Position numbers and translations under genes: made by a program
Shown: positions 1 through 64,000 of the stretch, one piece after another
How the letters are laid out: each line of letters begins with the position of its first letter
Position numbering within the stretch: the stretch's first letter is position 1
DNA from: Mizuhopecten yessoensis
Taxonomy: Eukaryota
Assembly (NCBI RefSeq): GCF_002113885.1
Contig: NW_018405252.1
Span: 187,992-251,991 of the forward strand
Length of the DNA stretch: 64,000 nucleotides
Direction: 5' to 3'
Notes under the pieces: generated by a model
The model's input: only the letters and a program-made list of their open reading frames with translations
Told to the model about the DNA's origin: nothing
Databases searched by the model: none

Positions 1-74
1 TGAAATTTCATGATGGACTATTCCAACCATTGAATAAGAAGAGTTCAATTGTGTCTTCAGGGGTGAATGAGTTA
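1..74. mobile_element. short (~90 bp) TIR MITE, right part; same family as 17632-17722
   Basis: ends ...caggggtgaatgagttaa; internal sequence aligns by eye with 17648-17722. Confidence 0.7.
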
Positions 75-423
75 ATACAAAGTAAGTAGAATGATTCTTA
101 CTTATTACAGCTGCTGTAATTTTAAAAACAATAAAGTCATGTAAAATATCCTCAGAACACAAATTATAAACTGCATCAGTTAGAATTTTTATGTAAAATC
201 AAGATAAAAATAGCACTAGGAAATCAAAACTGTACTATACACCACGGAAATCAATAGTGTGTCACCTTTACGTTCACTGCATAGCCGAGATATATTTGAA
301 AGAAACATGTTTCATTTTGTTGATTATGTAAGACTGTTATTCTTAACAAACGTCTTGAACAAATTTTGTCATTTCTTATCTGTGAGTTTTCTGTTAGTTG
401 TTACTTTCTTTTTAATCAATTAG

Positions 424-477
424 AAGATGAGAGTCGTCCCCATGAAGCTGGCTTCGATGCTTATATGTCTGGCTTTG
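424..477 (+). CDS. PNLDC1: PNLDC1/Trimmer-like PARN-family exonuclease, internal exon (DESRPHEAGFDAYMSGF, ExoIII motif)
   Basis: tag|AA...TTTG|gtaagt; HEAGFDAY matches the CAF1/PARN ExoIII motif; an in-frame TAG/AAG tandem acceptor leaves 3 nt of ambiguity. Confidence 0.85.
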
Positions 478-556
478 GTAAGTAATCTAATCAACGCTGG
501 TCTAGACACCCAAGGAAGTTTGTAGATATTTATACATTTTGTATGTGTCAGTGTCA

Positions 557-1232
557 TATAGTAATTATTAAAACATTCTTGTGATGCCATCCATTGTTAT
601 AATTGTCCATTATATAGAATATGAGTACTGTTATATGCATAACTGTCCAATATGTTACAAAAACTTTTTCAAATCACCATCCTGCATGAGAATTGCAAAT
701 CGTCGCCGTGTTTCAACTTCTTCAACAACTTGAGTTATTTCTGTCATTTCACCTTCCGAGATGTCTGAGAACATCTCACTTAAAATGTTGAAATTTGGCC
801 GAGGTGTAATATTTTCCTTCTGTAAATCCAGGACATCACTTAATATCTCATCTGTATCTACAACAGTATTTTCTGTTGTAAATGTTGACTGTGTTAAAAA
901 TACTCCTTCACTATCGGAACTCATGATTGGAATGAGATAAGTACTATACCTGGGTGTATTTCATACCTGGTATATGCAGTTGCATACAAATCATGCAAAG
1001 TGAGATTGATATACATGACTGACCTCAGTATACAGTGTAGTTGAAAAACTGTCCAATATGTTATGAATAGCTTTCACGGTAATTGATTCATAGTGAAACT
1101 GTCCAATATTATCACAATGCACCAAAACACTGATCACAATTGATACAATAGGGGACATGTTTTAAGTAAGATATAAGCCGAAAACTGTCTATTATGTAAA
1201 ATATTGGACAGTCTGAGGCGCGTACTTAGTAT
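557..1232 (-). mobile_element. non-autonomous DNA element with repeated (A)ACTGTCCAATA motifs carrying a truncated 89-aa ORF (possibly Crypton/DUF3504-like N-terminus)
   Basis: 17-bp direct repeat at 641-657 and 1047-1063, further copies near 1097, 1183 and inverted near 1202; acidic ORF 655-924 ends RRFA..DGDLKKFL. Confidence 0.45.
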
Positions 1233-1859
1233 ACATTTATGTTACATAAATGGCTTTATTTTTGTATATACATAGAAATCAAATATTTTCTGCTGTTTTC
1301 CAATTTACCCACACCAAGTACGTACATTTGTCTGTGTTATATTGTTTGTGTTAATAGTTTTTCATTGCATTGTCACATGACACCAATATAAGGTCACTTG
1401 ATTGTCACGTAACAGTGTTCCTCAAAGTGATGATGTGGATTTTAGGCGGGGGTGGGAGAGGGGGTGGGGGTTCTCTCCATTTCTGTGGATGATTCTTATC
1501 AGTGTTAAAGGAATTATTATGTAATTATACAAGTTTTTAAAGCCTTTCTGTTGTGAGGTCAGAAACGTTTGCCTAGTGTCTATGCTGGTAGTTGATTATG
1601 TGTTACACTGTGTTCGGTCATTTTTGGCCATAGACAGTACCACACAGTGAAGTTCCAGCACATTCGACCAAACATTTTGATGTGTTTACATTTGTTAATG
1701 GTTTGAACCAGTAAAAAAATTGTTCCTGGTCAAGCAATTTACCTATACGTTTTTTAAAGATTTTTAAGTATATGTTTTTTTCTCAGGAAAAAAAATGATA
1801 TAAAAATAATTATATAGTAACTAATTATGTAAACACATTCTTTTTTTTTTTCTTTTCAG

Positions 1860-1902
1860 TTTTTCTAAGATTATCGCACATGCTGACGTTCCTAAATGTA
1901 AA
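1860..1902 (+). CDS. PNLDC1: PNLDC1-like exon (VFLRLSHMLTFLNV)
   Basis: long polypyrimidine tract + cag; gtaagt donor; phases fit both neighbouring exons. Confidence 0.85.
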
Positions 1903-2199
1903 GTAAGTTTTGGTTGACATACCTGATTGACTTTATGATAATGTCTATCATATTGAAAGCAAAATCTATATGATTAAGATGATTCTGTGTTTGGATCCCT
2001 TGTCAATGAGACACTAGCTGTGGTCGCTGTGAAATGGTCACCAACACAGAGTAGGACTGTTAAAGGTGTAAATAATTATCTCACCACATGTACAGTTAAG
2101 GATCCCCGTCCCACTGCACTGTGTCTTTTTCTTTATCTACAGTTCCCTCCCCTCTACTTCCGTTTGGATACAAAGGTAGCACAGTTGGGCCTGTACACT

Positions 2200-2300
2200 G
2201 ACTGTGACCAGATAGCCCAATCGGTCAGAGCAATGGTATTACACAATCTGAAGTTCAGGGTTTAAGTACCGGTCTAGCCCAACAGATTTTGTTCACACTC
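2200..2300 (+). mobile_element. degenerate tRNA-derived element (SINE head or solo tRNA-like LTR)
   Basis: A-box-like TAGCCCAATCGG and B-box-like GGTTTAAGTACC at tRNA-like spacing. Confidence 0.45.
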
Positions 2301-2644
2301 AGAACACTTGTTTGTTATATTTTGTTTATTTTATCTTTATTATTTCTCATAAAAGTCCCGCAAGGTATGGTTTTCTTTTCAGAAATGATTTAACAAAGCT
2401 ATAGCATGCTGGAAAAAAATAGCTTCCAACACTTTGTTACAGTTTTTGGCAGTGGTACAGGGATCGTTAAAGGGATAATAGAGATTGAAAGATAGCAACT
2501 GTTTTGTCAATGATTTCTCTTTTGAAAGAGGTATGAATGCCTTCCAAAAGAAAATCCGAGGGCGATATGACTTACTAGTTATATAAACTGTATGATCGCC
2601 TGTAAATAGTCTTATAAATTACTGGATTGGTTTTTGTTGTTTAG

Positions 2645-2744
2645 TTCAACAGATGTACGACCTTGTCCATTCAGGCGGTATAGAACTGAGATGGCTCCCT
2701 ATAAGAACAAGATTAACATCATCCGGGGAAACGTTAACCATGTG
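2645..2744 (+). CDS. PNLDC1: PNLDC1-like exon (NSTDVRPCPFRRYRTEMAPYKNKINIIRGNVNHV)
   Basis: ttag|...|gtaagt; APYxNxIN.IR resembles PNLDC1/PARN. Confidence 0.88.
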
Positions 2745-2974
2745 GTAAGTCGCCATGATGTATTGTAACCTTATTATAACACATTCCCTACCCCCTCACT
2801 CCATCGACCCCGTTCTTGGTACATAAGGGGGAGCTGTTGTGTCCTGTCTGTCACATGTCACTCTCCTTGTCGTCACTCTACTCATATTAAGGCATTGCTG
2901 ATAACTCGCTGCGACACATTTTATGGCTATCCCAAGTAGATGCTGCGTCGGTCCAAGATTTAATATTGTCATTG

Positions 2975-3675
2975 AAATGATGTCTATGATGAATTCTATA
3001 TAGTGATTTAATATTTAAATGATGTCTACGATGAATTCTATATAGTGATTTAATATCTAAATGATGTCTATGATGAATTCTATATATTGATTTAATATCT
3101 AAATGATGTCTACGATGAATTCTATATAGTGATTTAATATCTAAATGATGTCTATGATGAATTCTATATATTGATTTAATATCTAAATGATGTCTACAAT
3201 GAATTCTATATAGTGATTTAATATCTAAATGATGTCTATGATGAATTCTATATATTGATTTAATATCTAAATGATGTCTACAATGAATTCTATATAGTGA
3301 TTTAATATCTAAATGATGTCTATGATGAATTCTATATATTGATTTAATATCTAAATGATGTCTACGATGAATTCTATATAGTGATTTAATATCTAAATGA
3401 TGTCTATGATGAATTCTATATATTGATTTAATATCTAAATGATGTCTACAATGAATTCTATATAGTGATTTAATATCTAAATGATGTCTATGATGAATTC
3501 TATATATTGATTTAATATCTAAATGATGTCTACGATGAATTCTATATAGTGATTTAATATCTAAATGATGTCTATGATGAATTCTATATAGTGATTTAAT
3601 ATCTAAATGATGTCTACGATGAATTCTGTATATTGATTTAATATCTAAATGATGACTATGATGATTTTTATATAT
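2975..3675. repeat. 42-bp minisatellite (~16 copies, alternating 84-bp dimer)
   Basis: unit aaatgatgtctaygatgaattctatatakTgatttaatatct. Confidence 0.95.
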
Positions 3676-3867
3676 TGAGCAACATTACTCACAGGTTAAA
3701 TCAAGGCCCACTAGTTCAAAGATATCTTTGCTTTAGTATTTAACTTCTTCAAAATCGTTGTTCTTGAATGTGAAGTGAAGAGAAAAAAACGTGGCGAGTG
3801 ATATTGGCTCACGTGTATATAATTTCTATTCACCAACCAGTAGAAAATGTTTTGATAAAGTTAATTT

Positions 3868-4025
3868 AATAATAATAATGATATTTATTCAGGAACAGGT
3901 ATACGCAACAAAACAATTTCACATCAGTATGTGATTAACAAAGTTGATATCTATAATTTACATAGTTTAACTTACCCTGAGATAGCCCATCAAAGCCATG
4001 GAAAGCTTATTTCCAATGGGTCCCC
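3868..4025 (-). mobile_element. 3' tail of a LINE/SINE (L2/CR1-like)
   Basis: minus strand: stem-loop-like gggacccattggaaataagc...gatgggctatc, then AATAAA and a (TTA)n tail. Confidence 0.35.
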
Positions 4026-4153
4026 ACATTTTTTAACTCTTTTTGTCATGCTATAATAATTGAAAACATAAATATTGTTGTTAAGCTTTGTTAATTTGTT
4101 GTGTTTGGTCAATCGTTATATCAACACACACTGGGAAGCACAAAGAAGTGAGT

Positions 4154-7100
4154 TTACAGGGACAGGATGGTATATTGTAGTGATGACAAGGACAGGATGG
4201 TATATTGTAGTGACTACAGGGACAGGATGGACTATTTATGTTGTAGTGACTACAGGGACAGGTTGGTATATTTATGATGGTATGTTGTAGTGACTACAGG
4301 GACAGGATGGGATATTGTAGTGACTACAGAAACAGGTTGGGATATTATAGTGATGACAGGGACAGGATGGTATATTGTGGTGACTACAGGAACAGGATGG
4401 TATATTGTAGTGAGGACAGGGACAGGATGGTATATTGTAGTGACTCCAGGGACAGGTTGGTATGTTGTAGTGACTACAGGGACAGGTTGGTATGTTGTAG
4501 TGACTACAGGGACAGGTTGATATATTGTAGTGACTACAGGGACAGGTTGGTATATTTATGTTGTAGTGATTACAGGGACAGGATGTAGTGACTACAGGGA
4601 TAGAATGGTATTCACAGGTTGGTATATTGTAGTGACTACAGGGACCGGTTGGTATATTGTAGTGATGACAGGGACAGGTTGGTATATGGTAGTGACTACA
4701 GGGACAGGTTAGTATATTTATGTTGTAGTGACTACAGGGACAGGAAGGTATATTGTAGTGACTCCAGGAACAGGATGGTATATTGTAGTGATGACGGGGA
4801 CAGGATGGTATATTGTAGTGACTACAGAATCAGGTTGGGATATTGTAGTGATGACAGGGACGGGATGGTATATTGTAGTGACTACAGAAACAGGTCGGGA
4901 TATTGTAGTGATGACAGGGACAGGATGGTATATTTTAGTGACTACAGGAACAGGATGGGATATTGTAGTGACTACAGGGACAGGATGGACTATTTATGTT
5001 GTAGTGACTACAGGGACAGGAAGGTATATTGTAGTGACTACAGGAGCAGGATGGTATATTGTAGTGATGACAGGGACAGGTTGGTATATTCTAGTGACTA
5101 CAGGGACAGGTTGGTATATTTATGTTGTAGTGACTACAGGGCCAGGTTGGTATATTGTAGTGACTACAGGGACGGGTTGGTATATTGTAGTGACTACAGG
5201 AACAGGATGATATATTGTAGTCCTGGCAGGGACAGGATGGTATATTGTAGTGACTACAGAAACGAGTTGGGATATTGTAGTGATGACAGGGACAGGATGG
5301 GATATTGTAGTGACTACAGAAACAGGTTGGGATACTGTAGTGATGACAGGGACAGGATGGTATATTTTAGTGACTACAGGAACAGGATGGTATATTGTAG
5401 TGATTACAGGGACAGGATGGTATATTGTAGTGACTACAGGAACAGGATGATATATTGTAGTCCTGGCAGGGACAGGATGGTATATTGTAGTGACTACAGA
5501 GACAGGATGGGATGTTGTAGTGACTACAGGGACAGGTTGGTATATTATAGTGACTACAGGGACAGGATGGTATATTGTAGTGATTACAGGGACAGGATGG
5601 TATATTGTAGTGACTCCAGGGACAGGTTGGTATGTTGTAGTGACTACAGGGACAGGTTGGTATATTTTAGTGACTACAGGAACAGGATGGTATATTGTAG
5701 TGAGGACAGGGACAGGATGGTATATTGTAGTGACTACAGCAACAGGTTGGGATATTGTAGTGATGACAGGGACGGGATGGTATATTGTAGTGACTACAGA
5801 AACAGGTTGTTATATTGTAGTGATGACAGGGACAGGATGGTGTATTGTAGTGACTACAGGGACAGGTTGGTATATTGTAGTGATTACAGGAACAGGTTGG
5901 TATATTGTAGTGACTACAGAGACAGGATAGACTATTTATGTTGTAGTGACTACAGGGACAGGATGTATATTGTAGTGACTACAGAGACAGGATGGACTAT
6001 TTATGTTGTAGTGACTACAGGGACAGGATGGGATATTGTAGTGATGACAGGGACAGGATGGTGTATTGTAGTGACTACAGGGACAGGTTGGTATATTGTA
6101 GTGATTACAGGAACAGGTTGGTATATTGTAGTGACTACAGAGACAGGATGGGATGTTGTAGTGACTACAGGGACAGGTTGGGATGTTGTAGTGACTACAG
6201 GGACAGGTTGGGATGTTGTAGTGACTACAGGGACAGGTTGGTATATTTATGATGGTATGTTGTAGTGACTACAGGGACAGGTTGGTATATTATAGTGACT
6301 ACAGGGACAGGAGGGTATATTGTAGTGACTACAGGGACAGGTTCGTATATTGTAGTGATGACAGGAACAGGATGGTATATTGTAGTGACTACAGGGACAG
6401 GGTGGTATATTGTAGTGACTACAGAAACAGGTTGTTATATTGTAGTGATGACAGGGACAGGATGGTTTGTATATTGTAGTGATGACAGGGACAGGGTGGT
6501 ATATTGTAGTGACTACAGAAACAGGTTGTTATATTGTAGTGATGACAGGGACAGGATGGTTTGTATATTGTAGTGATGACAGGGACAGGATGGTTTGTAT
6601 ATTGTAGTGATGACAGGGACAGGGTGGTATATTGTAGTGACTACAGAGACAGGTTGGGATATTGTAGTGATGACAGGGAGAGGATGGTATATTGTAGTGA
6701 CTACAGGGACAGGTTGGGATATTGTAGTGACTACAGAGACAGGTTGGGATATTGTAGTGACTACAGAGACAGGATGGTATGTTGTAGGGACTACAGGGAC
6801 AGGATGGTATATTGTAGTGACTCCAGGGACAGGTTGGTATGTTGTAGTGACTACAGGGACAGGTTGGTATGTTGTAGTGACTACAGGGACAGGTTGGGAT
6901 ATTGTAGTGACTACAGAGACAGGTTGGGATATTGTAGTGACTACAGAGACAGGATGGGATGTTGTAGTGACTACAGGGACAGGTTGGGATATTGTAGTGA
7001 CTACAGAGACAGGTTGGGATATTGTAGTGACTACAGAGACAGGATGGTATATTGTAGTGACTACAGGGACAGGTTCGTATATTGTAGTGACTACAGGAAC

Positions 7101-9340
7101 AGGTTGGTATATTGTAGTGACTACAGAGACAGGTTGGGATATTGTAGTGACTACAGAGACAGGATGGTATATTGTAGTGACTACAGGGACAGGTTCGTAT
7201 ATTGTAGTGATGACAGGAACAGGATGGTATATTTTAGTGACTACAGGAACAGGATGGGATATTGTAGTGACTACAGGGACAGGATGGACTATTTATGTTA
7301 TAGTGACTACAGGGACAGGTTGGTATATTGTAGTGACTACAGAGACAGGTTGGTATATTGTAGTGACTACAGAGACAGGATGGTATGTTGTAGTGACTAC
7401 AGGGACAGGTTGGTATGTTGTAGTGACTACAGGGACAGGTTGGTATATTGTAGTGACTACAGGGACAGGTTGGTATATTGTAGTGACTACAGGGACGGGT
7501 TGGTATATTGTAGTGANNNNNNNNNNNNNNNNNNNNNNNNNNNNNNNNNNNNNNNNNNNNNNNNNNNNNNNNNNNNNNNNNNNNNNNNNNNNNNNNNNNN
7601 NNNNNNNNNNNNNNNNNNNNNNNNNNNNNNNNNNNNNNNNNNNNNNNNNNNNNNNNNNNNNNNNNNNNNNNNNNNNNNNNNNNNNNNNNNNNNNNNNNNN
7701 NNNNNNNNNNNNNNNNNNNNNNNNNNNNNNNNNNNNNNNNNNNNNNNNNNNNNNNNNNNNNNNNNNNNNNNNNNNNNNNNNNNNNNNNNNNNNNNNNNNN
7801 NNNNNNNNNNNNNNNNNNNNNNNNNNNNNNNNNNNNNNNNNNNNNNNNNNNNNNNNNNNNNNNNNNNNNNNNNNNNNNNNNNNNNNNNNNNNNNNNNNNN
7901 NNNNNNNNNNNNNNNNNNNNNNNNNNNNNNNNNNNNNNNNNNNNNNNNNNNNNNNNNNNNNNNNNNNNNNNNNNNNNNNNNNNNNNNNNNNNNNNNNNNN
8001 NNNNNNNNNNNNNNNNNNNNNNNNNNNNNNNNNNNNNNNNNNNNNNNNNNNNNNNNNNNNNNNNNNNNNNNNNNNNNNNNNNNNNNNNNNNNNNNNNNNN
8101 NNNNNNNNNNNNNNNNNNNNNNNNNNNNNNNNNNNNNNNNNNNNNNNNNNNNNNNNNNNNNNNNNNNNNNNNNNNNNNNNNNNNNNNNNNNNNNNNNNNN
8201 NNNNNNNNNNNNNNNNNNNNNNNNNNNNNNNNNNNNNNNNNNNNNNNNNNNNNNNNNNNNNNNNNNNNNNNNNNNNNNNNNNNNNNNNNNNNNNNNNNNN
8301 NNNNNNNNNNNNNNNNNNNNNNNNNNNNNNNNNNNNNNNNNATGGTATATTTATGTTGTAGTGACTACAGGGACAGGATGGTATATTTATGTTGTAGTGA
8401 CTACAGGGACAGGATGGTATATTTATGTTGTAGTGACTACAGGGAAAGAATGGTATATTTTTGTTGTAGTGACTACAGGGATAGAATGGTATATTTATGT
8501 TGTAGTGACTACAGGGACAGGATGGTATATTGTAGTGACTACAGAGACAGGATGGTATATTTATGTTGTAGTGACTACAGGGATAGAATGGTTTATTTAT
8601 GTTGTAGTGACTACAGGGACAGGTTGGTATATTTATGTTGTAGTGAATACAGGGACAGGATGGTATATTTATGTTGTAGTGAGTACAGGGACAGGATGGA
8701 CTATTTATGTTGTAGTGACTACAGGGACAGGATGGGATATTGTAGTGACTACAGGGACAGGATGGTATATTTACGTTGTAGTGACTACAGGGACAGGATG
8801 GACTATTTATGTTGTAGTGACTACAGGGACAGGGTTGACTATTTATGATGTAGTGACTACACGGACAGGATGGTATATTGTAGTGACTACAGGGACAGGA
8901 TGGTATATTTATGTTGTAGTGACTACAGGGACAGGATGGTATATTGTAGTGATTACAGGGACAGGATGGTATATTTATGTTGTAGTGACAACAGGGACAG
9001 GATGGTATATTTATGTTGTAGTGACTACAGGGACAGGGTGGACTATTTATGTTGTAGTGACTACAGGGACAGGTTGGTATATTTATGTTGTAGTGAATAC
9101 AGGGACAGGATGGTATATTTATGTTGTAGTGATTACAGGGACAGGATGTAGTGACTACAGGGATAGAATGGTATATTGTTGTGACTACAGGGACAGGATG
9201 GTATATTTATGTTGTAGTGATTACACGGACAGGATGTAGTGACTACAGGGACAGGTTGGTATATTTATGTTGTAGTGATTACAGGGACAGGATGTAGTGA
9301 CTACAGGGATAGAATGGTATTCATATTTTCTGTTGTAGTG
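4154..9340. repeat. 30/37-bp minisatellite (gap 7517-8341) running into the PNLDC1 acceptor at 9338
   Basis: unit ttgtagtgactacagggacaggatggtata with a 7-nt-longer variant. Confidence 0.95.
7517..8341. other. assembly gap
   Basis: N run. Confidence 1.
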
Positions 9341-9428
9341 TTTGGATGGCCCAGATCCTCCGTCTTTCCGCCCTGAACTGCTGTATGTGCAATCGAAACA
9401 TCAATCACACGACCTCCATTTGATGCAG
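9339..9428 (+). CDS. PNLDC1: PNLDC1-like exon (CLDGPDPPSFRPELLYVQSKHQSHDLHLMQ)
   Basis: gtag|...CAG|gtatct; GPDxPSxRP motif of the family; phase 0-0. Confidence 0.88.
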
Positions 9429-9758
9429 GTATCTATAGGGAACAAGACATTGTTTAGTATGACATAAAATGTCTGTACATATAATAGGTGTGATGGATTC
9501 AGGTCACCACAGACATGTTCATTACTGTAAAGCCATTCTATATTTATATTCCTGTTTGTTTCCCAGTATAATTCTTGGGCTGTTATAGTTTCAGGATAAC
9601 CATTATTGGTAATGGTAGACAAATGTGTCGGTAGATATAGAACTTTTCAGTGAGATAACAAAAGTGCTGAGATTTCGTCAAATTAACGAACAAATATTGA
9701 CAAATGAGATTTTTGAAATTTGAATCAAGAAAATGTAAATAAGCATTTGATAATAATT

Positions 9759-11948
9759 TTGAGCAGTCTGATTTCCTTCTAGGCTATTAGTGAGACTGTG
9801 AGCAGTCTGATTTCCTTCTAGGCTATTAGTGAGACTGTGAACAGTCTGATTTCGTTCTAGGCTATTAGTGAGACTGTGAACAGTCTGATTTCGTTCTAGG
9901 CTATTAGTGAGACTGTGAACAGTCTGATTTCCTTCTAGACTATTAGTGAGCCTGTGAGCAGTCTGATTTCCTTCTTGGCTATTAGTGAGACTGTGAGCAG
10001 TCTGATTTCCTTCTTGGCTATTAGTGAGACTGTGAGCAGTCTGATTTCCTTCTTGGCTATTAGTGAGACTGTGAGCAGTCTGATTTTCTTCTAGGCTATT
10101 AGTGAGACTGTGAGCAGTCTAATTTCCTTCTAGGCTATTAGTGAGACTGTAAACAGTCTGATTTCCTTCTAGGCTATTAGTGAGCCTGTGAGCAGTCTGA
10201 TTTCCTTCTAGGCTATTAGTGAGACTGTGAACAATCTGATTTCCTTCTAGGCTATTAGTGAGACTGTTAGCAGTCTGATTTCCTTCTAGGCTATTAGTGA
10301 GACTGTGAACAGTCTGATTTCGTTCTAGGCTATTAGTGAGACTGTGAACAGTCTGATTTCGTTCTAGGCTATTAGTGAGACTGTGAACAGTCTGATTTCG
10401 TTCTAGGCTATTAGTGAGACTGTGAACAGTCTGATTTCGTTCTAGGCTATTAGTGAGACTGTGAACAGTCTGATTTCCTTCTAGGCTATTAGTGAGCCTG
10501 TGAGCAGTCTGATTTCCTTCTTGGCTATTAGTGAGACTGTGAGCAGTCTGATTTCCTTCTAGGCTATTAGTGAGACTTTGAGCAGTCTGATTTCCTTATA
10601 GGCTATTAGTGAGACTGTGAGCAGCCTGATTTCCTTCTAGGCTCTTAGTGAGACTGTGAGCACTCTGATTTCCTTCTAGGCTGTTAGTGAGACTGTGAGC
10701 AGTCTGAGTTCCTTCTAGGCTATTATTGAGACTGTGAACAGTCTAATTTCGTTCTAGGCTATTATTGAGACTGTGAACAGTCTGAATTCGTTCTAGGCTA
10801 TTAGTGAGCCTGTGAACAGTCTGATTTCGTTCTAGGCTATTAGTGACACTGTTAGCAGTCTGATTTCCTTCTTGGCTAATAGTGAGACTGTGAGCAATCT
10901 GATTTCCTTCTAGGCTCTTAGTGAGACTGTGAGCGGTCTGATTTCCTTCTAGTCTATTAGTGAGACTGTGCACAGTCTGATTTCCTTCTAGGCTCTTAGT
11001 GAGACTGTGAGCGGTCTGATTTCCTTCTAGTCTATTAGTGAGACTGTGATCAATCTGATTTCCTTCTAAGCTATTAGTGAGACTGTGAGAAGTCTGATTT
11101 CCTTCTAAGCTATTAGTGAGACTGTGAGCAGACTGATTTCCTTCTAGGCTGTTAGTGAGACTGTGAGCGGTCTGATTTCCTTCTAGACTATTAGTGAGCC
11201 TGTGAACAGTCTGATTTTCTTCTAGGCTATTAGTGGGACTGTGAGCAGTCTGATTTCCGTCTAGGCTATTAGTGAGCCTGTGAACAGTCTGATTTCGTTC
11301 TAGGCTATTAGTGAGCCTGTGAGCAGTCTGATTTTCTTCTAGGCTATTAGTGACACTGTTAGCAGTCTGATTTCCTTCTTGGCTATTAGTGAGACTGTTA
11401 GCAGTCTGATTTCCTTTTAGGCTATTAGTGAGACTGTGAGCTGTCTGATTTCCTTCTAGACTATTAGTGAGCCTGTGAACAGTCTGATTTCCTTCTTGGC
11501 TAATAGTGAGACTGTGAGCAGGCTGATTTCCTTCTAGGCTGTTAGTGAGACTGTGAGCGGTCTGATTTCCTTCTAGTCTATTAGTGAGACTGTGAGCAGC
11601 CTGATTTCCTTCTAGGCTCTTAGTGAGACTGTGAGCTGTCTGATTTCCTTCTAGTCTATTAGTGAGACTGTGAGCAGGCTGATTTCCTTCTAGGCTGTTA
11701 GTGAGACTGTGAGCGGTCTGATTTCCTTCTAGACTATTAGTGAGCCTGTGAGCAGTCTAATTTCCTTCTTGGCTATTAGTGAGACTGTTAGCAGTCTGAT
11801 TTCCTTCTTGGCTATTAGTGAGACTGTGATCAATCTGATTTCCTTCTAAGCTATTAGTGAGACTGTGAGAAGTCTGATTTCCTTCTAGTCTATTAGTGAG
11901 ACTGTGAGAAGTCTGATTTCCTTCTAGGCTATTAGTGAGACTGTGCAC
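9759..11948. repeat. 39-bp minisatellite (~56 copies)
   Basis: unit agtctgatttccttctaggctattagtgagactgtgagc. Confidence 0.95.
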
Positions 11949-12061
11949 ACTTCTTTTTTGGTTTACGTCCAAAGATAACAAATAAAAACTAACATTTACA
12001 TTTATCCAAAACTTCTTGCTCTCTGAAGTAAATATTGCTAAATGTTTCCTTTTGATAACAG

Positions 12062-12150
12062 TTGCTGAAGTGGTTTTCACGGCACGGAACAGTAGATGTT
12101 CAAATAACAGATTCACAAAGAGCTTTGGTAGCTGCTTCAAATTACAGATG
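12062..12150 (+). CDS. PNLDC1: PNLDC1-like exon, RRM-like region (LLKWFSRHGTVDVQITDSQRALVAASNYR)
   Basis: cag|...TG|gtaaga; in frame with flanking exons. Confidence 0.85.
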
Positions 12151-12498
12151 GTAAGAAAACAAACTGTCTCCATGATGACAACACATGTCTGATCATTGAT
12201 ACCAATATATTCATGAAGAACTTATTTTGGTTTCATGAGTTATTCCCCAGCCCCCTTTAAACATTTTTTACTATATTTAGCTTATTTAAATTTAAGCAGA
12301 ATTAATATCAAATTGAAGAGATAAGCACATTTGAATTTGTTCACAACAATGGAAAATAATATGCAGAAACTTCTATTTTATCTATCATTAAAGACAAAAA
12401 CAAAAAATACTTTTCATGAAAGATGTAGCAGGCATAGCACTGTGTCTGGCAAGATGCAGTGGAGATGGCTTGATATCTGCAGACATTCTTGATACACC

Positions 12499-12640
12499 GG
12501 GGTTACGCTCACTTTCTCTCTCTGCACTCCTGTAATATGTCATAGCAAAATTGAAGGCATAAAAATAGCTGTTTGATTGGTGTAGGGTAAAAAAAGCCTG
12601 ACCAATCGCTCGGGTGATGCCTGTCCTTTGAAGATTGAAG
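12499..12640. mobile_element. partial copy of the MITE family at 19353-20010
   Basis: shared gggttacgctcactt...aatatgtcatagcaaaattgaaggca...tttgattggt...atgcctgtcctttgaagat. Confidence 0.75.
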
Positions 12641-12799
12641 ATTTAACTTGCTGCTCATTCAGAATTTTTAGAAAAAGTGCTGTTGATCAATGGGATCAAT
12701 GTTTTTATCTCACGACTGACAAAGCTTCACTATTTTATATATATATATATATATGTATATATGTCGCTTCCTGATCCACAAGAAGGTTAATCTTTAAGT

Positions 12800-13200
12800 T
12801 TTGGATAACTCCAAAAGTTTTGGACAGAGAGAGCAATCTGTTGAAGCGGCAGATGAAGGAAGCCATCTGGATATGTCGCAGTGGGCCAGTTCTAGATCAA
12901 GCAAGGGGGCTCAAAGACTCTTGCACATTTATGACCAAGTATTAAACAAAGTGTAGCTGATTGGAGTCATTTCGGTACATATAAAACAACTATTGTACAT
13001 GCGCCTACAGTGTAGCCGAAATCCACATCAATTTTGTGGACAACTTGTACACATTTTACACCTTTGTGTGCATACGCTTCACTGGTCATTAGTCTGATGA
13101 AGGTGACAGTGTACATATCGTACAAGTCATCGAAACGTCACATAGAAAATTGTATTGATTGTGTAAAAAGAACTTTTCATAATCCATACTTACCAACCTG
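12800..13200 (+). mobile_element. Penelope-like retroelement 3' remnant (GIY-YIG C-terminus + pLTR)
   Basis: translates KVLDRESNLLKRQMKEAIWI...(frameshift)GAQRLLHIYDQVL, typical of the Penelope endonuclease C-terminus; followed by a hammerhead motif. Confidence 0.8.
13090..13146 (+). ncRNA. minimal type I hammerhead ribozyme motif (Penelope-type)
   Basis: CTGATGA (13094-13100), stem II GGTGAC/GTCATC, GAAA (13132-13135), CGTC with predicted cleavage after C13139; stem I short and imperfect. Confidence 0.7.
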
Positions 13201-13248
13201 AAGTAAATCTTTAGAAATCTCCAATGTTTATAACTGGTTCTTTTTCAG

Positions 13249-13347
13249 TTCTAAAGAAATACTGAAAGCCTTTCAAAACCACAAAATGATCACAGTGACC
13301 AAGTACAACAAATGGAAACACTCCCCCGTAATCAGGAGATATCTCTG
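13249..13347 (+). CDS. PNLDC1: PNLDC1-like exon (SKEILKAFQNHKMITVTKYNKWKHSPVIRRYLW)
   Basis: tttttcag acceptor, phase 2-2; YxxWxHSP motif as recalled from the PNLDC1 C-terminus; donor gtgtgt is weak. Confidence 0.85.
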
Positions 13348-13544
13348 GTGTGTATAACGACTTACTGACATAATCACTGGTAAATTCATTATTGGAAATA
13401 TAAGCCCTGAAATTAGAGGCAGTCTTCAAAATTTATACTTGATGTAGCATCTTGTGTAGACTGTAATACATTGATTTAAGTGGTATATAAAACTATATAA
13501 GGTTTAGTTACAAGAGCTTCAACTCAACAGTTTATACATGTACT

Positions 13545-13930
13545 GGTAATAGGTATATTGTATTTGGTATAATTTGTTGTATCGCAGTATAAAGTTAGAC
13601 AGTGTATAATAGGTATATTGTATTTGGTATAATTTTTTGTATCGCAGTATAAAGTTAAACAGTGTATAATTGGGATATTGTATTTGGTATAATTTTTTGT
13701 ATCGCAGTATAAAGTTAAACAGTGTATAATTTGTATATTGTATTTGGTATAATTTTTTGTATCGCAGTATAAAGTTAAACAGTGTATAATAGGTATATTG
13801 TATTTGGTATAATTGGTTGTATCACAGTATTAAGTTAAACAGTGTATAATTGGTATATTGTATTTGGTATAATTTGTTGTATCACAGTATAAAGTTAAAC
13901 AGTGTATAATTGGTATATTGTATTTGGTGT
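13545..13930. repeat. 60-bp minisatellite (~6.5 copies) in the last PNLDC1 intron
   Basis: 60-nt periodicity directly visible. Confidence 0.95.
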
Positions 13931-14007
13931 GATGTTTTGTTATGTGTTAGGTGTATAGTAGAGTTTATAGCTACAATAAATAGATTTACCCTGTTGACTT
14001 TCTTCAG

Positions 14008-14074
14008 GGCCGGAGCCATCCTGTCAGGTGGAGCTTGTGTACTGGCTTTATTATCCAGTCGTAAGAAGGATTGA
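14008..14074 (+). CDS. PNLDC1: PNLDC1-like terminal coding exon with hydrophobic tail anchor (AGAILSGGACVLALLSSRKKD*)
   Basis: tttcttcag acceptor; hydrophobic segment followed by basic residues and TGA; a C-terminal TM segment distinguishes PNLDC1 from PARN/TOE1. Confidence 0.85.
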
Positions 14075-14139
14075 GGATTGTCGGAACAGCTTGACAATTA
14101 CCAACTTCCAGAGACCGTCCTACATATCGAACCGGGCCT

Positions 14140-14272
14140 ATGATTAGTAGGAGAAATATGAACAAGTCCTACATAACCAACCCGGTCTTTGATTAGAAGG
14201 AGAAATATGAACAAGTCCTACATAACCAACCCGGTCTTTGATTAGAAGGAGAAATATGAACAAGTCCTACAT
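14140..14272. repeat. ~50-bp tandem repeat (~2.6 copies) in the PNLDC1 3' UTR
   Basis: tgattagaaggagaaatatgaacaagtcctacat repeated three times. Confidence 0.85.
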
Positions 14273-15734
14273 TGCGGATGGGCTGACCAGTTGTAGGCAA
14301 AACATTCAGATCCTACACAAAGAACGGGGCGTAGGATTTGTAAGAGATACATGAACAGTTCCTCCATATGGTTTGGGCTTGTCATTTGTACGAGACACAT
14401 TCAGATCCTTCTGAATGTGTCTATAATCTTTGTAAGAGAAACAGATACACATTTTTAAGAACAAGGCCTACCTATGGTTATTACAGGAGGTACAGATCCT
14501 ATGTGAGGGACAATCACATGGATATGATTTGTAGAGACACATACAGACCCCCTACTTAAGGGACAGGCCTCTGATATTTGGAGGGGAATTATATACAAAT
14601 CTTACATATAAAGGAACAATGACTTGGATGTATGTTATAACACACACTGATAACTGACAGTGCTGTTGTCCTTTTTTATTTTGGTTAGTGAACTGCCATT
14701 GAAGTTTGGTTTGTTTTATACTTCTAATTATTTCATATTTTATATCATAAAAAATCTTATTTGTCACTTAAAAGAACATCTTCAGAGGCGCCCCTGTCAT
14801 TCCTCATTTCATTGCAATCTACAGATATGGTGTAACAGTGGAGTAGATAATTGTGTAATATGTTACCTTGACACTTAACCAGATGACCTTGACATGCTGA
14901 ACTTGTTTGTGTAGAGGTCAGAATGTTAACCTTTATGTTAGCTTTCAAGTGGAGGTTAATATATGTTTAACATGTAGGACATTTATAGTTGATTATTAGT
15001 CCTACATTAAGATTTTAAGTCACATCTAATTACCTAGGTATTAGGGTTAACATTGAAGTACAACCTAGGAGTAGGATGCTAGGCATTTGAATTTGATTGG
15101 TCATGCCACTAAGCATCATGACCCTGTGACATGTAACTGAGGTAATACCAGTTCCTGCTATGTCCTGTGTACCAGACACCAAAGACTGTTAGGTTGGATT
15201 TCACTATGGTCAAGCTTTTAGGATAATGAATTGAGCTAGTCTTGAAGCAAAATGCAAGCCTTGTAGTTCAATAAAATATATTCAAATATTGAAAACAAGC
15301 CTTATACTTTCATTAAACATATTCAAATATTGTGAAATATTGAATTGTACTAGAAACAATTTGAAGATGTTTGACAATGTCAATGTCAGCACAAACAGTG
15401 ACTGTGATATAATTTCCTATTGTTGACATGATGTTATTTCATTGATGACTGCTGGTATCACCGAGGGTTACCCAACATAAACCAATGTGCAATGGATTAC
15501 AATTGGTAGGACCATTGAAGTGAGGCGGACCCAATACCATTGTATCTTAAGATAAGTGGTGCAGATGTTTTCAGTAAAGGCAAAGAATCTAAATCAGTTC
15601 AGCACCCATGTTCTATATATATCAAAATGGTGGTTAATAGTAAAAACAAATCAAATGTGGGCCCTGGTGAACTGTGCTGTTTCTAGGTCTGCATTTCTTG
15701 AATGCACATGTACATTTTCAAGGTTAAGAAGACC

Positions 15735-15823
15735 TAACCCTTTCACCACTATAGACCATAATGGACTCATCCATATCAATGCATGGTAGAGTCTACTAAA
15801 ATTACATAGGGGTGAAAGGATTA
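15735..15823. mobile_element. short MITE with 18-bp imperfect TIR
   Basis: taaccctttcaccactat ... ataggggtgaaaggatta; TIR related to the 17632 family. Confidence 0.65.
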
Positions 15824-16084
15824 GACTCAGGAAAATAATGCTGTGTTGAATATGATTGTGATATCAACTGATAAACTTGTGCTGAAAATTGTTTATTGGA
15901 GATAATAAAGATGTTTAATTGATTAAGTGATGTCAGAATGAGTCTTTGTAGTCCATGTTTTATCACACTTACGACTTAAGTTTCCATACCTGCCAGCATC
16001 GTGGTATAGAACTTTGTTCAGGGGAGGTGTTAAACCACTTGCCCTATTATAACAAGTAGAAACTAAAATTGCATCAGATCTTAT

Positions 16085-16280
16085 TATATTCCGTCTTTGC
16101 GTATTGCAGAGTTATCTTCTCTTGTGAGCAGGTATTGAATGTTACCTCATTGGTTTGTGTGAGAAAATTAGTCCTTTTCTCAAAATTGATGACGTTACTC
16201 TCACAAACAAATAGCATAACAATCAATACCTGCTCACAAGAGCAGATAACTCTGCAATACGAAAAAAGCAGAAATTATAT
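16085..16280. mobile_element. foldback MITE
   Basis: 39-bp near-perfect inverted repeat 16100-16138 / 16223-16261 with further imperfect pairing. Confidence 0.85.
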
Positions 16281-17631
16281 CTTATATGTTAATTCCACCA
16301 TTTCCTCATGTAAACATATTTTATTAGCAAAAATCACAAAAGGGATTTGACACTTAAAGTTCATCTTCTCCCTGGCAGCTGGGTTGTTGCCTTGTCCCTA
16401 AATGAAACCAAAAACAAACAAAACAATCATTCCTTATACTTGTAAACCATCTGTCAAACAGGATATGACAGTCGGACATGAATTTGTAAAGAGACAATGG
16501 AGATAATACCCAGAGAAAGTGGGTCAGTTCTTAAGTATGACATTATGATGCTTCGACCAAGAGAGCGCATCTATCCAAGTCCTGTGAACAGGATCCTATC
16601 CTTATGTAGCTTTAAGATAATATCTAAAATATGTGTTCCCTCTGAAAAGCTACACTATCAACAACAAAACTATAGGGGTTTTGACATCTTTGGAGGACAA
16701 CCTTTATTTGCTATGCTAACGATTGAAGAAACTTGGTTTAGATAAGGACAAGTGAAAAATCTACCGACCTGTGCCGAACATATGCATGAGAGACACAAGC
16801 ACCATCATCGTACCAACAGACCCAAAACTGTGACATGTACACCCTTATATCTAGCTACATACTCACATTTCCCCCTTCACCATTACTCAATGGAACCTCT
16901 TACCGGTAGCAGCAGTACAAACCACAACGCTCGACTACAAGGACTAGGATTACAAGGCTCATATTTTTTACACAGCCCTTGAAGATCTCACACTCTTATC
17001 ATTAATACACCTATATGTTTACCCTCTTTCATCTAAACTACTATAAAACTAATCAAAAAGGACATCACTGTACATTTATTTCACGCAATGTTGTTAACCA
17101 AACAGTATTGGAATAATCGTCAAGACTGATGGCACCAATAAATCATAGAAGAAATTGTGTTTCGTGTTCGAAAGCCCAAACTTAGTTGCAAAGAGACTTT
17201 AGAAACACCCTGCAGACAATATTCTCCCGTATAACCTACAATCTGATTACTGTTTATGCCAGCACTTTCTGTCGACATAAGTTCCTGGATTCAGTCCAAT
17301 GTGACGGAAAGAAAGCACAAGTGGCAGTATACATAGGCAATGCTGTCTCTGATGACCAAGCTCTTGACTTCGTTCGAAACAAAATGGAGACATCTTTAGC
17401 AGATACCAAAGTGCACGTGGTCATCGGTCCTCTAAATGACTTTGATTTTAGTCTTATTTTGATTGGGACCTTGCTTGTTATCCAACAGTTTTTGAATGAG
17501 TTCCAAATTGTTAAAATTGAACCCCGACTTACAGAGCAGAGCTAGTGTTAATCCTGAATACCCGAAAAGAAGATACTGTATATTGTCATAAAGACTCGAT
17601 CTGCCTTTTGTGAGGAATACGTGTGTCTTCT

Positions 17632-17722
17632 TCAACTCGTTCACCCCTGGAATTTCATAATGAACTATTCCAACCTTTGAATGGGAAGAACTCAAATGTG
17701 TCTTAAGGGGTGAAGGAGTTAA
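17632..17722. mobile_element. short MITE with ~17-bp TIR
   Basis: tcaactcgttcacccct ... aggggtgaaggagttaa; second copy at 1-74. Confidence 0.75.
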
Positions 17723-17795
17723 TAATTCCCGTACAATTAAAAAAGGTACATCAGTTGCTAAATTCGTGTTACTTCCTAGTCAGGGTAGCGGCTGC

Positions 17796-18460
17796 TGCTT
17801 CCGTCAGTTTCTGACCAAAGACGCCTACAGGACACTGATCCATGCATTTGTTACACATAATGACATTGACTCTTTTTTACAAATTGCCAAACGTACAACG
17901 CATAAATACTAACGTTGACTTTCTTAATAATACTAATATAATCCGAGGTTCTTCTTTACCGCTACATCACAACATAGTCCGTAGATCGTCTCAAAGCGAT
18001 TCACAAATTATTATCCGTGGTTATAGGGCCTTTGCAACCAGCCAATATCGTTCTCAACTCCCTGGGGAGCATACAGTCGGTGCCGCTCACAGCTAGCATT
18101 CTACAATTCTAGCACTGCCCGACAACCCCCGGCGTCCTACCACTAGACTATAACGTGCCTCCACGGAGTGGGTGCTTCCGTCAGTTTCTGACCAAAGACG
18201 CCTATAGGACACTGATCCATGCATTTGTTACACATAATGACATTGACTCTTTTTTACAAATTGCCAAACGTACAACGCATAAATACTAACGTTGACTTTA
18301 TTAATAATACTAATATAATCCGAGGTTCTTCTTTACCGCTACATCACAACATAGTCCGTAGATCTTCTCAAAGCGGTTCACAAATTATTATCCGTGGTTA
18401 TAGGGCCTTTGCACCCAGCCAATATCGTTCTCAACTCCCTGGGGAGCATACAGTCGGTGC
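17796..18460 (+). repeat. 288-bp direct duplication (17796-18083 / 18173-18460) beginning with an L2-like ORF2 fragment
   Basis: near-identical copies offset by 377; translates FRQFLTKDAYRTLIHAFVT, like the post-RT region of L2-clade LINEs. Confidence 0.8.
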
Positions 18461-18489
18461 TGCCATTTCGTTATCTCTTGAAAATGTAT

Positions 18490-18625
18490 ACCAAACATGA
18501 AAAAGAACAATCTCACACATCGTGTAGTAAAAGCCTGGAATGAACAACCAGAGGGTGTTGGAGTGTTCTCTATCGATGAACTGTATATAAACCGGTTACA
18601 TACGCGCTGGGAAATTCATTTGTAA
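18490..18625 (+). mobile_element. CR1-like LINE ORF2 C-terminal remnant
   Basis: translates KNNLTHRVVKAWNEQPEGV...NRLHTRW, resembling CR1 RVVxxWNxLP...KNRLD. Confidence 0.6.
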
Positions 18626-19352
18626 GAGCATCGAGTGCTTTCGTAATGCATCGTTATATTTGTGGTTGTGTGGTGTATAGGATTCGTATCCTTTATCAGC
18701 AATATATCACAATGATGGTGCTATTGGTGGTCGTGTGGATAGAGCGTATCCGATCGGACGTGAAAAGATATTGGCCACCTGCCCGATCACGTGGGGACGA
18801 ATCAAGCAAACTAGTGACATTACCCAGTTCATCATATGTCAGCTTCATTGGCAAATAGATCATACAATATCAAGACTTTGAGTTAGAGTTAAGACCGTGA
18901 AATCCAAGGCATAGATGTATCAACATGAGATCAACTTATACTTACTTGGCTTTTGATCTTGTACATTATATAAGTAGCCACAGCGAAGAAACAAAGAAAT
19001 CAAAGGTACAAATTACCAACATTAACTCATCCTTGACTGACTTTGCCTTTGATCTTGTATGAAGTAACCATAACAACGGTAGAGGCTATGTCGAGAGAAG
19101 AAGATCAACAGGTCCAAGTGCAGATGCATTGGATATAATACCAAGAATTCACAAGCGTGTGTCTTTGCAGCAAGTCTGCCAAACTTCAGCCTCCAAGATC
19201 ATGATTTTGTCGCGAAAGAAGAAATATCAAGGACCTCGAGGAACTTCAAACACAAGAGGAAATTGTGAGCTAGTAATGCAGATACCAGATGTAGTGAGTT
19301 AGTAGACTAAGACACCTGACATCGTTGGACATGTGTGGCGGTCAGACAGGGA

Positions 19353-20010
19353 CTAGGGTTACGCTCACTTGCATACGGTATATTCACCCCTGAAATATCC
19401 CACAATGCTCCAGGGTTTATGTTCACTTCCCGCTATCCCTTGAATATGTCATAGCAAAATTGAAGGCACGCAGCTAGCCATTTGATTGGTCTCGTGTAAA
19501 AACACATGACCGATCGCTAGGCTAATGCCTGTCCTTTGAAGATGACAGAGGAGTGACGCCCGACTTAAAAGCCAATACATTTTACCGTTACGCGACCGAC
19601 AGATTCTTTTGATGTACATCAAAGGACCAAGCTATAATATTCTCGTCTTATCCACTGATGCACACGAAGCCTTCGATTTTGCCATGACATTACATATGCA
19701 AGGGATGCAGAGAGCGAAAAGGTGAGCCTAACCTTAGCAGTATCGCGGATGCCCTGAAATATGTTATAGCAAAGCTGAAGGCTGAAGTTATTTGATTGGT
19801 TTCAGGTGAAATAAACTGACCAATCACTATGCAGATATACCTGACCCTTGAAGATTACAAAAGAGCGACACCCGACTTAAAAGCCTGTCAATTTTATACT
19901 CATACGTTACCTCGCGATTCTTTTGATATATTAAAGGATCAAACTAGTCTACTTGTATCAGATCTACAAGGTGGCGCTTACGGAGCCTTCGATTTCGTCA
20001 TGACATCTTC
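19353..20010. mobile_element. MITE with ~70-bp imperfect TIRs (19353-19737) plus a tandem truncated copy (19745-20010)
   Basis: left ctagggttacgctcac vs right gtgagcctaaccttag; atgtcatagcaaaattgaaggc vs gccttcgattttgccatgacat. Confidence 0.75.
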
Positions 20011-20014
20011 CTGT

Positions 20015-20460
20015 TGCTAAGTTAGCCAGCTGTACTGTTGCCTGGTGCTGTCACTAGTCTCTCGACTTTTCTTCCTTCTGTATCTTTTCCCTTGGACATA
20101 TCCTACTATATACTCCACAAAGGTGTCTTTGATGGTACCGACGTCTGATCTTGGCGTTTATCTTTGCCTCCTCATTTTTTTATTTTTGCTTTCCCGACGA
20201 AGCAGAAGCAATTTCCTATAATACCTATAATACTTCTATCATGGTACCCATCACATGTTTTCCATTTCCTAAATGTTTTGACTTTCAACGTCCTGAACCT
20301 CCCTCAATGGCTCGTGCTTTCCGAAGAAGAAGCACTTGCCACCTTGAACTCTTCTGTCAGTTACTTCTTGTCAATGTCAGTTGCAGCTTCGTGTCTTCAT
20401 CATGCAGTCCGTTGTCTGATGAGTGAAGCTCCTTCATTGTCATACCCGTCTATCAGCATA
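20015..20460 (-). mobile_element. degraded HERO/R2-group non-LTR retrotransposon fragment
   Basis: minus-strand frames give, in order, TKLQLTL / LTEEFKVA / VKTFRKWK / RQQYSWL, with frameshifts; recognised from memory of this family. Confidence 0.55.
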
Positions 20461-21104
20461 TACACATACTGTAGGCCGCCCTCTCTATTTCCTTTACTAC
20501 CTCTACTGCCATCTTGACGTCTGCCACCTTAACCGCCATGGTAGCTACTTAATTACATCCTGTGATCCCTAATTATATCAGTATGGTATGTCAGAATGTA
20601 TCGATAATGTCTAGTAGACGCTTATAGCTTGTTAATTACTTCCTTTAAATTTGTCTAAAAAGAGATCACGTGTCACATAAATTATATTGTCTAACGAACC
20701 TGCGTTTTTTTCGAAATTTATTGGTAATTTTGTAGAATTTCGATACATTAGGAGATGATTTCATTAAAGTTAAAAGGGATCAGGGTATATTATTATATAT
20801 ATATACCATAGAAACACCGGTGTGTGCATGGTTGTATTTTACACCGACCAAGTTCAAGTTGCAACGAACCTCTGTGCACTTGAGCCTTACATCGTGATTT
20901 CTATCAAAACATCGAAGGGTGTTCTCTTTCCAAAGTCAAGTGTTGTCTTCAAATATACTAAAGAACTTATATAGACAGAAATTCCAGCCAAGAAAATGAA
21001 TACACACTATCGCAGTAAATAAATATATTCTACAGAAAACAGATTTCAAACAGGTGCGCCAGACTTATCCACTAAGAGTTACTTCCCTTCGCTTATTTTT
21101 TTAT

Positions 21105-21114
21105 TCTCGCGAGA
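21105..21114. promoter_or_regulatory. TCTCGCGAGA palindrome (CGCG element, BANP-type motif) in the USP32 promoter
   Basis: perfect 10-bp palindrome about 110 bp upstream of the ATG, in a locally CpG-richer patch; known housekeeping-promoter motif. Confidence 0.6.
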
Positions 21115-21223
21115 TATCGGTTGTGTCGCGTGATGTATCATGGATGACAAGGAAGAGGATATATCGCCTCTCGACATGTCATAACTAAATGTTTCGTGGA
21201 AATTAATACCAAATCAAGGCGAA

Positions 21224-21281
21224 ATGGGTGGAAAGGAGTCCAAGTTGTCGTACATCCCGTACGAGGATGTTATGAAACGAA
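21224..21281 (+). CDS. USP32: USP32 coding exon 1 (MGGKESKLSYIPYEDVMKR)
   Basis: aaATGG start, A|gtaagc donor; resembles the USP32 N-terminus MGAKES.. Confidence 0.9.
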
Positions 21282-24200
21282 GTAAGCAATGCAATCATAG
21301 ATTTTTGAAAGAATTATTAGCGATTGATCCATTTGTGCATTTGTAAACACTGCAAAAACGGTGACAGATAGTCCGTAGTTGACCAGCATATTTCTTTCGA
21401 TGATTGTCAAATTGCAGATCCATTTATGATGTGTTTAGTCAGTACATCTATAAGTGATTAACACAAGTTGAATGCAATTTAATTTCTTATGCATTAGGTC
21501 ACATTATGCAATATATATTGAACTCGGTATGTTACTAATTATGTTAATATACATGTGCAATATCTATTTAAACTGCTATGTCAAAATCGGGGTCACAAGA
21601 TACCGATTGTTTACACTCTGTTGTTTTCGATTCATATCCTTAATTCTGAAACACAAGCTGTGGTTATCAAATAATGTCTTCTCGTGTACGTGTGTATACG
21701 TATTTAGAAATGGCGACACCTGTATTTCTTAATTGTAAACAGTAATTACACAATATCAGGATCCAGATGACAATGTTTGAATGGCTTAGCACTGTCAGAG
21801 ATAAAACCATCAAGATTTATCACTGCTACAATTTTTTGGTTTCTTAGTTACACAGGTGTAGTTTGTATTGCTTTATTTAAATCAGTGACGGGAATTGAAG
21901 GGTAGGTGAAATAGACTGTCTTACGCATACAGCTTAAAAATAATGAAATAAAATATATTTATCCATGTCTATTGGAATAGTTTAAAAATAAAGAGAGATA
22001 TGATATTGCTTTTCTTTTGAAATTTCATCCTTGAATAAAAGCAATCAGTGATAACACGGGTATAAAACTAATCACAATCATATACAATCAAATGTATATC
22101 ATGGCTATCAACAAGAATCAGCTGGATGGCTCCAGGTTTAGTTATATGTTTGATTCGTGAGCATAATAATCTGTCTAGAGAGGATCTGACCATATCAGAG
22201 CGTACTGCTCCGACGACATGGTGTACATGTCAGGAATGTCCATGGCCAATCAAAAACAAAATAATAATTATAATTTAAGATTGAGTGTACATATTTATAT
22301 ATATATTCATTCAATGTCACTACATGTACACTGAGATATGACAGCACCAGTATTATGTGATGTGGCATGGTCTTAAGCTGGCATAAGTCTTATTGAAATA
22401 TTTTAAGATTGCATTATACAAATTCTTTGGTCCAAAACATAATTTAATATCATGATGATAGAGGTTTGTTTTAGTTTTATTCAGTTTAAAAATATCTACT
22501 AATTACGGTACTGCTGCACATAACATTAAAACATACGTAATATAACAAAGTGTTTTGGTATAATACAAAAACAGAAAATGTATCAGTATTTACCATAATA
22601 AACATTGATGATCAAATCTCCATAATTATGTGAAATTGACCTTTGCTCATGTTTGGCATGCTAATAAAGTACTTTACTGGTTTTGATATTACATAAAAAT
22701 GAATTTGTAGACAGAATATATATATGGCAAGTTTCTAAGAAAAGTTTTAAATATAGACTACCATTAGTTGTAGCTATATATAGGCAAGTTGACAATGTTG
22801 GTTATGTTTTAAATTTTGTGAACTTTTTGCATGTTTTTCTAATTGAAAGTGTCACTTCGCTTACTTCATGTATACCAATATGACATATTTAGTATCAAAA
22901 TAACAGTAATTCTATATACTGTACACTATCATAATTCATTTTCAAAATAACATTCGCCTGTGACATTTATCTGTCATTTTGTTAGGATACCCCCACTACG
23001 GTTATCAGTAGTAATTATGAATAATCATTTATGCAGCTATTGATCATTTTTGTGTATCTACATATGGTAAAAGAATAAAAGAAATCAAAGTGGGGGCCAA
23101 ATGTTGACCCCACCTTTAAACTTTGACATAATTGTTTTAGTGTCCAATTGTCGTTTATTGCTTGACAAAAATGTTAACCAGGTACATGCTGTAACCTTGC
23201 GATTGCACTGTTTTCAGAAAACTTAAATACCAATTTATGAGAAAAATAAATCTGCAATCTTCATATCCCAAGAAATTTGTTAAAAATGTTGAGATTCAGA
23301 ATTTCTTTAGTAAGAAATGATTTACGATCAAAATTGGCATTATTGGTCCATGTGGTAATGATAAAAGATGGTCTCCGAAAAACAGCCTCACTTGAAGTAC
23401 ATGTGTCCCGCGTTGGGACAGTAATACCAGTGGAATCAATATTCTCCTTCGGGATACAAATGTTGCTTAGCTAGGTAAAGGTCTTTCACTTGTTTTAGAC
23501 AGAAATCTGTTTCACCAGCAAACACTTGAATAGTTTTTTTGGGGGGATTCATCCCAATCAAGTAATTTACAACAAAATCCTTGAATCACAAGTGACATGA
23601 TCAAGGAGTATTTTAAAATAAGTTGTGTATAAAAAATAAGTCCAGAGCTAGACCTGAGTGATTTCACAAACATTTTAACCTTTGAGAATATATAGTATTG
23701 ATATATTTTTGTTTCCATTGTTTCAAGAAACTTATCAAATTAGATATCATCTTGTATGTTAACTTTAAGAATAAATCACACATTGACCTTTATTATGAGC
23801 ACTTCACATGGCCAGCATTTAGAGTACTGTCTGGTTCAGATACTGGTACTCAATTTCTTATGAAACTTTGGCAAATGGAATCAAGCTGTGGAGCCTTCCT
23901 CATTGATTTCCATCAAGTTAAAGGGTACTGCTGCATCAGTAAATGTAATACAATCAGGAAGGAGAATCCTCTTCAGAGCAATATTTAGAAGATAAAACAA
24001 CAGAAAACATGATTTTCTGTCTTTGAGTTATTTCCCTTCTCATGATTTTAATCTCTCATTTTGATGCTATGTATTATTATTCCGAGATAGAAAGATTGGT
24101 TACGTATATAAACTGGCAGTGGAAACCATTGTACCTGTAGGCAAAGAGTACACACTGCAGTATTGGTTTAGTTATAATTTCAAATATACAGATACTGTAT

Positions 24201-24753
24201 ATATTGAATAACAACAATTCTGTAAAATGCATTACAAGAATATAATTAAAACTTCTCTGGAAAATGACTTATCATAAATATTTCATTGGTGCACATGGGT
24301 TATATTATGACATTTACTTTGATTTATATGTAAATACAAATTAAACAGGTTAGAGAGGTAATTTAGATAATGATATATTATGGATATTATATATATATAC
24401 ATGCATAGAATGTATAATATGCATAAGTTTAAGCCCATTTAGACAGGTGTTGTTTGGCCCTAAATTTAAATGCCTCAACAAATAGTCGGCGGGCCGTAAA
24501 AAAATACAAAAACAAAACAAACCTTCATTTATATATTTAGCTGTTAGATAAAACCTGGACAAAAATACACTAGATTATAGTTAGGTACAGTTGTCTTTTT
24601 ATTGTCCTTTTAGGGACAATGTATTGAATTATTGTGTACTTAAAACATATATGTTTACTAGCAGTTTAGGAATATGAAGACCAATACAGTATAAACTTGT
24701 ATATATATGTATATATGATAAAAAGGGATTGAATGTCCATGTGAAGGAAGTAA

Positions 24754-24873
24754 ATATAGAAAAAATCAGATTAACGACCAACTAAAAAACTAGCTGCTTT
24801 CACCCTTCACAGAGCCGTGAAGGGTGAAAGCAGCTAGTTTTTTAGTTGGTCGTTAATCTGATTTTTTCTATAT
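24754..24873. repeat. perfect 57-bp inverted repeat with 6-nt loop (foldback MITE)
   Basis: arms 24754-24810 and 24817-24873 are exact reverse complements. Confidence 0.92.
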
Positions 24874-24954
24874 GTATATATGTATAGGAAGGTAAAAGGA
24901 GGTTTACAGGAGTGTTAAAAGGCCAATTAGGAGTAAGGTTATTAGGGCTTACTG

Positions 24955-25993
24955 GAAGGTAAGGGTGCACGTGGGGTTACATGAGAGTAATTACGGTAGG
25001 ATTTTCATGTATAGGGGGAGGTGGTTGGTAACAGGAAGGGTGTTACAATTGTAGAAGGTCAGGGTGCACGTGGGGGTACATGAGAGTAATTACGGGAGGG
25101 ATTACATGTATAGGGGAGGTGGTTGGGAACAGGAAGGGTGTTACAATTGTAGAAGATAAGGGAGCACGTGGGGTTACATGAGAGAAATTACGGTAGGATT
25201 TACATATATAGGGGAGGTGCACGTGGTTGGTAACAGGAAGCTTAGGGTGTTACAATTGTAGAAGATAAGGGAGCACGTGGGGTTACATGAGAGGAATTAC
25301 GGTAGGGTTTACATGTATAGGGGAGGTGGTTGGGAACAGGAAGGGTGTTACAATTGTAGAAGGGCAGGGGGCACGTGGGGGTACATGAGAGTAATTACGG
25401 GAGGGATTACATGTATAGGGGAGGTGGTTGGGGACAGGAAGGGGGTTACAATTGTAGAAGATAAGGGAGCACGTGGGGTTACATGAGAGGAATTACGGTA
25501 GGGTTTACATGTACATTTTGTATAGGGGGAGGTGGTTGGTAGCAGGAAGGGTGTTACAATTGTAGAAGGACAGGGTGCACGTGGGGCTACATGAGAGTAA
25601 TTACGGTAGGGTTTGCATGTAAAGGGGAGGTGGTTAACGTTGGTAGCAGGAAGGGTGTTACAATTGTAGAAGATAAGGGTGCACGTGGGGTTACATGAAA
25701 GTAATTACGGTAGGGTTTACATGTATAGGGGAGGGGGTGAACGTTGGTAACAGGAAGGGTGTTACAATTGTAGAAGATAAGGGTGCACGTGGGGTTACAT
25801 GAGAGTAATTACGGTAGGATTTACATATATAGGGGAGGTGCACGTGGTTGGTAACAGGAAGCTTAGGGTGTTACAATTGTAGAAGGTAAAGGTGCATGTG
25901 GGGTTACATGAGAGTAATTACGGTAGGGTTTACATGTACATTTTGTATAGGGGGAGGTGGTTGGTAACAGGAAGGGTGTTACAATTGTAGAAG
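24955..25993. repeat. G-rich ~100-bp satellite (~10 copies) with CACGTG in nearly every unit
   Basis: recurrent gcacgtggggttacatgagagtaattacgg and gggtgttacaattgtagaag. Confidence 0.9.
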
Positions 25994-26387
25994 AACCGGA
26001 CTGGGTTCATTGCTGGCGACTACGTTTCCAGTTGGTAGAGCATCTGTCTGGAGTTCGAAGGGTCTGAGGTTTGAATCCAATGCATTGTTCCTTTTCCTGT
26101 TACAGTTCAACCCTTGGTTCAAGTACAGGGTGCATTCTTGGCAATTCAAGGGAGTACCCGTATACGTACCTGGGTTGTAAATAGTGTTGTTTTCAGGGGC
26201 AAAGACTTACAAAAAGGAGGGAGGAATGTAGAGGAACTGGACAACATTTAGGTCATTTAATTTGCTGAAGACCATATATATGTACATATATGCATATGTA
26301 GATCAACAGGTAGAACGCCCACCTAGAGTTTGGAGGGTCCCAGGTTTGAACCCCTGTCTGGCTGTGCTTTTTCCCTCTCGTGTTACA
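25986..26387 (+). mobile_element. miniature non-autonomous LTR element with tRNA-like LTRs (TRIM/Helenus-like)
   Basis: LTR1 25986-26104 and LTR2 26227-26387 both TGTAG...TGTTACA with A/B-box-like motifs; polypurine tract 26211-26226 abuts LTR2. Confidence 0.65.
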
Positions 26388-26917
26388 TATTCAATCACTG
26401 CTATCAAGTATGACAAGCTATCTTTTTTTTTTTATTGTAAAATATCTGAAGCTGAAATGTCAACATCACACATTTAGGAATCCTTATTATGGAATGCTCA
26501 TTAAAGGCCTGCTATGCTTTTAGCAGAGCTGTTGAAATATTGATCTGTTTAACGATTGCCTCTACTGATATTTAGTTTCTAACTGAAGGATGATTACACA
26601 AAAAAATGGTCGCGCCATGTACTTTTTCTCTGTAGCACTTATGAATGGTGAGGTGTACGTTGGCGTTCTGTCTACATGTAGGGGTTCAGCGCTGTACCTA
26701 TATAGCTGTGTTTAATTGTGTAAAGTTCGATTTATAGCTACTGTAATATTAACGAAGACACTCAGGTGCACTGTCTAAATAGATTCCTATAACTTGGTAA
26801 CATACTTCAAGTGTCTCTGATCTCAAAGCTTGTTTGGTTGAAGTCCCAAATCTGAAGACTATCAGAATGTTTTGATAATTGATACGGTTTTAATTTACGG
26901 TAATGCTTTGATCAGCG

Positions 26918-27110
26918 ATGCTCTGCTAATCAGCCTGTTATATTATTTCTCTGCTCTGCTAATCAGCCTGTTCTATTATTTCTCTGCTCTGCTAATCAGC
27001 CTGTTCGATTATTTCTCTGCTCTGCTAATCAGCCTGTTCTATTATTTCTCTGCTCTGCTAATTAATCAGCCTGTTATATTATTTCTCTGCTCTGCTAATC
27101 AGCCTGTTAT
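26918..27110. repeat. 33-bp minisatellite (~5.5 copies)
   Basis: unit tattatttctctgctctgctaatcagcctgttc. Confidence 0.9.
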
Positions 27111-29356
27111 ACAATGCTTCAATTTGTGTGCTTTCAATTACTCCATCAGTCTCAGACGGGTCGTTTAGAAATTAAAAAGCCAGAATTTATGACAATGTGC
27201 TTTCCATCGTTTTGCTTGTATGACATTTGCAAAGAAATACTGTCTTTTTTGTTGTGATTGTGGATTTTAAAATCTTGTGCAGTGTTCCTTGCCATATTCC
27301 AGCGAAGCGTGTTTATGAGTGCTGTTGAGGGTTCCAATATAAATCAAGAATTATAGATTTTTGAATTTGTATTAATTTTCAGACATCTGTAGTACTCTGC
27401 CCAATCAATGATAATTTTGACATAATTTTAAGTCTCAGTCATGTGGAATTTGATGTTAGAAATGTGAATCAAGTTTAATTGATGCTGTCCAATATCACAT
27501 TTTTTTTTTTTTAGAGAGGACCCAAAATATTTGGCACATCCTTTTTATATGGTATCAATTTTATTCCCTACATGGAAAAGAAAGAAAAAGTACTTCTGAC
27601 GCTGTGAAGCAGTTACTTCAGAACTAGGCTATATGTATACCTGTGTCACTGTTATTATTATGTTATATAATAAGTACTTCTTATAATTTGTTTTTACATG
27701 TATTATATTTTAGCCTGCAGACATCTTAATTGAGACTTGAATTTTAAACCTATACCTATAGTACCCAATCCCTGCAGTGTCCCTCCTGCCCTTTTCTGGT
27801 ACAACAATCAATCTGGCATTTCTTTCAATAAACCTTCGAGATGTACTTGACTCCACACACTGAGCTTTGACAGATCTAGAGAAACAAATCTATTTGAGTT
27901 ATGTTTTGACTTTCCAACATTCAGGTAAAATTCTCGTTAACTTTTGAAATTACAGGGATTTTATTTGACCCTTGACACTTCATAATTTCAGAGGTCAAAT
28001 ATTTTTTCCTGAAATTTGAAGGGTCATAACACATGTCAAATACAAATAGACATTTCTTCTCCAACATTTTAGTCATTACAAATTCTGGCAAACTCTCAAG
28101 AGTCATTTGAAAGCCTTGCAGGGTCAACTGAAGGCCCTGAGTATTATGGCTACTCTCAGAGATATTTAGAATGTCCTGGGATCATTCTAATATTCCTAAA
28201 ATGTTATTTGTCTATAATGCTTAATGCATAGAACATATGGTATGTCCAACGTTAACTTTATAGCAGAACTGACGAGCAGGAAGGAACTGTAGCTTGTTCG
28301 AGACTGTTACAAGTCTACGTGGTGTACAAGCCAGCAGTGGTCTGTGGTTGTAATATTAATGGGGTTGGTGTCTTTTATATAGTTGAAATAAATTTTACCG
28401 AAAAAAATACACTTTCCTTTAGCAGCAGTTTTATGAGTCTCAAAGCCAAGAACACTCCAATGTTTCTACACCAAGTTACACAATAGACCGCTCCAGATAA
28501 AAGAAAAATCTGGTCTACTCCCAAGATGTAGGGGTGATCAGGTTAAAGGCTTTTTCAGGTTTTTTTATTGTCCGTGATGTGTAGAGGAATGGTCTGCTCA
28601 ATCAGCTGTCTACAATTGATCCTAAAGGAACATGGAGACTGCCTGTATTCAACTTTGTCATGGCAGACGTGCAAAGTCTTGGTATTGGTACCGTACTTGT
28701 AGCCTTGCCTGGGACCAATAATCTCATTTACATGAAATACACATTATTTTCTGGAATTTTCTGTTTATTGTCCTGTGACTCATATCATGCATCTTTAGAA
28801 AAATATATTCCTGCCGAAATTAGATTATTTTGGTATAAACTATTTGGTAAGTTTAAATGTAAACACAGTTTTTCCTTTTTACTTGATCATTTAAATGTGA
28901 TGCTAATTAAGTGTGAATACACTGTAAATGTCTATATTGTGTACCGTAGGGTGAACGTTTAATTGACTTTTAAATTCTGGTTCCTTGCCAGTAATCAAAT
29001 GCTGCTGCAGCCTTGTTTTTCACAAGGCAAGAGAAAGTGTAGTGCATTAATTTCAAGAGTGATTATGTTAGGTATCTGAGTGTCATCTACATTTTGTGGA
29101 AGTATGCAATAATTGCAATTAAAAAATGCACATGCAAAATAAACTAAACGGAAACATCTTCTAAAGGGGTCTGTACATGTAAACATCACAATTTAAAGGG
29201 GGCTGTACATGTAAACATCACAATTTAAAGAGAAAAAAATATATGACGTTATAAATTTCTAAATCTCCTTAAACTGAAGGATGGAAAACAAATGGTGTTG
29301 ATTAGTACTTTTGTTATAAAACCATTACAAGTTGTCCTCCTTACAAAAATACATAG

Positions 29357-30047
29357 GTAGACAGTCCATATCTAAATACGATAATGTGGACAGTCCATAT
29401 CTAAATTCGATAATGTAGACAGTCCATATCTAAATACGATAATGTAGACAGTCCGTATCTAAATATGATAATGTAGACAGTCCATATCTAAATACGATAA
29501 TGTAGACAGTCCGTATCTAAATATGATAATGTAGACAGTCCATATCTAAATACGATAATGTAGACAGTCCTTATCTAAATACGATAATGTAGACAGTCCG
29601 TATCTAAATGCGATAATGTAGACAGTCCGTATCTAAATACGATAATGTAGACAATCCATATCTCAATACGATAATGTAGACAGTCCATATCTAAATACAA
29701 TAATGTAGACAGTCCATATCTAAATACGATAATGACCTTTACCTTACATATATATGTAGACAGTCCATATCTAAATACGATAATGACCTTTACCTTACAT
29801 ATATATGTAGACAGTCCATATCTAAATACAACAATGACATTTATCTTATACATATATAGACAGTCCATATCTAAATACGATAATGACCTTTACCTTACAT
29901 ATGTAGACAGTCCGTATCTAAATACGATAATATAGACAGTCCATATCGATTAGATAATGACCTTTACCTTACATATGTAGACAGTCTATATTTAAATATG
30001 ATAATGTAGACAGTCCATATCTAAATACGATAATGACCTTTACCTTA
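29357..30047. repeat. 29-bp minisatellite with a longer ~50-54-bp variant
   Basis: unit tgtagacagtccatatctaaatacgataa. Confidence 0.92.
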
Positions 30048-32313
30048 GGTATGTAAGAACGTTATTTCAATACTGTATAATTGTACAATTGAGATTTAGG
30101 TCGATAATAATTTCTATAGAGAGCCATAAAAGAATTAGGAATTGTTAAAAAAAAAAAAAGCTTCAACTCCAGGTCATTAAAACAATTATTTTGAATGTTG
30201 ACATTTAATCTGACATTCAAAGTATTGCAGATATATGTACAATTTACCTATGTCTACACTAGTGATTTCATGACGCATGTTCAATTTTATTGTGTACCTT
30301 TATAGCTACACATACATGTACAGTATTTAGGTAAACTGACCTTGTACATATGTAGCCGTTGATTTTGTTGGATCGGGACACTTTCATTGAAAGCTTTTCT
30401 GTTACATTTCCAAAATACTCGATATCAATTGTCAGTCCCAAACCTGTTGATAGAACTATATAAAGTACTGTGGTAAGATAACTGCCCCATAGTAGGTCAT
30501 TTATACTTTTAGGTATTAACGGAATATATATAAAAACATTAAGCTTTCAAAGGAACCATTTTCTAAATATGAACTGTTTTAGATTTGTATTAAAATCAAG
30601 TTTGAAGTTTGTAGGATCTCACACACTACTACAATGGCCTGGGATATCTACTGATTCGTGGGAACTAGGGTTGTTCCTGTGATTTTACATTGAAATGTTT
30701 TAACAGGGATTTTCTAGACAAAACACTAAACAGTCGTGACATTGACGTGCACGATTAAATTGGGTGGCCATGGAAGACTTTGTGAAATCTTGAAGAAATT
30801 GATCTAAAGCCGCCAATCGTCGATGGCTCCGACTCATCCCGTATAGGTTTACTGATGGCTTTCCTGGGATAATTATATAGAATTATCAGGCGGTAAGGTT
30901 TACGTTTAAACCTTACTGTAAGATGCCAGTCATAATAACCCAAACTCGATAGGAAATCTTTTATTGATAGCTGTCCTTGATAAAACACTTCAAAATCTAG
31001 AAACTAGAAAATGTTTTAACAGTTTTATTTTTAAGAAATTTTACAATGAGCACAATGAAATATATGGTGGTCTTAAGTCTGGAGTTTAAAAGATGAGTCT
31101 AGATCTCCAGCAGATCTAAACCAGCATTCTGACTCTGGCTCGTCTATATATAGTGTTTACTGACATCTTGTACTTCCGTGGGTAATAATATAGAATTTCA
31201 AGACGAAGTTTTAAGGTAAATCTTAATACCCAAACTCTGTAGGACTGTTTATCACCCTGAATATAGAATCCCTTCATCTCTCTTCTCATCCTCTATCGCT
31301 CTCAAGGGTTTAGTAATTGTGTGTCTGTCGGTCAGATAAAAAGAACGTTACCTTCGTTTGGATTTTTTTTTTATAAAGTATTAAATAAAATAATTAAAAT
31401 GGGTTTTTATAACCTTAAAAAAATAGCTGAAAATTTACATTTTCTATGAGTGCAAAAAAACAAACTTATATGAAATGTTACTTTTTTATCTAAATTTGTC
31501 TTTGATGTAACATGATCTAGAAACTGGAAGTTTTAGATTTAATTTGATTTGTGTTTTATGACATCATGCTTCATTGATATAATGATTTAATACATGTATG
31601 TTGATTGATACTACTGATTGAGTGAGCATGTGATAAAGTTATAACATAGGGGGGAATTGAACTGACAGCATTCCCTGTATAATGTTTTCACGAATAGCAG
31701 CACTGATAAGATCCAGTTCTATATGATGGGTGAAATTAATTTGTTTATTATACAAAAATATATCACAATAATCAATCAATTTCTATGGAAATGGTATAGA
31801 TTATTTTCATACGTAATTATACGATAATATTATTTAATGAATTAACTAGCATTGATTTATGTGTCATTTTGCCGTTAGTGTATAGAAGTGAGCCTGTTAC
31901 AGCGTGTGGGATCTGTATTCACCGATGTTGGTCATTACTACGGTGTTGATAGGTCGGTTAGATTTGTGTGATGGAAATTTGGATATCAAGATAACTGCAA
32001 AGGGTATTGATCGGTATAATATAGCCCTACACAACGTATGTTTTAGAAATAATACAGGTATAACACCTGTATTACGATCGCGCGATCATGACAGTAATAT
32101 ATCAAATAGTTCTGTGGTTATGATATTGAGATATGATCATGACAATATATATACGTAACATCTTAAAATGTTGATGAGTCTAATTACTGATAATGAGAGA
32201 TACTGTATATACTCTTGGAGTAGGTTTACAAGATGTGAGCAAGTCCCACAGGAAACCACGCAAATAGCTGTGTTCCAAAAATCAGTGATAACTGCAATAG
32301 TTCTGTTGTTATG

Positions 32314-35142
32314 ACAACTATAATGTGACCATGAAAGTAATAAATGCAATAGCTCTAAAACAACTATAATGTGACCATGAAAGTAATAAATGCAATAGCT
32401 CTATAATAACTATAATGTGACAGTAATAAATGCAAAAGCTCTATAGCAACTATAATGTGACCATGAAAGTAATAAATGCAATACAATAGCTCTATAACAT
32501 CTATAATGTGACCATGAAAGTAATAAATGCAATAGCTCTATAACAACTATAATGTGACCATGAAATTGATAAATGCAATAGCTCTATTACAACTATAATG
32601 TGACCATGAAAGTAATAAATACAATAGCTTCATAACAAATATAATGTGACCATGAAAGCAATAAATGCAATAGCTCTATAACAACTATAATGTGACCATG
32701 AAAGTAATAAATGCAATAGCTCTATAACAACTATAATGTGACCATGANNNNNNNNNNNNNNNNNNNNNNNNNNNNNNNNNNNNNNNNNNNNNNNNNNNNN
32801 NNNNNNNNNNNNNNNNNNNNNNNNNNNNNNNNNNNNNNNNNNNNNNNNNNNNNNNNNNNNNNNNNNNNNNNNNNNNNNNNNNNNNNNNNNNNNNNNNNNN
32901 NNNNNNNNNNNNNNNNNNNNNNNNNNNNNNNNNNNNNNNNNNNNNNNNNNNNNNNNNNNNNNNNNNNNNNNNNNNNNNNNNNNNNNNNNNNNNNNNNNNN
33001 NNNNNNNNNNNNNNNNNNNNNNNNNNNNNNNNNNNNNNNNNNNNNNNNNNNNNNNNNNNNNGTGACCATGAGAGTAATAAATACAATAGCTCTATAACAA
33101 CTATAATGTGACCATGAGAGTAATAAATACAATAGCCTTATAACAACTACAAAGTGACCATGAGAGTAATAAATGCAATAGCTCTATAACAACTACAAAG
33201 TGACCATGAGAGTAATAAATGCAATAGTTCTATAACAACTATAATGTGACCATGAAAGTAATAAGTGCAATAGCTCTATAACAACTATAATGTGCCCATG
33301 AAAGTAATAAATGCAATAGCTCTATAGCAACTACAAAGTGACCATGAGAGTAATAAATGCAATAGTTCTATAACAACTATAATGTGACCATGAAAGTGAT
33401 AAATGCAATAGCTCTATAACAACTATAATGTGGCCATGAAAGTAATAAATGCAATAGCTCTATAGCAACTACAAAGTGACCATGAGAGTAATAAATGCAA
33501 TAGTTCTATAACAACTATAATGTGACCATGAAAGTAATAAATGCAATAGCTGTATAACAACTACAAAGTGACCATGAGAGTAATAAATGCAATAGTTCTA
33601 TAACAACTATAATGTGACCATGAGAGTAATAAATGCAATAGTTCTATAACAACTATAATGTGACCATGAAAGTAATAAATACAATAGCTTCATAACAAAT
33701 ATAATGTGACCAGAAAAGCAATAAATGCAATAGCTCTATAACAACTATAATGTGGCCATGAAAGTAATAAATGCAATAGCTCTATAGCAACTACAAAGTG
33801 ACCATGAGAGTAATAAATGCAATAGTTCTATAACAACTATAATGTGACCATGAAAGTATAAATGCAATAGCTCTATAACAACTATAATGGGACCATGAAA
33901 GTAATAAATGCAATAGCTCTATAGCAACTACAAAGTGACCATGAGAGTAATAAATGCAATAGTTCTATAACAACTATAATGTGACCATGAGAGTAATAAA
34001 TGCAATAGTTCTATAACAACTATAATGTGACCATGAAAGTATAAATGCAATAGCTCTATAACAACTATAATGTGACCATAAAAGTAATAAATGCAAGAGC
34101 TCTATAACAACTATAATGTGACCAAGAAAGTAATAAATGGAATAGCTCTATAACAACTATAATGTGACCATGAAAGTGATAAATACAATAGCTCTATAAC
34201 AACTATAATGTGACCATGAGAGTAATAAATACAATAGCCTTATAACAACTACAAAGTGACCATGAGAGTAATAAATGCAATAGTTCTATAACAACTATAA
34301 TGTGACCATGAGAGTAATAAATGCAATAGTTCTATAACAACTATAATGTGACCATGAAAGTATAAATGCAATAGCTCTATAACAACTATAATGTGACCAT
34401 AAAAGTAATAAATGCAAGAGCTCTATAACAACTATAATGTGACCAAGAAAGTAATAAATGGAATAGCTCTATAACAACTATAATGTGACCATGAGAGTAA
34501 TAAATGCAATAGTTCTATAACAACTATAATGTGACCATGAAAGTAATAAATACAATAGCTCTATAACAACTATAATGTGACCATGAAAGTAATAACTGCA
34601 ATAGCTCTATAACAACTATAATGTGACCATAAAAGTAATAAATGCAAGAGCTCCAAAACAACTACAAAGTGACCATGAGAGTAATAAATGCAAGAGCTCT
34701 ATAACAACTATAATGTGACCAAGAAAGTAATAAATGGAATAGCTCTATAACAACTATAATGTGACCATGAGAGTAATAAATGCAATAGTTCTATAACAAC
34801 TATAATGTGACCATGAAAGTAATAAGTGCAATAGCTCTATAACAACTATAATGTGGCCATGAAAGTAATAAATGCAATAGCTCTATAGCAACTACAAAGT
34901 GACCATGAGAGTAATAAATGCAATAGTTCTATAACAACTATAATGTGACCATGAAAGTAATAAATACAATAGCTCTATAACAACTATAATGTGACCAAGA
35001 AAGTAATAAATGGAATAGCTCTATAACAACTATAATGTGACCATGAAAGTAATAAGTGCAATAGCTCTATAACAACTATAATGTGACCGTGAAAGTAATA
35101 AATGCAATAGCTCTATAACAACTATAATGTGACAGTAATAAA
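32314..35142. repeat. 46-bp minisatellite carrying AATAAA (gap 32748-33061)
   Basis: unit acaactataatgtgaccatgaaagtaataaatgcaatagctctata. Confidence 0.95.
32748..33061. other. assembly gap
   Basis: N run. Confidence 1.
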
Positions 35143-35213
35143 TTCTAAGTTCTTCTGTAGTTAATACATCTGTAATGTGATTGTGACAAAAATAAATGCA
35201 AAAGCTCTATTGA

Positions 35214-35532
35214 TCTGTAGTTATGACAACTGCACTGTGATAGCTCCGTAGTTATGACAACTGTACTGTGATAGCTCTGTAGTTATGACAACTGTACTGT
35301 GATAACTCTGTTATATGACAACTGTACTGTGATAGCTCTGTAGTTATGACAACTACTGTGATAGCTCTGTAGTTATGACAACTGTACTGTGATAGCTATG
35401 TAGTTATGACAACTCTACTGTGATAGCTCTGTAGTTATGACAACTATACTGTGATAGCTATGTAGTTATGACAACTGTTCTGTGATAGCTCTGTAGTTAT
35501 GACAGCTGTACTGTGATAGCTCTGTAGTTATG
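35214..35532. repeat. 31-bp minisatellite (~10 copies)
   Basis: unit tgtgatagctctgtagttatgacaactgtac. Confidence 0.9.
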
Positions 35533-35920
35533 CTACCTACATGACTTCTAATTAACTATTAGCTATTGTATATGTATTGTGATCTGTTGTTACATATATA
35601 GGTTATGCTATCTACATGACTTAGTTAGTGTACACACTGTATCATTACTGATGCAATCACTACATATGAACATGTACACTGCAGTGTAACAATAAAATAA
35701 TAGGAGTGTAACTGTTGTTGTTGTTGGATGCATATGTAGGAAGTAAAACCTATTGCATCAGACAGGAAGAGAATTAAAAAAGATTATACATGGATACAAT
35801 TGATTATACATGTATACACAATCTGACGGAAATCTTTGTATAATCAAGTAATTAAGAACAGGATTTTCTAATCTACAGTAAAACATTAACACAGTCCGCC
35901 CGTTGCAATGTATTCAGAAG

Positions 35921-36213
35921 GCAAATGTTGTTGTGAGACTATATATATAACAACATTTGCTATATTGTAACGTCATCAATCTCTATTGTAAGGTCATACA
36001 TTTCGTTGTTGTATGGATTTAATTTTCGAAATAACTTAATAAAGCCTAACTACTCCATCAGAATGTAAATATGAATAATGAATATCTTTGCAAATATTGT
36101 TGATATAACACACATTTCTATTGCTGACCATCTTACAGAAATCACTGCCAGCTAGGCTTTATTAAGTGTGTCATCAATAGCAATGTGTGTTATAGGACCA
36201 TAACAACATTTGC
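35921..36213. mobile_element. MITE-like element with imperfect TIRs
   Basis: gcaaatgttgtt...acatttgctat at left and atagcaatgt...aacaacatttgc at right. Confidence 0.55.
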
Positions 36214-36429
36214 TAAACCATTCATTGCCTAATTGAATTGATACCTAGTATATTCTGTAGTTGACATGATATATATTGTCTAAAGAAAAAAACTTTTTGG
36301 GAGAGGACACTACATACTGGAACCCTGATTTGATCACATCAATAATGACAGTTAATCAAAGGCCATTGTACACATGTTTAATTATAACCAGGTATACCAT
36401 TCTCTAAAACACAGTCTAAAACACAGTTG

Positions 36430-37517
36430 TCAAAGATTTGATGATTTACCGAGGTATTACAATCTTGTTTGTTTTAGTACAGGACAATGAGATAAAGAGA
36501 CTCAAAGATTTGATGATTTACCGAGGTATTACAATCTTGTTTGTTTCAGTACGGATCAATGAGATAAAGAGACTCAAAGATTTGATGATTTACCGAGGTA
36601 TTACAATCTTGTTTGTTTCAGTACAGGACAATGAGATGAAGAGACTCAAAGATTTGATGATTTACCGAGGTATTACTATCTTGTTTGTTTCAGTACGGAT
36701 CAATGAGATAAAGAGACTCGAAGATTTGATGATTTACCGAGGTATTACAATCTTGTTTGTTTTAGTACAGGACAATGAGATGAAGAGACTCAAAGATTTG
36801 ATGATTTACCGAGGTATTACTATCTTGTTTGTTTCAGTACAGGACAATGAGATAAAGAGACTCAAAGATTTGATGATTTACCGAGGTATTACAATCTTGT
36901 TTGTTTTAGTACAGGACAATGAGATAAAGAGACTCAAAGATTTGATGATTTACCGAGGTATTACTATCTTGTTTGTTTCAGTACAGGACAATGAGATAAA
37001 GAGACTCAAAGATTTGATGATTTACCGAGGTATTACAATCTTGTTTGTTTTAGTACAGGACAATGAGATAAAGAGACTCAAAGATTTGATGATTTACCGA
37101 GGTATTACAATCTTGTTTGTTTCAGTACAGGACAATGAGATAAAGAGACTCAAAGATTTGATGATTTACCGAGGTATTACAATCTTGTTTGTTTTAGTAC
37201 AGGACAATGAGATAAAGAGACTCAAAGATTTGATGATTTACCGAGGTATTACAATCTTGTTTGTTTCAGTACAGGACAATGAGATAAAGAGACTCAAAGA
37301 TTTGATGATTTACCGAGGTATTACAATCTTGTTTGTTTTAGTACAGGACAATGAGATAAAGAGACTCAAAGATTTGATGATTTACCGAGGTATTACAATC
37401 TTGTTTGTTTCAGTACAGGACAATGAGATGAAGAGACTCAAAGATTTGATTATTAACCGAGGTTTTACAATCTTATTTATTTCAGTACGAGACAATGAGA
37501 TGAAGAGACTCAAAGAT
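36430..37517 (+). repeat. 72-bp tandem array of the USP32 intron1/exon2 junction (15 acceptors)
   Basis: AG at 36477 + 72n up to 37485; unit is about 40 nt intron + 32 nt exon 2. Confidence 0.95.
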
Positions 37518-37613
37518 GCTTTTAAGAGGGTGTCAAGTTTTGGAGGGATGATGACGGAGACCATGTTTACAAGGGAAGTGCTGGGGGACGGCGTACCCGA
37601 CAATATATCACAG
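37486..37613 (+). CDS. USP32: USP32 exon 2 (IRDNEMKRLKDAFKR...REVLGDGVPDNISQ)
   Basis: tttcag|...CAG|gtaaaa; KRLKDAFKR and REVLGDGVP are USP32 signatures. Confidence 0.92.
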
Positions 37614-39858
37614 GTAAAAATCTCACAGGTGTATTGATATACTTATACATAATTATATACATAATAATAATGTAACTGACCATAAGGCATTGTAATACCT
37701 CTATATATCAATACAGTGTTACAGCCCTAATTAACTGTGTGCCAGGGTTAAGTTTATACCTCACATAGATTGATGTACATGTATCTGGTAACTGGTAGAA
37801 CATGTAAATATGATCATGTGTACTTGTTTATTTGACAATAAAGCCATGCCTGGTAATAAGCCCACCCATATCAATGGCAGTTCACTACAAATGCCACCGA
37901 ATGTTATTTTGTCGTCCTGTAATAAGCCCACCCTCTTACCTCCAAGTTAGAGATTATGTGTCGCCTAGGGCTTATAACAGGATAAATACAGAAAATATGG
38001 TGAATGTTATGAATCCGCAACATGTTTATCTGTTGTGTCCTGAAGTGTCAGCGGGTCCCAGTGGTCAGCCACGGCCCAGTTATATCTCTGATAAGATAAT
38101 GACCTAGCCCTAATGACCATGCCATGTAATGTTTTTACTGGACTGGATTATTTGGATAATTTTGAAATTACTCTATTTATTGAATTAATTTGAACTTATC
38201 TGTAAAATTCTGCTATAACGTATTTGAGGAGTTTTTGTACAGAACAGTAACATGCCACCTGTCATGTGATGCTGTCATGTGATGCTGCCATGTCAATGTC
38301 CCTGTAGCTGGAGCTCTCTAGCCAGTTCTCACTTGAGTCGAGCAGTCATGTATCCAGTTCAGCACAGGACAGGTCGACTGTCTGGCTTTGGTCACACTGA
38401 CCGGCTAGGGATTACCCGCTTTGATATATATAGCATCAAAAATGGTCATGTGGTGACCGAACTGCTCAGGGGGAATATATGTCTATATAGTGCTGTACTG
38501 GGTCGGTATATACTTAGCCACCCACATTCTCTACCATCCAGTTACAGCAGTGAAGTAATAGGCCTAATCAAATAGCACTGTCATAATTTGATGAAGCTAT
38601 TTATTGATCTCGCCGGGGAGTGCCACATTAGTTCGCTAGTGATAACAATTTGCTGTAGTTGGGAATCTCAGTGAAATTGAACCAAATGTTTCCTGTTATG
38701 AAAAGCCTCATGTTTATTTTACTCGTTTGTCAATGCTATCTGTTTCGTGTGTTGCGCAGTTACATTGTTCCTGTATCCATTTCTTGCATTCTGTCAATAT
38801 CTGTCCGGGATCTTTCTTGAAAATTAACTTGGTTACAATGTAGTGTTACATAACAATGCCACAAGGGCTTATCAGCTGGTTGACCTTGACATTTGTATTG
38901 GAGCCCCGGAAGGCTGAGAGCTTTTGGACTTTCAGCTCTTTCAATGGCTACCATCTTGATTCCTATTGATTGGAAATTTATTTTACATGGAGGAGCTTTC
39001 AAATTTGTGAAGATAAATGTCTGGTTCTGCATTAACTCTGTAATTCTGGAATCTACACAGATACCAGGGCAACATGGTGCAGGTTTATATGTAACCTGTC
39101 AGATCTTAGTCCGTTAAATTCCTCCAAGGTCAAAGTTACGTATCAGCTCAATAAATCTTAAATCACTGTGGTAATATTCAGAAATCTAATCAGGATATAT
39201 AGTTCCCATATTTAGTGCAGGTGCCCTCTGACCTTACTGGGATTGGTTCTCCATATAACGGCATTATACATTGTAACTCACCCCAATCACCCTAATTTCA
39301 TTCTGTTGGAAAAAAGCATACTATAGTGAGATGGGAATTTTGTTTTTAAATCACGTAAATATCTAGATAGATGATTTGTTACCAAAACACATTTTTTATG
39401 AAATGACAATTTGTGTAATGCACCAGACTGTTTTATTGAGTTTAAATCACACTCCAATGAAGCAGAGAAATGCAGTTGTAATTGTGTGCCCATGGTTTTG
39501 TCTACAGCTATTAATAAATACTCCTAACAATGAATATATTCATTGTAGCAATACCAGAAAGTACAGATTGGCAAATAACACTGGAGAAAATCATTTTACA
39601 GAGCATTAAATATACAGCTCTTTGTAAACTATTCCATCATTCATCCTCTCAGTGAGTCTATTCTTCTGACTTGTTATGTCCCATTCTTTGAAGAGTAAAA
39701 TATTTGTCAAGTCTTACAGCTAATTTACTAAAAGCTGAAGTATTTATCTGTCTTACAGCTATTGTACTGGAAACTAAAGTGCTTGTATGTCTGTTATTCT
39801 GACTGTCTTACAGCTATTGTAGTCTGTAAACTGAAATGCTTGTCCGTCTGTCTTACAG

Positions 39859-39964
39859 CTGCTGTACAAGGGGTTCGGAGGGACATCTAAGGGCGTGTCC
39901 TTCAAGGACCTGCTGACCGGATTAATCATCATCACTAAAGGGTCAAAAGAGGACAAAATCAAAT
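39859..39964 (+). CDS. USP32: USP32 exon 3 (LLYKGFGGTSKGVSFKDLLTGLIIITKGSKEDKIK)
   Basis: ttacag|...T|gtatgt; FGGTSKG motif. Confidence 0.92.
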
Positions 39965-41087
39965 GTATGTATTCCAATGCAAGGTCTCACTCATAGAAAT
40001 ATTGACCGCAAATCTGTGTCAGGGTAACTGCTAATATTCCCATCGGTATTGATGGTAAGCTGACTGTTATTATTATAACTGAATCGGCAGAAACACCAAA
40101 GTAAAAGTCACTTGTCAGGCCAATCAATCTTTACACTTCGAGTCTATCAAACTTATGATACAGATAAACCTGACCAACATCAACAGAAAAAGGTAATTTG
40201 GTCCAATGACCAGTGAAACAATGTCATGGTCATGATCAAAGGCTGATAACTTCATGTTGGACATCACAGAAATTAACCCTTATACCAAAGAATCTGCATA
40301 ACTTATATTAAGAATATAGTCATCGGTATAAGACATTTGAATGCATGTGTTCTATGAATGAAAAAATAAAAATAGAATCCATCAAAGAAGCTGTCATTTC
40401 AAAGTTGATTTTGTGAGAGGAAGAGTCAGTGGAAGAGTTTAAAGTCTGGTGATGATAAATATGGGTTTTACTTACAGAAAAATTATGGTGATACATAGTT
40501 CCTGTCCTTGTGTGACAATTGCAAGGATGCATAGTTGTATAAGGTCAAAAATGTTCAAGTATGGCATCTGTATGAAAGAGCTATTGGAAATTCTGACCAA
40601 TAACAAACAGAACACATATACAACCTCCAGTACACACATACACACTTGTACACTCATATTTATCATGGAGGTATGAAGGGGATTAATATCAAGATGCACT
40701 TGAGTTAGAGTGCTTTCACTCTCGATCTCCTGATCATGTTGTATATGAATATTGCTCATCTGTTCAGTGTTTTAAAGTAATTTGCTTGAGATTTGTTAGG
40801 GTGCTTTACAAATGTTGTATTATATATGGATTGAATCAAGATTTTTCCTGAGTAAAATAATTTATGATAGGGTGAATTAACCAATTACAGAACTTGGGGA
40901 AAAGAATTTGGAATTACAACAATTTGTACATGACAAACTTAAGATTTTTTTTATTGATTATTGAAATCGATTATTGATGATATTAAACTAAAAAGGTGCA
41001 GATTTTCTAAGCCTTCCGATATAAGTCATGATGATAAGCTATACATTTTATGGAGTATAATCATGGTATCTACATGTTTGTTTGCAG

Positions 41088-41206
41088 TGATATTCGGTAT
41101 GTATGCTGACGAGTCCTACACATATGTACAGAAAGATGATATGGACAGACGGATACTGGAGACAGAAGGACAAGTATCAACAGCTTTATCAGATCTATTC
41201 CTCGAG
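41088..41206 (+). CDS. USP32: USP32 exon 4 (LIFGMYADESYTYVQKDDMDRRILETEGQVSTALSDLFLE)
   Basis: tttgcag|...GAG|gtaagc; phase consistent. Confidence 0.9.
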
Positions 41207-43325
41207 GTAAGCACCCCACCTGGTTATTCTAAGCCCCTATAAGACCTCTTCCATGAGGTAAACACCTCTCCTGGTTATTCTTAGCCCCTAAAAGACCTGT
41301 TCCATGAGGTAAGCACCTCTCCTGGCTATTCTAAGCACCTATAAGACCTCTTACATGAGGTAAGCACCTCTCCTGGTTATTCTAAGCCCCTATAAGACCA
41401 CTTCCTCGAGGTAAACACCTCTCCTGGTTATTCTTAGCCCCTATAAGACCTCTTCCATGAGGTAAACATCTCTCCTTGTTATTCTAAGCCCCTATAAGAC
41501 CTGTTCCATGAGGTAAACACCTCTCCTGGTTATTCTTAGCCCTATAAGACCTCTTCCTCGAGGTAAACACCTCTCCTGGTTATTCTTAGCCCCTATAAGA
41601 CCTCTTCAATGAGGTAAGCACCTCTCCTGGTTATTCTTAGCCCCTATAAGACCTCTTCCATGAGGTAAACACCTCTTCTGGTTATTCTAGGCCCCTATAA
41701 GACGTCTTCCATGAGGTAAACACCTCTCCTGGTTATTCTTAGCCCCTATAAGACCTCTTCTGTGAGGTAATTATAAGCACCTCTCCTGGTTATTCTAAGC
41801 CACTTACAATGTATAATCAAATCTCTTTCTTGAAGTAACCACCTCTCCTGGTTATTCTAAGCCCCTATAAGACCTCTTCCATGAGGTAAACACCTCTCCT
41901 GGTTATTCTTAGCCCCTTTAAGACCTCTTCCATGAGGTAAGCACCTCTCCTGGTTATTCTAAGCCCCTTTAAGACCTCTTCCATGAGGTAAACACCTCTC
42001 CTGGTTATTCTTAGCCCCTTTAAGACCTCTTCCATGAGGTAACCACCTCTCCTGGTTATTCTAAGCCCCTATAAGACCTCTTCCATGAGGTAAACACCTC
42101 TCCTGGTTATTCTTAGCCCCTTTAAGACCTCTTCCATGAGGTAAGCACCTCTCCTGGTTATTCTAAGCCCCTTTAAGACCTCTTCCATGAGGTAAACACC
42201 TCTCCTGGTTATTCTTAGCCCCTTTAAGACCTCTTCCATGAGGTAAACACCTCTCCTGGTTATTCTAAGCCCCTTTAAGACCTCTTCCATGAGGTAAACA
42301 CCTCTCCTGGTTATTCTAAGCCCCTTTAAGACCTCTTCCATGAGGTAAACACCTCTCCTGGTTATTCTTAGCCCCTTTAAGACCTCTTCCATGAGGTAAA
42401 CACCTCTCCTGGTTATTCTAAGCCCCTATAAGACCTCTTCCATGAGGTAAACACCTCTCCTGGTTATTCTTAGCCCCTTTAAGACCTCTTCCATGAGGTA
42501 AGCACCTCTCCTGGTTATTCTAAGCCCCTTTAAGACCTCTTCCATGAGGTAAACACCTCTCCTGGTTATTCTAAGCCCCTAAAAGACCTGTTCCATGAGG
42601 TAAGCACCTCTCCTGGTTATTCTAGGCCCCTATAAGACCTCTTCCATGAGGTAAACACCTCTCCTGGTTATTCTAAGCCCCTATTAGACCTGTTCCATGA
42701 GGTAAACACCTCTTCTGGTTATTCTAGGCCCCTATAAGACCTCTTCCATGAGGTTAACACCTCTCCTGGTTATTCCAAGCCCCCTATAAGACCTCTTCTG
42801 TGAGGTAATTATAAGCACCTCTCCTGGTTATTCTAAGCCACTTACAATGTATAATCAAATCTCTTTCTTGAAGTAACCACCTCTGCTGGTTGTTTTAAGC
42901 CCCCTGTAAGACTTCTTCCATGGTTATGTTAACCCCCCTATCAGACCTGTTCCATGAGGTAAGCACCTCCCCTGGTTATTCTGAGCACCCAAGAAGACCT
43001 CTTCCTTGAGGTAAGCACCTCTGCTGGTTTTTCTAAGTCCCTTATAATCACTAACTCTTTTTTTAAGTTAGCCACTTCTGTTGGTTGTTCTAAGCTCTCC
43101 AATTTTTCCCTGAGGTAAGCATCACTGTTGCTTGTTCTAAGCTCCCAAACCTTTTCCCGCAGGTAAGCATCACTGTTGCTTGTTCTAAGCTCCCCAACCT
43201 TTTCCCGGAGGTAAGCATCACTGTTGGTTGTTCTAACCTGTCTGATGTCTTCTTTTGCCTGTTTGTATTAAGTCCCTTATCAGATTTCTTCCTTGAGGTA
43301 AGCTCCTCTACTGGTTGTTTTAAGC
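41191..43325 (+). repeat. 51-bp tandem array of the USP32 exon4/intron4 junction, decaying distally
   Basis: unit gacctcttccatgag|gtaa(a/g)cacctctcctggttattctaagcccctataa derived from gatctattcctcgag|gtaagc. Confidence 0.95.
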
Positions 43326-44532
43326 CTAATCCATCTGAAGACAAGTTAGCAAATATATTTTAGAAGCAATAGAATGGTTTTGTTATACCAGTCCGTTCCG
43401 TCTTGGTTTATAAGGATGTAAATACATTGTTTATACAAATCGTTACAGGATACATGTTCCGTGTTTTTTGTTTTTGTTTTTTTTCTTAAGTTAAGTTAGC
43501 TGTCAAAAATTAGAACTGGCATGGATGGCATCGTCCTCCACACAAGTAAAACCTGATGGTGACAATTGTGCTGTTTTCTGACGTATACTTATTTAAAAAT
43601 GACAGTGGTGTTAGCTTGGGGGTAGTTTTGGTGTAATGATGTTTGCTTGCTAATGAAGTCTTTTAACACAGATTCCAAACTCAAGGGAAATTTACTGAAT
43701 AACATCAAACACTGAAATGTCAGATCCAATGTTACAGTAAAATAGACCTAGCATCCATATAACTGAGTTCTACAACAGCTCCCGTATTTTAGGATCGGTG
43801 GTTAAGATTTTTATAAAACAGTTTTGCTTGCATGGTTATAGCAAATGTTAATTATGAAAAGAAATTGAAACGAAAAAAGCATACCAACAAGGGGACAAGA
43901 GAGAGTCTGTGGCATTGTTGTAAAGTCTACAGAATTAATTCTGTTACATGTGTTCTTTGTAATTCACCAGAACTATGAAATACTATAGCCATTTGTCATG
44001 TGACTAGAAAGCACCAATGAGAGGAAAGTCTTGTACCAATCCTAGAAGTATTGATTATCCTGACCCCATTATATTTACCAGCACTCATGGTTTTACTAGT
44101 GATACAATATAACCCCTTGCTAAGCTCAACCCCTTTGTTTAACAGATTATATATTTTTAAAGACCATATACAAGTACTTACAGTAAAAATGAAAGGCATA
44201 GTAAACTTTTACCCTGTTTCTAAGGATTCAAACATGATCGGCGAACTGGGAATCTGGGAGTCGCAGAGTTGTTTCCTGAAGGAAGAACACTTCTCTCTTT
44301 CCACGGCCTTCCCTGTGGTGACAGGGAGTTAGAATCTGGGTTGTGGTGGTGTTGGAGGGCAAACACATTCAAAAAGGGGGTGCAGTGTGGCAGATTTTAA
44401 TTTTACATAGGATTATGTAATTTCCCTTTAGCTCAGTGTTAGAGCATCCAACTAGGAAGTCTGGGATACCTCTGTGGAAGCACATGTTCACTACTCTCTT
44501 TCCTGTTTCACATCAATCTTACATTGCATGTT

Positions 44533-45467
44533 CAGACAAACTTGTATTAAGAAACCATCAATGTGAAGTCAAAATATGGTCTTTTAACACAGGTAGTCTC
44601 TTAAGACAGGTTCAGTTAACACATGCAGGTAATCTCTTAATACAGGGTCAGTTAACACTGGTAGTCTCTTAATACAGGGTCAGTTAACACATGTAGTCTC
44701 TTAAGACAGGTTCAGTTAACACTGGTAGTCTCTTAATACAGGGTCAGTTGACACAGGTAGTCCCTTAATACAGGTTCAGTTAACACATGTAGTCTCTTAA
44801 TATATGTAGTCTCTTAACACAGAGAGTCTCTTAACACAGGTAGTCTCTTAACAAAGGTAGTCTCTTAACACAGATAGTCTCTTAACACAGGTAGTCTCTT
44901 AACAAAGGTAGTCTATTAACACAGATAGTCTCTTAACACAGATAGTCTCTTAACACAGATAGTCTCTTAACACAGGTAGTCTCTTAACACAGGTAGTCTC
45001 TTAACACAGGTAGTCTCTTAACACAGATAGTCTCTTAACACAGATAGTCTCTTAACACAGATAGTCTCTTAACACAGGTAGTCTCTTAACACAGGTAGTC
45101 TCTTAACACAGGTAGTCTCTTATCACAGAGAGTCTCTTAACACAGATAGTCTCTTAACACAGATAGTCTCTTAACACAGGTAGTCTCTTAACACAGATAG
45201 TCTCTTAACAAAGAGAGTCTCTTAACACAGAGTCTCTTAACACAGAGAGTCTCTTAACACAGGTAGTCTCTTAACACAGGTAGTCTCTTAACACAGGTAG
45301 TCTCTTCACACAGGTAGTCTCTTAACACAGGTAGTCTCTTAACACAGGTAGTTTCTTAATACAGGTTCAGTTAACAAAGAAATCAATACTTTGGCAATGC
45401 AAAAACGGTCTCTTAACATAGTTGGTCTCTTAATTAATGGAGGGGATCACATGACCAGGTTTGACTG
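44533..45467. mobile_element. Tc1/mariner-pogo-type MITE expanded by an internal 17-bp satellite
   Basis: termini cagacaaacttg ... caggtttgactg|TA; internal (gtagtctcttaacacag)n and a ~32-bp precursor repeat. Confidence 0.75.
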
Positions 45468-45764
45468 TACATATGCAGACATGCATCTTTAACTGCAGTT
45501 TGTACACTCATTCTTTGGAACATAATTCTACGATATTAATGATACTCATGAATCCATAAATTCATGTTCTGGAGCCAAGTGAGTTTCAGTAGGAAAGATA
45601 GTCACATTCCTTTTGAAAAACTTCATTTTCAATCTTGCAGTATTGTTTCAATATAATTTCACATATAAATTACCAGGATTGTTTTTTTAATTGAACATTT
45701 TCTCTGGTAAGCAAAATGTGTGGATTTACAAAGTTTGATGATAGTTGAACTCCAGATGTTACCA

Positions 45765-46140
45765 TCACAGGTAAACTCTTATTAGAACAGGTAAACACTG
45801 GTTAGTACAGGTAAACTCCTGTTAGGAGAGATAAACACTGGTAAGGACAAGTTAACTCTTGTTAGGATAGGTAAACTCCTGTTAGGACAGATAAACACCG
45901 ATAAGGACAGGTAAACACTGGTTAGTACAGGTAAACTCTTGTTAGGATAGATAAAATCTGGTTAGGACTGATAAACTCTGGTTAGGTTGTAGGTCAACTC
46001 TGGTAAGGTTCCAGTTAACTCTGACATCACAGGTTAACTTTGGTTAGGATGTACATGTAGGTAAAATTTGGATAGGACAGGTAAACTCTGGTTAGGACCC
46101 AGTTAACTCAGGCATCACAGGTAAAGTCTGGTTTGGACCA
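45765..46140. repeat. degenerate ~20-bp minisatellite
   Basis: acaggtaaactctggttagg-like units. Confidence 0.8.
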
Positions 46141-48395
46141 GGGCCTACATGTACCTTACCATCCCCTTGATTTTGGATGGGTACAATATAGTGTTCATTC
46201 ATATGTATAAACCTATGTATGTCAGTTTGTGTATCTTCCCTTTTGTAATCCATCTAGCAACTTCATTTCAGAATTTCAAGGTGCCAGGGTCAAGTTAACT
46301 GTTACTATATAAAGAAACTTTGTGTGATACCTTGAACAAAATGATGTAATGATTGCAGAAAACAGCTGGATAGCCTATTTAAACTTTCAAAAACTAAGAA
46401 ATCAAGTGCAGTTGGGAAGTCTGTAACATGATATGCTTGTGTGTAATACGATATATGGTATGAGATGATCTAGTTGCTCCTATAGAACTTGTCATACACT
46501 GTGTTTGTCATTGGGTGATACAGCCAATCAACACTAATGTGTCTGTCACCAGATCCTACGGAGTTCTAACAGACGATGTGCTGTTTGTTTTTATCTCTAT
46601 GTATCTAGCTATCCTGCTAGGTTATAATTAGATTTGTAGCATATTTTTGTCTAATTTCAGTGAAAAATTTCCAAAAAAAGAATTGTGATAACAAGGAATA
46701 AATTGGAAAATAAAGAATCATATAAAGTAGAATAAATACATGTTGTCAACAGTTTTTTATGGTTTTAACCTAGAGTGATTTAGAAGGGCATTTTGTATGT
46801 GTTTTTTAAAGCAATTCAGAAGGTCATTCTTTTATATATTTATATTGTTATTTAGAAAGGCACATAATTTGTTTGTATTTGTTAAGTAATTTGGAAGGGG
46901 ACCTTGTATATATTTGAAGTGAGTTAGAAGGGATTTGCAGTGGTTTAGAAGGGCACTTTGTGTTTGTGGTAATTAGACCAACTACGGTATATATACAAAT
47001 GTATGCATGCGCATTGAATTATAGCTGAAGGCTACAATTAGAGAATGTGGGTAGTGTTTGTGTGAATTATTGAAATAATTAGCTTATTACACGCAGAATT
47101 CCATGTTGCCAACATTGTTTTCTATATTAAATTTTGAAGAATTTTTTTTGTTGATATTATCTTGTTTCTGATTAAACACGATATGAAAACAGGATATACT
47201 CCAAACCCATGGAATATGTCACAGACATAAACCACACGGAACTCTCGGGTGTTGGGAGGGCGGTTTTATTATCTAATTGCTATGATGCCTTAGGGACTTG
47301 CTTCAGAGTGTGTTTGAATTGGGTCTCTACGGCATAACAGATGATAATTTGCCTAAAACCTTTGTACAGGATTGGTTGTTAAATTCATGTTAAAAATATT
47401 ATTTAAAAAAATAGTAATGAATATCCAACTGGCCTTTGTTTAGTTTCCTATACAAACCTATAACATTAAATTAGATATGGACAAGCAATCATTTTATCAG
47501 GGGCTGCTCCAAGGTGATGACGACCGAGTTGTTTTGAACCATCACACTTTGGGAAGTCAAGTGTGGAGAGTTCATTGAGTTGACATTAAGATAACTTAGA
47601 GTTTTAAACAACTGCAGGGTGAATTTGATGCCGTATTAATTCAATCTTTAAATGCCAGAAGATGTGGGAATTAATTGTGTCATTTGATTCTTACATTCAA
47701 AACTGAATGCTTGGCTGTTTTAAGATTGGATAATAATTCTCATACAGTTTCTACAAAATAGGAATTTAGTTTTAGATGTGAACATGAGATAATGGCTTCC
47801 CTGCTGATGTTTAAATACATTTAAAGATGGCGACAGGCTTCCTATGTTTACATCCATAGTTTTGCTCCAAAGCAATGAAACGTTAACTCTGTGTCTTATC
47901 CCATTAAACCATGAGAGATTAACTCACGTTAAATGATATTGGAACTAATATTATACCCTATACATTGTAAAGTGTATCCTATTTTTGCGTCATTATTTTA
48001 TGCCCCATTATTAAATGGGATGGAGAAACATACATAACTACCCATGTCTGAAATTCTGTCTGTCCATCCCCTTGTATCAAGTTCAAGGTCATTGTTTGTA
48101 AGATGTTAAGAATATTTCCCATCGCTCAACTTGCCTCATTATCCTTTAATTTTTATGAATTATTTACAATTGTACAGCGCTCAAATTTTTCTAATATTTA
48201 AGGTTGTGGTTGCAAGGTCAATGTCTCTTCCTATAAATAGATACTATTTGTCATCACTCCACTCATTATCATTTGATTTGGTTGAATCTCAGATCATAAA
48301 AACCTCCTAAGAGTTGTTTTTCAGAGTCCTGGACCAAACGTTCATGTAGCATTGATCAGGTCTTGCAGACATTGTCTATTTCTGTTTTAAACTTC

Positions 48396-50995
48396 TGACT
48401 TAACACTTCTGTGACATGACTTAACACTTCTGTGACACGACTTAACACTTCTGTGACATGACTTACCCCTTCTGTGACACGACATAACACTTCTGTGACA
48501 CGACTTAACGCTTCTGTGACATGACTTAACACTTCTGTGGCACGACATAACACTTCTGTGACATGACTTAACTCTTCTATGACATGACTTAACACTTCTG
48601 TGACATGACTTAACCCTTCTGTGACGTGACTTAACACTTCTGTGCCACGACATAACACTTCTGTGACATAACTTAACACTCCTGTGACATGACTTAACAC
48701 TTCTGTGACACTACTTAACACTTCTGTGACATGACTTATCACTTCTTTGACATGACTTAACACTTCTGTGACCCGACATAACACTTCTGTGACATGACTT
48801 AACTCTTCTGTGACACGACTTAACACTTCTGTGACATGACCTAACACTTCTGTGACATGACTTAACACTTCTTTCTGTGACATGACTTAACACTTCTGTG
48901 ACGTCACTTAACACTTCTGTGACACGACATAACAATTCTGTGACATGACTTAACACTTCTGTGACATGACATAACACTTCTGTGACATGACTTAACTCTT
49001 CTGTGACATGACTTAACGCTTCTGTTACACGACATAACACTTCTGTGACATGACTTACCCCTTCTGTGACACGACATAACACTTCTGTGACATCTTAACA
49101 CTTCTGTGACATGACTTAACACTCCTGCGACATAACTTAACACTTCTGTGACACGACATAGCACTTCTGTGACACGACTTAACACTTCTGTGACATGACT
49201 TACCACTTCTGTGACACGACTTAACACTCCTGTGACATGACTTAACACTTCTGTGACATGACATAACACTTCTGTGACATGACTTAACTCTTCTGTGACA
49301 TGACTTAACACTTCTGTGGCACGACATAACACTTCTGTGACATGACTTACCCCTTCTGTGACACGACTTAACACTTCTGTGACGTGACTTAACTCTTCTG
49401 TGACGTGACTTAACACTTCTGTGACATGACTTAACTCTTCTATGACATGACTTAACACTTCTGTGACATGACATAACACTTCTGTGACACGACTTAACGC
49501 TTCTGTGACATGACTTAACACTTCTGTGGCACGACATAACACTTCTGTGACATGACTTCACTTCTGTGACACGACATAACACTTCTGTGTCACGACTTAA
49601 CACTTCTGTGACATGACTTACCACTTCTGTGACACGACTTAACACTTCTGTGACATGACTTAGCACTTCTGTGACACGACATAACACTTCTGTGTCACGA
49701 CTTAACACTTCTGTGACATGACTTATCACTTCTTTGACATGACTTAACACTTCTGTGACCCGACATAACACTTCTGTGACATGACTTAACTCTTCTGTGA
49801 CACGACTTAACACTTCTGTGACATGACTTAACAATTCTGTGACACGACATAACACTTCTGTGACGTGACTTAACACTTCTGTGATGTGACTTAACACTTC
49901 TGTGACATGACTTAACTCTTCTGTGACATGACTTAACGCTTCTGTTACACGACATAACACTTCTGTGACATGACTTAACTCTTCTGTGACATGACTTAAC
50001 GCTTCTGTTACACGACATAACACTTCTGTGACATGACTTCACTTCTGTGACACGACATAACACTTCTGTGTTATGACTTAACACTTATGTGACACGACAT
50101 AACACTTCTGTGACATCTTAACACTTCTGTGACATGACTTAACACTCCTCCTAAGAGTTGTTTTTCAGAGTCCTGGACCAAACGTTCATGTAGCATTGAT
50201 CAGGTCTTGCAGACATTGTCTATTTCTGTTTTAAACTTCTGACTTAACACTTGTGTGACATGACTTAACACTTCTGTGACATAACTTAACACTTCTGTGA
50301 CATGACTTAACCCTTCTGTGACGTGACTTAACACTTCTGTGACATGAATTAACACTCCTGTGACATAACTTAACACTTCTGTGACATGACTTAACCCTTC
50401 TGTGACACGACTTAACCCTTCTGTGACATGACTTAACACTTCTGTGACGTCACTTAACACTTCTGTGACACGACATAACACTTATGTGACACGACTTAAC
50501 ACTTCTGTGACACGACATAACAATTCTGTGACATGACTTAACACTTCTGTGAAATGACTTAACACTTCTGTGACGTGACTTAACACTTCTGTGACGTGAC
50601 TTAACACTTCTGTGACATGACTTAACACTCCTGTGACATAACTTAACACTTCTGTGACACGACATAACACTTCTGTGACACGACTTAACACTTCTATGAC
50701 ATGACTTAACACTTCTGTGACATGACTTAACACTGCTGTGACATGACTTAACACTTCTGTGACACGACTTAACCCTTCTGTGACATGACTTAACACTCCT
50801 GTGACATGACTTAGCACTTCTGTGACACGACATAACACTTCTGTGACACGACTCAACACTTCTGTGACATGACTTAACACTTCTGTGACATGACTTAACA
50901 CTCCTGTGACATGACTTAACACTTCTGTGACACGACATAACACTCCTGTGACATGACTTAACACTTCTGTGACATGACTTAACACTTCTGTGAAA
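48396..50995. repeat. 21-bp minisatellite interrupted by a copy of its own left flank
   Basis: unit gacttaacacttctgtgacat; flank 48303-48400 repeated at 50147-50244. Confidence 0.95.
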
Positions 50996-51996
50996 TACAC
51001 TACAGCACTTCAGCCTACATTTGTTATTTCACAAGACTGCTGTGTACAGTGTACTTCAATTACCTATTGTGTGTGTAAACTGATAATTACCGATTCTGAA
51101 GGATTGACTTTCAAAAGGATGGAATGCCCCTCTGATATTTATCTACAGTGAATTGATCAAGTAAATTGATAAAATGATACTTTACACAACAAACTCACAA
51201 AGAACAATTTGTATAATTAGTCTCCATAGTTGGTTTGCCTATCACTCTTTTGAGGTGTTGGCTGTTATGCTGGTTGGTCCTTTAGCTTTCATATTGGCTA
51301 GTTTGCGAGTGTATTAGTTTATTGAATCAAATATGGTAATTCACTGGATCATTAAATCACCATAAGAACTTGACACAGGATCCGATGTTTTTTGTTGTTT
51401 TATTTATGTTTGTGGACGGGCAGCTGCTGTAAAATCAGTTTATTATTCAAACATGAGGATACAGCGTATAATAGTTCTCACTCTTCAGCTTATTACCAAA
51501 TGCAGTTTCATTTTTTTTAGCAATCGAATCATGTAAGAAATGAAATATACCAGACCCTTGTTGCAGACTTCAATTCATATTTATTCTGAACTGTAAGGAG
51601 AACCTATTTTTTTCACATATAACAACCACACACAACCTTACGTAGATATAGACTATATATATATATACAATTTTACAAGGCTTTCGATAATCAAACGATA
51701 TATTAATATTTCTATATTATTTTAATGAATATATTTGTAGATAAACAAGCCAATATTCCTTTCAGGTAGATATGCTAACGAAGCTTACATTTAAATCCTA
51801 AAATTACACAATACATTGGGTGTCAGTCTAACTACATCAGACTTTGATTGGTTTTAGGGTGTTTTTTTGTATTTGTAGGATTTGTAATTGTAAGTCCATA
51901 CAACTATTTATTATATTTGATTGTCTGCATTTGAACATTTTATTTGAATAATATCAAAACTGTATTTAAATTAGATATTTTTTTTGCGTACTTCAG

Positions 51997-52156
51997 AGTG
52001 ACCAGGTCGGCTTCGAACAGTTCCGGTCGTGGTTATATCACCATCCTGACGCCACCATCATTACAAAATGGCTGCTCATGGAGCCAATGACGATATCCCT
52101 GTCTAACGACACAGACACACCCACTTTCTACCAGACCCTGGCTGGGGTCACCCACT
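51997..52156 (+). CDS. USP32: USP32 exon 5 (SDQVGFEQFRSWL...DTPTFYQTLAGVTH)
   Basis: cttcag|...T|gtatgt; DTPTFYQTLAGVTH is a conserved USP32 motif. Confidence 0.95.
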
Positions 52157-52339
52157 GTATGTGTGATAAAGATCTGTGTAACAGACTTTATATATTATAA
52201 AGCATAATAGTCCAAGCTATATATATTTGCCCCATATAATATTTTAAGTAATTCGTATCCTACGGACATACTTCCATTAGGATTCAGTGTTATATGGGAT
52301 TTTACCGTCTATATTACTTCTTTGACCCCTATAATAATT

Positions 52340-52788
52340 ATATAATATAACACAGAGTTATCATCCAAACTGTATATAATATACAATACAGAGTATTAGC
52401 TATAGAGAATAGTGTTATAGTATAGGCTGTAGGTGTAATATATAATATAGCACGCAGTTATCATCCAAACTGTATATAATATACAATACAGAATATCAGC
52501 TATAGGCTGTATGTGTAATATTTAATATAACAAGGAGATATCATCCAAACTGTATATAATATACAATACAGAGTATTAGCTATAGAGAATAGTGTTATAG
52601 TATAGGCTGTATGTGTAATATATAATATAGCACGCAGTTATCATCCAAACTGTATATAATATACAATACAGAATATCAGCTATAGGCTGTATGTGTAATA
52701 TTTAATATAACAAGGAGATATCATCCAAACTGTATATAATATACACTACAGAGTATTAGCTATAGAGAATAGTGTTATAGTATAGGCT
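52340..52788. repeat. 180-bp tandem repeat (100+80 subunits, ~2.5 copies)
   Basis: tatcatccaaactgtatataatatac at 52359, 52459, 52539, 52639, 52719. Confidence 0.9.
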
Positions 52789-52940
52789 AGTCAAGGTCCA
52801 CTTTTTCCTTATATCCTTTACAATTCCCCTAAATTTATCCACCCACAAGTATCATTCGATATGATGCCGAAATGTACTTGACCAGTGGTTATAATGATGT
52901 TTTTATGTGTCTATATCACGTTGTCGTTATTTGTTTACAG

Positions 52941-53072
52941 TGGAGGAGAGCGACATCAGCGAGTTAGATAAACGCTACTGGGTATTAAAGTCGCAGTCCA
53001 AGAGCGGCAAGTTTGACGTTGAGACGTTCAAGGCCCTGGTGTGTCCACCAGTGCCAGAGTCTGTGTGTGAAG
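52941..53072 (+). CDS. USP32: USP32 exon 6 (LEESDISELDKRYWVLKSQSKSGKFDVETF...)
   Basis: tttacag|...G|gtaaag. Confidence 0.95.
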
Positions 53073-53489
53073 GTAAAGATCCACAGGCAAATGTAGGGTT
53101 TACAAAATAAGAAATATGGTGATGATTAAATAGTACTTATAGAATTGTTGAAGCTCTCTTCAAATGACTCATGTGTCATGTTTGATTTGTTTATGGATTG
53201 TAGAGGACTAACGGTGACAGCTGTTATCAAACCTTAATAACTGACTAAGACTGCTGGCTGTGAACTGAAGTTGACCAGCTACCTATAGCTAGTACCCTTG
53301 GTGAAATTAATAGTATTGTAAAAAAACCATAGTCTTTTGCCAAACCAAATTTTCATGTTCTTGGCTTTTAACTGGTACTTACTATAAAGTAGAAATACTT
53401 TTTTCTGTTGATGTCAAATTTAAATTCATCTCTTATAACTCAACTGATATGTTTTAAGTCTAAATATGTATTCTGTCTGTGGTTTACAG

Positions 53490-53597
53490 GTTTGTTTAAG
53501 GCATTTGATGAGAATCGTGACAATCATATTGACTTTAAAGAGATGGCATGTGGAATATCAGCGTGTTGTCGTGGACCCAGTACAGAGAGGCAGAAGT
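53490..53597 (+). CDS. USP32: USP32 exon 7, EF-hand (GLFKAFDENRDNHIDFKEMACGISACCRGPSTERQK)
   Basis: canonical EF-hand loop DENRDNHIDFKE; tttacag|...|gtaagt. Confidence 0.95.
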
Positions 53598-53750
53598 GTA
53601 AGTTTATAGTGATCCTCAATATTGCACGTCTTCACACCAAGGTGCTTAAATGTAACCAAAGTTCATTGCTCTCAGAGTATTTAAAACCCCTGGTGATCTT
53701 GGAGGCATTATTGGAGATCTCCTAGCTGCTTACTTGTATGTGTTTGATTG

Positions 53751-53886
53751 AATCACAGGGTTTCGGTACAAATGCCTGATATACACATATCCTGTACTGA
53801 TATGGGTCACAGCACAGATACGTGCTGTGACCCATATCACCATAGCGTTTGTGTATTTCAGACATTTGTAACAAACCCCTGTGATT
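53751..53886. repeat. hairpin/foldback element in USP32 intron 7
   Basis: perfect 18-bp inner stem 53798-53815 / 53822-53839 plus an imperfect ~37-bp outer stem. Confidence 0.8.
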
Positions 53887-54089
53887 GAATGCCTTGTTTA
53901 TGTCGAAGATGTTTACAGTCTTGATGACTTTGACATAATAAGTTTGGACTGTATATTTATAGTAAAATTAAAAAATTAAAATAAAATCATGTGTTTTGTA
54001 CAGATGATTGAAACCTAATTCTTCAAAATATGGTCATTGAATGTATATAAAAATATGATAAATGTTTAATTGAAATATTTGTGTTCCAG

Positions 54090-54205
54090 TTTGCTTTAAA
54101 GTATTTGATGCCAACCATGACAACAAGCTGAACCACGCTGAACTGAAGAGTATGCTCAATGCTTTACTACTCATCAGGTTTGAGAGCCGCAGTGGGGCCG
54201 AGCTA
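54090..54205 (+). CDS. USP32: USP32 exon 8, EF-hand (FCFKVFDANHDNKLNHAEL...)
   Basis: ttccag|...CTA|gtaagt; EF-hand loop. Confidence 0.93.
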
Positions 54206-54478
54206 GTAAGTATGGCACCACAGACGTAATGTTAACAGGACAGATAGGTTTACTCTGAGTATCATTGATCAGAGTTACTGCTTAGACACTTTCACACAAC
54301 AGATTATATATGTCTGAAAGCAAAGCATGAGTTTGTACATGTACATTAATATGACTATAAAATATTCAGAAATGAACACTATTTACGAAGATTTTTTTTA
54401 TCTTTTAAGTACTTGAAAATAAGGACATGCACTGTATGTAGGGGATATACTGGTAATGTTGTACTGTTTATTCTACAG

Positions 54479-54553
54479 GAGTCTGACATGTTCCACAAGA
54501 TGGATCCTCACTCGGTAGCCAGTGAGATTCTAGCCTGTCACGACACAGATAAG
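54479..54553 (+). CDS. USP32: USP32 exon 9 (ESDMFHKMDPHSVASEILACHDTDK)
   Basis: ctacag|...AAG|gtaggc; phase 0-0. Confidence 0.9.
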
Positions 54554-55189
54554 GTAGGCATTCAAAGACGTATTTCACGTAAATGTAGCACAGCTAGACT
54601 GGCCTGTAAAGATGTCTTGGCTAATACAGCACCCAATTAGAATTAAGACATCATGGTATTGTCCAGTTCAAATTTTATGGTCATGTGAGTGTCCTAGTAG
54701 AGTTCAGCTGGTCATGTTAGTGACCAATGATAGTTCGAATGAAGTAAAAGTGTCCAATTACATTTCAATGGTCATTGGAGCATCCAGTTAGATTTCATAA
54801 GGTCATAAGTTTATATTATGTTTTAGCCTTTTGTAGTTTGTCGACTTCTTTTATTGAAGTCAGATTTGTGATACTCCTAAACATGACTTGTGCTCCACCT
54901 GGAGGGAGCTTTCAGTGAGGTCTGGTTGTCAGTACAGTAACAATGATTATCTGTATAGAACGACTAATTTTATATGTTTATACAATACAACAAGTTAACA
55001 TGTTTTAATAAACATGTTTTAATAAACATGTTTAAGGGACTCAAGGACACATATGTGTCAAAAAGGGATAACGAAGAACAGGATAAACACCAGGTAAATC
55101 TGCACTGTATCTAGTATAACTGGTTTATATGTTATATAATCCCCAATATACCCAGTAATACAATATATATATATATAGAATCATTACCG

Positions 55190-55765
55190 AAGTATGTAAT
55201 ATAACCCCAATATAAATAATATAATCCCCATTTATAGTCTTAATGAAATATAATATCATCCCTGAAATATATAATATCATCCCTGAAATATATAATATTA
55301 TCCCTGAAATATATAATACAATCCCCATTTATAGTCCTAATGAAATATAATATCATCCCTGAAATGTATAATATAATCCCCATTTATAGTCTTAATGAAA
55401 TATAATATCATCCCTGAAATATATAATATAATCCCCATTTATAGTCCTAATGATATATGATATCATCCCTGAAATGTGTAATATAATCCCCATTTATAGT
55501 CCTAATGAAATATAATATCATCCCTGAAATATATAATATAATCCCCATTTATAGTCCTAATGATATATAATATCATCCCTGAAATGTGTAATATAATCCC
55601 CATTTATAGTCCTAATGAAATATAATATCATCCCTGAAATATATAATATAATCCCCATTTATAGTCCTAATGATATATGATATCATCCCTGAAATGTGTA
55701 ATATAATCCCCATTTATAGTCCTAATGATATATGATATCATCCTTGAAATGTGTAATATAACCGG
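55190..55765. repeat. 55-bp minisatellite
   Basis: atccccatttatagtc recurs at 55-nt period. Confidence 0.9.
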
Positions 55766-56315
55766 GTTATATATAATATTACCCCAGTATACAGTGTATG
55801 TAGTATAGTCCCAGTATACTGTGTCTGGTGGCAGGCTACATACCAGTCTCAGTGTAATCATGCAAATTTATGTGTAGAATGCTTACATTTCCCCTCTTTA
55901 AAAATTCAGACTTTCCTGCAAAGATTGAGGTTATCTGATGCTCTTTATAAAGTATCTGTCAGCAAGAATATTATGAATATTTCATTATTGCTCAGAACAG
56001 CTTGATTATAAATCTTACAGTTATTCCTTCTCATACATCAGTAATTTCTTCTTATACATCAGTAATTTCTTCTAATACATCAGTAATTTCTTCTAATACA
56101 TCAATAATTCCTTCTTATACATCAGAAAGAAATTTCTTGCAATGCATCACTTTTACTTTAGAAAATAAAATGTTATGAAGTGTATAATGGTGCCTTGTAA
56201 GCGATAGCTAGACAACCAGACTGGTTGTTGCTCGATGAACAAAAATTAAGTGTACTAAAAAAACACAAAAATTAAGTGTATTAAAAAAACACAAAAACTT
56301 TAATGACTGTTGCAG

Positions 56316-56399
56316 GATGGCTGTATCTCCATGGCAGAATACCTGGTATGGACAGTCAACAATACGCTGGCTGATGACTTCCTCGATCTCCTTAGTCAG
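56316..56399 (+). CDS. USP32: USP32 exon 10 (DGCISMAEYLVWTVNNTLADDFLDLLSQ)
   Basis: ttgcag|...CAG|gtaggt; first of 18 duplicated donors taken as the authentic one. Confidence 0.88.
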
Positions 56400-57848
56400 G
56401 TAGGTATATACACAACTAATAAATACCTGGTATGGACAGTCAACAATACGCTGGCTGATGACTTCCTCGATCTCCTTAGTCAGGTAGGTATATACACAAC
56501 TAATAAATACCTGGTATGGACAGTCAACAATACGCTGGCTGATGACTTCCTCGATCTCCTTAGTCAGGTAGGTATATACACAACTAATAAATACCTGGTA
56601 TGGACAGTCAACAATACGCTGGCTGATGACTTCCTCGATCTCCTTAGTCAGGTAGGTATATACACAACTAATAAATACCTGGTATGGACAGTCAACAATA
56701 CGCTGGCTGATGACTTCCTCGATCTCCTTAGTCAGGTAGGTATATACACAACTAATAAATACCTGGTATGGACAGTCAACAATACGCTGGCTGATGACTT
56801 CCTCGATCTCCTTAGTCAGGTAGGTATATACACAACTAATAAATACCTGGTATGGACAGTCAACAATACGCTGGCTGATGACTTCCTCGATCTCCTTAGT
56901 CAGGTAGGTATATACACAACTAATAAATACCTGGTATGGACAGTCAACAATACGCTGGCTGATGACTTCCTCGATCTCCTTAGTCAGGTAGGTATATACA
57001 CAACTAATAAATACCTGGTATGGACAGTCAACAATACGCTGGCTGATGACTTCCTCGATCTCCTTAGTCAGGTAGGTATATACACAACTAATAAATACCT
57101 GGTATGGACAGTCAACAATACGCTGGCTGATGACTTCCTCGATCTCCTTAGTCAGGTAGGTATATACACAACTAATAAATACCTGGTATGGACAGTCAAC
57201 AATACGCTGGCTGATGACTTCCTCGATCTCCTTAGTCAGGTAGGTATATACACAACTAATAAATACCTGGTATGGACAGTCAACAATACGCTGGCTGATG
57301 ACTTCCTCGATCTCCTTAGTCAGGTAGGTATATACACAACTAATAAATACCTGGTATGGACAGTCAACAATACGCTGGCTGATGACTTCCTCGATCTCCT
57401 TAGTCAGGTAGGTATATACACAACTAATAAATACCTGGTATGGACAGTCAACAATACGCTGGCTGATGACTTCCTCGATCTCCTTAGTCAGGTAGGTATA
57501 TACACAACTAATAAATACCTGGTATGGACAGTCAACAATACGCTGGCTGATGACTTCCTCGATCTCCTTAGTCAGGTAGGTATATACACAACTAATAAAT
57601 ACCTGCTATGGACAGTCAACAATATGCTGGCTGATGACTTCCTCGATCTCCTTAGTCAGGTAGGTATATACACAACTAATAAATACCTGCTGGACAGTCA
57701 ACAATATGCTGGCTGATGACTTCCTCGATCTCCTTATTCAGGTAGGAATATACACAACTAATAAATACCTGGTGTGGACAGTCAACAATACGCTGGCTGA
57801 TGCCTTCCTCAATCTCCTTAGTCAGGTAGGTATATACACAACTAATAA
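56338..57848 (+). repeat. 84-bp tandem array of the USP32 exon10/intron10 junction (18 donors)
   Basis: GT at 56400 + 84n (n=0-15), 57742 and 57826; unit is about 62 nt exon + 22 nt intron. Confidence 0.97.
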
Positions 57849-58027
57849 CAACTTACTCAAACTCCCTTTTCAGGTGCAGTAATTGAGAAGTTGAGCTGTG
57901 ATGGGCTAGTAATACTCTAATAATACCTCAATTTCAGCTCGAATCAAAGTCATTCGACACTGTCATGCTCTTATTATCAGGATCCTCGTTATATCAGTGA
58001 AATATTGAGCTATTTTTTTTCCTTCAG

Positions 58028-58089
58028 ATTTGCCATATAGTATTAGGACTAAAGCCTCAGAAAAGGGAAGAAGAAGGAAAAATTGTCAA
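58028..58089 (+). CDS. USP32: USP32 exon 11 (ICHIVLGLKPQKREEEGKIV)
   Basis: ccttcag|...AA|gtaagt; CHIVLGLxP motif. Confidence 0.93.
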
Positions 58090-58496
58090 GTAAGTCATTC
58101 ATCTGTGATAAAGTCTAGAGGATCTCAAATGAATCATTACTGAATTTATAAAGACATTTTGAAAATGTGTACCATTATATGTCTTAAAACATGAAAATAC
58201 CTTTAAATAGGAATGGTACAAAACCCCAACCCCAGACTGTTGTAAATGGTGGAGTTGTAATATAGTGTCCTTTTCTAAAATAAACAGTTAGTTTTGTGTA
58301 AAGGTAAGAGGTCTCAGGTAAACATTTCCTGTTACTAAAGTAAAACTGTTTTATCTATTGATTCGATAACATCACTGTTGATAAAAAAAAAATGAAAATG
58401 TACGGATTTCCAAGGATTGAATATAAAATGGAATTGATTCATGATGTAATAACCCAATTTTCCACTGAATCTGACTTGTTGATGAACACTTTACAG

Positions 58497-58602
58497 TGAC
58501 TGGCTGTCACGGGAGTCGCGGAAGCCGTTCCGTGTGGGACAGGTGTGGTACCTCTTAGCCATGCAGTGGTGGAACTCCTGGATAGAATATGTCAGTCCTA
58601 CG
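58497..58602 (+). CDS. USP32: USP32 exon 12, DUSP domain start (NDWLSRE...GQVWYLLAMQWWNSWIEYVSPT)
   Basis: ttacag|...ACG|gtgagt; DUSP WYLxxxxWWxxWxxYV motif. Confidence 0.93.
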
Positions 58603-59143
58603 GTGAGTTGTCTCCCTTCCATCTCATAGGCAAGATGATATTCTACAGAATTAAAAAAAGGCTTGACAACTTAATAAGTATATAGGTACATGTAGATTGT
58701 AATAAATGAAAATACTATTGTTTTCATTCCGAGTTTCGGGGGAACTCCTGGATAGAATATGTCAGTCCTACGGTGAGTTGTCTCCCTTCCATCTCATAGG
58801 CAAGATGATATTCTACAGAATTAAAAAAAGGCTTGACAACTTAATAAGTATATAGGTACATGTAGATTGTAATAAATGAAAATACTATTGTTTTCATTCC
58901 GAGTTTCGGGGGAACTCCTGGATAGAATATGTCAGTCCTACGGTGAGTTGTCTCCCTTCCATCTCATAGGCAAGATGATATTCTACAGAATTAAAAAAAG
59001 GCTTGACAACTTAATAAGTATATAGGTACATGTAGATTGTAATAAATGAAAATACTATTGTTTTCATTCCGAGTTTCGGGGGAACTCCTGGATAGAATAT
59101 GTCAGTCCTACGGTGAGTTGTCTCCCTTACATCTCATAGGCAA
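58571..59143 (+). repeat. 170-bp tandem array of the USP32 exon12/intron12 junction (4 donors)
   Basis: units start 58571, 58741, 58911, 59081; GT at 58603, 58773, 58943, 59113. Confidence 0.95.
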
Positions 59144-59293
59144 ACCGTTAACAAGTTTATAACTACATGTAGTATGTAATTAAAAGAAAAAAATCTGGTT
59201 TTAATTCTGAGTTTCAAATAGCCTTTACTTCCTCCCCAACTCAGTTGATAGAAATGAACTGATGTTCTATGTTGTTTGTCGCTCTGTGTTCAG

Positions 59294-59698
59294 GCAGTGG
59301 AGGCGAACGTTCTTTTGGACCAGAACGGGATTGAGAAGGGATCATTCCTGGACTCGCCAGTGCACCATAGAATAACTAAAGGAAAGCATCAATCAAAAAC
59401 ACTTCCCTGGGACGATGATTCTGTGATTGTTGTCAATGTCACCAAGGGAACTAACTCTGAACTCGGTGGTGCGACCAATCAAGTTCGTAACCACACGTTA
59501 CCTCGAGCGTCAAACCATAGCTCTGTGTATAGCAGCCCCCTCAGGCACTGTCTAAACCCAGGCGAGTCAACTGTGGTCAATCGTAGTCCTAGTCCCTCAC
59601 CTAAACTGCGGAAGAAAAATGTTCATTCTTGTAATTCTGTGCCCCCTCGACCAGGAGCTATCGACAACAGTCAACTGATAGCTCTCAATACCACCAAG
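59294..59698 (+). CDS. USP32: USP32 exon 13, Ser/Pro-rich DUSP insert ending RPGAIDNSQL..TTK
   Basis: ttcag|...AAG|gtaagt; 135 open codons; PGxIDN DUSP motif. Confidence 0.9.
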
Positions 59699-60131
59699 GT
59701 AAGTCAGCTCCCTCAATAAGGAGAAAGGGACAGTAATCACTTGAGAGCTTCAATAGGATTAATGCTAATGTGCTGCTAAAGTGGACATTTTCACAGTCTG
59801 AAAATGCTTGTTTATTGACCAGCTGGGTAAGGTCGTGGTTACTCTTGATTGATGTGAAGGAGAAATGAGCAGTCAGGAATGTATAGTTGAAGTTACAGCT
59901 AAGGAAAATAACTAACAAATCATTTGCTGTTACACAAATCTGTTAAAAGAAAATTTGTTAACATTTCTGTCGTGATATGGTCTTTTATCAACTCACTAAA
60001 TATTTACTTTATTAGTTTACTGTCAGCTATTATCGATATTAGATTTATACCTGAAACATTTGTATACACATTATTGGTTTTTGTTCCAATGCTGTGTTTA
60101 TTTTGGATACTCTCAATGGTCTTTCTTCAAG

Positions 60132-60272
60132 GTTTCATCATTAACAAATGAAGGGGGTCGTCTCAAAAGAGATACAATGTTAGTGAGAGGAAAAGATTTT
60201 GAGCTAGTCCCTGAGCCGGTGTGGCGAGCCCTGTCCGTGTGGTATGGCACCGACACACCGCTACCAAGAACT
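60132..60272 (+). CDS. USP32: USP32 exon 14 (VSSLTNEGGRLKR...DFELVPEPVWRALSVWYG..LPRT)
   Basis: uncommon AAG acceptor after ctttcttc; gtaagt donor; DUSP C-terminal motif. Confidence 0.92.
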
Positions 60273-60734
60273 GTAAGTATTGGGGAACTCTCCAGTCAAC
60301 ACACTTAGGTATACCATAAACGTATACCTTGAAAGGAGTGTTGTGATAGAAGTGATGATTGATACTGACCTCGCTAGGGACACATAGCAGGGATACAGGT
60401 GCCCTGTAGTAAGCAGGGTGCCTGTCTGTATGTCTTTCAGTCAACACTTCAGTTTCCAGAAATATCTCAGAATCTAGAAGTTTTGTAATTTTTAAAATTT
60501 TGCTTGATGATACATATGGTTATTAGCTCTATGTAGATGCACAATGGAGATTTTAAATGTTATTCTGCCAAAAATACATTGTAATGAGTTTTCTGACCCA
60601 TGGCCACCAGTGTTTAATTTTGGTGGAATATATAGTGTTTGCTGGCTATCCGACATAAATAACGCCATATTAATGACATCCAATGATCTGAGATAGCGAG
60701 CAGTCACGGTATCATTTTGTAGCAATAATATATA

Positions 60735-62023
60735 TATACAGGTGTAATATACTTTTTATACAGGTTTTATACATGTGATACACAGTCAAGTGTAACATAC
60801 ATTTTATACAGGTGTTATACAGGTGATATACATGTGATTCACACTCGAGTGTAACATACATTTTATACAGGTGTTATATAGGTGTTATACATGTGATACA
60901 CACTCGAGTGTAACATACATTTTATACAGGTGTTATATAGGTGTTATACATGTGATACACACTCGAGTGTAACATACAATTTATACAGGTGTTATACAGG
61001 TGATATACATGTGCTTCACACTCGAGTGTAACATACATTTTATACAGGTTTTATACATGTGATACACAGTCAAGTGTAACATACATTTTATACAGGTGTT
61101 ATATAGGTGTTATACATGTTATACACACTCGAGTGTAACATACATTTTATATAGGTGATATACATGTGATATACGTGTGATACACACTCGAGTGTAACAT
61201 ACATTTTATAAAGGTGTTCTACAGATGATATACATGTGATACACACCCGAGTGTAACATACATTTTATACAGGTGTTCTACAGGTGATATACATGTGATA
61301 CACACTCGAGTGAAACATACATTTTATACAGGTGTTCTACAGATGATATCCATGTGATACACACTCGAGTGTAACATACATTTTATAAAGGTGTTCTACA
61401 GATGATATACATGTGATACACACCCGAGTGTAACATACATTTTATACAGGTGTTCTACGGGTGATATACATGTGATACACACTCAAGTGTAACATACATT
61501 TTATACAGGTGTTATACAGGTGATATTCATGTGATTCACACTCGAGTGTAACATACATTTTATACAGGTGATCTACAGATGATATACATGTGATACACAC
61601 TCGAGTGTAACATACAATTTATACAGGTGTTATACAGGAGATATACATGTGATACACACTCGAGTGTAACATGCATTTTTATACAGGTGTTATACAGGTG
61701 ATATACATGTGATTCACTCTCGAGTGTAACATACATTTTATGCAGGTGTTATATAGGTGTTATACATGTGATACACACTCGAGTGTAACATACAATTTAT
61801 ACAGGTGTTATACAGGTGATATACATGTGCTTCACACTCGAGTGTAACATACATTTTATACAGGTTTTATACATGTGATACACAGTCAAGTGTAACATAC
61901 ATTTTATACAGGTGTTATACACGTGATATACATGTAATACACACTCGAGTGTAACATACATTTTATACAGGTGTTCTACATGTGATACACACTCGAGTGT
62001 AACATACATTTTTACAGGTGATA
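60735..62023 (+). repeat. ~59-bp minisatellite whose last unit is the USP32 exon 15 acceptor
   Basis: unit ctcgagtgtaacatacattttatacaggtgttatacaggtgatatacatgtgatacaca; final unit ...gtaacatacatttttacag|GTGATA. Confidence 0.95.
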
Positions 62024-62168
62024 GCCTCGGCAAACAATGATGGTATTCCAGAGCTGGAACTGTACCCTGTGACAGTACGACTACAGCGCCATCAGATGCC
62101 AAGTCAACGCCCCGCCCACATGACGACGTTTACCGGGATGATGTCAGGCATTGGTGGTATGGCATTAT
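62018..62168 (+). CDS. USP32: USP32 exon 15 (VIASANNDGIPELELYPVTVRLQRH...); gene continues beyond window
   Basis: tttttacag| acceptor; PELELYP motif; donor T|gtgagc inferred, so the 3' end is less certain. Confidence 0.85.
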
Positions 62169-63499
62169 GTGAGCATGCCCTAGCTTTCTTAGTCACTGTA
62201 ACATCCAGGTCTGCTGTGTCAAATACTGGCAAATTACTCCCAAGTTTAAACTTTGGCTACATATTTTCATTCCTCAAAATCATAATGATGATAACTGAAT
62301 GTATAACTGTAGGATTACTTAGACGGGAAATGCTGTATAAATTCATTAATAAATTGGACAGGTTTTCTGGGTGACATGCTTATTCCTTTAGGCATTTCTT
62401 AAGATTGACATTTATGGTCAATTCAAACTGTAAGTGACCATTGACCAAAGTATGAGTTATAGACTACATCAAATTTCTGTTAATGGTATCCTATAACTTC
62501 AATGCCTGTAGGAAATAAATGATTGAGGAGTAACAGGGAAGGTAACTCTAGGCGGTATCATAAGGATTGGTGTTTGTATAGCATGATAGTAAAAACAATC
62601 AAGGGGGGTTAGCATTGCTCAGTGATACCTCAGAAAATATAAACAAACAACAAGTAAAACTTGATTTAGAAAAGTATAACTTTACATGAAAATGGGTGAT
62701 CATTTCCCCATTTGTGAGGAAATTTTCACAAGTGAAATTATCATTGTAAGGACATACATTGGTATGATTAATGGTCAAAACAATCAGGGGACATTTGATT
62801 TGCTTGGCAATTTTTTTTTTACGAAGTTGATGATATTAAATCAGGTAGATCCGTAGATCCTAATTGGCTGATGTAGACACTGGATGTTACAGTAAATATT
62901 TGATGTGTAGATAAATCACAACCTGGTCATAACAGAACAGCAGTGAGATGGAATCTAACTGTACTGTAGGAAATTATACATGTTGTACTGAACAGAAGAT
63001 TTAAAGATTTTAGCACTATTTGTGCATTTGAATGATTCCATTACATATATATATATTTATATTCATAAAAGTGATAATTTAGATATTCGTAGATATTTTA
63101 GAAAAAAAAAATATGAAAGAGAAATCAAAATGCATTCGATAAAAATTGAATTATTGGGAGTAGAACCTGTATGAGTAGAACCTGTATGACCAGGTTTGTG
63201 TGATGTGCTATATATTGTGTCATTGTTACTGGTTAGCTCGTAGAAAATTCTAGTCTATGTCTGTTGTATCATAGAGTACTGGTTTGGTGGCACACAATAT
63301 TATTTAATTTGTTTTATTTATTTATTTATTTTTGTGTGAAAAATGCAATTTCACTCATTTCAATACTATTAGATCTGTCGGAAATGTTTGAGTACAAATG
63401 TCTGCTAGTGCTTTAGATTTAAATGACTTCCAATGTTCACAGTTTTGTTAAATTTGAAAATTCAATTATCCATGAGAATGACATTGCTGTGAAAATAAG

Positions 63500-64000
63500 T
63501 CTGTACAGTCAATATAAAACTCTATACAGTAGATAAATATCTGTATACAGTCAATATAAAACTCTATACAACAGATATATATGTATACAGTCAATATAAA
63601 ACTCTATACAGTATATATATCTGTATACAGTCAATATAAAACTCTATACAGTAGATATATCTGTATACAGTCAATATAAAACTCTATACAGTAGATATAT
63701 ATGTATACAGTCAATATAAAACTCTATACAACAGATATATATGTATACAGTCAATATAAAACTCTATACAGTATATATATCTGTATACAGTCAATATAAA
63801 ACTCTATACAGTAGATATATCTGTATACAGTCAATATAAAACTCTATACAGTAGATATATATGTATACAGTCAATATAAAACTCTATACAACAGATATAT
63901 ATGTATACAGTCAATATAAAACTCTATACAGTATATATATCTGTATACAGTCAATATAAAACTCTATACAGTAGATATATCTGTATACAGTCAATATAAA
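63500..64000. repeat. 40-bp minisatellite running off the window end
   Basis: unit tatacagtcaatataaaactctatacagtagatatatctg. Confidence 0.95.

Follow-up and report, generated by a model that had tools for sequence, protein, structure and literature searches.

The USP32 locus and its exon 11

The window, that is the whole stretch of 64,000 nucleotides that was analysed, carries on its forward strand the scallop USP32 gene as host of a tandem array of 84-bp units. Identity of the host gene has been derived from an exon upstream of the array, which is 100% identical to USP32-labelled proteins of Mizuhopecten yessoensis (59 relatives returned), and from spliced mapping of the submitter's protein model P0001 onto the window extended by 80 kb of adjacent genome, by which P0001 was reproduced exactly in 35 coding exons. 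The exons around the array are the following:

55037..55093, + strand: 57-nt cassette exon 10 (19 aa), present in P0001, lacking in RefSeq isoform X3
56316..56399, + strand: USP32 coding exon 11, 84 nt, phase 0/0, P0001 residues 354-381 (exact spliced mapping)
58028..58089, + strand: exon 12, the acceptor partner of exon 11 (spliced mapping; 6 joint reads in RNA run X24)

A reading of this DNA from its letters alone, referred to below as the sequence-only reading, had numbered the array-bearing exon as exon 10; this numbering is correct for transcripts that skip the 57-nt cassette exon and incorrect for P0001, where the exon is coding exon 11 of 35. The cassette exon, whose 19 aa fall into the loop of the final EF-hand-like motif, is found in P0001 and RefSeq X1/X2 and is absent from the other 47 aligned proteins; equally, it is skipped in all five reads of run X24 that show the upstream junction.

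Extra units encoded by the array would enter the protein between P0001 residues 381 and 382. Pfam domains on P0001 (EF-hands 212-320, DUSP 416-621) place this point between the EF-hand region and DUSP, where the sequence-only reading had put it. In an alignment of 48 homologous proteins of at least 400 aa, from which the three RefSeq forms with an insert and fragments below 400 aa were left out, the segment at the insertion point comprises 24 residues in 45 proteins, while one of the other three is devoid of the region and two exceed this length by 2-3 residues. In the AlphaFold model of a 429-aa homologous N-terminal fragment (mean pLDDT 80.9) the insertion point corresponds to position 364, inside a helix (354-370), the start of which would, according to this model, be restored by the last extra unit.

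Anatomy of the 84-bp donor array

The array extends from within exon 11 far into intron 11 and can be divided as follows:

56338..57848, + strand: splice-donor minisatellite (mirage), 84 bp x 18 (TRF period 84, 18.0 copies, 98% matches)
56400..56421, + strand: donor 1, CAG|GTAGGT, the authentic donor with its GT at 56400, followed by the intronic spacer (22 nt) of unit 1
56422..57597, + strand: copies 2-15, the same as copy 1; RefSeq X1-X3 splice from donor 15 (after 57575)
57598..57847, + strand: diverged distal copies 16, 17 and 18 (copy-by-copy comparison)

The unit is composed of the 62 nt of the exon 3' end and the first 22 nt of the intron, with copy 1 starting 22 nt into the 84-nt exon and ending 22 nt into the intron. 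That 18 copies of the last approximately 62 exon nucleotides with their CAG|GTAGG donor are present, as stated in the sequence-only reading, is borne out by TRF and by the comparison of copies, and the run of about 15 identical copies proved to be exactly copies 1-15, the number of perfect copies being taken from the assembly alone. Copy 16 deviates by 2 substitutions, copy 17 by the same 2 substitutions and a 2-nt deletion, and copy 18 by 3 substitutions different from those of copies 16 and 17. The variants of copy 16 (57598-57681) specify two amino-acid changes, and an unequal exchange between copy 16 and copy 1 could carry such variants into the coding exon.

The donor motif CAG|GTAGG is kept in 18/18 copies. 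Sixteen of the 17 extra donors match donor 1 exactly over positions -3 to +6, and donors 2-15 have an identical context from -62 to +22. Donor 1 itself scores higher than 98% of 95 real donors, on a matrix built from the same sample. Translation confirmed that donors 2-16 are in frame and stop-free, each adding n x 28 aa, and that donors 17 and 18 are shifted in frame and run into stops, the 2-nt deletion in copy 17 to which this had been ascribed being indeed present. The absence of a good acceptor from the unit was equally verified: ranked against 95 real acceptors taken from three genes in the same genome, none of its four AGs scores above the 4th percentile. The proposed AATAC microhomology at the unit junction, on the other hand, proved inexact: left, junction and right flanks have exactly 1 nt in common, and AATA stands at the end of the spacer as well as at the start of the unit, both of these AATA being retained.

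Two further interpretations of the repeat were considered on this basis. Tandem exon duplication, including mutually exclusive exons, was rejected, as the copies are devoid of the first 22 exon nucleotides and their AGs are as weak as stated; being without an acceptor, the copies cannot act as exons. Use of an internal acceptor or recursive splicing at the AG|GT of the unit was set aside because the unit AGs score weakly.

The 84-bp array is real, and no N occurs within or near it. That the run of identical copies has been largely mis-assembled from an allele with only a few copies is exceedingly improbable. Short reads cannot count 15 identical 84-mers (1260 nt), and the copy number comes solely from an assembly in 82,659 contigs; against such an artefact stand the private variants of copies 16-18, two of them common to 16 and 17, which amount to at least four unit types, and the 10 other boundary arrays in USP32 with internal matches of 72-99%. 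Furthermore, mis-assembly would change the number of copies and not the class of repeat.

Relation to known boundary minisatellites

Under the name of mirages, exon-intron boundaries duplicated in tandem have been described in amphioxus, on one or the other side of an exon and with splicing undisturbed; they occur in Adh3, the globins BflGb6 and BflGb9, troponin C and PGBD5 (PMC3087553 and PMC3902484). The scallop array is a head-to-tail array with a terminal unit over a real USP32 boundary and with the splice signal in its intronic copies; it belongs to the class of mirages or F7-type splice-donor minisatellites known from amphioxus and human genes. In line with the accounts of amphioxus mirages, splice signals are kept and the copies at the edge escape homogenisation, and no aberrant mRNA is reported in those accounts. 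Differences from them are the mollusc host, the number of copies (18 versus 3-6 in BflGb6) and the much higher density in the scallop, with 11 of 68 splice sites affected in one gene.

The 37-bp VNTR in intron 7 of human F7 provides a further close comparison. In this system, only the most upstream of the identical donors has been shown experimentally to be used, and the fifth and sixth pseudo-sites, the only ones without a stop, are both unused (Borensztajn et al., 2006; PMC1557585). As cited in the same source, donor 1 alone is used in the arrays of lamin B2, with a 100-bp unit, and of PDGFA, with 16-18 copies of 81 bp, while human CBS (intron 13) and 6-16 employ donors 2-3 in addition to donor 1 (PMC1557585). 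The scallop array resembles F7 in that the first minisatellite unit spans the exon-intron boundary and the identical donor is repeated down the intron, and in size comes close to the PDGFA array. It differs from F7 in that the exonic part makes up 62 of 84 nt of the unit versus 4 of 37, in that donors 2-16 are all in frame, in its bivalve host, and in that use of the first donor is deduced from 10 reads and not, as in F7, from minigenes. A literature search, conducted mostly without subscription papers or supplements, retrieved no account of the USP32 array or of scallop mirages; likewise, the accessible part of PMC10078293 holds no direct parallel to the array.

RNA reads across exon 11, the array and exon 12

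Raw RNA reads from four runs of four studies were aligned to the last copy and exon 12. The result derives from run X24, a poly(A) run of which approximately 24% was read and which gave 10 reads; runs X19, X22 and X23 gave 0 reads on the stretch. Spacer letters occur in none of the 10 X24 reads, with the array being known from the assembly and not from the animal of X24, and neither the two spacer stretches nor the unique intron have any coverage in this run (depth 0). Eight reads end exactly at the unit start, five of which continue as exon 9 followed by the unique 5' part of exon 11. Six reads, from only four start places, join exon 12 over GT..AG. Copy 18 is distinguishable at three positions, and at each of them every covering read (8, 9 and 8) carries the letter of copies 1-15. 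Judged from the depth table, at least one read, and probably three, would span from the unique start of exon 11 to exon 12. As no X24 read contains spacer, the cell likely uses the first donor only.

How far these reads reach depends on the length of the insert. At the depth of X24, an mRNA with 14 extra units would predict about 66 spacer reads against 0 seen, which sets a 95% bound of about 5%, while a form with one unit would predict about 8, with a 95% bound on donor-2 use of about 37%. The junction reads that had been proposed as a check have delivered exon 11-exon 12 joins free of spacer in run X24 and constrain use of donor 2 no further than to this 37%. A coding VNTR was rejected on the same grounds, no units being seen in mRNA (0/10 spacer reads versus about 66 for the 14-unit form), a rejection that is weak for one unit. 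Word shares, 0.12 in nine RNA-like runs and 0.79-0.81 in four rows of one sample, have been left out of the argument because the values predicted for exon only (about 0.09) and for exon plus unit (about 0.14) are too close to tell the two forms apart.

Occasional use of the nearest extra donors, with donor 1 dominant and donors 2-3 used in a few percent of transcripts that would gain 28 or 56 aa and escape NMD, is judged unlikely. The strength of the donor, the identical context of donors 2-15 from -62 to +22, the precedent of human CBS and 6-16 (PMC1557585) and the wide bound on donor 2 speak in its favour; the 0/10 reads with spacer, the restriction of F7, lamin B2 and PDGFA to donor 1 (same source) and the lack of any sign of frame selection among 12 donor arrays speak against it. 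Exons of 168 or 252 nt are ordinary in size and their products would escape NMD, a consideration that counts against first-donor use as the sole outcome.

RefSeq models and the choice of donor

Annotated proteins differ in the donor used. Donor 1 is used by the submitter's model P0001 (OWF52140) and by the Ylistrum protein, whereas all three RefSeq isoforms, XP_021349869-71 (X1-X3), contain 14 extra units of together 392 aa. This insert corresponds to use of donor 15, that is of the last among the copies that match the exon exactly. A read over the junction that covers no more than 62 nt of exon can be placed equally well at any of donors 1-15. As the intron is shortest from donor 15, a tie in mapping would yield a donor-15 model; as the frame is open, such a model could pass the gene builder. 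The RefSeq insert is probably an artefact of tied read alignments. The RefSeq models nevertheless count against the first-donor reading.

A genuine RefSeq form or full ladder, with distal donors adding up to 15 extra 28-aa units between EF-hands and DUSP, is considered very unlikely. The 14 units in three RefSeq isoforms, the frame open through donor 16 and the helix start that the last unit would restore are consistent with such a ladder. They have to be weighed against the roughly 66 predicted and 0 found spacer reads, P0001 and all other homologues without the insert, the requirement for an internal exon of 1260 nt, and an insert whose end coincides with the last perfect copy. Gene annotation can be led astray by in-frame mirages, and the three RefSeq USP32 proteins of this species probably carry a spurious 392-aa repeat.

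Sister arrays and the reading frame

In USP32, 62 merged tandem arrays cover 43 of 90 kb. Eleven of them span splice sites, of which the gene has 68: 9 arrays lie at its 34 donors and 2 at its 34 acceptors. Besides the exon 11 array these are:

36430..37517, + strand: sister mirage at an acceptor, 15 copies of 72 bp, with its end in exon 2 (37486) (TRF, spliced mapping)
41204..42839, + strand: sister mirage at the exon 4 donor, 32 copies of 51 bp; use of donor 2 would lead to a stop codon
58571..59143, + strand: sister mirage at the exon 13 donor, 3.4 copies of 170 bp, not in frame
67476, 69319, 71145, 75897, 99364, 100572 and 107265 (window coordinates continued into the genome): further USP32 boundary arrays

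The unit of the exon 2 array comprises the acceptor and the first approximately 32 exon nucleotides, and the real exon begins in the last copy; upstream acceptors would likewise be in frame and open, at 72 nt per unit. A 59-bp x 21 array at 60756-62005, which ends 13 nt before the exon 16 acceptor and was not counted by the overlap test, has a unit resembling an acceptor and exon start (TTTTATACAG|GTG) and is, on this resemblance, a probable mirage.

The nine USP32 boundary arrays other than those of exons 11 and 2 consist of eight donor arrays and one acceptor array with 2 to 49 copies, and among them the 60-bp array at exon 24 is the sole one in frame and open. At seven of the nine USP32 donor arrays use of donor 2 would result in a stop or frameshift, one of these arrays having 35 identical downstream donors. 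As USP32 is intact and conserved, the spliceosome would have to favour the first donor at those arrays, whatever its strength, and first-donor choice is likely to be general in USP32.

An in-frame open outcome is expected for 1321 of 9006 (15%) possible duplications over the exon 11 donor, and for 769 of 3651 (21%) with units of 60-110 nt. With one of three donor arrays in frame in clathrin heavy chain, three of the 12 donor arrays of USP32 and clathrin are in frame and open, which is no excess over chance that would indicate selection for frame. The open frame of the exon 11 array fits chance. The in-frame arrays at USP32 exon 24 and clathrin exon 5 are both unused in the annotated proteins compared.

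Frequency of arrays at splice sites

Against a crude null, in which one seed unit per array is placed at random, 11 of 62 USP32 arrays lie at splice sites versus 3.9 expected (P ~0.001), in a gene that had been picked for having one. Two genes were chosen beforehand. In clathrin heavy chain 5 of 22 arrays are at splice sites versus 1.4 expected (P 0.011), three at donors and two at acceptors, one match having copies without an intact AG; the donor array at exon 5 (45 bp) is in frame and open. In TOP2 the count is 0 of 14 versus 1.1 expected. Clathrin and TOP2 pooled give 5 of 36 versus 2.5 expected (P 0.10), and all three genes 16 of 98 versus 6.4 expected. An excess of arrays at exon edges is suggested by these counts.

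The load of repeats varies widely from gene to gene; the topoisomerase II gene is poor in repeats, with arrays in 2.2 of 44 kb versus 43 of 90 kb in USP32. Tandem repeats have been reported to make up 21.7% and 11.3% of other scallop genomes (PMC10225492 and PMC5700196).

Origin of the array and its significance

The explanation that is highly probable regards the array as a tandem amplification of the USP32 exon 11/intron 11 boundary, which is likely to be neutral since the spliceosome probably takes the first donor downstream of the exon's acceptor and removes the other 17 copies with the intron. An 84-nt segment across the donor would have been duplicated once and, as the pattern of copies suggests, subsequently have expanded by slippage or unequal exchange, exon-proximal copies being homogenised while distal copies might have drifted. 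By analogy with F7, and in agreement with the reads and the sister arrays, recognition of the exon would run from its acceptor to donor 1, and all later copies would be discarded with the intron. The donor would be picked by position and not by strength, through exon definition or 5'-to-3' scanning as in F7, and the open frame may have arisen by chance. Among the two outcomes offered by the sequence-only reading, strict first-donor choice is supported by the 0/10 spacer reads, the seven of nine frame-breaking arrays and the F7 precedent. The ladder of isoforms with a variable-length insert found no support, given a frame that fits chance and a segment of fixed length in homologues, and with few reads and the RefSeq insert on record its refutation is incomplete.

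As it stands, the array is an ordinary, dense example of a described type of repeat. With nine natural donor arrays, one of which has 14 perfect in-frame copies that NMD cannot hide, USP32 constitutes a ready test of first-donor choice outside mammals. Since no other array unites an open frame with 14 perfect downstream donors, a more far-reaching proposal can be formulated, which we regard as quite unlikely: in some tissues donors 2-3 might be used, and the resulting USP32 isoforms, resistant to NMD, would contain a second version of the helix pair that leads away from the last EF-hand, at levels that depend on the array allele. An intronic minisatellite would then be turning into a coding VNTR, in a genome that would seed arrays at exon edges two to three times above chance. 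If either the minor use of donors or the excess at exon edges were true, it would bear on the origin of new coding repeats and introns.

Further observations in the surrounding DNA

Upstream of USP32, a segment of approximately 280 nt occurs twice in tandem (17813-18445), in surroundings that look like transposon remains. Approximately 100 nt of the unique left-edge flank of a 21-bp array recur inside this array (50145-50250 compared with 48300-48410), which represents either an internal segmental duplication or an assembly duplication. Pfam scanning beside USP32, performed on 51 of 395 candidate frames, identified downstream, on the minus strand, a SET-domain gene (PF00856, with a weak N-SET match) as the sole gene among the scanned frames. 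Equally downstream of USP32, arrays of 101 bp and 89 bp have units resembling an acceptor followed by an exon start.
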